Origin: Phyllobates terribilis
Taxonomy: Eukaryota
Reading direction: 5' to 3'
DNA: 64,000 nucleotides
NCBI RefSeq assembly: GCF_046119375.1
Contig: NW_027362773.1
Location: forward strand, 187,550,001-187,614,000
Positions 1 to 64,000 of the stretch are shown piece by piece. The position numbers and the translations under genes are program-made. Positions within the stretch are counted from its first letter, which is position 1. Every line of letters starts with the position of its first letter. Below the pieces are notes generated by a model. The model did no database searches. It saw only the letters and a list, made by a program, of their open reading frames with translations, and was not told the DNA's origin.

Positions 1-608
1 ATTGGTATAAGTGCAATAAGTGCATGTTCACACTGTGGTTATTTAATAGAAAACATGTAAGATAAAGGTTTTGCCTGTTGAAATGGCCACAGTGTGAACG
101 TGCTCCTACACATTGCACATGTACCAAATTATCCTGCGGCTCATTTTTTTGGTTTCCTGTACTTTGTACAAACAGGAGCATGGCTCCCCCTTTTTTGAGC
201 TAGGCATTTCATTTATATAGCTTTCCATGGGTAGGTGTCTCAAGAATCGGGTCTCAGTCCTGCTGTGCCCCAATCTACATTGAGGTCGGCTTACAAAAGG
301 TAAGGTTTTAATACTAGAAGATAGGACTGTCCCGATTGGGTGCACCTTGTCGTGGTAGGATGGCTTTTTTGATCAAAATAGTGGTAACTGAGTCCCCTAT
401 GTTATTTACATGTATTACTATTTACGTACTACAGGGAATATGCTCATTTTGTTTTTATCTTATGGTTTGAAGTTTGTAGACTATATCTATGGAGACATAC
501 AGCTAAAGATACGAAATAGGAGACGCTGTTGGCAAAGTTGCTTTATCATTTACTGTAGATACATTGGTGCAGTACAAAAATGGTTGCAAGGCTGGACATT
601 ATCTTTAA

Positions 609-1006
609 AGGGAATCTGTCACCTAATGAGGGCAGCATATTGTAGAGACAGAGACCCTGATTCCAGCAATGTGTCACTTACTGGGCTGCTTGGTGCAGTT
701 TTGATAAAAATCACTGTTTTCTCAGCAGGAGATTACCACTGGAGGACTAGTAAACCTGCTGCCAGGTAGTCCAACCACACCCCCATCACTAATTGGCAGC
801 TTTCTGCCTATGCACAGTGTACACCAGACAGCCAATCAGTGGAGTGGGTGGGGTTATACAAAGCTCAGCGTTCAGAGAACTGCTAGATCTGCTGTAGATA
901 AAACAGTGATTTTATCTAAAGTGACACCTCGCTGGAATCAGGATCTCTGCCTCTATATTATGCTGCTCTCAAATGGCGTAGTAAGAACCTGGTCACAGTT
1001 TCCCTT
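609..1006. mobile_element. T2/Kolobok-type MITE
   Basis: TTAA at 605-608 and 1007-1010; inverted termini AGGGAATCTGTCAC...GTCACAGTTTCCCT; non-coding. Confidence 0.65.
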
Positions 1007-1393
1007 TTAATTCCATTTTTGGATAACATTTGTTCAAAATTTTGAACCATAAAAAATATGTTGTATCTTGAAATCCAGATTTGTTTTCCTCCTTTTTTAA
1101 CTGTAGACTATGAAGCAATGTGTATATAACCCACTTTCCGCACTGACATCATGGAGCTAATTTGTGACAACCTTCTCATCTGTGAAGCAGATATTCTTTC
1201 ACAATCAACATGATACATGATATACATGATACAGAGCCAAAAAAGACTGACTGAAGTGGAAATTATTCATCTGCTTCGTGAGTATCATATGACTAATAGC
1301 GGCTCGGGATTTATGCCTGATTTTTTGGCAACTACAGAATCCCCTAACAGAAGGGGACATTACAGTCAATCGAGCCCCCAATCCTGAAGATTT

Positions 1394-2617
1394 TGTAGCA
1401 CCCTGAGGATTCGGCTGCTACAGGGGTATTGCACCTCAACCCAGAGGTGTGATATTCCACTCCCGGGTAAGGATGGAGTGTGGATCTGAGCTCGGTAGGC
1501 TGCATGCACTACACACATCCCATTTCCGAGGAGCAGACCGACGGTACTCCCACTTAGAAATGTGCAGGTACGACCGAGTCTGTTCCTGGCTGGAGTGGGA
1601 GGGGGGGTGGTACATCCCATGTAGTGTAGGGGCAGATAGGGGGAGCAGCCTGGGTAAAGTTAGGAGCTCATTGGGTGCTGGTCACCTGAGCTCACACATA
1701 GAGGGTGTATATAAGGTGGGCACCAACTAAGATCAGGGTCAGATGCAGAGGATCAGATGCAGAGAGGATCAGCTGCAGAGAACAAGTCAGGAGAGGGGAG
1801 AAGAAAGATCAAGACCCAGAGTGAGAGAGGAGAAAAGAGAGAGACAGAGCACAGAGGAGAAGGACTCTGAGATCCCAACTAAAAGCAGCGGGTGAAGAGT
1901 CGGCATCAGGGTACCGGAACCCAAGCTGGTGGGGGTAAAGACATTCCCCAGCCAGAGACCGGAGACCGTGGGCAGCGTTTGCCACGGTCACCCATCACAT
2001 CCACCCCGAAGGCACACCACATGAAGGGTCAGGGAACCCAGGGCCAAGGGTGTCCCAACAGAAGGCCCGAGGGAGCTGGACCTAGGTGGATTACTGGTGG
2101 GGACGGCCAGAGAACGGGACAGAAAGAGAGCTCAGGGCCACGCTCCGGACTTGTTTGGGGGTTGGCTGGATCCAGGACCTGGTGGACGCAGCACGGCTCG
2201 GGTGGTCACTAGCAGCTGGAGTGACCAGTACAACATCTGCAGTAAGTAAACACCCTTAACTGCACAACCCGACTCTGTCTTCACTGCCGTCTGCACTACA
2301 CCACCACAACCCCCATCCTCTGCGCCTGTCCCCTCTGAGGCTATACCCCTCCCGTTGGGGGTTATCCCACCAAGCTGCGCACCCACCATCAGCCTCAGCG
2401 GAACCTGCTGCAGCGGCGGCCCCAGTGACCGCATCACAACGGGTGGCGTAGTCGACACAAAAGAACTCTTAATAACATCTGTAGGACTGCCACATAACAC
2501 TTAGCTTGACGCCCTGGGCACGGGGCCGGGTCACAGCCGCTCGGAGACTACAACCCCCCATCTGATCCGGTGCCGGGTATTCCCCTCAAAAAGGAATATG
2601 TCCCAGGGGGCGCGTCA
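1394..2617 (+). repeat. 5' LTR (1224 bp)
   Basis: Starts TGTAGCACCC, ends GCGCGTCA; TATA-like TATATAA at 1708-1714; direct repeat of 5156-6381. Confidence 0.95.
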
Positions 2618-4670
2618 ACTTTGGCGTAGTCGGCAGGATTACGTGCCCGCAACACCCGGGTACTGCGTGCCTGAAGAAAAGTGCAAGTTTACCTCAGAAA
2701 GAAGTCTCCCGCCGGTTCCGGAGGGTCCACGCCATCGGACTCCATCACCAGTCGTTTCCCGCCGATTGTCCGCCATTTCCAACTTGTTCCCGCCATCTGC
2801 AGAGTTTCCCGCCACTGGGCGACGCTTCCCGCCAAAACCGCAGATTTCCCGCCTTGGAAGAGCAGCGGACGCCATTATGGGCGTGCCAAAGGAGGGCAGG
2901 AGGCCGCCTCCCATCGTGGGCCAGGACAGAAAATGGCGCCAAAAGTGGAAACCGCCCCCACCAACAGAGACTGTGATGCTGGAGGTGTCTGTCAGCGTGA
3001 AAGAACTACCCCTGGAGCTGACAGTCACCGAGTTGCCCCGGGACCGCCCTCGAAGTGGGAGGAGACGAAAGAAAAGAACGAAGATGGGTGCCGCCTGGAG
3101 CAGTCTGGAGCGAGTGCACCCGGAGGCAGGAAGCCTGGAGAAGAGTAGCAGAGAAGCTCACCCGGAGATGTCCAGAGAGCAGAGCAGCACCGGCCCGCTG
3201 GCCAGGAGCCTGCTGGAAGAAGAGCAGAGCAGCACCGACCCGTTGGTCAGGAGCCTGCTGGACACCACGACCCCACTAGGCCCAGTGGAGGTCCTTGCAC
3301 AGCTCCCCCGAGACCGGGAGTGTGCACAGACTGCCCTGGAGGGTCTCGCACGGAGGATGGCCCGGGTACAGCGCGAGATATTGGCGGAATGGAGCCGGGA
3401 GATGGCCCAGCAAGCTGAAACCAAGACGCAAGCTGAAACCAAGACCCGGAGCACGCCAGCCAAGATGAGGAAGGAGACCGCCTCTGAGGATGGCGCGGGA
3501 GGACCCAAGGCCGGAGACGGCGCCGAGAAGGGAGCCGAACGCATGGAGGCAGGTAAAGGGGACGCCTATACCCCAAGCCGTGACACCGCTTACCTACCCC
3601 AGCTCCCCGTCGCAGAGCCCGAAAGTCCCCCTGCTGTGCCCGAAAACGCCATGTCACCGACGCAGACTAGGCCCCAACCGGAAGCCACCGCCGCGACCCC
3701 TGTGACGTCACACGCCTCGACCCCGAGCGTGACCAAGCAGGAAGTACCACCAGCCTGGTCGCAGGGCCTAGAATTCCCGGGCGCCGCAACACCAACAGCG
3801 CCCCCTACCTCCGCGGAGCCTCCGGCCTGGCCGCAAGGCCAGGTAGCCCAGGGCGCCGCCGTCCTAACGGTGCCCTTCACCTTCCAGGTGCCCCAGGCCT
3901 GGCCGCAAGGCCTGGGCAACCCGGGCGCCACCACCACCGCGCCCGCACCCGTAAAACCAAGGGTGCCGCGTCTGGGAGAGGACTTGTTTGCCCAGCACAC
4001 GTGGCCGGACGGGCAGCCTTTCATCTGGCCCCAGAAGTATTACGAACTGGAGCACCAGAGGAGGGTTGGGGCCATGTGTGCACCCCTGTTTCCGGCTCCG
4101 AAGCCCGTAATAAGGATCTCGCCCCCGCTAGCGGAAGCGCAGTTTGAGTGGGACCCCACCGGAGAAGATCTAATGGGGTTCACTCAGGAAACCAGGGCAG
4201 CTGCAGCGGAGCGTGCTGAGTGCTGCCGCCAACAGCTTGAGGAGTTTGCGAGGGAGCGGAGAGAGAGGCGGGTCCGGGAACAGCAAGCTCAAGTGAGGAG
4301 CGCGGAGCAGAAGAGCCGGACCAGGAGGGACCCCCGTGCAGCGCATTATCCCCGCACCATCGGGACAGTGATAAAGTTCAACCAGCAGCACGGGTGGGGC
4401 TTCATTAGAGACAACAACACCCCCGGCGACGTCTTTGTCACGCGCAGAGACGTGGAGTCCCATCTGCCGGAGGGGCACAGAGGTCGTGACCTCTACATCG
4501 GAGACGAGGTCACCTTCACCCGGCACAAGTGTGCCAAAGGACCTTACGCCCTCCACGTACACCGCCTGACGGAGGAGGAGTTGCGGTGCGAGGAGGAGGA
4601 GCAAGAGGACCCGGACGGGTCTGAAGTTACCACCAGCAAAAAGCAAAGAGCAGGAGGAAGACGCCGTTGA
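2598..4670 (+). CDS. Element-encoded protein: Pro/Ala-rich low-complexity region, charged helical segment and C-terminal cold-shock domain (YBX/Lin28-like)
   Basis: Uninterrupted 690-codon ORF; first ATG is in U5, and a better-context ATG is at 2877. About 4353-4569 encodes RTIGTVIKFNQQHGWGFIRDNNTPGDVFVTRRDV...LYIGDEVTF...KGPYALHV, matching the CSD pattern GTVKWFN..GYGFI.....DVFVH (RNP1/RNP2). Confidence 0.8.
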   Translation: MSQGARQLWRSRQDYVPATPGYCVPEEKCKFTSERSLPPVPEGPRHRTPSPVVSRRLSAISNLFPPSAEFPATGRRFPPKPQISRLGRAADAIMGVPKEGRRPPPIVGQDRKWRQKWKPPPPTETVMLEVSVSVKELPLELTVTELPRDRPRSGRRRKKRTKMGAAWSSLERVHPEAGSLEKSSREAHPEMSREQSSTGPLARSLLEEEQSSTDPLVRSLLDTTTPLGPVEVLAQLPRDRECAQTALEGLARRMARVQREILAEWSREMAQQAETKTQAETKTRSTPAKMRKETASEDGAGGPKAGDGAEKGAERMEAGKGDAYTPSRDTAYLPQLPVAEPESPPAVPENAMSPTQTRPQPEATAATPVTSHASTPSVTKQEVPPAWSQGLEFPGAATPTAPPTSAEPPAWPQGQVAQGAAVLTVPFTFQVPQAWPQGLGNPGATTTAPAPVKPRVPRLGEDLFAQHTWPDGQPFIWPQKYYELEHQRRVGAMCAPLFPAPKPVIRISPPLAEAQFEWDPTGEDLMGFTQETRAAAAERAECCRQQLEEFARERRERRVREQQAQVRSAEQKSRTRRDPRAAHYPRTIGTVIKFNQQHGWGFIRDNNTPGDVFVTRRDVESHLPEGHRGRDLYIGDEVTFTRHKCAKGPYALHVHRLTEEELRCEEEEQEDPDGSEVTTSKKQRAGGRRR
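2622..2640 (+). promoter_or_regulatory. Primer-binding site complementary to the tRNA-Ser 3' end
   Basis: TGGCGTAGTCGGCAGGATT is the reverse complement of AATCCTGCCGACTACGCCA, the 3' end (with CCA) of vertebrate tRNA-Ser; lies 4 nt after the 5' LTR. Confidence 0.9.
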
Positions 4671-5155
4671 GTGCGGCAGAGAAGTGCTGTAGATAGTTAC
4701 CCAATCGGGGTATAAAGAAACTGAAACTGTTGATACTTATATATAGTCCCCGTTGGGACCAGCTGAGTGAACTGTTTACCCGTTAACCCCTTAATCCCAC
4801 AGGCTGAGGACTGTGAGCAGCCATTCCCTTCCCTCTACCTGGCCGAGGACTGAGAGCGGCCAACTTCCAACTTCCCCTGTATATAGTTGCGCGTCCTAAA
4901 GCGCCCCCTACCGGTTTTATAGGAAAATCAGTTTTTCTAAGAGACTGTCGCACTTTTCCCGGACACACGTTGCACAGTGTCCGGAGGAGGAGGAACCAGA
5001 AACAAGAGACGACGAGAAAGTTTTATCTGCTAAGATATGTTATTTATATAATGTTTTATATGTTTTATTATGTTTATATGAAAAATTTGTATGTTTTGGT
5101 GATGTTTTTTTTGTCTTTACAGCCCGAGGACGTGCTGTGATTTACCAGGGGGGAA

Positions 5156-6381
5156 TGTAGCACCCTGAGGATTCGGCTGCTACAGGGGTATTGCACCTCA
5201 ACCCAGAGGTGTGATATTCCACTCCCGGGTAAGGATGGAGTGTGGATCTGAGCTCGGTAGGCTGCATGCACTACACACATCCCATTTCCGAGGAGCAGAC
5301 CGACGGTACTCCCACTTAGAAATGTGCAGGTACGACCGAGTCTGTTCCTGGCTGGAGTGGGAGGGGGGGTGGTACATCCCATGTAGTGTAGGGGCAGATA
5401 GGGGGAGCAGCCTGGGTAAAGTTAGGAGCTCATTGGGTGCTGGTCACCTGAGCTCACACATAGAGGGTGTATATAAGGTGGGCACCAACTAAGATCAGGG
5501 TCAGATGCAGAGGATCAGATGCAGAGAGGATCAGCTGCAGAGAACAAGTCAGGAGAGGGGAGAAGAAAGATCAAGACCCAGAGTGAGAGAGGAGAAAAGA
5601 GAGAGACCCAGAGCACAGAGGAGAAGGACTCTGAGATCCCAACTAAAAGCAGCGGGTGAAGAGTCGGCATCAGGGTACCGGAACCCAAGCTGGTGGGGGT
5701 AAAGACATTCCCCAGCCAGAGACCGGAGACCGTGGGCAGCGTTTGCCACGGTCACCCATCACATCCACCCCGAAGGCACACCACATGAAGGGTCAGGGAA
5801 CCCAGGGCCAAGGGTGTCCCAACAGAAGGCCCGAGGGAGCTGGACCTAGGTGGATTACTGGTGGGGACGGCCAGAGAACGGGACAGAAAGAGAGCTCAGG
5901 GCCACGCTCCGGACTTGTTTGGGGGTTGGCTGGATCCAGGACCTGGTGGACGCAGCACGGCTCGGGTGGTCACTAGCAGCTGGAGTGACCAGTACAACAT
6001 CTGCAGTAAGTAAACACCCTTAACTGCACAACCCGACTCTGTCTTCACTGCCGTCTGCACTACACCACCACAACCCCCATCCTCTGCGCCTGTCCCCTCT
6101 GAGGCTATACCCCTCCCGTTGGGGGTTATCCCACCAAGCTGCGCACCCACCATCAGCCTCAGCGGAACCTGCTGCAGCGGCGGCCCCAGTGACCGCATCA
6201 CAACGGGTGGCGTAGTCGACACAAAAGAACTCTTAATAACATCTGTAGGACTGCCACATAACACTTAGCTTGACGCCCTGGGCACGGGGCCGGGTCACAG
6301 CCGCTCGGAGACTACAACCCCCCATCTGATCCGGTGCCGGGTATTCCCCTCAAAAAGGAATATGTCCCAGGGGGCGCGTCA
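5156..6381 (+). repeat. 3' LTR (1226 bp)
   Basis: Direct repeat of the 5' LTR; coordinate offset shifts from 3762 to 3764, consistent with one visible 2-bp (CC) indel. Confidence 0.95.
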
Positions 6382-7121
6382 ATTTCACTCATTGAAATGT
6401 TCCAGCCTATGAGCCTTAATTCTCCATTAGATAAGTGATACCTGGTATCTGTATCCAGAGAGTATACAGAATTGTTTTCCTTGGGCACAAAAGAACTTTA
6501 AGCCTTTTTGTTTTTCATTTTAGTATAATAAGAGAAAGATCTAACAATTCTTTGGGGCATTCCATTATTCAAAAGTTTTGCCAAGTTTTTCTGGCTGGTA
6601 TAAAGTTTGATAGATGAGTTGAAATTTAGGGCAAAAGTTAAAGTGCTCCTCTGAACAAGTGTATCATTTGGGGGTGCGGTTTCAAATGGAACCTGTCATG
6701 TTAAAAAATAGTCTCTGATCTGCAGGCGGGATGTTGTAGAGCAGGAGGAGCTGATCAGATTGATATATATCTTTGTGGAAAAAGTTTTACTGAAACTTGC
6801 ATTTTATTCATTGAAAAACATGAGTCTGGTGGGCGGTCCTACTGATGATTAACAGTCTTCCCTTTATATCTGTGCATGCAGAGATAACTGTCAATCACTT
6901 GTAGGACCGCCCACTGGACTCTTATGTATACAAACACCAGGGATGTCAATAAATTACAAGTTATGCTAAATCTTTACCAACAAACCTAAATTTCATTGTG
7001 CTCAGTGTCTCCGTCTCTATTCCGTGCTGCCCACAGATTGGACTGTATGTACACCATGAAGTATTGCTATGATCAATTAACCAGACTCTGCTGCACTGTC
7101 GATTGGAAATTAGAGCTAACC

Positions 7122-7732
7122 TGTCACGGGTGTGTCAGGTGTGACAGACAGTCGCTCTGGAGCCGGCTGCAGAAGGTCACTGCGCTTGGCATTGCAGACA
7201 CCTTCTTGATCCTCTCATCTCTTTAGTATTGTTATATCCTTCTGCCTTTAGGACCCAGCAGCTACCTCCACCTTCTGCTGCTGATTGACACACCCTTGCT
7301 TGGTAGTTAAAAACTCTCAGTTTCTCCAGAGAGGCGCCGGTGATAGTTCTATGTACCTCTGTGTTGGCTTAGAGCACTAGCAGTTGGCTAGTTTCTTCTC
7401 TGGTGCCCTTGGAGGACAGTTGGCGTTATCTCTCTGGTGTCTGCTCAAGCTAAGTGTATCCCCTTTGTTTGTTTACCTTTTTTGTCTTTAGTTTATAGTG
7501 GGGATTGACTAGTGCTCACCCAGTCCCCTCCCTATCTAGGGCCAAGCTCTAGGGACATTCAGGAATTAGGTTTCCTGCTCAGCGATAGGTGCTGAACCTT
7601 TATAGGGACGACAGGGTAGGCAGGGTGATATTAGATCTGTCTAGGGGTCTCCACCCCCCTTAGCCTAGTGTTTGGGATTCCTTCCCCTCTCCCTTCGTGT
7701 TGCACTTAGTCTTTCCCTCTGCTTGCGTGACA
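7122..7732 (+). mobile_element. Solo LTR (Gypsy-type), 611 bp
   Basis: TGTCACG...CGTGACA termini; 5-bp TSD TAACC (7117-7121, 7733-7737). Confidence 0.85.
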
Positions 7733-9581
7733 TAACCTCAAATGAGCCTCCGGTCTTTCAGTGACTCCGGTTGCTTCTCTCCTCTCCCATATGTTTTACA
7801 CTGCAGCACTAATTGTTTAGATTGACAACTGTGTATAAGCCAACAACAAGTTCATTAGGAATACATTGCATGGAGGTGGAAGATAAATAATCATATACAA
7901 TGTTGCAACGAGAGTGTCAATTAAGCATCTATACAGGAGCACATGAGAGGAGGTCCAGGAAAATATCTGTAACATCACAATGATTTTCATATTACTCCAA
8001 ACAAATCTGGTTTTGTTAATACAAGCTAGAAATATATATACTTCTTGTCAGGAGCAGATACAGACAGAGGAGGCCCCTGTACAAGAACAATATAGGGGCC
8101 CCTTGAAGTCCAATAGCTCATCATAATGCACAATTTTGCTTTAGAGACAGTGGCCCCCTTACCTCTTGGGCCCCTGTGCTGCTGCATAGGTTGCACCATG
8201 TCTGCCCCTGCGTCTGGGTCAAGTGATCCAAATCTGATTTTTTTTTTTTACCCTATGTCTTCGGATTTTTTTTTTTTCTTAAAAAAAAAATATTTTACAA
8301 TTTTATCTTCATTGGTTAATTTTTTTTCTAGATTTCTAAAGTTTTGAAAGTCTGAATTTTGGGCTTGTATGATGTTAAATTTTTATCATATTTCGAGTTA
8401 GGAATAAGATAAAGAGATGGGAGAGGCACCGTTTTGTTTAGAACGGTACAGGCTTTAATTTGATATGTCACAAGATTATGTTTGTTGATATTTTGCATTT
8501 GAGGAATCAAATTCAAAATTTTGATGCTCAATTTTGAAGAAAACAATGTTATAAAATTTTCAAAAAAGGCATATGTGCTACATGAGTTCTTGGTTACATT
8601 TCTACAAGGATTCAAGTTGGGCTCTCCTTAGGATCATTTTTTTAAGTGCGATTTTCTAAATACAGTCTCATCCTAATCATATGTTAGAATGAGAATCTGC
8701 TCAGGTTGTCCGTTACTGGGCAGACCTGGGAGATATGACTGGATTGGTGAAGAGCAGTCTGAGCGGGAAGATTTGAGTGTGTATAACGCTCATCTCACGG
8801 TCCACTCAGCCGTTCGTCGTGTAAAGAAGCAGCGAATGATCCCTCCATCCTCCTAATATCTAAAAAAAAAACATGACTTTTTTAATAGGAAAACTTAGAC
8901 CCTACCCTTTTAGACCACAAGCTGAACAGATCTGAATTCAAGATTTTCGCATTGACACTATTTATATAGTTGTTTTTTTTTTGCTATTTTTTATAAGTAT
9001 GATCCCATTGAGAGCCCAGCTTGAATTCTGGTACAGATGTGGCTAGGAGAATAGGAGGCACATGTGATTTTTTTTTTTGCAAATTTAATATCATATTGAT
9101 TTCTTAGAAATGCGTTTTGAAATTTTGCATTTGATTCCGCATGGGTAAAATATTTAACAAAGATACTCTTGTGACATATCTGTTGAAAGCCTGTACTGTT
9201 CGGAGTTAAATGGTGTTTTTCCCATTCCCCTATCTTGGTTCTTGCCTGAGTTATGAGGAGAAATGTAAAGGCATACAACACAGAAATTCTCATCTTTTTC
9301 ACAGCTTTGAAAATTAATTTAAAAAAAAACTAAAATGTATAGAATTTTTTTTTCATCACATTTTGCATCCTCTAACACAGTATTACCAAAGAACAAATTC
9401 TCAAAAGAAATAAAAATATAGTGGTAATATTCATTGGTTCACTTCACATGGAATGACCCGGCTGGTGACTTCTTTAACATAGTGATAAAATGTAATTTTA
9501 GATAATTTTTCAGAATAAGCTGCCCTGTGTACACGAGGAATAACACTATTTCTGGCCATTATATGACTTGTATCTTGCATT

Positions 9582-10623
9582 TGTAGTGTGGTGCAGGGTG
9601 ATAGTTGTGGGCGAGGGGAGCATCCGCGACACCCCGACACGTTACGTGAAAATGGGGGTCCTGGTTGGGTGTATGAACTTGTGTTGCTTTGGCAATACGC
9701 ATTTGAAGATGCTGCTGTACTCGGCTGGCCAGGACCAGATGTTACGGAGTAAAATGAGCAAGACCACTGTTCAAAAATAAACTTCTTTTACTGAAGATTA
9801 ATATATTAGAACCTATATACAGCAGATAGTAGGTATGAATCTTCATGGACGTTTCTTTAGCAATATGCAACATCACACACCTTTCCTTCCTTACTGAAAT
9901 TGCTCTGCTCTTCTCAGTGCCCCTCTCTAATATTAGTACAGCCCAGCCAACTATCTTGGGCGCTTCCATCTTCCTCAACATCACTAAAGTCCAGTCAGCA
10001 AGAGTCTTAAACTCCATCATGTAGTAATGCGTCCTTCTCTCCTTAGGAGAGTTTGTGCCAGTATGGCAATTACTTAGCTTCCTTTAGTACTGATGCTTAG
10101 TAACTATCACGCGCTGCATATTCCCTTCTTCTTGCTTTCCGTTCCCTTTTACGTTACATTACTTTTCTGGCTGATAACTCTGTACTATCCAAATGGGCTT
10201 CCTGACCCCGGCCTCAATGCTCTTTCTTTGTCCCTCTGCTCCACCTCCTGACTGAATTCTCTCTTCAGAGTCTTACTATCTGCTCCTCTTGTCTCCATCT
10301 TGCCACACAAACACCCATTACATGCGGATCTGCCAACCTTCATACCTTAGGTCTGATACTGCTGAAGGCTGGACCCTATCTGAATAACTACCAGGAAGTC
10401 CTCTCCTGTATCCCCATGTAGCTCCTCCCATCCTGGGCTAGTCCCAACTCTTAACTCTATCTATACTTACCAACTAACTGTTGCTGGGCAGAACACAATC
10501 TCATCACATAACAATACAAATCATTAGGCATGCAATACAGTGCATGTGCAAAAACAACAAAATGCATCATATCAGCTCTGATTCTTCAAGGGAGGGGGAT
10601 GATAGCCTCTACACTCCCTTACA
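9582..10623. mobile_element. Solo LTR, 1042 bp
   Basis: TGTAG...TTACA termini; 4-bp TSD CATT (9578-9581, 10624-10627). Confidence 0.75.
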
Positions 10624-10790
10624 CATTTTTCACCAGATTTACCTCTGCAGACGATCTCTAATTTTCAGTTGCGCCTGAGCTAGTGGGACACAACCAGCTA
10701 GCTGGCTTGGGATCATGATAATGGTACTAAAGGTCTTCCATAAAGCTTAGGTCTAGGAAAATTGACCTATAATACATTATTAAAGCTTAA

Positions 10791-11535
10791 AGGGGTTATC
10801 CAGGTCCATATAAGGTTTTTTTTTGTTTTTTTTACTGTGGGTCTAAGAACTATCTGCCTGTTGTGCCTGGCACCGATCTCTGCCAGCAAAGAATGGTCAT
10901 AGATCGCTCCTGTCAGAGATTCAGTGGCTTCCACCGACATCATATCGACAGAGCGCTGCTCTGTTGATGGGGTGTGACTACTGATGTCATTCTGATTGAC
11001 AGCCGGCTCCCCGCTGCCTAACTGCGGGGAACCAGCTGTCAATCATCATGATGTTAGCAGTCACGCCCCATCAACAGAGTAGCCTGCAAGAAGAAGAGCT
11101 GCTCTGCTGACATAGAGCAGCTGAATTGCCAGCAGGAGAGGTCAGTGACCACTCTGAGCCAACACTCTGAACAGGCAGATAGCTGCCTCTGTTAGCTTTT
11201 AGGCTCACATGAAAAAAAAAGTCTTGGATAACACCTTTAAAGGTTTATTTCCATATTTAGAAGTTATCACCTATCTTTAATAGAGCCCAGTATGAATGGA
11301 GCAATGGTCTGCAATGTGCACCACCTCACCATTCATTTTCCATGTAACTGCTGAAAAAAAGCTGTGTGGTATATGCTCAACTTTTTCTGACAGTGCAATA
11401 GAGAATAAATGGAGAGGTGGTGCACATGTTCTGTTATTGCTCCATTCTCAGAATTGGTGGAGGCCCCTGACTGATCTGCAGCTTATCATCTATTTTATTG
11501 ATAGGTTATAACTTTTAAAGAAGGGAAGTAACCCT
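10791..11535. mobile_element. Two adjacent T2/Kolobok-type MITEs (10791-11236, 11241-11535) sharing a TTAA
   Basis: TTAA at 10787-10790, 11237-11240 and 11536-11539; AGG...CCT termini; internal palindromic arms. Confidence 0.65.
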
Positions 11536-11541
11536 TTAACC

Positions 11542-13151
11542 CAGGGGTCTCAAACTCAGCTGGGCATATGGGCCCCACACAGAAAAACATTTAATTTGGG
11601 GGGCCTCATTATTTGCATGACAACGTGACATTTTTAGTGATACAATTTTATTTTCTATACACCTTTTGAACTGGTCCTCATCTTGCACACATGGTCTCCC
11701 ATCCAGGTTCCCCATATTGCAGACATGGTCTCCCATCCAGGTCCCCCACATTGCAGACATTGTCTCCCATCCAGGTCCCCCACATTGCAGACATGGTCTC
11801 CCATCCAGGTCCCCCATATTGCAGACATGGTCTCCCATCCAGGTCCCCCATATTGCAGACATGGTTTCCCATCCAGGTCTCCCATATTGCAGACATGGTC
11901 TCCCATCCAGGTCCCCCATATTGCAGACATGGTCCCCCATATTGCAGACATGGTCTCCCATCCAGGTCCCCCATATTGCAGACATGGTCTCCCATCCAGG
12001 TCCCCCATATTGCAGACATGGTCTCCCATTCAGGTCCCCCATATTGCAGACATGGTCCCCCATATTGCAGACATGGTCTCCCATCCACATCCCCCATATT
12101 GCAGACATGGTCCTCTATCCAGGTTCCCCTATATTGCAGACATGGCCCCCCATATTGCAGACATGGCCCCCCATATTGCAGACATGGCCCCCCATATTGC
12201 AGACATGGTCCTCCATCCTTATTCTTATCTTGCAGACATGTCCCCCATCCAGGTCCCCGCCATACTGTGCACAGGGTCTGTCTGCCCCCCCCCCATACTG
12301 CGCACAGGGTCCGTCCTCCACCCCATACTGCGCACAGGGTCCGTCCCCCACCCCATACTGCGCACAGGGTCCGTCCCCCACCCCATACTGCGCACAGGGT
12401 CCGTCCCCCACCCCATACTGTGCACAGGGCCCCCCCCATACTGCGCACATTCTCCCCCTCCCCATACTGCACACAGGGTCCCCGTCCCCCCATACTGCGC
12501 ACAGGTTCCCCGTCCCCCCATACTGCGCACAGGGTCCCCGTCCCCCCATACTGCGCACAGGGTCCCCGTCCCCCCATACTGCGCACAGGGTCCCCGTCCC
12601 CCCATACTGCGCACAGGGTCCCCGTCCCCCCATACTGCGCACAGGGTCCCCGTCCCCCCATACTGCTCACAGGGTCCCCGTCCCCCCATACTGCGCTCAG
12701 GGTCCCAGCCCCCCTATACTGCGCTCAGGGTCCCCGCCCCCCCATACTGCGCTCAGGGTCCCCGCCCCCCCATACTGCGCTCAGGGTCCCCGTCCCCCCA
12801 TTACAGCGCCGACAGGAGCGCTGTAATGCAGTGTATTACCGCGCAGAGACCGGCTCTCTGCACAGCAATACCAGTGTCAGCCGCCAGGCAATCAGAGGCC
12901 AGCAGCTGACATCTGTGCATGGTAGTGATGTCATACGCCGCTGCGCTGGGACGCAGAGGTCAGCTGTTGGCCTCTGATTGGCCAGCGGCTGCCACTGGTA
13001 TTGCTGTGCAGAGAGCAGGTCTCTGCGCGGTAATACACTGCATTACAGCGCTGATGTCAGCGGCTGCTGGAGAGAGCCGCGATCGTTACGGGGTCTATGT
13101 GCCTGCGGGCCGCAAGAAGCAGCCGGAGGGGCCACGTGTTTGAGACCCCTG
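11542..13151. mobile_element. Non-autonomous hAT-type element filled with minisatellites
   Basis: 14-bp TIR CAGGGGTCTCAAAC / GTTTGAGACCCCTG; 8-bp TSD CTTTAACC / CTTTAATC (1 mismatch). Confidence 0.85.
11690..12800. repeat. Compound minisatellite: 34-bp unit (with 21-bp subunits) grading into 29-30-bp units
   Basis: CCATCCAGGTCCCCCATATTGCAGACATGGTCTC at about 11690-12250, then CCCCATACTGCGCACAGGGTCCCCGTCCC at about 12260-12800. Confidence 0.95.
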
Positions 13152-13456
13152 CTTTAATCACTCCCAAATTGAAAAGTTCCAGAGAAACAGGAGTGGTGAT
13201 GTGTTTCTATTATACTTTTCCTCTGATTGTAAGGGTGCATGCACACACTGAGTATTTGCAGAGTGTGAACAAGCCCTAACATTTACCATGTATATAAATC
13301 ACTAACAGAGGTTGTATCCTCCAGCAGATCAACACCTAGAACCGATTCATTATTGAATTTGCACCTTTTTTTTTTGTCTAGTCTAGTCTCTCTCATTTTT
13401 TTCGTCTGTTTTATAATTACGCCATATTTTTATTTTAATTTGTACTTTTTTTTTAA

Positions 13457-14733
13457 CCCTTTCACAACCTTGGGTTTTTCTGTTTTTGTGCTTTCATTTT
13501 TTGCTTCCCTTCTTCCCAGCGCCATAACTTTTTCAGTTTTCAATATGGCCATGTGAGTACATATTTTTTGCGGGATGAGTTGTCCTTTTGAATAACACCA
13601 TTAATTTTACCATATCATGTACTGGAAAACGGGAAAAAAAATTCCAAGTGCAGTGAAATTGCAAAAAAAAGTGCAATTCCACAATTTTTTTTATTTTTTT
13701 TAAATTTTCACTAATTGCTAAATCTGACCTGCCATTATGATCTTACAGGTCATTACGAGTTCGTAGACACCAAACATGTACAGGGTCTTTTTTATTTAAG
13801 TGGTGAAAAAAAAATACAAAGTTTGTAAAAAAAAAAAAGAAAAAATTGCGCCATTTTCTGAGACCCGTAGCGTCTCCATTTTTTGTGATCTGGGGCCGGG
13901 TGATGGCTTATTTTTTTTTGCGCCGAGCTAACGTTTTTATTGATACCATTTTGGGATAGATACAATATTTTGATCGCCCGTTATTACATTTTATTGCAAT
14001 GTTGCGACGACGAAAGAAACGTGATTCTGGCGTTTGGATTTTTTGTCGTTACGCCGTTTACTGATTGGAATAATTATTTTTATATAATGATAGGTCGGGC
14101 GATTATGAACTCGACGATAACAAATATGTGTATGTGTGGGGATTTTTTTACAATTGTTTTATTTTGAATGGGGCAAAAAAAGGGAGTGATTTGAACTTTT
14201 AGATTTTTTTATTTTTTTTTATATTTTTAAAAACATTTTTTTTTACTTTTCACATGCTTCAATAGTCTCCATGGGAGACAAGAAGCTGCGATCATCTGAT
14301 TGCCTGTGCTACGCATAGCAAGGTTTCAGCCTTGCTATTTGTAGCAAAAATTATCATCTGCTATGAACGCCAGCCACAGGACAGCGCTCATAGCAGATCG
14401 GCTATGACAACCACAGGGGTCTCCTGCAGACCCCAGGTTGTTATGCCAACCCATCGGCGCCCCGCGATCATGTGACAGGTGCGCTGATGGGTGGGTCTTA
14501 TGAGGCACTTCCGACTCAGCCATGTTAAATGCCGCTGTTTGAGTTTCACAGCGGCATTTAAACATGTTAACAGCCACTGGTGGATTGCGATTCCACCCGC
14601 GGCTGTTGGGGGCACATGACAGCTGATCAGATCAGCTGTCATGTGTCGGGAAAGATGCGGGCTCAGTGCCAGAGCCTGCATCAAAGGGAGGGAGACGACC
14701 TTGGATGTAACTATACGTCCAAGGCCGAAGAGA
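13457..14733. mobile_element. Non-autonomous piggyBac-type element
   Basis: TTAA-CCCTTTCACAACC left end; degenerate GGCCGAAGAGA-TTAA right end; a related partial copy lies near 24895-25640. Confidence 0.6.
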
Positions 14734-16958
14734 TTAAAGTCCAATTCAATGTAAGTTACTTTTCTGTCTTGTGATGTTTATTGACATTTTTTACATCACA
14801 TTTCTTCAAAATGGCGCACATGAATATTGAAAGTAAAAAATGCCATTATTGTTGCTGTTAACCGTTTTGCAAAATGGTGCAAAAATTGGCAACAAAAAAA
14901 AACACCCCAAAAAACTGACATACATAAAATCACTCCTGGTGGTGGAGGGGGGAGATGGAGTATATTTGCGGGAAAAAAAAATCAGATTTTTGAAAAGTCG
15001 CAAATGATGAATCAGCCGAAAACATCTGGAGACCCCATACTCTACCCAGAGTGGCGAACATAAAAATGTGGTGCAAATGAAATAATAAATCTTTTGTGAT
15101 CGTCTGTGTTTTTTTTTGTTATTATATTTGCCATTTATGGCCGTGGTTTGGAGTTTCCAGATTTTTTGGGCTGATTCATCGATTGTGAATATTTAAAAAG
15201 TCACAAAGTTTTTGAGCGAATGTTCTCCAGGTCCTCCCCATCCCTCAAAACACTTTTCTGTGCAACTGAAATTTTTGGGGATATTTTGCAACATTTCGAC
15301 GGAACGTGCAACTTTTTTGCACTTTTCTAGCGCAAAATGTCACATGTTCCATCAAAATGTTGCAACATCTAGTCAAAAAAACTCTAAAGACAAAAAAAGA
15401 GCAGTTTTGTCTTTGCGCAACTTTAAAAATTACTTGCAAAAACATCAATGAATACTAAAAGACAAGAAAAAAGAAAGTGACTTAAAAAAGAAACGCAGAT
15501 GATGAATCAGATCCTGAATGTTCATATCTGCTTTCGTCAGTTTTGTGGATCTGATTTGATTCAATTGACCATAGGGGCAAAAAAAATGGAAATGACCCAG
15601 TGCTGGATCCATCTCATGGACTGCATTGAAAAAAACATTTTTTAGAACATGCATGACGGAATTTGCCATGATGTCTCCAACATGGAAGTATACACAGCCT
15701 ATCTTTCTTACCGGGGTATGCTCAAATTTGAGAGTTGTATAGGGGACAACTTTCTGATCAGTAGGGTTCTAACTGCTGGAACCCCCATTGATACTAGGTA
15801 CTGGGGCTCTAAAGGTCGATCATACGCTCTGCCGCTCCATTCATTCTGATGAGAATATCGGAAATCTCTGGCGTTCTCACCAGAACGAATGACGCGACAG
15901 AGCGCATGATCGACTTCCACTCCATTCTGCGGGGGGCTCTTTAGAGATCGCTAAGGATCCCCAACAATCAAAATGTTATGGGATAGAGGATGACTTTGAA
16001 AATGTAAAATATCCCTTTAAATGCAATATCCAACCAGTACCTAAGGGGGTTCTAGAATTAGGAGTGCAGTACGTATTTTAGGGAGGGTCCCTATACCATC
16101 ATATGTGGTGACATTGATTACTATTTTTGCTTATTGATGCCCATAGTTCTATATTAGGACACCTTGTAAATAGCATAATGCATCAGTTATGCATTATGAA
16201 CTGGCACTTAGCGCATGTTTTATCACTAGTGTGAACGTGGTCTTAGGAACTCCAAACCAGAAAGACTTCAACATGTTTTACTCCATTTGATGTGGACATG
16301 CTAAATTTCACTTATTCCTCCCCACCGATTAACCTGTCATCAGATCTAGCACTTACCTTCTCATATTTCCCAGGTTTTCCGCCAGACGCAGCTTCATGGG
16401 CAACTAGTAACTCCCAAGGCGCTGAATCTGTATCCGTCTTGCACAAGGTTTGGTCTGTGATGTGGCAGAAAGCAAGAAGTTCTGAAACAGAAAACTCAGC
16501 GGCCGCCACCGACCGTTCCTGGATCCCCCACAACGGGTCTGAATATTTGCCAGGCTGGACATGACCGGGGAGGGAGATGACGGGGAGGAGAAGGGCACTT
16601 AAAGTGGCAGATGTCCCATCGCTGCTCCATGCAGGACCCTTCTCGGGCTTTTGTTTCCTTTGTGTGAAGCCTTTTTCTCTGCGCTGCCAAATAAGCACAT
16701 CTGGATTTCCTTCAATCTGTACATTCCATAAGCCTCTCCTCCAGAATAAAAGCCGAGGCCGAGCCAGGCGGCCGGAGGCAGGACAGGACTTGCAGCCATG
16801 TGCAACTCTACATTTCTCTTATGTCTAGTGCTGGAATATCTACAGCTATAGGGGAGCAGATGTAGCAGTCGCATCCTGACCCTGGTGCCATATAGGACAC
16901 CAGCATTATAAATGGCGCAAATATATAAGAGATTGTGCACAGGAGAATGGAGCTGTAA

Positions 16959-17576
16959 AGGGTTATTCCCGAAATATTACCCCTTATCCATGGGATGGGG
17001 ATAAAAAAGTTATCACTGGGATGTGCAGCGAACCTGAAAACGGGACTCTGGAACCCGAAGAATAAGCTCCCGTCTTGACCAGTGCACGACTGCTACGTCT
17101 GATTCCTGGGTTCTGAAGCCCCTTTCTCAGGATCACCGGGGGTCCCAGCTGTCAGATCCTCAGCGATCAGTTAGTTATCCCCTACACTATAACTTCATAT
17201 TTTGGGAATAACCTTTTAAAGGGGTTGTTCGGCCTTAGGCTACAAGTCTGCAGTTACTTTATGTGACTTGTGAATCCTCACATTGCGCGCACTGTGAACT
17301 TTGAGGATTTTCTGCTGCGTGCGAATGAAAGAATGCGATTTGCATACATCCAGTCACATGCCGACTAGACGTGCTCAACCTTGCTCATTGGAAATGCTTT
17401 GAGCGAGGCTCAACACGTCTAGTCAGAATGTGGCAGGAAGTATGCAAATTGCATTCGTGAGGTCACATTACTGCCAACTCCAGGCGCTGGCATAGGGCAA
17501 TCCTCACAGCGAACAGTGTGTGCAATGTGAGGATTCACAAGTCTGCAGATTTGCAGTCTAAGGCCAAATAACCCCT
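16959..17576. mobile_element. Two adjacent T2-type MITEs (16959-17215, 17220-17576)
   Basis: Shared TTAA at 17216-17219, TTAA at 17577-17580; the second is related to 55559-56086. Confidence 0.65.
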
Positions 17577-18987
17577 TTAAGTTGCAGCTCCAAGCTACTC
17601 AGTCAACCTAAAGGGGAAAATAAGAAAAATAAATTTTACCCCACAGGGTATGTTCACACGTAACGTTTTTTTTTCCGCATGAAAAAACGCAGGCTAATGG
17701 CAAGAAAATATACATTCAGTGTGTTTTTTTGGTGCATATTAAATCGTTTTTTGGTGCATTTTTAATGTGATTTTTTTTTTTTTATGCATTGATTGTGATC
17801 GGTACAAAAACAATTGCAGCTAAAACACTGATATTCTATGTTTTAAAAAAATCGCATCAAAGCTAAAAAACGCAAAAGGAGCAAAAGAAACAAACCATGT
17901 GCATTAATTTTGCTGCCACTGTGAAACACTGCGTTTTTTTCCGCATGAAAAAACCCCATTAAAAACACTCCGAATGAACAAGCGTTTATGCAACTGTTAA
18001 CAGTATTGTATTTGGTGCCAGGGGTCAGAAACCTGCTGTGAGACTTCATTTTAAGGTTAAGTTCCCACGATGAGTTTTTGACGCTGTAAATTTTTGCTGT
18101 GCAAAAAAAACAAAAACGCAACGTCTTACAGTTTCAGCAGAGTGGATGGGATTTCTAGAGATTCAGTTGTTATGAATTTGGCCACACACATGAGATCGCT
18201 GTTGGCCATGTGCTAGTTTGGCCAACATCTATCGTTCTTGGATCAGCCGAGCGTCCATGTTTATGTTAATGGGGGAGAGGGAAACAAGCTGTTGCCAAAC
18301 ACTTTTGGCAAAACTATATCTCCAAAGACAACAAAGAATTGGACAAGTTAATTTTTAAAGGAAAGAACATTTTAACAATTAAACTACTGCTACAGCTGTA
18401 TAGGTCATAAAACAACAATTAAAATGATACCTCTCTTGTTGTAATCCAATGTACCATCGCTGAGAAATGAGAAGTTTTTAAATCACATGCAAAATAGGCT
18501 GGAAGTGCATAGGGGGTGTGTCCACTCACACCCCCAATGCACTTCCAGGTTAATTTGCATGTGGCTTCAAAGCTAATTTTCTCAGCGATGCTACATCGGA
18601 TTTTTACAAGACAGGTATCATTTTTATTGTTGTTTTACGATCTATACAGCTGTAGCAGTAGTTTAGTCAAATCGTCCTGGCAGGTTTCTTTTTAAGAGTT
18701 CTCCACACTCATTATACCGTCACATTATCTACCTATGAGATCAGGATCAAGACACTGATGGAAAGTGAGAACGATATCCTTTTTATTACAACATTGTCTT
18801 TATAACATTTCTCTATAAAATCATTTCATAAATTTCAGAAAAAAATGTAATGTTTTCTTATTACAGAACCTTCCATATACTGCAGTGCACATAGTAATAA
18901 TAACTCAATTATGTAATGAAGCATGGAGAGCAGAGCAGACATCCCTGACCTTGTTTTTACTTCTTTTTTTGGGGGAGCAAAATTTAA

Positions 18988-19238
18988 ATGGGTATTCCCA
19001 TCTCCAGGATCCTATCCCAATATGTAGTAGGTGTAATAGTAATAATATTAGCAAATACCTCCAATTAGAAATGTAGCATAGTTCTTCTGATTAGCTATGT
19101 CACTTACCCCATGTACAGGGCATTGCAGTAGTGAATCAGGAGAACTATGCTACATTTCTAATTGGAGGTATTTGCTAATATTATTATTATTACATCTACT
19201 ACATATTAGGATAGGGTCCTGGAGATGGGAATACCCTC
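18988..19238. mobile_element. T2-type palindromic MITE
   Basis: TTAA flanks; TIR ATGGGTATTCCCATCTCCAGGATCCTATCC / GGATAGGGTCCTGGAGATGGGAATACCCT; same family at about 47419-47788. Confidence 0.7.
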
Positions 19239-21274
19239 TTAAGCTTTATAAACAGTTGTCAGAAAATGTTCACAAATATGATAAAAACCTCAGCCGTGCG
19301 CCCATCACCATGACTGCAAAAGAACTAGGATATAACAGTAAATTAATGATACATAGCCCTGAAACGCAATATCATTCACATTCGGAAATCATGAGCAGCC
19401 AATCAGAATGCATATCCCCAAGTGATGACCTTGGACCGAGCAGCAAGACCACCCATATGGGTTGCAGATTGTAGACCTGTGGTCCCGAGCCTACAGCAAT
19501 TGTGGAACTACAACCCCCAAAATGTACTGATAGCCCCCAATATATAATTTGTAGCAGTGTATGGGTGCCTGCAGCAACTGATCTCAACTCACTCTCCCCT
19601 GGTCCAACACTGAGTCTCCACATCTGCTCCCAGTGTGTGTTATTGTCTGCAACACTGACTTCATGTTGACAGCGATGCAGCCAATCCGTAAACTCTCTGT
19701 CTGTGTAGACGTCAAGAGCCGCTGAGTTCACTGATTGGCTGCAGGTCTATGACGTCAGCGCTGCAGACAATAACACACTTGGGAGCAGAGGTGGAGACTC
19801 AGCGCTGGACCAGGGGGAGTGAGTTGAGCTCAGTTTATTTGTTTAAAACAAACTGCTGACGGGGGGGGGGGGGGGAACAGGGTGTAGAGACTCAGCATTG
19901 GACCAGGGGAGAGTGCATTGAGAAGAGTTTGTGTTAACCAAACTGCAGATGAGGGCAGGGGGTGGAGACTCAGCACTGGACCAGGGGAGGGTGTGTTTAG
20001 CTAATTTTGTTTGTTTTAAACAAACTGCAGATGGAGGACAGGGGTTTTCTGAAAGTGGAAAATTCCTTTAACATTTACCGAAGTGTACAGAATGCAAAAA
20101 TGTAGAGGGCGCGCGCCCCTTCTGATGCTGGGTTATATTACCACTCCCCCAAATCCATGGCATGAAAGAACAAGCATTTGATTACCCCTAGCCTGTTTTT
20201 CCTTGCCTCGTCTAGTTCCTCACCACTCATTTGGAAACCTGATTAAAAAACATGGCTGCTATAAAAAAAACAACAACACAGTGCCACCCCTGTCCACAGG
20301 TTGAATGTGGTATTGCAGCTACGGTCAGGGGAAAGGAAACTGCCATGTTTTTCTAGCCCTAGATAAACCATATTTATGGCAAAAATGTAATTGCCTTCAA
20401 CAGAATATAAAAAATGAGGGGTCCAAATGGATCACGAAACAGACAGAACTGGCATAAAAAAGTCAAAAATCTACAGCGAGTATCAGCTCCATTATTAGGA
20501 TGAAATATGTATTCTACTACTCCAGGCTACAAATCCTCTCCAGTTTTTAAAACATACAGCGCCCCCTAGAGGAAAACTTTCATGTAACAACTAATATTCA
20601 TTTTTCAGAACAAATTACAACTTTGGTGCAATCGCTGCTAATAAGAATCATTCATTACTATTCATTACTTATTATCATTTAAATTTGGGACATTGCCGTT
20701 TTAGTTCTGTGTAAATTATTAGGCTGCAGGTTCATCATCTGATTTATACTGAAGGCTAATAAAAAAAAAATATAGGAAAACCTAGTGGAAAACTTAACAG
20801 AAGCCTATAATGGGTTTTTTTTTTTTATAAAAAAACTTGCTAAGAGAAGGGAATGGGTTAAATAAAAAATAATAAAAAAAGGTGATACCTCTACAATCCA
20901 GGCATTTTATGGCATGTCAGACATACTATCAAAATGCAGTCAATGGGGGGCTTAATTTTAACATGTGAACCTCAACAAAGGCAAGTGCTGTGGACTCTTT
21001 GGGGTTTTTTTTTTAGGCACAGCGCCTCTCATTTAAAGTGGCTGTGCTTGGTACTGCAATCTCATTTGAAGGATTTCCGCATCAAGAGGTGATGTCACAT
21101 CTACTGATATCTGCTGAGCTGTAAATTGTGATACTGTCCTATTTATTAAAATAGAACATGTGCAAGATACCTGCCCCTTGCGCACACAACCCTGCATATA
21201 TCAGTAGATGTGATGTTACTGGCCCCGCTTACCTCCCAATGCGGAAGTGAGAAAAAGACAAAATACCCCTTTAA

Positions 21275-21804
21275 AGAATAAGTAAATTTTCGTTTTTTTC
21301 CTTTAACAATTTTGTCTGGCATGGAAAGGTATAGAAATCATTTTATTAGGGGATTTGTCTTCATTCCTGTAAAAGAATGCATGTATATGGCTTCCAAACA
21401 TTGTTTTTCCCCAGTCTACTGTATTTGCTGCTTCAGTATGTACACATTTGGAGTACAGATGATGGCAGTGATGGGTCAGCTCCTGTCTATCAGCTTATCC
21501 CCAGAGTTAGGGCTCTCACAGGACCGAGTGCAGAGTCAAGTGTCATTAGCATAATCGAGCCGATTCTCTCTGGCCTTAGTGAGACACAGGTTCTGAGCTG
21601 ACCCATCACTGCCATCATCTGTACTCCAAATGTGTATGTTCTGATATCAATGCAGCAGCAGGCGGGAAAACAGACTGGAGAAAAGCCATAGTTTGGAAGC
21701 CACTTATTATATAATATTCCCTAATAAAGTGATTTGCAAAATCTCATAACTTTCTGTGCTGGACAAAGGTATGAAAAAATAAAAAATAAAAGTTTAGTTA
21801 ATCT
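21275..21804. mobile_element. T2-type MITE with long internal inverted arms
   Basis: TTAA at 21271-21274 and 21805-21808; GGAGTACAGATGATGGCAGTGATGGGTCAGCTC is inverted at about 21595-21630. Confidence 0.7.
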
Positions 21805-21961
21805 TTAAATAAACAGGACTTAGTTATATGACCAAGTACAGATCTAATGATCGTCCATCAATATCTGTCTGGTTTAAAATTACATAATATTGTTTTTATT
21901 ACTTTCTTAAGTACTTTGTTGACCTGTACTCATGTGAGTTTGTAGATGTGTGCCATATATA

Positions 21962-23526
<1,565 letters not shown>

Positions 23527-23614
23527 TAGGTAGTGCCAAAGCTATGGCAGGCTTACTATACATACTACCAAAAAAGAAATTGTTGTAACTAAACATTACA
23601 CATGTGAATATAAA

Positions 23615-23800
23615 TAATAAAGAACCTCAGCAAATATCAACAAGATAGAAACACCTCAGGACTCCAACGTACATTTCGCCAGGTGGCTTTCCCAAGGAGT
23701 ATGATATACTCTTTGAAAAAGCCGCCCGGCGAAACATACGTCGGAGTCTTGGGTATGTCTGTCAATGTCTTTGATATTTTCTGAGGTTCTTTCTTATTTG
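23615..23800. other. Inverted pair of minimal hammerhead-ribozyme-like motifs (probably a Penelope-like element terminal remnant)
   Basis: Plus copy 23708-23747 ACTCT-TTGAAAA-A-GCCG-CC-CGGC-GAAAC-ATAC-GTC-GGAGT; minus copy at 23661-23700; the inverted similarity extends about 90 bp per arm. Confidence 0.6.
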
Positions 23801-25686
23801 TAACATATCAATCCACTTGGACATTTTTTCATATGTATATTTATTAACCCTGCTGCTATATCTTTATACAGATCTGTAATTTTGTTTAGGGAAATTAACA
23901 TTATAATTGAATTATACCCACACTAAACATTTCGGTGTGAAATTCCCTTTATGTATGGCTTTTTCTCCTCTTTATGTATTTTAAATAATTTTATCCTGAT
24001 GTATTAATAAAATGTTATTTTTTATCGAATAACATTTCCTTCTTACTACACATCTGCCTCCCATTCAATTGAATAGGAAGTGGATGTGCAGTACCCTGCG
24101 GCGGCCACTACAACTTGACAGCCAAGCACCGCAGGTAAGGACTTCCGGCCACCGATAACATCTGATCGGCAGAGGTGCCGCGTGCGGGACTCCGGACGAT
24201 CATACATTGATGCTCTATCCTATGGATAGGGCATCAATGTGAAAGTAGTGGACAACCCCTTTAAGCTGCATAACAAGACAAAGCCAAATAGACAAGCAGA
24301 GTGCTGGTTCTAATTAAAAAAGCCCACTGTTTGTCTAAGCTTGTTGAAGGATATGTTTGCCTGCTTGTACTTTAGTTTAGAAATCGTTGCTATTAGGTTT
24401 CACCAAAAATTTTCCACCGTTTGCTTTCAATTGCTGACTGCAGAATGAGTTAACTGAGAATCCTTCAGTGAGATCCTTCTGACAGACAGTTTCTAACTTC
24501 TTCTGAGCTCCTCTTAGCTGATCTTAGACCACATCAAAGTGGAGACGAACTTTGTGGTCACAAATCAACTGAGAAAAGCTCAGAGAAAGACAGATAAAAG
24601 AGTTAAAAAACTCCCCGGCATAACAAGCTCACCAACAGATTCTAAGTTAACTCATTCTGCAACCAGCAGTAGAAAACTATAGGTTTTAAAAAAAAAATAA
24701 TTAACTCCAAGTGTCCATATCTGTTAAGAATAATTGTTAGGGATGTAAAAAGTGTAAATACATGGTTTAATTGGTGTATAGTTATTGGCCAGTGATTGGC
24801 TGCAGCGGTCATGTAAATGATATATGGCATGTGATCACTGCAGGAAAAAAGCAGAGACCAATGGGGATAGAAGAAGTCAGCAGAGATAATTTTTAACTCC
24901 TTTCCAAATTGGCAATTTTTCATTTTTGTGCTTTTTGCCTCCCCTTATTCCAGGAGCCATAACTTTTTGATTTTTCCTTCCACATTAGACGTATGACGGC
25001 TTGTTTTTTGCGGGACGAGTTGTAGTTTTGAATGACACCATTCATTTTATCATATAATGTACTGGAAGTGGGAGAAATCAAAAAGCGATGAAACAGCAAA
25101 AAAAAAACTATTCTGCCATGTTTTTTTTAGAATTTATTTTTACGGTGTTCATTGTGCGATAAAAATGACTGTCAGCGTGATTTTCCAGGTCAGTACAATT
25201 TATGATGATATCAAGCTTGTATGTTTTTTTTTTTTTATTTCAGTCATGAAAAAAATAATTCTGAATTTGTGAAAAAATATTGGTTTGTGTCGTCATTTCC
25301 TGAGATTTTTTTTCCTTCCATACAATTGTGTCAGGGCTTATTATTTGTATGGCGAGCTGAAGTTTCTATTGATACTATGTTTGGATATATACAATGTTTT
25401 GATTGCTTTTTATTACATTTTTTGAGGGAAGAGGTGGCGACTGAAAAGACCCCGATCCTGGCATTTCTATTGTTTTTTTTTCTTCTCTTTACGGGGTTTA
25501 TTGTACAGGTTAATTAAACTTATATTTTGATAGAATTTTAAAGAAGCCACGATAAGAAATATGCATAAGATTTTTTTATTTCTTTATTCTTAAAGGGGGC
25601 GATTTTAAATAAATATATATATTTATTTATTTTTATTTTAAAGGGGGTAATTTAAATATATGTATGTATGTGTGTGTATGTATATA

Positions 25687-28600
25687 TACTGGTCAAAAAA
25701 ATAAAGGAAACACTTAAACAACAGAATATAACTCCAAGTAAATCAAACTTCTGTGAAATCAAACTGTCCACTTAGGAAGCAACACTGATTGACAATCAAT
25801 TTCACATGCTGTTGTGCAAATGGAATAGACAATAGATGGAAATTATTGGCAATTATCAAGACACCCTCAATAAAGGAGTGGTTCTGCAGGTGGGAACCAC
25901 AGACCACATCTCAGTACCAATGCTTTCTGGATGATGGTTTGGTCACTTTTGAATGTTGGCTGTGCTTTCACACTCATGGTAGCATGAGACGGACTCTACA
26001 ACCCACAGAAGTTGCTCAGGTAGTGCAGCTCATCCAGGATGGCACATCAATGCGAGCTGTGGCAAGAAGGTTTGCTGTGTCTGTCAGCGTAGTGTCCAGA
26101 GGCTGGAGGTGCTACCAGGAGACAGGCCAGTACACTAGGAGACGTGGAGGGGGCCGTAGGAGGGCAACAACCCAGCAGCAGGACCGCTACCTCCACCTTT
26201 GTGCAAGGAGGAACAGGAGGAGCACTTCCATAGCCATGCAAAATGACCTCCGGCAGGCCACAAATGTGCATGTGTCTGCACAAATGGTTAGAAACCGACT
26301 CCATGAGGGTGGTATGAGGGCCCGACGTCCACAGATGGGGGTTGCGCTCACAGCCCAACACTGTGCAGGACGCTTGGCATTTGCCAAAGAACACCAAGAT
26401 TGGCAAAGTCGCCACTGGCGCCCTGTGCTCTTCACAGATGAAAGCTGGTTCACACTGAGCACATGTGACAGACATGACAGAGTCTGGAGACGCAGTGGAG
26501 AGCGATCTGCTGCCTGCGACATCCTTCAGCATGACCGGTTCGGCAGTGGGTCAGTAATGGTGTCGGATGGCATTTCTTTTGAGGGCCGCACAGCCCTCCA
26601 TGTGCTTGCCAGAGGTATCCTGACTGCAATTAGGTACCGAGATGAGATCCTCAGACCCCTTGTGAGTGTAACATACCTGGCGGCGTCCTTGCATAGTGGT
26701 CCATTTCCCACTGTGCAGGAGCGCGCACTTGATCTCCTGTCCGGAATGTCTCTCTGGCTTCCCTCCATGCTGTCTGTTTGTGTCTGTCTCTGCTGCTTAA
26801 GGGCGGCGCCCGATCACTTCCTGCTTTTTGTACCTGCTGTGGGTCACACCCCTTGTGCGTCCTCAGCCTATTGCTGTCTGACACTTGGTATATAGCTCAG
26901 CAGCTCCCTTCTATCCCTGCCTGAGCATAGTGTTTTCCTTCAGTGTGTGCTTGCACTCTGAAGGTGCCAGGTCCCGTCTTTGTTTCCTTGTCTGCCTTTC
27001 CTGGAGGCTGTATTTCCAGGCCTGTCTGAACTGAGTCCTGTATTTCTCCTGCTTTGCGGTATTAGTTCCCGTGTCTGAACTAAGTCCTGTATGTCTCCTG
27101 CTTTTTGTATCAGTTCCCGTGTCTGAACTGAGTCCTGTATGTCTCCTGCTTTTTGTATCAGTTCCCGTGTCTGAACTGAGTCCTGTATGTCTCCTGCTTT
27201 GCGGTATCAGCTCCCGTGTCTGAACTGTGTCCTGTATGTCTCCTGCTTTGCGGTATTAGTTCCCGTGTCTGAACTAAGTCCTGTATGTCTCCTGCTTTGC
27301 GGTATTAGTTCCCGTGTCTGAACTGAGTCCTTTCTGTGTTCTCTTGTCTGTCCTGTCTGAACACGCTCCTTGCCTGTTCGTTCCGCCTTCTAGTGGCCGA
27401 TTTCCTAGACCCGCTCCTGTTTCTGGTCTGTCCTGTCTGTACTCGCTCCTTGCCTGTTCGTTCCGCCTCTCTGGGGGCCGTATTCCCAGACCCGCTCCTG
27501 TTTCCCGCTGCAGTGTCGGTCTCTCCGTACACTCAGTTCCAGTCTGAACACTCTCCTGTCCTTTACCTGTTTTGCCTCTATGTCCGTTCCCTTCCTTTTT
27601 CTGCAGAGTCTGAACTCGTACCTAACTCCTGCTTGTTTTCTCTGCAAGTACTGTGTGAGTATCTGTCTCTGTCTTTCCCTTCCTGTCTGTTCCGTGTGAA
27701 CAGAGCCCTGTCCTCCCTGCTCAGCCTTGTCTGCACTCTGGCAGTGCTTGCCTGTAACCCTCTGCCTGTATTGTTCCTGAGTCCCGGTGTGTACTGGGTC
27801 CTATCCCGCCTGTGTTCCTACCTGCTAGTGCCTCCCTGTCTGCACTCTAGCAGTGCTTGCCTTTACCCCCCTGCCTGCATACCCGCCTGCCTGCATACCA
27901 GTCGTGCCTGCCTATACCCACCAGTCTGTGTGCCAGCCTACCAGCCTGTTCCTGTATTCCCCTGTGTGGGTCAACAGCCGTGTCCGGGGTCTGTCCTGGA
28001 GTAGCACCTGGTCCCTCTGCTCGGTTCCTCCTTGGTGCACTGGCGTCGTATGCCGTCGTGCGACCCTGGTCGGATCGGGTGAATACTTAGTCACGCCCCT
28101 CCAGGCATTCACTCTCCGGCACGGTCCAGTGGAATCACTACCAATCACACGCACACGCCGCTTAGCCCGGGCGTGTGCATAACAGTGAGACCATATGCTG
28201 GTGCGGTTGGCCCTGGGTTCCTCCTAATGCAGGACAATGCCAGACCTCATGTGGCTGGAGTGTGTCAGCAGTTCCTACAAGATGAAGGCATTGAAGCTAT
28301 GGACTGGCCCGCCCGTTCCCCAGACCTGAATCCGATTGAGCACATCTGGGACATCATGTCTCGCTCCATCCACCAACGTCACGTTGCACCACAGACTGTC
28401 CAGGAATTGGCGGATGCTTTAGTCCAGGTCTGGGAGGAGATCCCACAGGAGACCATCCGCAACCTCATCAGGAGCATGCCCAGGCATTGTAGGGAGGTCA
28501 TACAGGCACGTGGAGGCCACACACAATACTGAGCTTCATTTCGACTTGTTTTAAGGACATTACATCTAAGTTGGATCAGCCTGTAGTGTGTTTTTCCACT

Positions 28601-28790
28601 TTAATTTTGGGGGTGACTCCAAATCCAGGCCTCCATTGGTTAATAAATTTGATTTCCATTGATGATTTTTGTGTGATTTTGTTGTCAGCACATTCAACTT
28701 TGTAAAGAACAAAGTATTCAATGAGAATATTTCATTCATTCAGATCTAGGATGTGTTATTTGAGTGTTCCCTTTATTTTTTTGAGCAGTG
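25687..28790 (+). mobile_element. Tc1 transposon (family D) interrupted by a solo LTR
   Basis: TIRs (C/T)ACTG(C/G)TCAAAAAAATAAAGG(G/A)AACACT at both ends; transposase halves 25984-26666 and 28190-28532 rejoin in frame (341 aa, DD34E). Confidence 0.9.
26667..28184 (+). mobile_element. Solo LTR (1518 bp) with an internal ~40-bp tandem repeat, inserted in the Tc1 transposase
   Basis: TGTAAC...ATAACA termini; 5-bp TSD GTGAG (26662-26666, 28185-28189); TCCCGTGTCTGAACTGAGTCCTGTATGTCTCCTGCTTT repeats at about 27020-27330. Confidence 0.88.
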
Positions 28791-29062
28791 TGTAATATAA
28801 TTATTACAGGTTCGGACTGGCCTACAGGAGAATCCTCTGGTGGACCATCACCCTCTTATATGAGAAGTACTTGGCACAATACATCTAATTCACCATATAA
28901 AGACAAAGGCTGTATCTTATTAATTTAACAATCAACCCAGTTTATTACTATGGAAATTTGTGATTGAGGATAAATTCACATTAGCTTGTAGCTGAAAAAT
29001 GGGGCCCTGGCGTTGACGCTAATGGTGGGCCCTTGAACCCCCAGTCCAACACTGTATATATG

Positions 29063-30431
29063 CAGTTGCATCTCACAAAATTAGAATATCATCAAAAAGT
29101 TATTTTATTTCAGTTCAATAGTGTTGAGCGAGTATGTTCTGGTCCCGTGTGCATGATTTGCGACTGTTTGACAGCTTTATTACATGTGAGGAATGTGTAA
29201 GAAATAGACATTTCTCACATGTACTAAAACTGTCAAACAGTCGCAAATCATGCACACAAGAGCGATTCAAACATATCACCGAGCAGATGTAACTACTCAG
29301 AGCTCGGCCCGAGCATACTCGGCGAAAGGGTTAACAGAACATACTCGCTCAACACTATTCTTCAATGCAAAAGGTGAAACTCATATATTATATAGAGTCA
29401 TTACAAACAGAGTGATCTATTTCAAGTGTTTATTTCTGTTAATGATTATGGCTTACAGCCAATGAAAACACAAAAGTCATTATCTCAGTAAATTAAAATA
29501 ATTAACAAAAGACACCTGCAAAGGCTTCCTAAGCTTTTAAAAGGGTCCTTTAGTCTGTTTCAGTAGGCTCCACAATCATGGGAAGACTGCTGACTTGACA
29601 GATGTCCAGAAGGCAGTCATTGACACTAAGTCAATGCAAAGTAAATTTTGCATTTCATTTGGAAATCAAGGTCCTAAAGTCTGGAGGAAGAGTGGAGAGG
29701 CCACAATCCAAGCTGCTTGAGGTCTAGTGTGAAGTTTCCACAATCAGTGATAGCGTGGGGAGCCATGTCATCTGCTGGTGTAGGCACACTGTGTTTTATC
29801 AAGATCAAAGTCAGCGCAGCCGTCTACCAGGAAATTTTAGAGCACTTCATACTTCCCTCTGCCGACAAGCTTTTTGGAGATGGAAATTTCATTCTCCAGC
29901 AGGACTTGGCACCTGTCCACACTGCCAAAAGTACCAATACCTGGTTTACAAACAACAGTATCACTGTGCTTGATTGGAAGCAAACTCGCCTGACCTTAAC
30001 CCCATAGAGAATCTATGGGATATTGTCAAGAGGAAGATGAGAGACACCAGACCCAACAATGCAGACGAGCTGAAGGCTGCTATCAAAGCAACCTGGGCTT
30101 CAATAACACCTCAACAGTGCCACAGGCTGATCGCCTCCATGCCACGCCGCATTGATGCAGTAATTGATGCAAAAGGAGCCCCGACCAAGTATTGAGAGCA
30201 TTTACTGAACATACATTTCAGTAGGACAACATTTCGGATTTTAAAATTACTTTTCAAGCTGTTGTTATAAAGTATTCTAATTTACTGAGAAAATGACTTT
30301 TGTGTTTTCTTTGGCTGTGAGCCATAATCATCAACATTAACAGAAATAAACACTTGAAATAGATCACTCTGTCTGTAATGGCTCTATAGAATATGAGGTT
30401 CACTTTTTGACGATATTCTAATTTAGTGAGA

Positions 30432-30439
<8 letters not shown>
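29063..30439 (+). mobile_element. Internally deleted Tc1 (family C) carrying a palindromic MITE (about 29117-29359)
   Basis: TIR CAG(T/G)TGCATCTCAC.AAATTAGAAT; transposase fragments VKFPQSV..WG, QQDLAPVH and NPIENLW; MITE termini TAGTGTTGAGCG / CGCTCAACACTA. Confidence 0.85.
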
Positions 30440-30505
<66 letters not shown>

Positions 30506-30508
<3 letters not shown>

Positions 30509-32076
30509 TACAGACCAAAAGTTTGGACACACCTTCTCATTTAAAGATTTTTCTATATTGTCATGACTTTGAAAATTGTACATTCACACTGAAGGCATCA
30601 AAACTATGAATTAACACATGTGGAATTATATACTTAACAAAAAAGTGTGAAACAACTGAAAATATGTCTTATATTCTAGGTTCTTCAAAGTAGCCACCTT
30701 TTGCTTTGATGACTGCTTTGCACACTCTTGGCATTCTCTTGATGAGCTTCAAGAGGTAGTCACCGGAAATGGTTTTCACTTCACAGGTGTACCCTGTCAG
30801 GTTTAATAAGTGGGATTTCTTGCCTTATAAATAGGATTGGGACCATCAGTTGTGTTCTGCAGAAGTCAGGTGGATATACAGCTGATAGTCCTACTGAATA
30901 GACTGTTAGCTGCATTTTTCTTGCCATAATACAAATTCTAAGTAAAGAAAAACGAGTGGCCATCATTACTTTAAGAAATGAAGGTCAGTCAGTCCGAAAA
31001 ATTGGGCAAACTTTGAAAGTGTCCCCAAGTGCAGTTGCAAAAACCATCAAGCGCTACAAAGAAACTGGCTCACATGAGGACCGCCCAGGAAAGGAAGACC
31101 AAGAGTCACCTTTGCTTCTGAGGATAAGTTTATCCGAGTCACCAGCCTCAGAAATCGCAGGTTAACATCAGCTCAGATTAGAGACCAGGTCAATGCCAAA
31201 CAGAGTTCTAGTAGCAGACACATCTCTACAACAACTGTTAAGAGGAGACTTTGTGCAGCAGGCCTTCATGGTAAAATAGCTGCTAAGAAACCACTGCTAA
31301 GGACAGGCAACAAGCAGAAGAGACTTGTTTGGGCTAAAGAACACAAGGAATGGACATCAGACCAGTGGAAATCTGTGCTTTGGTCTGATGAGTCCAAATT
31401 TGAGATCTTTGGTTCCAACCACCGTGTCTTTGTGCGACGCAGAAAAGGTGAACGGATGGACTCTACATGCCTGGCTCCCACCGTGAAGCATGGAGGAGGA
31501 GGTGTGATGATGTTGGGGTGCTTTGCTGGTGACACTGTTGGGGATTTATTCAAAATTGAAGGCATACTGAACCAGCATGGCTACCACAGCATCTTGCAGC
31601 GGCATGCTATTCCATCCGGTTTGCGTTTAGTTGGACCATCATTTATTTTTCAACAGGACAATGACCCCAAACACACCTCCAGGCTGTGTAAGAGCTATTT
31701 GACCAAGAAGGAGAGTGATGGGGTGCTACGCCAGATGACCTGGCCTCCACAGTCACCAGACCTGAACCCAATCGAGATGGTGTGAGGTGAGCTGGACCGC
31801 AGAGTGAAGGCAAAAGGGCCAACAAGTGCTAAGCATCTCTGGGAACTCCTTCAAGATTGTTGGAAGACCATTTCCGGTGACTACTTCTTGAAGCTCATCA
31901 AGAGAATGCCAAGAGTGTGCAAAGCAGTCATCAAAGCAAAAGGTGGCTACTTTGAGAAACCTAGAATGTAAGACAGATTTTCAGTAGTTTCACACTTTTT
32001 TGTTAAGTGTATAATTCCACATGTAATAATTCATAGTTTTGATGCCTTCAGTGTGAATGTACAATTTTCATAGTCA
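30506..32076 (+). mobile_element. Degenerate Tc1 (family B), right TIR truncated
   Basis: TIR CAGTACAGACCAAAAGTTTGGACACACC; transposase with a frameshift near 31085 and a stop at 31783 ([24 protein letters not shown]). Confidence 0.9.
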
Positions 32077-32085
32077 TATATTATA

Positions 32086-32798
32086 CCATATTTTGCGTTT
32101 TATAAGACACTTTTTTCTCCCCAAATTTGGGAGGAAAAAGGGGGTGCGTCTTATAATGCAAACTTACGGTTTACCTAGTGGGGCGGCGTCAGATCGGGGT
32201 CCCAGATACAGGAGGTTGGTGGCGGCTGCGACGGTAGCGGGGCGATGCTGCGGGCCCCCGGTGGTGACGGGGCAATGCTGCGGCCCTGTCCTCAGAAGTC
32301 GGCGGTGAGCGGTGGCAAGGTTCCCTATCCTGTACATAGCGCTGTGCTTCGACAAAAAGGCCGCCGTAGCATGCGCAGATTGAGATCTTGGGAGACGAGA
32401 TCTCGATCTGCGCATGCTCCGTTGGCCATTTTACCGAAGCACAGCGCTATGTACGGGATAGGGAACCTTCCCACCGCTCACCGCCGACTTCTGAGGATGG
32501 GGCCGCAGCATCGCCCCACCACCACCAGGGGCCCACAGCATCGCCCCGCCACCACCGGGCCACAGCATCGCCCCACCACCACCCAGGCCACCACTGCCTT
32601 GAATAAGCGACACTTCTTCTGAGGACGGGGCCTGCAGCATCGCCAATCTCTGATATGTGTGACCTCCGCTCCACTACTGCTGCCCCCCAGGTAAAAAGGA
32701 TTATAAGGCGCACCATTTTATTTAAAAAAAAAACAAAACATTTTTTCCTATTTTGCACCCTAAAATTTGGGGTGCGTCTTATAATCCGCAAAATACGG
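32086..32798. mobile_element. Tc1/mariner (Tigger-like) MITE with a large internal palindrome
   Basis: TA flanks; TIR CC(A/G)TATTTTGCG..TTATAAGAC; GC-rich inverted arms centred near 32390. Confidence 0.75.
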
Positions 32799-33254
32799 TA
32801 TGTATGTATATTTATATATTTCTTTTTTTTTACTTTATGTTGAAGTCCCCTTAGGGACCATTTGATCAGTTCTTCAATGACTTAGACCGCTCCTCTATAC
32901 TGGCACTCAACAAAATTGGCATAAGTTTTATAAATCCCAGAATCTTCCTTTAGGGTATGTGCACACAGTCTTTTTGTACAGCTTTTTACAGCAGAAACTG
33001 AGCAGAACCTCCAATGTTTGAGGAGTTTTGAGTTTTGGAGGAAGATTTGAAGAATTTTCTCCCCGAAAACCTCCTAAAAAAACTCAGTGTGCACCTTTAG
33101 GGTGTGATCACACTGAGGTTTTTTTTCCAGGAACTTTGGAGGTTTTGTAGACAGAGCTTTCCAAATGCCATGAGGAGTTTAAAAAACTGTTTTTTGATTG
33201 GAGAGTTGGAATGTTCCTGCTTCGAAAAATCACCCCAAAAAATAAAACGCAAGT

Positions 33255-33450
33255 ATGAACACTCACTGGAGAAGGACATCATGGTCAGAAGAATACAAAA
33301 GACAAGGTGTAGAGGAAGACCAGCAACCAGATGGCTTGATACTATCAAGATAATGGTAGAGAAGACCCTGGTGGACCTATCTAGGCTTGCACAAGATCTT
33401 GCTACAGATCATTCACCCATCAAGTCGCCGTGGCTCGAGATCGAGCCAAA
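33255..33450 (+). mobile_element. RTE-clade LINE 3' fragment
   Basis: Translates to LEKDIMVRRIQKTRCRGRPATRWLDTIK, resembling the conserved RTE ORF C-terminus (EK.IM.G...G.R.RGRP..RW.D). Confidence 0.6.
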
Positions 33451-33759
33451 GGCCGTTAAAAAAAAAACCCGACAACACTCCTTTACACAGAAAAAATGCA
33501 ATGTCTATGGCCACATTAATCAAAAAGTGTTCATGACATCAAAGTAGACTTTTCAAGATAACTTAGGTAGAGGACCCTGTGACGAGCTGACAGTCCATTA
33601 CTTACATTATTGACAATGGTAAGCCCCCATGAACACTGTTAGGTGAGGTATGGCTCGTAACTGAGCAGTGGGTGAAGCCCAGAACCTGACTCCACATCAC
33701 TAATTTTGAAGGCATAAAGTGAGTACAGATAATGCAAAAGTCCACCTCGATCAGGTCTC

Positions 33760-34064
33760 CTAATTCAGCCCATTTTCTTGCTCAGGTAGAAGTTTCTCAG
33801 CTATACCCGTCAGTCCATTTTCCACCAGGGCATCCACAAGTCTCTGTAACGTGCCTTTCTTTCCTTCACAATCAATGAAACGTTGGAGCATCTGGTAGGC
33901 TTGTTCATATAGACCTTCGCTATGGTATTCGTAGGCCACGGTTTCTATGGCTGGGTCTTCTAAAGCTCGGCAGGTCTCCTTCAATGTTCTGCCCACCTTT
34001 TTCCAAGATGTTCCTACCGACTTGGCAAAGATCTGGTGATGTTCAGGGGTCAGGGCCCTGTCAA
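33760..34064 (-). CDS. TRADD: TRADD last coding exon (death domain)
   Basis: TTTCAG acceptor; FAKSVGTSWKKVGRTL..TCRALEDPAIETVAYEYHSEGLYEQAYQMLQRF...TLQRLVDALVENGL matches the TRADD death domain; ends in a stop. Confidence 0.95.
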
Positions 34065-35660
34065 CTGAAAGACACCTTTGGATTAGCAAAAAAAGAAAAT
34101 AAAACATGAAGAAACTCAAACTTCTATTCCAAGAAACCAAAGAAACTCGTTGATGAGAATGGGACCGTTTTTATACTCTAGTGTGAGCCTACCCTTACTT
34201 TGTAAGTGGTGGTCTTATCAAACAAGATGGTCTTTTGGAGAAATTCCACTGCATTTGGCAAGCCTACAATGTTCTGTCACAAAGCTTTACTTTATTTTCT
34301 TACACCCACATTTCGCTGCCTTTGAGACTATACAGTATACACTGATGAGCCATAAAATTAAAACCTAAAATATTATCTCTGCTCCCTCCCAAAAGAGCTC
34401 TGAGAAGTCAAAGCATGGACTCCACAAGACCTCTGCATGGGCTCTGTGGTATCTGGTGCCAAGACTTTAGGAGTAGATTTTTTAAGTGGTTCATGGATCA
34501 AACTTGTTTTTCCAGAAAGGCTTGATTGGATTGACCTCTGTGGAATCTGGAAGTGTTATTGCAAATTCTGGAAACTTTTGAAAAGTCAGAAAAGTGAAGT
34601 TTTAGGTTGAGGAGGCTGAGGCACTTACCAATTGCTAAAACAGAGAAACAGAAGTACTGGGTGCTGCTCCTCTCAGAGACCAAAGATGGGCTCACTGGAA
34701 AGTCTATGAGGTGGAATTTGGTATTTGGCTATGAGTTTCTTCTCCTTTATTTGTAGACCTCAGTAGGGGTCTTATAACCTAGATGCCCACCAATGAAACC
34801 TTCTGACATATCTCTATAACATGTCAATTGGTTTCTGATAGTGGAGTTAGACACTTTGCCATGTTCGTCAAACAATTTTTTCAGAGGCCACTACAAGTAG
34901 GGTTGCCATAATGGTCTGCCTGGACCAAAGGCTTCTGAGCAGAACATTGCTCAGAGCATCACCCTGCCTCTACCAGGTTTCTATCTACCTATATGACATC
35001 CCGGTTTCTTCTCTTCCCAAGGTAAGTGATGCACACAGGCATGGCCATTCACATTATGTGAAAAAAAAAAGGAATTTTTCATCTGACAAGGCCATTTTCT
35101 TCCATTGCACCATGGTGTAGTTCTTTTGCTCATGGGCTCAATTTAGGTGCTTCAGGGTCCAACATGTGCATCTTTCTGCAGCTTCACAGCCCCATAGAGT
35201 ATGATGACCCCAAAAATACCTCCCCTCCGTACAATATAATACCCCAAGAGTGAATCCCCCCACAACAATTTTCCCCTGGAGTACACCCTCACACAGTATG
35301 ATGTCCCTAATGTTGCTCTACACAAATTATGAGACTCCCACAGTGACCCCCTTGCACAGTATAGAGCCCCATTTCCACCCCCCTACAGCATAATGCCCAA
35401 CACAGAATAATGCCCCCTACAGCCCACCAGAGTATAATGCACCACACACAATCTCCTCTACAATATGATACTCACAGTTCCTCCACATATTTTGAAGCAA
35501 GAAGAGATGCTTTATATGTTTGACACCTTTCTTTTTCATCAAATTATGCTACGGTAGCTCTTCTACGAGAATGACCCGGACGGGTTGGCCCTTATTTCAC
35601 CCATTACAGGGTTTACACATCTGCATATTAGTTATAAGACTGATCATAGACAGGACTTAC

Positions 35661-35856
35661 TAAAGTCTTTTCCCTGGAATTTAAAGGTGCTTCCTTCCGA
35701 TGATACTGATCGGAGAGTGTGAGGCGGAGATGCCAGGTTGGAGTCCTGCGGAGTCGAGGACGGAGGCGGATTGCTGTTGTCTGGAGGTGGACCCAATGAA
35801 ATATTCATAAAATGTCTGTCCAGGTCTGCAAGTTCATCATCCTTCTGATAACTGGG
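35661..35856 (-). CDS. TRADD: TRADD coding exon 3 (end of TRADD-N and Pro/Ser linker)
   Basis: TTTAG acceptor, GTAAGT donor; PSYQKDDELADLDRHF...STFKFQGKDF; phases match both neighbours. Confidence 0.9.
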
Positions 35857-36007
35857 CTAAAGTGAAAGACAAAGTGTTAGCACCACTTCATGGAAAACAT
35901 GCAGGACTTCCCTTTCTCTATAGGAACTGCATTATTAACAAATAATGGAAGAGAAGAGGAAACACACTGTGACTTAGTGGGGTTTTTTTTTCCACAAGGA
36001 CTACATC

Positions 36008-36384
36008 GGGTTGTCCACCTTTGAGGATATTTTTCTTGTCTTCTTAAATGCATGTATTTGCAGTTAAAAATCATTTTTACAATTGGGTTTCATTAAAAAT
36101 TTTGCTCCGTTTTCCTGCACATTTAACTTTGATGTGGTATGTGGTCATAAATCAGCTGAGAGGAGCTCAGAAAAGAGATATAGGAGTTACAAATTCCCTG
36201 GCAGACCATCATAATGGGCTGACTGATGGATTCTCAGTTAACTCATTCTGCAGCCAGCACAGAACCTATAAAATGCAAACGATGCAAAATTTGTAATGAA
36301 ACCCAATTGCAAAAATGATTTTTAGCTTAAAATACATGTATATAAGCAAAAAAAAAATATGGTTCTGATAGATGGATAACCCTT
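36008..36384. mobile_element. T2-type MITE in a TRADD intron
   Basis: GGTTGTCC...GGATAACCCT-TTAA; related copies near 24400-24760 and 51400-51700 (GAGAGGAGCTCAGAA...CAGTTAACTC). Confidence 0.6.
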
Positions 36385-36427
36385 TTAACACGTGTTTAAT
36401 TTTTTCAGAAATAGACTGTAAAGTTAC

Positions 36428-36708
36428 CCTGGAAGATGAAATATAGTACAGACATTTTTCCTCTTCATCCAGTTGGGTGTCAAGCTTCTGTGCGTCCACC
36501 TTAAGCTCAAGAAAGACTTGTGTAGACTCCATTTTTAGGCATTGATTGAGTTGACTTTGTAGGTGCTGATGAACCTTCTTCTCCCTGTATCCCCAAAGAA
36601 ATCTCTCGCAGGCCGACTTTCCGTAGAATTTCAGGTGAAGGATTAGTTGGGAGTCACTTTCACAAATTTTGAGGATCTCAATATAGTTTGGTGATTCTCC
36701 GGAAAATT
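36428..36708 (-). CDS. TRADD: TRADD coding exon 2 (TRADD-N, TRAF2-binding domain)
   Basis: TTCCAG acceptor, GTAACT donor; ILKICESDSQLILHLKFYGKSACERFL...LDEEEKCL is homologous to TRADD-N. Confidence 0.93.
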
Positions 36709-37237
36709 CTGGAAATCATAAAAAGAAAAGGCTTAAAAAGGTGACCCTTAAAAGTGGTCTTTTAAGAACAAAAAAAGGGTTCTCACTCAGTGACTACAAA
36801 TTATGGGAGTCTAAGTGGTTGGACCCCACATAGGTTCTGCAGGCTGTAAGACTTTTATCGCGATGAGGTCTTTATGAAAGGGATGTGGCCCACATGGTAA
36901 AGCCTAAAGACTCGCCGCCAGATAATATATGAGCCACACCCCTTTGTAAAAAGCACAAAAATTAGCGCTAAATAAAAAGCGCAGCAAAAATTGCTTCTCT
37001 AAGATGATTGCTGATGTATTTCCTCCATCTGATTGCTCCAGACCAGCAACCTGACAAAACTTCTGCTTTCATAGAAGCCATCACACTCGCTGATGAACAA
37101 TTAATCAAGGGCATTTGATTAGAAGAATTTTTTTTTTAACATGTCCTGATATGATAATTTAAAGAGGGTGTACTTATTTTTTCTCATTACTGTGTACATA
37201 TCACTTCCGGCTGTTGATGGGTACAGGAGTACATTAC

Positions 37238-37367
37238 CTGAAATGACGTTCCTGAGTACATTGTACACCATGGATTTGTGCTTAACATACAGATCGGGTA
37301 GCGAGGTAGGATCCGTCTGGATGAAGAGGAAAACGCTCCCAATCCAATCACTTGGACAGGAATTCAT
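37238..37367 (-). CDS. TRADD: TRADD first coding exon (joined CDS 912 nt, 303 aa)
   Basis: ATG at 37367, 10 nt after a TTTTCAG acceptor; MNSCPSDWIGSVFLFIQ resembles TRADD WVGSAYLF; GTAATG donor. Confidence 0.9.
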
Positions 37368-37431
37368 CTTTTGGGGTCTGAAAAACAAAAAGACAATCAA
37401 AGTGAAAAATTATGGTCTCCATTATATGGTT

Positions 37432-37478
<47 letters not shown>

Positions 37479-38117
37479 TCCTTAAAGAGTTGAGACCCTT
37501 CCATTAATTGCGGAACTTATCTCGCAATGATCCTACATCCCTTACACCCTGTACATGACAACAATATTTCCCGCCTGGGACCTTCAAAGGCAAAGATATC
37601 TTGAAAGTTGGGGATCTCATAAACTTCTAAAAAACCTAGCACATCCCACATCCAGCCTTTCACATGAGCCCATCAAGGGGAGGTATGTGGGCATAACCTT
37701 GATCTAATAAAAATAAAAATCAGTGTTTGAGTTTTTATCATTTGTCAGTCTTGGAAGGTATAGCTTGCTGTGATTCTGTCCGTTTTCCTAAAAAGGAGTG
37801 CTTCCCTCTGCTAACCTATGAGCCATTTTCGTGACAGGTTTAGTACTTATTTTTTGTTATCCCTTTTATTCATTGTGATTGTTTATACCATATTGTTTTG
37901 TTCACATTTTGTAACATCTTTGTATATTTTTTATAAACACTGCCTACCTTTACGGATTAATTATATAAAATGTAATAGCTCTGTTCCTCTTGCTCTGTAT
38001 ACCACACCCGGAAGCCATACGCTACCTATAACAGGTCTCCAATCAGCCTGTATAAACGATTGGTAGTGGCAGCTAGTAATTTGTTTTGAAATTGTGAAGT
38101 TGGCATAGATCGTGCCA

Positions 38118-38172
<55 letters not shown>

Positions 38173-38178
<6 letters not shown>

Positions 38179-39361
38179 AAACCAAAAGTTTGGACACACC
38201 TTCTCATTTAAAGATTTTCCTGTATTTTCATGACTATGAAAATTGTACATTGACACTGAAGGCATCAAAACTATGAATTAACACATGTGGAATTATATAC
38301 TTAACAAAAAAGTGTGAAACAACTGAAAATATGTCTTATATTCTAGGTTCTTCAAAGTAGCCACCTTTTGCTTTGATGACTGCTTTGCACACTCTTGGCA
38401 TTCTCTTGATCAGCTTCAAGAGGTAGTCACCGGAAATGGTCTTCCAACAATCTTGAAGGAGTTCCCAGAGATGCTTAGCACTTGTTGGCCCTTTTGCCTT
38501 CACTCTGCGGTCCAGCTCACCCCAAACCATCTCGATTGGGTTCAGGTCTGGTGACTGTGGAGGCCAGGTCATCTGGCGTAGCACCCCATCACTCTCCTTC
38601 TTGGTCAAATAGCCCTTACACAGCCTGGAGGTGTGTTTGGGGTCATTGTCCTGTTGAAAAATAAATGATGGTCCAACTAAACGCAAACTGGATGGAATAG
38701 CATGCCGCTGCAAGGTGCTGTGGTAGCCATGCTGGTTCAGCATGCCTTCAATTTTGAATAAATCCCCAACAGTGTCACCAGCAAAGCACCCCCACACCAT
38801 CACACCTCCTCCTCCATGCTTCACGGTGGGAACCAGGCATGTAGAGTCCATCCGTTCACCTTTTCAACGTCGCACAAAGACACAGTGGCTGGAACCAAAG
38901 ATCTCAAATTTGGACTCATCAGACCAAAGCACAGATTTCCACTGGTCTAATGTCCATTCCTTGTGTTCTTTAGCCCAAACAAGTCTCTTCTGCTTGTTGC
39001 CTGTCCTTAGCAGTGGTTTCCTAGCAGCTATTTTACCATGAAGGCCGGCTGCACAAAGTCTCCTCTTAACAGTTGTTGTAGAGATGTGTCTGCTGCTAGA
39101 ACTCTGTGTGGCATTGACCTGGTCTGTAATCTGAGCTGCTGTTAACCTGCGATTTCTGAGGCTGGTGACTCGGATAAACTTATCCTCAGAAGCAGAGGTG
39201 ACTCTTGGTCTTCCTTTCCTGGGGCGGTCCTCATGTGAGCCAGTTTCTTTGTAGCGCTTGATGGTTTTTGCAACTGCACTTGGGGACACTTTCAAAGTTT
39301 TCCCAATTTTTCGGACTGATTGAACTTCATTTCTTAAAGTAATGATGGCCACTCGTTTTTC
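38173..39361 (-). mobile_element. Tc1 (family B), 5'-truncated, one nonsense codon
   Basis: ORFs 38864-39352 and 38336-38851 are in the same frame; TIR at 38173 next to (TA)n; same family as 30506-32076. Confidence 0.9.
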
Positions 39362-39870
39362 TTGTGTGTTGGGCGACGTCAGCGGTCGCGTGACCTGTCA
39401 CATGACTAAATGACGTCATGGAAGGTCCTTTTACACCATCGCGAGCCGCCGGGATTCCAGGACGCATCGCTATGGAGACCGGGGGCCATCAGAAGGTGAG
39501 TATAATGTATTTTTTTATTTTACATTCTTTTTTTTTACAGGTACTATGGTACTCGGGTCTGGAGGAGAGTCTCCTCTTCTCCAAACCCGGGTACCATCCG
39601 CTCATTGAATCGCTTAATATCCGCATGTGCACATGTAGTCATGCGGATATTAAGCGATTCAATGTAAGTCAATGGCGGCAAAAACGCCACGATTATGCAA
39701 AATAATTGGTAGTGCTGCGGATTTTTCCGCAATGATAATCCGCAGCAGAAATTTCCGCAGCATGTGCCATGGGAACATGGCAGGCCTTCTACCAAGCGTT
39801 TTTTAAGCGTTTCTGCGGCAGAATTGCTACTGCGAAAACGATAAAAAAACGCGTAGTGGGCACACAGCCT

Positions 39871-41219
39871 AAATTTGAATAATTAACAAAAAACACCTGG
39901 AAAAACTTCCTAAGCGTTTATAAAGGTCCCTTGGTCTGTTTCAGTAGGCTCCACAAACATGGGGAAGACTGCTGACTTGACAGATGTCCAGAAGGCAGTC
40001 ATTGACACACTCTATAAGGAAGGTAAGCTACAAAAGGTCATTGCTAAAGAAGCTGGCTGTTCACAGAGTGCTGTATCCAAGTATATTAATGGAAAGTTGA
40101 GTGGAAGGAAAAAGTGTGGTAGGAAAAGGTGCAGAAGCAACCGGGGTAATCGCAGCCTTGAAAGGATTGTTAAGAAAAGGCCATTCAAAAATTTGGAGGA
40201 GATCCACAAGGAGTGGACTGCTGCTGGAGTCATTGCTTCAAGAGCCACCACACACAGACGTATCCAGGACATGGGCTACAAGTGTCGCATTCCTTGTGTC
40301 AAGCCACTCATGACCAATAGACAACGCCAGAAGCGTCTTACCTGGGCCAAGGAGAAAAAGACCTGTGGTCCAAAGTGTTATCAGATGAAAGTAAATTCTG
40401 AATTTCATTTGGAAATCAAGGTCCCAGAGTCTGGAGGAAGAGTGGAGAGGCCACAATCCAAGCTGCTTGAGGTCTAGTGTGAAGTTTCCACAATCAGTGA
40501 TGGTTTGGGGAGCCATGTCATCTGCTGGTGTAGGTCCACTGTGTTTTATCAGGACCAAAGTCAGCGCAGCCATCTACCAGGAAATTTTAGAGCACTTCAT
40601 GCTTCCCTCTGCCGACAAGCTTTTTGGAGATGGAAATTTCATTCTCCAGCAGGACTTGGCCCCTGTCCACACTGCCAAAAGTACCAATACCTGGTGTAAA
40701 AACAACACTATCACTGTGCTTGATTGGCCAGCAAACTCGCCTCACCTCAACCCCATAGAGAATCTATGGGGTATTGTCAAGAGGAAGATGAGAGACACCA
40801 GACCCAACAATGCAGATGAGCTGAAGGCTGCTATCAAAGCAACCTGGGCTTCCATAACACCTCAGAAGTGCCACAGGCTGATCGCCTCCATGCCACGCCG
40901 CATTGATGCAGTAATTGATGCAAAAGGAGCCCTGACCAAGTATTGAGGGCATTTACTGACCATACATTTCAGTAGGACAACATTTCGGATTTTAAAATCA
41001 TTTTTCAAGCTGGTATTATAAAGTATTCTAATTTACTGAGATAATGACTTTTGTGTTTTCATTGTCTGTAAGCCATAATCATCAACATTAACAGAAATAA
41101 ATACATGAAATAGATCACTCTGTTTGTAATAACTATATAATATATGAGCTTCACTTTTTGTATTGAAGAACTGAAATAAATTAAATATTTGAGGATATTC
41201 TAATTTTGCGAGAAGCACC

Positions 41220-41221
<2 letters not shown>
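39871..41221 (+). mobile_element. Degenerate Tc1 (family C), left TIR missing
   Basis: MGKTADLTDVQKAVIDTL (39959) and the DDE half (40467-40946) are frameshifted; right TIR ...GAGAAGCACCTG. Confidence 0.88.
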
Positions 41222-41254
<33 letters not shown>

Positions 41255-42699
41255 TCCATGAGTTGGAATCGGAGGTGTATATACCATACACTCACTGTGA
41301 GTTCCCCAATAACCGGCCTAGAAGTGGAAGCAGCTGGGCCGCATCCATCATTCGTCACTCAATTGCGTAATTGTCCTAACAATTGGAGGCAGCGGAGTTG
41401 CGTCCCCTGACAGTGTGAATAATCCATGAGCCAAAGTGAGAACTTCCAATCAGGGGGCAACCAGCTCTGAATACAATGGGGCATCCATTTGGTAAATATG
41501 CAGTCCATTTTTGTAAGGGGTAAGGGTGTAATTTCACTTATCGCTGCTTATTTCAGAATTCAAGCCAGCCTCTTTCTCTATACATACAGTTCTTTTCATG
41601 TGTTTACACAGGACACAAATCTAGACTCTGTACCGGAGATTGTACCTAGAGATAGCGCTACATTTAAGAAAGAAGCTAAACTATTAAATAATATATGGCA
41701 TTAACAAAATCACTTTTATCTGACAACCTAACTGAGAATATCAATCTCTCATGTTGACAACTTCTATATTCTGGATGGCAACATAAAAAATATAGCTCGC
41801 TCCTAACTTAAATGGACACCGAAACGTCTAGAGGGCACGTGTTCAGTATGGAGTATAATACATCCCTTCAGTAGAGCCACTGGAGGACACATACAGAAGA
41901 GGGCCCCTGTGCAAGCCCATTGCAGTCCAATAGATCATCATAATAAACCATTCCACCTGCTTTGGGGGTGGTAGTAGCCCCCTTACGTCTTGGGTCCCTG
42001 TGCAGCTACACACGTTGCCCCAATGATATGTCCTGAGTAGGGCAATGTGAATAATATCGTGGTGTATACTGAAGGTAGGGCGGCCAGGCTTGTGTATTCC
42101 GGGTGCACACTGGTTAGCGACCTTCTCCTCAATCTGCTGTCTTCAGCAAAAGGTGAAATTGCATAATCATCTTCTGCAAACTTCGAAAGCTGTTTTTTTT
42201 TTTTTTATCTTATACACTTTATACTAATGTAGGTAAAATTTGAGGAAACAGTCATCCATACAGCTGACACGGCTTTTTTAAAAGAGCGTAACATATACTT
42301 GCATTGTCCTCTCCTGACGCATACATTGAGCGTAGCAACAATCAGCTAGCAAATCCTTATTGGAAAAAAGTGCATATTGTGATATATGTATTTTTTTGGG
42401 GGTGTCCCCCCATTATAAAGCTTTGATGGCCACGCTTTTCAGTACAGTGGGAAACACTCATACACACCGCCTGGACATATACCAAAAGGACAAAGGGATA
42501 TACATCATGAGCTCCGGGTGTGTATAGGCTACTTTCCATTCATTTTAGATAGTTATTGGTTGTCAGCTATTCCTCCCACCCTCCCCTTGCACATGCATTC
42601 TCAGCCTTGCCGTGCGTGCATGTGTTCTCAGTGGGGAGAGGGGAATAACTTTCTGTCAACCAAGAGTCTGATTTATGGGTTTAAAAATGCACGTACCTA

Positions 42700-45600
42700 A
42701 GACTGCAAATCCCATCCCAACCATGGGATTAGAAATGCACCCTCAAATCCCAAACATGGGTCTGAACCATGGCCTTAAAATGCACCTGCATTATGGCTGC
42801 AAATCCCAAGCCAATCAAGGGTCCCACCATAGGTGCAGAAATTAACATGCATTATGTCTGCAAGTTCCAGTCCAACCATGGGCATAGAAATGCACCTGCA
42901 TAATGGCCTTAAATGCCACCATAACTGTGGGTCTGGAGCATGGTCTTACAACTGCACCAGCATACTGACTGCAAATCTCAGCCCAAACATGGATCTGAAC
43001 CATGGGCTTAGAATTGCACTTGAATTATGACTGAAAACCTCATGCCAACCATAGGTGTAGAAATGCACCTGCATTGTGGAAACAAAAATAACTGTCCAAC
43101 AATAGTTCCGACAATTATGGCCACAAATACCCATCCAATCATGGGCTTAGAAATGCACATGCATTATGGCTGCAAGTCGCAGTCTATCAATGGTCCTAAC
43201 CATGGATGCCGAAATGCACCTACATGAGGGCCATAAATCCCAGCCTAACTGTAACCATCAGTCAGGAGCATGGACACCTGTATTATGGCTGAAAATCCCA
43301 GCACAATCAAGGGTACAACCAAGGGTGCCGAAACTCACCTGTATTATGGCTGAAAATTCCAGCACAATCAAGGGTACAACCATGGGTGCCGAAACGCACA
43401 TGTATTATGGCTGAAAATCCCAGCACAATCAAGGGCACAACCAAGGGTGCCGAAACTCACCTGTATTATGGCTGAAAATCCCAGCATAATCAAGGGCACA
43501 ACCATGGGTGCCGAAACTCACCTGTATTATGGCTGAAAATTCCAGCACAATCAAGGGTACAACCAAGGGTGCCGAAACTCACCTGTATTATGGCTGAAAA
43601 TCCCAGCACAATCAAGGGTACAACCATGGGTGCAGAAATGCACATGTATTATGGCTGAAAATCCCAGCACAATCAAGGGTACAACCATGGGTGCAAACAC
43701 GCACATTTATTATGGCTGAAAATCCCAGCACAATCAAGGGTACAACCATGAGTGCCGAAACTCACCTGTATTATGGATGAAAATCCCAGCACAATCAAGG
43801 GTACAACCATGGGTGCAAAAACGCACATGTATTATGGCTGAAAATCCCAGCACAATCAAGGGCACAACCATGGGTGCAGAAACGCACATTTATTATGGCT
43901 GAAAATCCCAGCACAATCAAGGGTACAACCATGAGTGCCGAAACTCACCTGTATTATGGATGAAAATCCCAGCACAATCAAGGGTACAACCATGGGTGCA
44001 AAAACGCACATTTATTATGGCTGAAAATCCCAGCACAATCAAGGGCACAACCATGGGTGCCGAAACTCACATTTATTATGGCTGAAAATCCCAGCACAAT
44101 CAAGGGCACAACCATGGGTGCCGAAACTCACCTGTATTATGGCTGAAAATCCCAGCATAATCAAGGGCACAACCATGGGTGCAGAAATGCACATGTATTA
44201 TGGCTGAAAATCCCAGCACAATCAAGGGTACAACCATGGGTGCAAAAACGCACATTTATTATGGCTGAAAATCCCAGCACAATCAAGGGTACAACCATGG
44301 GTGCAAAAACGCACATTTATTATGGCTGAAAATCCCAGCACAATCAAGGGTACAACCATGAGTGCCGAAACTCACCAGTATTATGGCTGAAAATCCCAGC
44401 ACAATCAAGGGTACAACCATGAGTGCCGAAACTCACCAGTATTATGGCTGAAAATCCCAGCACAATCAAGGGTGCAAAAACGCACATTTATTATGGCTGA
44501 AAACCCAGCACAATCAAGGGTACAACCATGGGTGCAAAAACGCACATTTATTATGGCTGAAAATCCCAGCACAATCAAGGGTACAACCATGGGTGCAAAA
44601 ACGCACATTTATTATGGCTGAAAATCCCAGCACAATCAAGGGTACAACCATGGGTGCCGAAACTCACATTTATTATGGCTGAAAATCCCAGCACAATCAA
44701 GGGTACAACCATGGGTGCAAAAACGCACATGTATTATGCCTGCACGGACACGAGCTATGAAGACAAGGTATGTAGAAGTGCATCTACATATTAGCTGCAA
44801 GTCCCAGCCTAAACATGGATCTGAACCATAGGCTTAGAAATGTACTTGCATTATGGCCGCAAATCTCAACCCAACCATGTGTCCAACCGTAGGTGCAGAA
44901 ATTCACCTGCATTCTGGAAACTAAAAGATCTGCCCAACAATAGGTCCAACCACACATGCAGAAATGCACCTGCCTTATGACCACAAATCCCAGCACATCC
45001 ATGGGTCCAACCATGGGCTTAGAATTGCACTGGCATTATGGCTGTAAGCAGGGCTGTGAAGTCAGTAAGCCAAACCTCTGACTCCTCAATTTCCATGACA
45101 CCGACTCCAACTTTGTGTTACGATCTGCAACATGTACTAAGGAAAGATAGGGGAAAACTGTCCCTACAGTAAGACTAAGTTGAATCCCTACGATGTAGCG
45201 GGCTGACTGTTCCTAGTGAACAGACCTGCCTTAGTCCTCGGCTAGTCTGAACGAAGACCTATAGAATTAAGGGAGGGGTCCCTAAAAGGACTAAGGACTG
45301 GGACAAAAATGGGACACCTCCTAAACAGAGAAGTTGTTGCAGAACACAAAGACAAACAGACAAAAAAGTACTAGAGGTCCCAGAAGGACCAAACGAACTG
45401 ACAGATAAAGGCACAGAAGCACCTGGCTAGAGAATCAGTCGAACACTGAAGTCCAGCACAGCCACAAGGGCGGAGCAGGAATATAAAGGCAGATGGTCAC
45501 ATGACCGCAAAACAGAAGATGGAAAAAAACAAACAGGAGGGTTCTAACACTTCTACTCTGACTCCACGACTCCGACTCCCTCATACACGGCTCATGTTTA

Positions 45601-45970
45601 AGAGATAAATTTACTGTAGCACAGATTCATCTCAGCTAAAAGTCTAGACCCTTAGATCAGGAATAGGACAGATATTTATAGGACATTTCATAACGTTCCC
45701 AAATTCATATGGAAAAATATTCCCCACAAACTGCATTGAACTACTCTACCCAATTTATTATATATTTTGGAAGTCGGAGTTGGTCTATTTTATACCGATT
45801 CCGACTCCACCAAAATGGGCTCCAACTCTGACTCCACGACCCTCGCCGTAAGTCCCATGGCCTAACCATGGGCGTAGAAATGCATCTGCAAAATGGCCAC
45901 AAATCGCAGCCTAACCGAAGGTCTGAACCACGGGGTTAGAAATGCACCTGTATTATGGCTGCAAGCCCAT
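42700..45970. repeat. 61-bp satellite array: homogeneous core at about 43280-44745, degenerate flanks
   Basis: TATTATGGCTGAAAATCCCAGCACAATCAAGGGTACAACCATGGGTGC..AAAC.CAC.T; period 61 (43281 to 43342). Confidence 0.95.
45049..45844. mobile_element. hAT-type MITE inserted in the satellite, itself containing a probable solo LTR (45116-45549)
   Basis: CAGGGCTGTG...CACGACCCTC termini; 8-bp TSD GCTGTAAG / GCCGTAAG; inner TGTTAC...CTAACA with degenerate 5-bp flanks CTTTG / CTTCT. Confidence 0.7.
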
Positions 45971-48063
45971 CCATGGACACCAGTATTACTTTTTTTGTAA
46001 AATTTGCAGATCTCAGCTTTTCACTGACCCTGAATTTCACATATCTACCCTGAGCTAGCTTCTCTTCCTCCCCTCTCTCCCTTTTCCCCCACTTAAGTCA
46101 TATTTGTGAACCACCTTCTTAGCCAAGGAGTGAACCAGTTTTTGCAATGGAATTGTTTGTTGGTGAAGAATGAAAAACTTGTGGCTCTAGATGATCAGGT
46201 TTCTTCAGGCTCGCTTCTCTACCGCAGAACGCTGTCTATAAGTAGAAGACGGTAAATTACGAGTTAAAGTTTGCAGTGCGCCATCACACAAGGAAGTCTC
46301 TCCGTTAAATACCTAGAATCAGCCTGTGTCATCTCACGACCTAAATTACCTAGTATTTACCTTGTATTCGAAACCACAGCTACTATTCACCACCACTACT
46401 ACACCGGACATGTTTGCTTAACAACATCATACATTAGATAACAACATATGTGCATGGCGTGGTAAATATGGCAGGGGGTATTCAAAGCAAAAACAAGTCC
46501 ATCATGTAGAAGAGTATTTCTGTGTCACTCATCAATCAGTTCTTGTTACTTGCCGCCAATGGAGGACAAGCCGGGTGATCAGTGTCAATGTATGATTCTC
46601 AAAGGGCCCTCAAAGTAAGCAATACCAATGTCTACCATGTCTGGATCTAAGATATCTCTTCAAAGGAAGACCATGCCAAGCCATGAAAAACAGTCCAGGA
46701 CCGTATCTCCAAAGTTCATGGACATCAGAACTTCAGATGATATTGAGAGAGAAAGATCAGCCAATCGGAATTTCAATACTTGATTGTTTTTGTTTTCATG
46801 GTACAAAAGTGGCTATAAGAAGTGTTACGCAGCGGATTTCTTCTCTCTCTCGGCTTAAAACACATAAGCCACCGGTTCACTTATAAGATTCGAGAGAGAT
46901 AGTTGTCTTCTGAACGGAAGTTCAACTAGCAGCTATCTCATCTGTATGGCCAACTTAAAGGGGCTCTATCACTTGTCATAAATGTGTATTTTTTTAAACA
47001 GGTGTAAATGCCTCTGTTCTGCTGAATCCGGCGCTGTTTTTCTTTTGTTCCTGTGCCTTTCCATTCTTGAGATATGACCCCCTCTTCTCTGTATATAAAG
47101 CTAGTAATTTCTCAAAGTGGGTGTGGTTACTGTGAAGACTACCACAGAGAAGAGTTCAAGACCACGCCCCCTTCTGATAAAAAAGACTAGATTTATATAC
47201 AGGGAAGAGAGGACCATATCTCCTGAACAGAGAGGTGCAGGAAAAAAAGAAAAACTACGCTGGATTCAGGAGAATAGCGGCATTTATACCTGATTAAAAA
47301 AATTACACATTTGTAACAATTGTTACACATTTTTTTGTTACAAGTGACAGTGTCATATTTATTGACTGCTAGATTACTATCTTCTAAATCTAAGACATAA
47401 CTGTAAGCTTAGCCTTAATGGGGTATTCCCATCTCCAAGATCCTATCCAAATATGTAGTAGGTGTAATAATAATAATACTAGCAAATACCTCCTAATAGA
47501 AATGTAATATAGTTTTTCTGATTAACTATGTTGCTTACCCTATGTGCAGGGCATTGCAGTAGCTTAGGTATCCATGGTTAGAACCACTAACAATTAACTA
47601 ACTGTCACTAAATGAGAGGTCATAACCATGGATACGTAAGCTACTGCAATGCCCTGCACATGGGATAAGTGACATAGCTAATCAGAAGAACTATATTACA
47701 TTTCTGTTAAGAGGTATTTGCTAGCATTATTATTATTATTACATCTACTAATATTGGCATAGGATCTTGGAGATGGGAATTCCCCTGTAGCTTAAGGCAT
47801 ATACTGTATGTATTGTGACATATGATATCTTACGGGAAGACACACCTGCACTCAGGGAGTGGTTGTGCTTCTGGGAATTCTCCTAATCAGTTGTAATGGG
47901 AGGATCTGCAACGGAGGAAATGAATGTCTATGCAAGGAGTGCCGGTCGTATATACAGTAGTAGGTTTAAAATTTGCCATACAGAAGAGATGGCTGTCTCT
48001 CCTGACTATTCCATGTGTTTTCAACACGGAGAGAGGACAAAGCTGACGCCAGGCTTCTCTTTG

Positions 48064-48320
48064 GGTGGCTCAGTGGTTAGCACTGTATCTTTGCAGTGCT
48101 GGGGTCCTGGGTTCAAATCCCAGCATAGACAACATCTGCAAGGAGTTTGTATGTTCTCCCAGTGTTTGCGTGGATTTCCTCCGGATTTTCCAGTTTCCTC
48201 CCACGCTCCAAAGACATACTGATAGGGAATGTAGATTGTGAGCCCCGATGGGGACAGTGATGATGATATCTGTAAAGCTCTGAATTAATGGCACTATATA
48301 AGTGACTAAACAAACAAAAA
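48064..48320 (+). mobile_element. tRNA-derived SINE (V-SINE-like)
   Basis: Pol III A box GGTGGCTCAGTGG, B box GGTTCAAATCC, core TGTATGTTCTCCC.GTGTTTGCGTGG.TTTCCTCCGG, A-rich tail. Confidence 0.75.
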
Positions 48321-49160
48321 GATTCCCAATCCTTCTCTCCTCCGACAGATGAGTCGGGAGGCCCCTTTAAATTATTACGGTCCCTTCACTGCCGCATCTC
48401 ATTCACATCGCAGATTATCAAAATATCACCCACGTGCACCTGAGGAATCGCCAGCCTTATCATTGACGTTTCGCCCACATCGACGTCACCTCTGGAGCCA
48501 ATGATTTGCTGGAACCTTGATTATAGTAAATATTTTTTTTAACTTCATGAAACATTTGGCCTTTTTCAATTGCATTATCTACACAATGAACTATTAAGTC
48601 TGCACAACTATTCTGCAAACATGAAATTCCTGTAAAATGACTCAGGTTAATACTCAAAAGAACACGAGGTGCAGAAAATAAAGTGCAATGTCATGGTACA
48701 AATACCCAACAACAGTGCAAGTACCCGAAGGTAAAAGGAAAAGGAGCAACTCCTTAGAAACACAAACAAATGCACAAAAAGAATAAATAATTATGTACAT
48801 TTTATGCTAAATTCTAGTCTGTTCCAAACTGTCAACAATACCCATAAGTGTTCCTATTAAAGAGATTGTATGGGGTTAGAAAAACATGGCTTCATCTCAA
48901 AACAGCATCACACTTGTCGACAGGCTGTATTGCATCTCAGCCACAAGATGCAATGCCAGACACAACCTGTGGACAAGGGTGGTGCTGTTTTCAAAAGAAA
49001 GTTTGTTTTTCCAGTCCTGTGCAACCCCTTTAAAAAGCTTTTTTATTTCTAATACTAAATGCAGGAAAAATGAGTCTTGGCATTTTCTTCTTCGGTATTG
49101 GGGGACAATCTTCTACAAAGTCATAACACTACTTGCTGACAGGTTCCTTTTACGCTCTAA

Positions 49161-50291
49161 GGGCTCATTCACACGTCCATTTTTTGTATACGAGTGCCAT
49201 CTGTGTTCTTCACAGAAAAGTCTCGTACCTATAATAGTGAATGGGGTCATTCGCATGTCCATGAATGACGCCAAGTGGTCCGTGCAAAATTGAGAAGACA
49301 TGTTCAATTTTGATCCGGGTGTCAGATTAAAATCGGCAATACAAGTCTATGAGTCAATGAAAAATATCAGACAGCACTCGGGTGCCATCCGTGTGTTGTC
49401 CAATTTTCACAGACTGATAAGTAAGAGAAGATGGGAAAAGTTTTTTTATGTAAAAGAAAAACTGATGAAACTGGAACCAAACTATGCTAAAACTCTGATA
49501 AGGCTCTGACAAAACTGTGATAAAGCTCTCATACAACTTTGATAAAGCTCTTAAAAAGCTATGATAACACGCTGATAAAACTCTGACAACGCTGTGATAA
49601 AACTCTGATAAAATTCTGATAACGCTCTGATAAAGCTCCGATAAAGCTCTGATAACGCGCTGATAAAGCTTTGATAAAGCTCCGATAACGTGCTGATAAA
49701 GCTTTGATAAAGCTCTGATAAAGAGCCAATAAAGCTCTGATAAAGCTCTGATAAAGCTCCAATAAAGTTTTGATAAAGCTCCGATAAAGCTCTGATAAAA
49801 CTTTGATAAAGCTTTGACAAGGTTCCGATAAAGCTCTGATAAAGCTTTGATAAAGCTCTGATAAAGCTCAGATAAAGCTCTGATAAAGCTCCAATAAAGT
49901 TTTGATAAAGCTCCGACAAAGCTCCAATAAAGTTTTGATAAAGCTCCGATAAAGCTCTGATGAAGCTCCAATAAAGTTTTGATAAAGCTCAGATTAAGCT
50001 CTGATAAAACTTTGATAAAGCTCTGACAAGGTTCCGATAAAGCTCTGATAAAGCTCCGATAAAGATCCAATAAAGTTTTGATAAAGCTCCGACAAAGCTC
50101 CGATAAAGCTCTGATGAAGCTCCGATAAAGTTTTGATAAAGCTCCGATAAATCTCCGATAAAGCTCTGATAAAGCTCCGATAAAGCTCTGATAAAGTTTT
50201 GATAAATCTCCGATAAAACGCTGACTGAAATCACTGATGAAACTCAGGTAGTTTTTCTAGTTCGTGAAAAAACTAACGTGTGAATGAGGCC
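49161..50291. mobile_element. PIF/Harbinger-type MITE expanded by an 11-bp tandem repeat
   Basis: GGCTCATTCACACGT / ACGTGTGAATGAGGCC termini with TAA/TTA flanks; GATAAAGCTC(T/C) repeats at about 49490-50220. Confidence 0.7.
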
Positions 50292-50869
50292 TTATGCTGA
50301 AAATATAAAGTGATGATGGAGAATTTAGACGGGAATATCTAATGTTTTGTTGTGGCAGATATAAGCAGCTGTCTGACAACTCCCCTGTGTTTATCCAGCT
50401 TTGTGCTTCAGCCTCTGCTGCCGCTGGTTCAGGGCCGGAGAGTTTCGGTCTGGTCCTCCCTTGCACCCCTGACAATGTGACCTGTGAGCACCGGCTGTCA
50501 CACATATAATAACACTTACGCCAGGTCCTGCCCTGCCCAGATTCCTGGTGCAGGTCTCCATACTTGGTGCTGAGCATGGCTCCTCACACATGAATGGCCG
50601 GTCAGGGTGACATTATGGTCCCTGTAGTCTATGCCTCTAGTGCAGGTGAACACGTTACGTCTTCAGGTCCGGGGTTTCGTCTCGTCTATCGTACTAAGAC
50701 GTAAACGCTGCAAGCACCACCTAACGAGAGCGCCCCCCCCTGGTCAGCGTCCTGACCCCGCCACCATTACAGCCCTTGACACAATGACCAAACTTCCATT
50801 ATTTACCTCTCTTCCCAAATCCAGCAGAATGTCAGCTCTTCCGAAATCTGGTGCAGCTCACACCCCGGG

Positions 50870-52125
50870 CCTGTGACACCGCGGCTTCTGCACACCCACT
50901 TAACACTTCAGCTGCCAAAGAGAACAGGAAACTGCATCAAGAACAAGAAATCCGAAACTGAAAACAGCCCTTAATGTGCTGACTGATGAGAGCGACCCAC
51001 AGCGCCCCCGACTGTTACATATCGGTACTGGTGGATGGGATTGCAACACAAGAGCACACTGACACCGGCACTGACACCGACACTGCACTTCCTGTTTGTG
51101 CTTCTTTCATGTGAGTTGCTACATTTTGCAACTAGAAAAAAAGTAACAGTAAAATAAACATGTCTGTGTCCTCCTGTGCAGTGGTGGCACCTGTAGGGCT
51201 CCGTTCACATGATACATTTGTAACAGATCCCTAAGGGGGAAAAAAAACATCAAAAAAAAAGTTTTACAAAGTTTCACCAAACTTTTTACAAGATGGGTCT
51301 CAGTTCTTAAAAACGGATCCGTTGAACCGATGACGTAATAGATGATTGGTTATTTTTATCCTTCTCACCAGGTGCATAAAATGATATGAAGCTGTCATCG
51401 GCCCGTCCATGCACTGTGCTCCGATCTCAGGCCGATTTATACGGCTGTCTGTGTGCGCACTTTCCCTGCACATTCAGCTTTGGTTTGTTGAGAGGAGCTC
51501 AGAAAAAAGAGAGATAAAGAGTCAAAAACAGAATAAGCTCACTGACAGATTCTCAGTTAACTCCTCCTGCAGCCAGCAATGGACATTACAACACAAGAAG
51601 CTATAAAAGGCAAATGCATATTTTTTTTAATAAAACCCAATTGCAAAAATAATTGTTAGCCCAAAATACATGTATTTAAATACGAAACATGTCCCCAAAA
51701 GTGACCAATTCAGTTTTACTCCCATTCTATGCTTGTGATGGATGTGAAACTTTGGCTATGCATCATCACCCATAGACCATCAAATCCAGACAGACCAGAA
51801 CAGGAAGGTGTGAATGATACACTAAAAAGTCTTTCCTGCACCCCAGCTAAATGTGTCCGGCAGCAAAGGTGTTAATCCAACGCCCCGCCTACTTCTCTCG
51901 AGACCGCGCTCCAGTGGTTGGTTGCTTCCTGATAGATGTGATTGGCTGCGGTGCCGTAAAAAGGTCAGTTGATCCTACCTGGTTAGTGATTGGCTGTTGT
52001 GTACGCAGGCATTAGCAGGTTAGGTTGTGGTGTGTTCATGTGACTCGCTACACGCAGCACGTGTTATTATGGAGAGTCCTCGTTTAGTGGCCGCAGGGTG
52101 ACGTGAGGTCCTAGCGCTGCAGGTA
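50870..52125. promoter_or_regulatory. Putative divergent promoter region for TRADD and PDCD2L
   Basis: ETS motif CACTTCCTG near 51087; GC box CGCCCCGCC at about 51881; two inverted CCAAT boxes (ATTGG, about 51941 and 51991); candidate donors on the minus strand (GTGAGC, about 50861) and plus strand (CAG/GTAACC, about 52122). Confidence 0.4.
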
Positions 52126-52294
52126 ACCAGAGCCCGGGGCAGGAGCTTGTAATATACACAGGAGGGGGTGATGCTCTGCAATTCGGTGTCGCACCACAAC
52201 CCCCAGGTCTGGTCAGCCAATGGGAGTTGAGGTTTACCAACACCTGGGTTACTACAAATGTCAATTGTTGATCATAACTGCAGTGTAAAGCCTG

Positions 52295-53700
52295 CCTTTC
52301 CCCCATGCTTTACACTGCAGCTCTGTGTCACATTCTCATTATTCATTCCCCCATGCTTTACACTGCAGTTCTGCTGTACATTCTCATTATGAATTTTCCC
52401 CATGCTTTATACTGCAGCTCTGCTTCACATTCTCATTATGTATTTTCCCCATGCTTTATACTGCAGCTCTACTTCACATTCTCATTATGCATTCCCCCAT
52501 GCTTTTCACTGCAGTTCTGCTTTACATTCTCGTTATGAATTGTCCCCATGGTTTACACTGCAGCTCTGCTTCACATTCTCATTATGTATTTTCCCCATGC
52601 TTTATACTGCAGCTCTGCTTCACATTCTCATTATGAATTTTCCCCATGGTTTACACTGCAGCTCTGCTTCACATTCTCATTATGAATTTTCCCCATGGTT
52701 TACACTGCAGCTGCTTCACATTCTCATTATGTATTTTCCCCATGGTTTACACTGCAGCTCTGCTTTACATGCTCATTATGTATTTTCCCCATGGTTTACA
52801 CTGCAGCTCTGCTTCACATTCTCATTATGCATTCCCCCATGCTTTTCACTGCAGTTCTGCTTTACATTCTCATTATGTATTTTCCCCATGGTTTACACTG
52901 CAGCTCTGCTTTACATTCTCATTATGTATTTTCCCCATGGTTTACACTGCAGCTCTGCTTCACATTCTCATTATGTATTTTCCCCATGGTTTACACTGCA
53001 GCTCTGCTTCACATTCTCATTATGTATTTTCCCCATGGTTTACACTGCAGCTCTGCTTCACATTCTCATTATGTATTTTCCCCATGGTTTACACTGCAGC
53101 TCTGCTTCACATTCTCATTATGCATTCCCCCATGCTTTTCACTGCAGTTCTGCTTTACATTCTCATTATGTATTTTCCCCATGGTTTACACTGCAGCTCT
53201 GCTTCACATTCTCATTATGTATTTTCCCCATGGTTTACACTGCAGCTCTGCTTTACATGCTCATTATGTATTTTCCCCATGGTTTACACTGCAGCTCTGC
53301 TTCACATTCTCATTATGAATTTTCCCCATGGTTTACACTGCAGCTCTGCTTCACATTCTCATTATGAATTTTCCCCATGGTTTACACTGCAGCTCTGCTT
53401 CACATTCTCATTATGAATTTTCCCCATGGTTTACACTGCAGCTCTGCTTCACATTCTCATTATGAATTTTCCCCATGGTTTACACTGCAGCTCTGCTTCA
53501 CATTCTCATTATGAATTTTCCCCATGGTTTACACTGCAGCTCTGCTTTACATGCTCATTATGTATTTTCCCCATGGTTTACACTGCAGCTCTGCTTTACA
53601 TTCTCATTATGAATTTTCCCCATGGTTTACACTGCAGCTGCTTCACATTCTCATTATGCATTGCCCCCTTGCTTTATACTGCAGCTCTGCTTCACATTCT
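52295..53700. repeat. 49-bp minisatellite, about 29 copies
   Basis: CCCCATGGTTTACACTGCAGCTCTGCTTCACATTCTCATTATG(T/A)ATTTT; period 49 (52921 to 52970). Confidence 0.95.
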
Positions 53701-53760
53701 CCTTTTCTAACCCCCCTTTTTACTTTTTCTTTCCAAAACTGTATTTTCCTGTGTAAAGTG

Positions 53761-53868
53761 ATGGCGCAGCCGTCTTCTCAGGAGCAACGTGTCCTGCTGG
53801 GGTTTAAAGACGCAGCACTGGAAGTCAAGGCTTCATCCTGGGATGTCAGCAAGATCGGGGGTCTGCCG
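53761..53868 (+). CDS. PDCD2L: PDCD2L coding exon 1 (joined CDS 1032 nt, 343 aa)
   Basis: MAQPSSQEQRVLLGFKDAALEVKASSWDVSKIGGLP resembles PDCD2L VLLGLRD...SKLGGIP; GTAAGA donor. Confidence 0.92.
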
Positions 53869-54951
53869 GTAAGATCCGCTGGTGGGTGTAGTACTGGATG
53901 TAGGTGCTGATGGTCTAATCATAGAGGTAATGAGGGGGCTGATCGCCTCCGGGTGCACAGTCCGCACTGCTATACTGGGACCTGGCGGGGACTTTATACC
54001 CAGATTCGCACAGGGGAAGACCCCCAGAGAAGACCCACACCAGAGCGAACAGGTAAGAAGATCCACATCTCCTCATCCTGCCACAATATTTAAATTGCGG
54101 TTTTGAAGACCCCTGTTCACTTGCACCGCTCTGTAAATAGCCGTGTGGAATTTGTACCCCACAAATCCAGAATGTGTGAACACGGCCTTAGGCTTCCGTC
54201 AGCCGTTCATTTTCACGTACAAGTGTTTTTTGTTTACGGATTATTGTAATTTTGCATTGCTCATATAGCGCCATTATATTCTGCAGATTCACTACCATCA
54301 CTATCCCTAATGGGGCTCACAATTTAACAGAGCACACACACCCTTTATGGGGCTGTTCACACTGAGTCTCTACTCAAATATTAAAAACGGAGACATGTCC
54401 ATATTTGATCCGAGTCATGGATCAGACTCGCCCACTCAAGTTATGGGTCAGTGAACAACTTGGGCTGCCATGGTGTCTGTGTATGGACAGTTTATTTTTT
54501 TTTTCTCACTGTTTGCTAGGGGAAACTATGAAACCTCCATCCTTTTTTGCAGATGCTAAAGTGCTGGGACTCTGATGATAAAAAAAAAAAAAAAAAAAAT
54601 GCTTAGGCTCTGATGAGATAAAAAAAAGTGCTGCGACTCTGAGATAAAAGTGTGCTGTGACTCTGATGATAAAATGCCACTCTGGTGTCTGTGACGCTGT
54701 TTCCAAATTACACATTAATAATTGTTTTTGCAGGAGAACGTCTGTGTTGCACAGAATTTCGCATGTCCTACTCTAACGGTCACACAGTTTTCTCAAAAGG
54801 TGTTCTTCTGTAAAATCTGGTCTGTGTCCTGAACTCTTTGTATGGCCTCACCCTTGGAGGACCCTCCGGCACTACCTCGATGATTGGCAGCTGTATGGGA
54901 TTTAGTCATTGATACACTGCCTGACTCCATTCTCTCTTTGTATTTTCACAG

Positions 54952-55115
54952 GACCCGGTGCCGCAGCTGAAGCTTCTTTTTCCTTCGTGTCCTCTGTGTT
55001 CATCAGTCCTCTGCCACGTTGTTCAGGTGTACTGCCCCCTAGAGGGCTCACGGTACCATCGCGTAATCCATGTGTTTGCATGCAGTACAAAGTCCTGTTG
55101 GGGGAAAGCTGAAAG
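54952..55115 (+). CDS. PDCD2L: PDCD2L coding exon 2
   Basis: DPVP...CPLCSSVLCHVVQVYCPLEGSRYHRVIHVFAC; CAG acceptor, GTAATT donor. Confidence 0.95.
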
Positions 55116-56223
55116 GTAATTCATCTGAGGCTGTGACAGTCTAATGCAAGCAGCAGACAAGGTGCTGCCCAATGTAGATTAGGTACTTAACAGTTTAAAA
55201 ATGGAGGCACTGGGTCATTAAAGCCTCCCTGTTTGTGCGGACTGGCCCCCCGTCCTGTAGCCATAGACATTGGGTGATCAGCAAGTGACTATTTATGTCT
55301 CTCAGTGCACCCTTGCCTCGGCTGTGCAGTTCAGTGCTCCATCCCACCTTTTTTTTTTTTTTTTTGTTTGTTTGTTTTTTTTTCCCCCCTCTATTTTCGT
55401 CCTTATCTTCCTCCTGTAAAGAAACAGCTGTCAATCAAGGAAGAGTTGGTGGGTGGGGGGGGAGATGGATAAGAAGCAAGAAGGGAAGGTGCACTGACAT
55501 GCTCGGCCACAGCAAGGGTGCACAGATTGTCTGTTTGGTTTGAAGAGACTCCCTTTAAATGGGTTCTCCGGCCTTGAGTCACTTTGTGTCTGCTGACTTG
55601 TGAATCCTCACACCGAGCATCCTTGTAGCAGGCAGTCATGTGACTGCAAGTAGGCAGTTTGCACACTTCCGGCCACATTCCGACTAGAAGTGTCTGACCT
55701 CGCTCAATTCACTTGTATTGAGTGAGGCTGCTCACATCTAGTCGACATGTTACCGAATGTATGCAAACTGCAATGTAGAGCAACTGCAGACTTGCAGCAC
55801 TCACGCTGTGAGGGTTCTCTGCTGTTGTGACCACAGTTATGTGATTTGCATATTTCCGCCCACATTCCAATTAATCATGTCCAGCCTCGCTCAGTACACT
55901 TGCATTGAGCAAGGCTGGACAAGTCTAGTTGGCATGTGACCACATATATGCAAATCACATACTGGCAGTCACACGCCCGCCGCTCCCAACAGAAATCCTC
56001 ACAGCACTCAGTGAGTGGGATGTGAGGGTTCGCAAGTCTGCAGTCATAGTGGCTGCAGACTTGTAGCTTAAGGCCAGACAACCTCTTTAATGCATTTTTT
56101 TTTATCAAATGCTGCTGCACCCTGTGCACTTTTTGGAATCCAATGCTACCCCTTTTAGTCATCACATGAGTATCCTTGTATTTTGTTCAGCAGTCATATT
56201 TTATTTTTTGGTCTCTTTTACAG

Positions 56224-56293
56224 CTGGGTGGCATTACGATCACAGTGCCCTGAGACCCATCACCCGGTGGTCACACAAGCCATTCCCAAGCAG
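56224..56293 (+). CDS. PDCD2L: PDCD2L coding exon 3
   Basis: (S)WVALRSQC...PKQ; TTTACAG acceptor, GTATAT donor; phases consistent. Confidence 0.85.
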
Positions 56294-56379
56294 GTATATC
56301 ACTAGGTCTTCATGTATATGTGTGGCTTGACAGTCCCATAAGTCCACCCTTTGTTCAACGTTCATTGTTTTTTATACAG

Positions 56380-56684
56380 GAAGACAAGATGGCAGCTACA
56401 GACTGGTGTGACAATGCTGATGATTGGGGGTTTGATGAGGATGAGCCTTGTGCCACTCGCTGTCTGGTAGTTCCCGTGCCCACAGACTGGACTGCACAGC
56501 TCCAGGACCTCTCCCTCGCCGACACGTCAGAGACAGTACAGTCTCGGGACTCCGTCTTCAGATCTTATTACATAGCAGTCGCAGAGGAAGAGGACTGGGC
56601 CTGGGATGTGGATCTGGATCATGCACGTCGTCTCCTTAAGGACTATGAGAAACAAGAGGTGGCGGTAATGGCGGACCAGGAGAG
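56380..56684 (+). CDS. PDCD2L: PDCD2L coding exon 4
   Basis: DWCDNADDWG...DWTAQLQDL...YYIAVAEEED...LDHARRLLKDY; GTGAGA donor. Confidence 0.95.
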
Positions 56685-56875
56685 GTGAGAAGGAGTGGTG
56701 GGCGCCACAATCCAATCTTCTGTTATAGTGGGGGAGGGTATAATATAGGTCTGCTTCTGCAGAGCCGAGGAAAGTTAGGAGCTAAATGGTCGGCCATATT
56801 GGTTGCAGTACACCTGACCATGTCTATAAAGGTTTATACATTTTCCTTTATGGTAAATTCCTTTATCTTTTACAG

Positions 56876-56983
56876 CTGTGATGGAGAAGGCGAGAAATAT
56901 GAGAAGTGCGACCTGCCGAGGCGAGATGTTGTGTTTCACAAGTTTTTGAAGAAGATCTCTAAGTGCCATCAGCAAATCCTTAG
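56876..56983 (+). CDS. PDCD2L: PDCD2L coding exon 5
   Basis: GEKYEK...FHKFLKKISKCHQQILR (PDCD2_C domain). Confidence 0.93.
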
Positions 56984-57690
56984 GTTGGTAATCTCCGAGG
57001 GTATATAACATATCTTTTCTTTTTTTTTTTTTTTTTTTTAATTTTACCTAATTTTTGGATCCTTAAACTTTAATTAAAAATAGTGTTTGGATAATTCTTT
57101 TTAGCAGGTTCCTGCAGTATTAGGATGGGGACGGGTTTTCCGCTGCTAGTGATCAATCGCTGTTAATCACGTGGATGTGCATGATGCTGTTTTTTTATTT
57201 TTGCAGCGCCACCACAGGGAAAATGAGGCATTGCATCTATATAAATCTAATCTATAGGCTGTCTAACACATGGATGTGTTGGGTTGTTTCCCGGGAGGGA
57301 TGTGCTCTAGGGTGTTGCACTGCTCTACACTATTCAGTGTGTAGTTGCCGCTGCCGGGTACTGCGGAATGGGTTTTATCCACTAGAATAGGAGCTGATAT
57401 GCAGTATTCTGTATCGGCAGCTTCATTTTGAACGGAGTGGCACTGTAAAATATACTTTGTCAGAGCTAAGGACAACTGATTAGCGGAGATGTTGGGAGTT
57501 ACATGTATACCAATCTTGATAGTGATGTCAAGGAGCTGAAGAGCAAAAAGAAAAGTGCAAATGGGGTCTTATCCAGTTTAAAATTGAAAAAATAATAAAA
57601 GGTTATGCTAACCTGGTAAAGCTGTGATCACACAATGTGAAGGTATAGAATTGCCGGTGCGCAGTAAAAAGTATATATGGGTAGAAATGC

Positions 57691-57780
57691 AGACGTGTTT
57701 CGACGTTTTCATACTTCTTCCTCAGGACATAACCGTTCCTGAGGAAGTATGAAAACTTCGAAACGTGTCGACTAATAAAA
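57691..57780. other. Second inverted pair of degenerate hammerhead-like motifs (Penelope-like remnant) in PDCD2L intron 5
   Basis: CTGAGGA...CGAAACGTGTC on plus, CTGAGGA...CGAAACACGTC on minus, followed by AATAAA. Confidence 0.45.
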
Positions 57781-58395
57781 ATTGTAAACTTTTCTGTGTG
57801 CTCCTGAATCTGCATTTCTACCCACTAGCAGCGCTGAATATCCTTGATCTGATAGGATGTCCTATCCTAAAAGGAAAAATCATCAATATCAGGATGGTAT
57901 ATTAGATGGTCTGAAAACCCCTTTAAGATCATGACTAGGGAACTTTGTACTAAACCAATAACCTTTGTATATATACAGTGTGAGTGCCACCTGTATTACA
58001 CTGTCGGCTCCCGAGAGCCACGGAAACTGATGAAGAGTAATAAAAAATAAATATAAATATTTATATATTAGTATTTATTCCAGAATTGGTTTTTTTTGGG
58101 CCATTGTACCCTCATTCGCCCCTAAAATAGATCAAAATGACAGATGTAAAAATATGAAAAGTTTAAAGAGGAAAAAGTGTAAAAATTGAAAATCGCTTGG
58201 AAGGGATTTAAGGTTATGTAGAGGAGAAAAATAAAGCTGCTTCCCCTCCCGTAAGAATAGTGCTACACCTGTCCAAAGCTTAGGTGTGGTATTGCAGGAG
58301 CTGAGCTATAATGCCAGACAGAATCCATATACATTAAGTGATCTTGTATCATGTAGTTTTTGTAAAGTTCCTCTTTATTGTGCCGTCCGCCACAG

Positions 58396-58538
58396 ATACT
58401 CATGGAATGGAAGCCCCCTCTATATAAGCTCTCCAGCTGTGGCATCACAGCCTCCATGTCCACGGTGTGGAGCACCGAGAGTTTTTGAGTTCCAGCTCAT
58501 GCCCGCTCTTGTAACCATGCTGCAAGGATCCAAAGCTG
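58396..58538 (+). CDS. PDCD2L: PDCD2L coding exon 6
   Basis: RYSWNGSPLY...CPRCGAPRVFEFQLMPALV; GTAAGA donor. Confidence 0.95.
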
Positions 58539-58623
58539 GTAAGACAATCTGCCAATATCGGACACAGCTGTAAGTTCACGAATTATCTATGGATGAGGTA
58601 TCTGATACTTCTTTATCTTACAG

Positions 58624-58757
58624 ATTTGTCGTTGGAGTTTGGGATAGTTCTCATTTTCACCTGTGAGAGGAGCTGTTGGGAGGATGGTGCGCAGGTCCCA
58701 GTGCTGGAATACTGCATTGTACAGGAAGACCCCGACCAAAGATACTTCAATGAGTGA
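58624..58757 (+). CDS. PDCD2L: PDCD2L last coding exon
   Basis: LEFGIVLIFTCERSCW...EYCIVQEDPD then TGA. Confidence 0.95.
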
Positions 58758-58949
58758 AATGGGACATTGTGCTTATTTATTTTTTATCATATGACCATTA
58801 CTGCTGCTATAGAAGAAGCTGTTCACTTCATCTGCCGCAGCGATGACATCAATTAGTAACTATGCTGTCTTAAATTTATAGTTTTAACCACATAATAGTT
58901 GTCATTACACGTATAAGAAATATCCTTATATTGGTGTTTTCGTCTTAAA

Positions 58950-58955
58950 AATAAA
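58950..58955 (+). terminator. Candidate PDCD2L polyadenylation signal
   Basis: First AATAAA about 190 nt after the stop codon. Confidence 0.5.
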
Positions 58956-60101
58956 AGCACACCATCATGTGCGGTTAGTAAGCTCCAGATAAGAGTGAAT
59001 ACACAATCTGTAGGTGATGGCACAGCAGCTGCTGGGGTAACAGCGTGGACCTAAACAACGAGCTATCCTGGATCGCAAACAGGCAGAACTGGACACACTG
59101 GAAGCTTCAGAGCTACACATGTAGACAAACACAGAAGCTGAAGATGTAAAGTAGATCAGGAATTGCAGCATAATGTGAGCAAGTCCAAATACCAGTTTAT
59201 GCGCACAGCAGATTAAGCGTTAAACAGCAGGTCAGGATGTAGATGCCTATTGTAGAATCCACAGGAGTTTGCAAAGACTTTAGATAATATATCCTTCATT
59301 CTTATAGTAGATGAAGGGTTAATCAGCAAGTCTGAGGAGCAGTAGATGCAGGCTGTAGAAACCACAGGAGTTTGCAGAGATGATAGTAGTGTAACATAAT
59401 CGCCCATTGTCAACCCCTAATTATATACAGACTCACTAAACTCCTGTCAATCCCTTCTGGACATGTCAAGTACTGGCATGTCATATTTTCCTCTTCTCCC
59501 ATGACAGCACCACCTGAGAGAGAGGGTATCCGCCCACCAAGGACAGGAACCTACTGAATAAAAAGGCGGTACCTCTCCTCCGCATCCGTTTTGGTTCCTG
59601 TCCCTGATGGGAGCCTCACCAGGTGGTACCTCACGTACCTGGATTATGGACGGTGCGGCCTGGAGGCCGTGGAAGCAGCAGATGGTCCCTGTTCCCAGCC
59701 CGTCTGGCTGCTGCCCGGGTCTGCGTGTGGGGAGGAGGTGCTGTGTTTTTTTTTTTTTTTTGGATTCCTCCCCGCTTGCGCCGGGGCCTGCGGCCGGGTC
59801 TGCGCCTCGCAAAGATGAACTGAGCGCGCCGGCCGGCAGGTCTTCCGGGCTGCGCACATGGGGGTCGCGTCGCACCCTGTGACGGAGCGCGCCGGAAGTC
59901 CGGGCTGCGCACGCGCGGGGTGCTGACGCGCCCTATCACGGAGTGCGCCGGAAACCGGGTCTGCGCATGCGCGGGTGGGAAGCTGTCATCCCGCTGCAAG
60001 CGCGCCGGGTGCCGCTGGGCTGCGCATGCGCAGAGGCAGGTGGATCTGTGGGTAGCGCGCCAGCTGGCTAAAATTTAAAAAAAAAAAAAAAGAGATTTGA
60101 G

Positions 60102-61816
60102 ATGAGCACGCTGCCGGAAGGGGAGGAGCCTAAAGGAGGTGGAACCCTACTGCTTTTAAGGATGGGGAGCAATCAGGATGGCGGTGTCTGCATCCCCGCC
60201 ATGATGGATGAGGAACCGCAGTCACCTGGGCAGCAGCTGTCACCGCCACAGGAAGTACAGCAGCAGCCACAGCCATCAAAGCAGCGCAAGCAGCTCAAAC
60301 AAATGGAACGGGAATCTTCCCATCGACAAAGTCACAGCAGTGAGGGGCGTACGAGTTCCGGCAAGACTGGTCAGAAAAGACTTCGTCAGTCCACCTCCGC
60401 CAGATGGGAGCCCTCATGTGAACGGCAACCACCGCCTCCGGTACCCTAGTCTGAACGGCAGTGTGGTGAGTGATCTTCGTGAAAGTCTCACCTTGAATAA
60501 TGTGCTCTTCTCTCGCTCTTTTCCTCCTTCTTCTCCTTTTATTTCTTGGGGCAGGAGGCGAAGAAGTGTAGTGCTAAAAGTAAAAACAGGGAGTGTGCTT
60601 TATGCAAAATCGGTCTTCCCACCTCCTATGCCAAAAACCTATGCTCGGACTGTATTCAGAAAACCATTGCAGAGGAGTCCCCCAGGTTTTCTTTAGAATT
60701 AAAGGATCTAATCCAGACAGAGGTCAGAGAGTCTTTAAGAGGCTTAACCTCACTCAAAAAGAAGAAGCGAAAACTAGTTTCTTCAGAATCAGAGGAATCA
60801 GTGGAGTCCCGTTTTACAAGAGAACTGCCTTCCTCCTCTAATCACTCCTCATCGTCATCGGAGTCTTCGGATGATGATGGGGGGGGGGGGGCAGACCTTG
60901 TTTTTCGGTTGATAATACTGAGAGACTAGTTAAAGCCGTCAGAGGGACTATGGGTATTACCGATACCAAAGTGCCCAGAACAGTCCAGGATGTTATGTTC
61001 GGGGGCTTAGACCAAAGGAGGAGACGCTCATTCCCGGTCAATGACCAGATTAAATCTCTGATAGAAAGGGAATGGAAGAAACCGGAGAGGAAGGGTCAGC
61101 TGCCGTCCTCCTCCAAGCGGAGGTACCCCTTTGAGGATGAGGATGCGGCTAAATGGGACAAAACCCCTAAGATTGACATGGCCATTTCAAAATCTTCAAA
61201 AAAATCCACTCTGCCCTTTGAGGATTTAGGAGCCTTAAAAGACCCGCTGGATAAAAAAGCGGAGTCCTTCCTTAAGCAAACCTGGGAGTCGTCAGCAGGG
61301 GCCCTTAAACCGGCAGTAGCAGCGACCTGCACTGCTAGATCTATGATGATCTGGCTTCAACAATTGGAAGACCAGATCAGGGGGAATGTGTCCAGGGAGA
61401 AAATTCTATCAGACCTTCCTCTTGTGCAGGGAGCGGCTGCATTCCTGGCAGATGCATCGGCAGATTCAGTTAGGCTGGCTGCCCGGTCTGCAAACCTCTC
61501 TAATGCAGCCCATAGGGCGCTATGGCTCAAGAGCTGGCCAGGAGATGTGCAGTCAAAGTCTAAACTGTGCTCAATCCCTTGTGAGGGGGACTTCTTGTTC
61601 GGCAAAGGTCTAGATGACATCCTAGATAAAGCCGCAGACAAAAAACATGGATTTCCCACAGTGTCTGGTTCCCGATTTAACAGTTCCTTTCGGAAGAGAA
61701 AATACAGCCGCAATAAAGCTCCCAGAGACCAAGGTAGCTGGAAAGACCGAAAGCCGTATAGCAGATGCTTCATGTTTGGGGGTCCCTCCTCCGAGAATAA
61801 GAAGGCCCCTAAGTGA
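60102..61816 (+). CDS. DIRS ORF1 (gag-like; CxxC...CxxC zinc motif and LAP2alpha-like region); needs one intron and one homopolymer frameshift to join
   Basis: Segments 60102-60449, 60546-60929 (CALC...CSDC) and 60950-61816 (EREWKKPE...KIDMAIS...KDPLDKKAE...LWLKSW); 13-G run at 60879-60891 shifts the frame. Confidence 0.7.
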
Positions 61817-63711
61817 CAGTTCCCCCCCAGGTGGGAGGAAGATTGTCCCACTTCCTGCCTGCCTGGAAGGAAATTTCATCCAATTCTTGGATCTTGGGGA
61901 TAATCAGGAGGGGGCTCACATTAGAGTTCAAAAGCGGGCCCAAGAACACTGTCAAAATATCAGCCCCCAGAGGTTTAGCGGAACAGATAGCCTTACAGCA
62001 GGAAGTTCTCTCTCTGCTCATGAAAGGAGTTCTGGTGGAAACACCTGCACCCGAGCAAGGAAGAGGATTCTATTCGACTCTCTTCCTAATAAAGAAGCCG
62101 GACGGCTCCTTCAGGACCATTGCGAACTTAAAGAGACTGAACGACCATTTAATCTACAGGCCTTTCAAGATGGAAACAATAAAATCGGCCATAAAGATGT
62201 TATTTCCGGACTGTTTTATGTGCGTCCTCGATCTGAAGGACGCCTACTACCACGTCCCGATTTTGCCAGATCATCAACAGTTTCTAAGAGTAGCTGTACA
62301 ATTCGGCAGGCACGTAAGGCATTTTCAGTTCGCAGCTCTTCCCTTTGGCATTTCCATGGCGCCGAGAGTCTTCACAAAAATCATTCTGGAGGTCACAGCG
62401 CACTTGAGGGAAAGAGATATTTTGGTCATCCCTTATCTGGACGACTTCTTAGTAGTGGGCAGATCAAGTCAACTCTGTGCTCTAGCCCTGGCGGACGTCA
62501 TGGCCAGTCTAAGATGCCTAGGTTGGCTGTTAAATCTGGAGAAGTCAAGGCTGGAACCAAAGAGGGTTCAGTCTTTCCTGGGTCTCATTCTGGACTCAGA
62601 AAACCAAACCTGTCTTCTGCCAGAGGAAAAGAAACTGAAGATCAGATCTCTAACATCTCAGGTTGTCAGCAATCCGACCATGACCCTGAGGAGTGCAATG
62701 TCTCTGTTGGGTACAATGACGTCTTGCATCCCGGTGGTTCAGTGGGCCCAGCACCATTCCAGATGTCTTCAACAGGAGATTCTGGCAGCGGACAGGCGGC
62801 TCAAAGGTCGCCTGAATGGGAAAATATCTCTTCCAGATGTTGTGATCAACTCCCTGGACTGGTGGACATCTCCGGTCAACCTATCTTTGGGGGTTCCTTG
62901 GACCTTCCAGGTGTCGGATACAATTACAACAGACGCAAGTGCGGAAGGTTGGGGAGCTCACCTAAGGGATCGTTCTGTATAAGGCCTCTGGTCGGACAGC
63001 GAGACAAGTCTCTCTTCCAACATGAAAGAGCTGTTGGCAGCCAGAAACGCGCTAAAAGAATTCAGTTCTGTTCTTCAGGGTCCTCACGTCAGGATAATGT
63101 CAGACAACAGATCAACAGTCGCCTACATCAATCATCAGGGGGGTACCAGGTCTCTCCCTCTGATGTTAATAGCGGATCAGATCTTCAGGTTTGCCGAGAG
63201 TCGGCTGGTTATGCTCTCGGCACTGCATATAAAAGGGGAAGAGAACATAAAGGCCGATTTCTTGAGTCGTCACATCTTGAAACAAGGAGAGTGGGAGTTG
63301 AATCCAGCCGTTTTTCAGCAGATTGTGGATCGGTGGGGACAGCCCCAGATAGATCTGTTTGCAAACAGACACAATCGGAAGACCGAAACCTTTTGCTCCC
63401 TGAATCCAAAAGAGGGGGCGTTTGCGGTGGACGCGCTGCAGATTCAGTGGGATTTCACTCTAGCTTATGCCTTTCCCCCTTTAGTACTGATCCCTACTAT
63501 CCTGAGGAAGATCCGAGCGGAACGGGCGAGGGTTATATTGATCGCCCCGTTCTGGCCCAAGAGACCATGGTTCACTTGGATGAAGAGAATGTCCCAAGCA
63601 GATCCATGGGTTCTTCCGGACATCCCGGATCTCCTCAGGCAGGGCCCAGTCTGTCATCCCCAAAGAGCGGGCCTGCATTTGACGGCTTGGATTTTGAGAG
63701 GTCGCTATTGA
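61813..63711 (+). pseudogene. DIRS ORF2: reverse transcriptase, RNase H and Dam-like adenine methyltransferase, one in-frame stop
   Basis: LDLKDAYYHVP, ALPFG, PYLDDFL (RT); TTDASAEGWGAH, N.KELLA, SDN (RNase H); IDLFA...AYAFPP (MT); TAA at 62980-62982 where CAA-GGC-CTC-TGG would read through. Confidence 0.92.
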
Positions 63712-64000
63712 CGCAAAGGGGGTTTTCTCCGGATCTTGTTACTACCCTTCTAGCAAGTAGAAAGCCGATAACAACTAGAATCTATGGTAGAACCTGGGCT
63801 AAGTTCTTGTCTACCTCGGGTCAGTCTGCCAAAGGGAGGATTCCTATTGAGGCCATACTAGAATTCCTCCAGAAGGGGTTAAACATGGGACTAGCCACCA
63901 GTACTCTTAAGGTACAGATATCGGCTCTGGGGGCACTGTATAATTATGACTTGGCAGCAAATAGATGGATCATTAGATTTATTAAAGCCTGTCATAGATC
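63687..64000 (+). CDS. DIRS ORF3 tyrosine recombinase, N-terminal part
   Basis: RGFSPDLVTTLLASRKPITTRIYGRTWAKF...ILEFLQKGL..GLATSTLKVQISAL, typical of the DIRS YR N-terminal (SAM-like) domain; different frame from ORF2. Confidence 0.85.
   Translation, partial: MDFERSLLTQRGFSPDLVTTLLASRKPITTRIYGRTWAKFLSTSGQSAKGRIPIEAILEFLQKGLNMGLATSTLKVQISALGALYNYDLAANRWIIRFIKACHR

What the first reader, a model, noticed from the sequence alone, without database searches (positions are those of the whole stretch)
1394..6381. Young LTR retroelement whose only gene is a Y-box-type cold-shock-domain protein
Seen: all cis signals of an LTR retrotransposon (LTRs, tRNA-Ser PBS, PPT, 4-bp TSD) flank one unbroken 690-codon ORF with no gag, protease, RT or integrase motifs. 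The ORF ends in a cold-shock domain (HGWGFI and DVFVT as RNP1/RNP2, with a YBX-like long loop). Known: CSD proteins (YBX1, frog FRGY2, Lin28) are ssRNA/ssDNA chaperones; FRGY2 packages oocyte mRNA, and YB-1 assists nucleic-acid annealing. Inference: this is a mobile non-autonomous family that keeps a captured RNA-binding gene. It could act as a nucleocapsid-like chaperone, protect element RNA in oocytes, or counter small-RNA silencing, relying on a helper element for enzymes. I know of no described CSD-only LTR family, but could not search.
Basis: partly seen in the sequence, partly recalled or inferred. Interest (0 to 1): 0.9.

Follow-up and report, generated by a model that had tools for sequence, protein, structure and literature searches.

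The report
Frog retrotransposon family carrying cold-shock gene
A very abundant, recently active jumping gene in a frog has no copying enzymes of its own and likely borrows them from related elements, yet it keeps one well-conserved gene for a cold-shock-type nucleic-acid-binding protein, likely taken from the host, that probably helps its RNA get copied.

Summary
Observation confirmed: LTRs with no substitutions, 4-bp TSD, tRNA-Ser PBS, PPT and one 690-codon ORF ending in a Pfam cold-shock domain (CSD). It is not a one-off deletion. The LTR/PBS junction occurs 12,427 times in the 10.6-Gb genome. All 39 close copies and all 20 copies taken in genome order are short and pol-less. The CSD is under purifying selection (dN/dS 0.08, bootstrap 0.04-0.14). 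Autonomous PNMA-Gag Ty3/Gypsy elements share its LTR end, PBS, leader and PPT, lack a CSD, and are the likely helpers. A second CSD family with unrelated LTRs exists here, and related CSDs are annotated in Ranitomeya, Anomaloglossus and Bufo. Corrections: Y-box origin is likely but the tree does not resolve it; two Y-box RNA-contact residues are replaced; the start codon is uncertain; and CSD-deleted copies have also transposed, so the domain is not essential in cis. Expression and function are untested. Precedents exist separately (CSD capture by bird ERVs; pol-less Xenopus 1A11/Xretpos), but my searches found no report of this combination. Verdict: new variant of a known kind, interest 0.62.

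The parts
1390..1393 (.). left target-site duplication ATTT
1394..2617 (+). 5' LTR, 1,224 bp
1708..1714 (+). TATA-like box in the LTR (inferred promoter)
   Evidence: similar position in several subfamilies and helpers
2245..2250 (+). AGTAAA, candidate polyadenylation signal (inferred), same position in most helper LTRs
2444..2454 (+). second, 11-nt PBS-like box inside U5, shared with helpers
   Evidence: 10 of 10 CSD elements, 6 of 8 autonomous elements
2622..2639 (+). primer-binding site, tRNA-Ser
2640..2876 (+). leader homologous to the helper's leader, with five TTSSCGCS repeats (2756-2853); homology ends just before M94
2598..4670 (+). single ORF, 690 aa from the U5 ATG (597 aa if M94 at 2877 is the start)
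3273..3422 (+). conserved N-terminal module, residues 226-275, no family match, dN/dS 0.13
4188..4352 (+). conserved Glu/Arg-rich stretch before the CSD, residues 531-585 (helix inferred from sequence), dN/dS 0.11
4362..4562 (+). cold-shock domain, residues 589-655, dN/dS about 0.08
4671..5139 (+). non-coding 3' region
   Evidence: indels not frame-biased
5140..5155 (+). polypurine tract region, near-identical to the helper's
5156..6381 (+). 3' LTR, 1,226 bp
6382..6385 (.). right target-site duplication ATTT

Best explanation
This is one copy of a young, very abundant, enzyme-less LTR retrotransposon family that likely borrows capsid, reverse transcriptase and integrase from PNMA-Gag Ty3/Gypsy elements whose ends it shares, and it keeps one selected gene whose cold-shock domain, likely captured from a host Y-box gene, probably binds and stabilises element RNA so that more of it is copied. 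Shown: structure, copy number, youth, shared cis signals, absence of pol, purifying selection, and spread of CSD-deleted derivatives. Inferred: transcription from the LTR; translation of the ORF, which sits where the helper has gag; binding to element RNA with a partial preference for the RNA it was made from, which would explain selection on a gene its carrier can lose; packaging and copying by helper proteins. CSD-less copies would be second-order passengers that use protein made by intact copies or copy less efficiently without it.
For: 12,427 exact junction matches, reversed control 0. 39 of 39 close copies are 4.9-5.2 kb with two LTRs 0-0.8% apart; 37 of 39 have a 4-bp TSD; 35 of 39 are open through the CSD; 6 of the 39 are duplicates by flank. 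20 of 20 copies taken in genome order lack pol: 14 open through the CSD, 3 broken, 3 CSD-deleted. dN/dS: CSD 0.09 in 29 close copies with no shared non-synonymous change; 0.08 (0.04-0.14) in 16 diverged open copies. 11 of 15 ORF indels are in frame against 19 of 77 in the 3' region. Autonomous elements (PNMA gag, protease, RT, RNase H, integrase) share the LTR end, U5 box, PBS, leader and PPT; 3 of 5 examined have open gag and pol frames. Host YB-1 is reported to stabilise HIV RNA and to support MLV and MMTV production in an RNA-dependent way (PMC6040738, passages). Bird ERVs captured CSDs several times (PMC12287698, passages).
Against: No expression or binding data. The Trp before RNP1 and the His of RNP2 of YB-1 are replaced in every element CSD aligned (their role as RNA contacts is recalled), so specificity differs from Y-box proteins and DNA or protein partners are possible. 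One CSD-removing junction occurs 31 times and in at least 7 different flanks among 11 loci examined, so the CSD is not required in cis. Sampled helper copies have older LTR pairs (91.5-98.8%) than the CSD family (98.6-100% in 19 of 20), so the helper that drove the latest burst is not identified. dN/dS sets were chosen for open frames and copies are related, so pairwise values are not independent. The tree does not fix the donor.
Confidence: 0.55

Rival explanations
1. The protein is a nuclear trans-activator: the CSD binds DNA or nascent RNA at the LTR and raises transcription of the family, and perhaps of the helper.
For: Basic clusters (RRRKKR near residue 155, KKQR at the end) and an acidic tail after the CSD. 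A trans-acting product fits the spread of CSD-less copies. YB-1 has been linked to retroviral LTR transcription (passage).
Against: The C-terminal basic end varies among subfamilies. LTRs of families A and B are unrelated yet both keep a CSD. A purely trans-acting product is harder to keep under strong selection.
Confidence: 0.14
2. The protein is an anti-silencing decoy that competes with host Y-box or small-RNA machinery in the germ line and so relieves repression of LTR elements generally.
For: Fast divergence from the host domain with changed contact residues. Gypsy RNA is reported as high in ova of a related poison frog (PMC6278860, passages).
Against: No direct evidence. A general benefit would be shared by all copies and invite decay, yet 14 of 20 copies in genome order are open through the CSD.
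Confidence: 0.13
3. The essential part is the N-terminal module (residues 226-275), acting as an adaptor to the helper's capsid; the CSD only improves RNA capture.
For: dN/dS 0.13 there. CSD-deleted copies keep an open N-terminal frame of 526-789 codons.
Against: No similarity to helper Gag (hhalign probability 0.2%) or to any family. Family B shows no evident counterpart by inspection. The deleted copies may simply be too young to have decayed.
Confidence: 0.12
4. The ORF is neutral cargo, or this copy is a one-off gag-pol deletion of a catalogued family.
For: The N-terminal 160 codons have dN/dS 0.65-0.9. Repbase and Dfam could not be searched.
Against: Copy number, uniform layout, low dN/dS in three blocks and in-frame indel bias; no CSD in any autonomous copy examined (8, 10).
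Confidence: 0.03

Closest known systems
CSD-carrying endogenous retroviruses of birds (He et al. 2025, PMC12287698; abstract and passages; supplements not seen)
   Same: A cellular cold-shock domain (pfam00313) captured by LTR retroelements, more than once.
   Different: 46 ERVs of Retroviridae, found by RT mining; the passages seen report no selection test and no pol-less family. Here a Ty3/Gypsy-linked family has the CSD gene as its only gene, in over ten thousand copies under purifying selection.
Xenopus 1A11 and Xretpos (as described in PMC4585706, passages; the original papers were not held)
   Same: Frog LTR elements without pol that keep one long ORF (1A11: 71 kDa).
   Different: 1A11's protein is described as Gag-like, with tens of ORF copies; no CSD is mentioned in the passages seen. 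Here there is no Gag similarity. Sequences could not be compared.
PNMA-Gag Ty3/Gypsy elements of this genome (kin of Gypsy12_DR by recall)
   Same: LTR start and end, U5 box, AGTAAA, Ser PBS, leader, PPT, 4-bp TSD.
   Different: They encode gag and pol and no CSD; U3/R is largely unrelated.
Non-autonomous LTR retrotransposons (TRIM, LARD, gag-only TR-GAG; recalled)
   Same: Cis signals kept, enzymes borrowed, high copy number.
   Different: Those are non-coding or keep gag; this keeps a non-gag gene with a host-type domain.
Y-box proteins YBX1/YBX2 (FRGY2)
   Same: CSD fold by sequence, long loop of Y-box length, RNP1 and RNP2 Phe kept.
   Different: 31% identity in the window copy; Trp and His replaced; CSD near the C-terminus; no long alternating basic/acidic tail.

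Membership tests
Non-autonomous LTR retrotransposon | Two LTRs TG...CA, PBS, PPT, TSD | tested here: met
Non-autonomous LTR retrotransposon | No RT or integrase, in many independent insertions | tested here: met
Non-autonomous LTR retrotransposon | Autonomous partner sharing cis signals | tested here: met
   the lineage is identified, the active source copy is not
Non-autonomous LTR retrotransposon | Mobilisation in trans demonstrated | not testable with these tools
   inferred from shared ends and TSDs
Autonomous Ty3/Gypsy (Metaviridae) | gag and PR-RT-RH-IN | tested here: not met
Gag-only elements (TR-GAG, 1A11/Xretpos type) | Sole ORF is Gag-derived (capsid or CCHC knuckle) | tested here: not met
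   no Pfam gag or knuckle; no profile match to helper Gag; no structure model obtained, so very remote homology is not excluded
CSD proteins (PF00313) | Score above the curated cut-off | tested here: met
   34.4 and 40.6 bits against 27
Y-box proteins | CSD groups with YBX rather than with bacterial Csp or CSDE1 | tested here: inconclusive
   apart from CSDE1; unresolved against bacteria; the Bufo relative favours YBX2; Lin28 and CARHSP1 were not in the tree
Y-box proteins | Trp and His of the RNA-binding face conserved | tested here: not met
Y-box proteins | Long alternating basic/acidic tail after the CSD | tested here: not met
   only 35 residues follow the domain
Y-box proteins | Binds single-stranded RNA or DNA | not testable with these tools
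   needs a binding assay

The most novel reading that the evidence does not exclude
A whole class of parasitic LTR retrotransposons in hyloid frogs replaced gag-pol with a captured germ-line Y-box domain, kept it across the poison-frog and possibly toad lineages while moving between unrelated LTR and primer systems, and uses it to coat its own RNA, out-compete its helper and help inflate the giant poison-frog genomes.
Probability: 0.3. Interest if true: 0.85.

Novelty: new variant of a known kind. Interest (0 to 1): 0.62.

Why it matters
Enzyme-less elements normally shed all coding sequence or keep gag. One that maintains a host-type nucleic-acid-binding gene across more than ten thousand copies shows a selfish element paying for an accessory function, and it turns repeated CSD capture, so far a catalogue entry in bird ERVs, into a testable case with natural deletion mutants. 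At roughly 55-62 Mb (about 0.6% of the assembly; estimate times element length) it also belongs to the LTR mass of a giant frog genome that surveys based on pol would miss. Its copies also appear fused into host gene models in public annotation.

Tried and rejected
Expression: no RNA holder listed. Contigs of four runs cover the element, but they are not on record as RNA and a shallow DNA run of a 12,000-copy family would look the same; the spliced-gene control was not obtained, so this counts neither way. Gag origin of the ORF: no match. Viral or phage source: 17 pattern hits, none confirmed. ESM Atlas: only sub-0.9 CSD leads; the N-terminal part did not complete. Homolog searches with the whole protein and with short proteins gave 1 and 0 hits; profile searches were needed. 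DNA search with the junction returned nothing because common words are skipped. L102 (a CSD ORF beside a long RT-bearing ORF) was considered as an autonomous CSD element and set aside: the CSD ORF is interrupted by about 6 kb of unrelated sequence whose ORF does not resemble helper Gag by eye (no Pfam test). CSDE1 as donor: rejected (20-29% identity, separate group). Literature: (search listings) and term look-ups in PMC6278860, PMC12822217 and PMC4131045 (no 'cold shock') found no CSD-only LTR family; subscription journals, Repbase and Dfam were not searchable.
Full report
Observation. The element is as described. The LTRs (1394-2617, 5156-6381) differ by one 2-nt indel and no substitution, ATTT is duplicated at both ends, and the PBS and PPT are in place. 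The PBS is complementary to a sequence found at the 3' end of genes that ARAGORN calls tRNA-Ser(TGA) (2 of 6 places). The ORF is 690 aa with one Pfam hit, CSD at 589-655. The host is probably a poison frog, inferred from the label of the nearest protein.

A family, not an accident. The genome is 10.6 Gb. The exact LTR-end/PBS junction occurs 12,427 times, reversed control 0. The 39 closest copies fetched all have the same 4.9-5.2 kb layout with LTR pairs 0-0.8% apart; 37 have a 4-bp TSD, one a 5-bp TSD and one an interrupted end; 35 are open through the CSD; 6 are duplicates by flank and were dropped from later counts. Because those were chosen by similarity, I also took the first 20 junction matches on contig 1, skipping one already held. 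All 20 lack pol; 14 are open through the CSD, 3 are broken and 3 have lost the CSD by deletion; 19 have LTR pairs 98.6-100% identical. Their proteins are 64-96% identical to the window's, so many source lineages have been active recently.

Selection. In 29 close open copies dN/dS is 0.07 for residues 471-585 and 0.09 for the CSD, with no shared non-synonymous change in the CSD. In 16 diverged open copies it is 0.13 (226-275), 0.11 (531-585) and 0.08 (CSD; column bootstrap 0.04-0.14), against 0.77 (0.47-1.46) for 9-94. Distinct indels are in frame in 11 of 15 cases in the ORF and 19 of 77 in the 3' region. These sets were chosen for open frames and the copies are related, so the values show direction, not exact strength. 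dS is three to six times higher in the 3' half, which points to mosaic ancestry.

The likely helper. A looser pattern finds 6,543 other Ser-PBS sites. Of 20 fetched, 8 are autonomous-type Ty3/Gypsy elements; Pfam on four of their ORFs gives PNMA gag, protease, RT, RNase H and integrase. They share with this element the LTR start and end, an AGTAAA at the same distance, a second PBS-like box in U5, the 4-nt spacer, the PBS, a leader with TTSSCGCS repeats and the PPT. None has a CSD. Of 10 further copies with long pol frames, 5 lacked an exact PBS and were checked only as far as that; 3 of the other 5 have open gag and pol. Their LTR pairs (91.5-98.8%) are older than the passengers', so the lineage is identified but the copy behind the latest burst is not.

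Start codon. Leader homology with the helper ends immediately before M94 (2877), which has a good Kozak context and is kept in several, not all, distant subfamilies. This favours a 597-aa protein in gag's place. Against this, the frame through the PBS stays open in most subfamilies, and in family B it runs 80-198 codons into the LTR. Unresolved.

Breadth and origin of the domain. PF00313 gives 33,380 candidate places (candidates, not a copy number). Diverged subfamilies have CSDs 55-92% identical to the window's, and two copies use a different PBS. A second family (B) has unrelated 1.0-kb LTRs, the same PBS, 480 junction matches and a CSD 33-37% identical, with dN/dS 0.17 on 6 copies. Related single-CSD proteins are annotated in Ranitomeya, Anomaloglossus and Bufo bufo; their LTR context could not be checked. 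On a 32-row tree all frog CSDs of this type form one group (94/97), apart from CSDE1 and multi-CSD proteins, with Y-box and bacterial rows unresolved at the base (host YBX row incomplete; Lin28 and CARHSP1 absent). The Bufo protein aligns without gaps to YBX2 and scores 37.7 bits against 26.1 for CspA; family B copies with a whole CSD are 42-44% identical to host YBX and 35-36% to one bacterial Csp, whereas the window copy is 31% and 39%. Loop length and opportunity favour a host Y-box donor; this is likely, not shown. The Trp before RNP1 and the His of RNP2 are replaced in all element CSDs, usually with Arg residues following RNP2.

The main result against a simple nucleocapsid model. One CSD-removing junction occurs 31 times. 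Among 11 loci examined it lies in at least 7 different flanks, with young LTRs; the rest are segmental duplicates. CSD-less copies therefore transpose. Yet intact copies dominate and the domain is strongly conserved. The simplest reconciliation is a protein that gives an advantage mostly, not only, to the RNA that encodes it.

Mechanism. Shown: structure, numbers, shared cis signals, selection, dispensability in cis. Inferred: LTR-driven RNA is translated; the protein binds element RNA through the CSD and the charged stretch before it, stabilises it and favours its uptake by helper particles; helper RT and integrase do the copying. Host YB-1 is reported to stabilise HIV RNA and to support MLV and MMTV production (PMC6040738, passages), which makes such a capture useful in principle. 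Confidence 0.55; rivals are a trans-activator, an anti-silencing decoy and a capsid adaptor.

Comparison and novelty. CSD capture is known from 46 bird ERVs (PMC12287698, passages; supplementary table S6 not seen), a lead I took from earlier notes of this scan, which also describe relatives of this family elsewhere in the same genome and are not independent evidence. Pol-less single-ORF LTR elements are known in Xenopus (PMC4585706, passages). Six searches found no CSD-only LTR family; Repbase and Dfam were out of reach. I rate it a new variant of a known kind, interest 0.62: real, abundant, selected and apparently undescribed, but built from two known themes and with function untested.

Noticed in passing
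L222-L225, L228-L230, L232 (G000): Second young CSD-only family with unrelated 1.0-kb LTRs, the same Ser PBS, a different PPT and an ORF that begins deep inside the LTR; 480 junction matches.
   Followed up: partly
L172, L174: CSD elements with the same LTR end but a different PBS (by recall another tRNA-Ser isoacceptor), suggesting a second helper lineage.
   Followed up: no
window 2444-2454 and 6208-6218: An 11-nt copy of the PBS inside U5, conserved in passengers and helpers; could be a second tRNA contact.
   Followed up: partly
window 2756-2853: Five TTSSCGCS repeats in the leader (E2F-like by recall), also in helpers; absent in one older subfamily. Only 4 such sites on both strands in the 57 kb after the element.
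   Followed up: partly
L221:5826-6608 (G000:C9): Single-copy 261-codon open frame with an element-type CSD and no LTRs nearby; best match to the Bufo protein, over the CSD only. Old relic or domesticated gene.
   Followed up: partly
L226, L227: Further diverged CSD ORFs of 517 and 399 codons; L227 has degenerate LTRs and another PBS, L226 no LTRs seen.
   Followed up: no
L140-L145 (G000:C1:734.44 Mb): Intronless, partly duplicated copy of a CSDE1-like gene with long open frames (gene name by recall of the sequence).
   Followed up: no
P0003, P0004, P0007: Public gene models that fuse this element's CSD exon to unrelated host or transposon sequence; probably annotation artefacts, possibly exonisation.
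   Followed up: no
L036, L060, L232: Head-to-tail tandem copies sharing an LTR; several copies also multiplied by segmental duplication.
   Followed up: no
window 60878-63711: Three ORFs including an RT-like frame, resembling a DIRS-type retrotransposon by recall; not scanned.
   Followed up: no
window 22293-23321, 25789-26895, 31078-31785, 38336-40946: Several Tc1/mariner-like transposase frames, one of 342 codons unbroken (by inspection).
   Followed up: no
window 11536-12977, 49354-50256, 52393-53416: Tandem-repeat stretches that give long spurious open frames.
   Followed up: no
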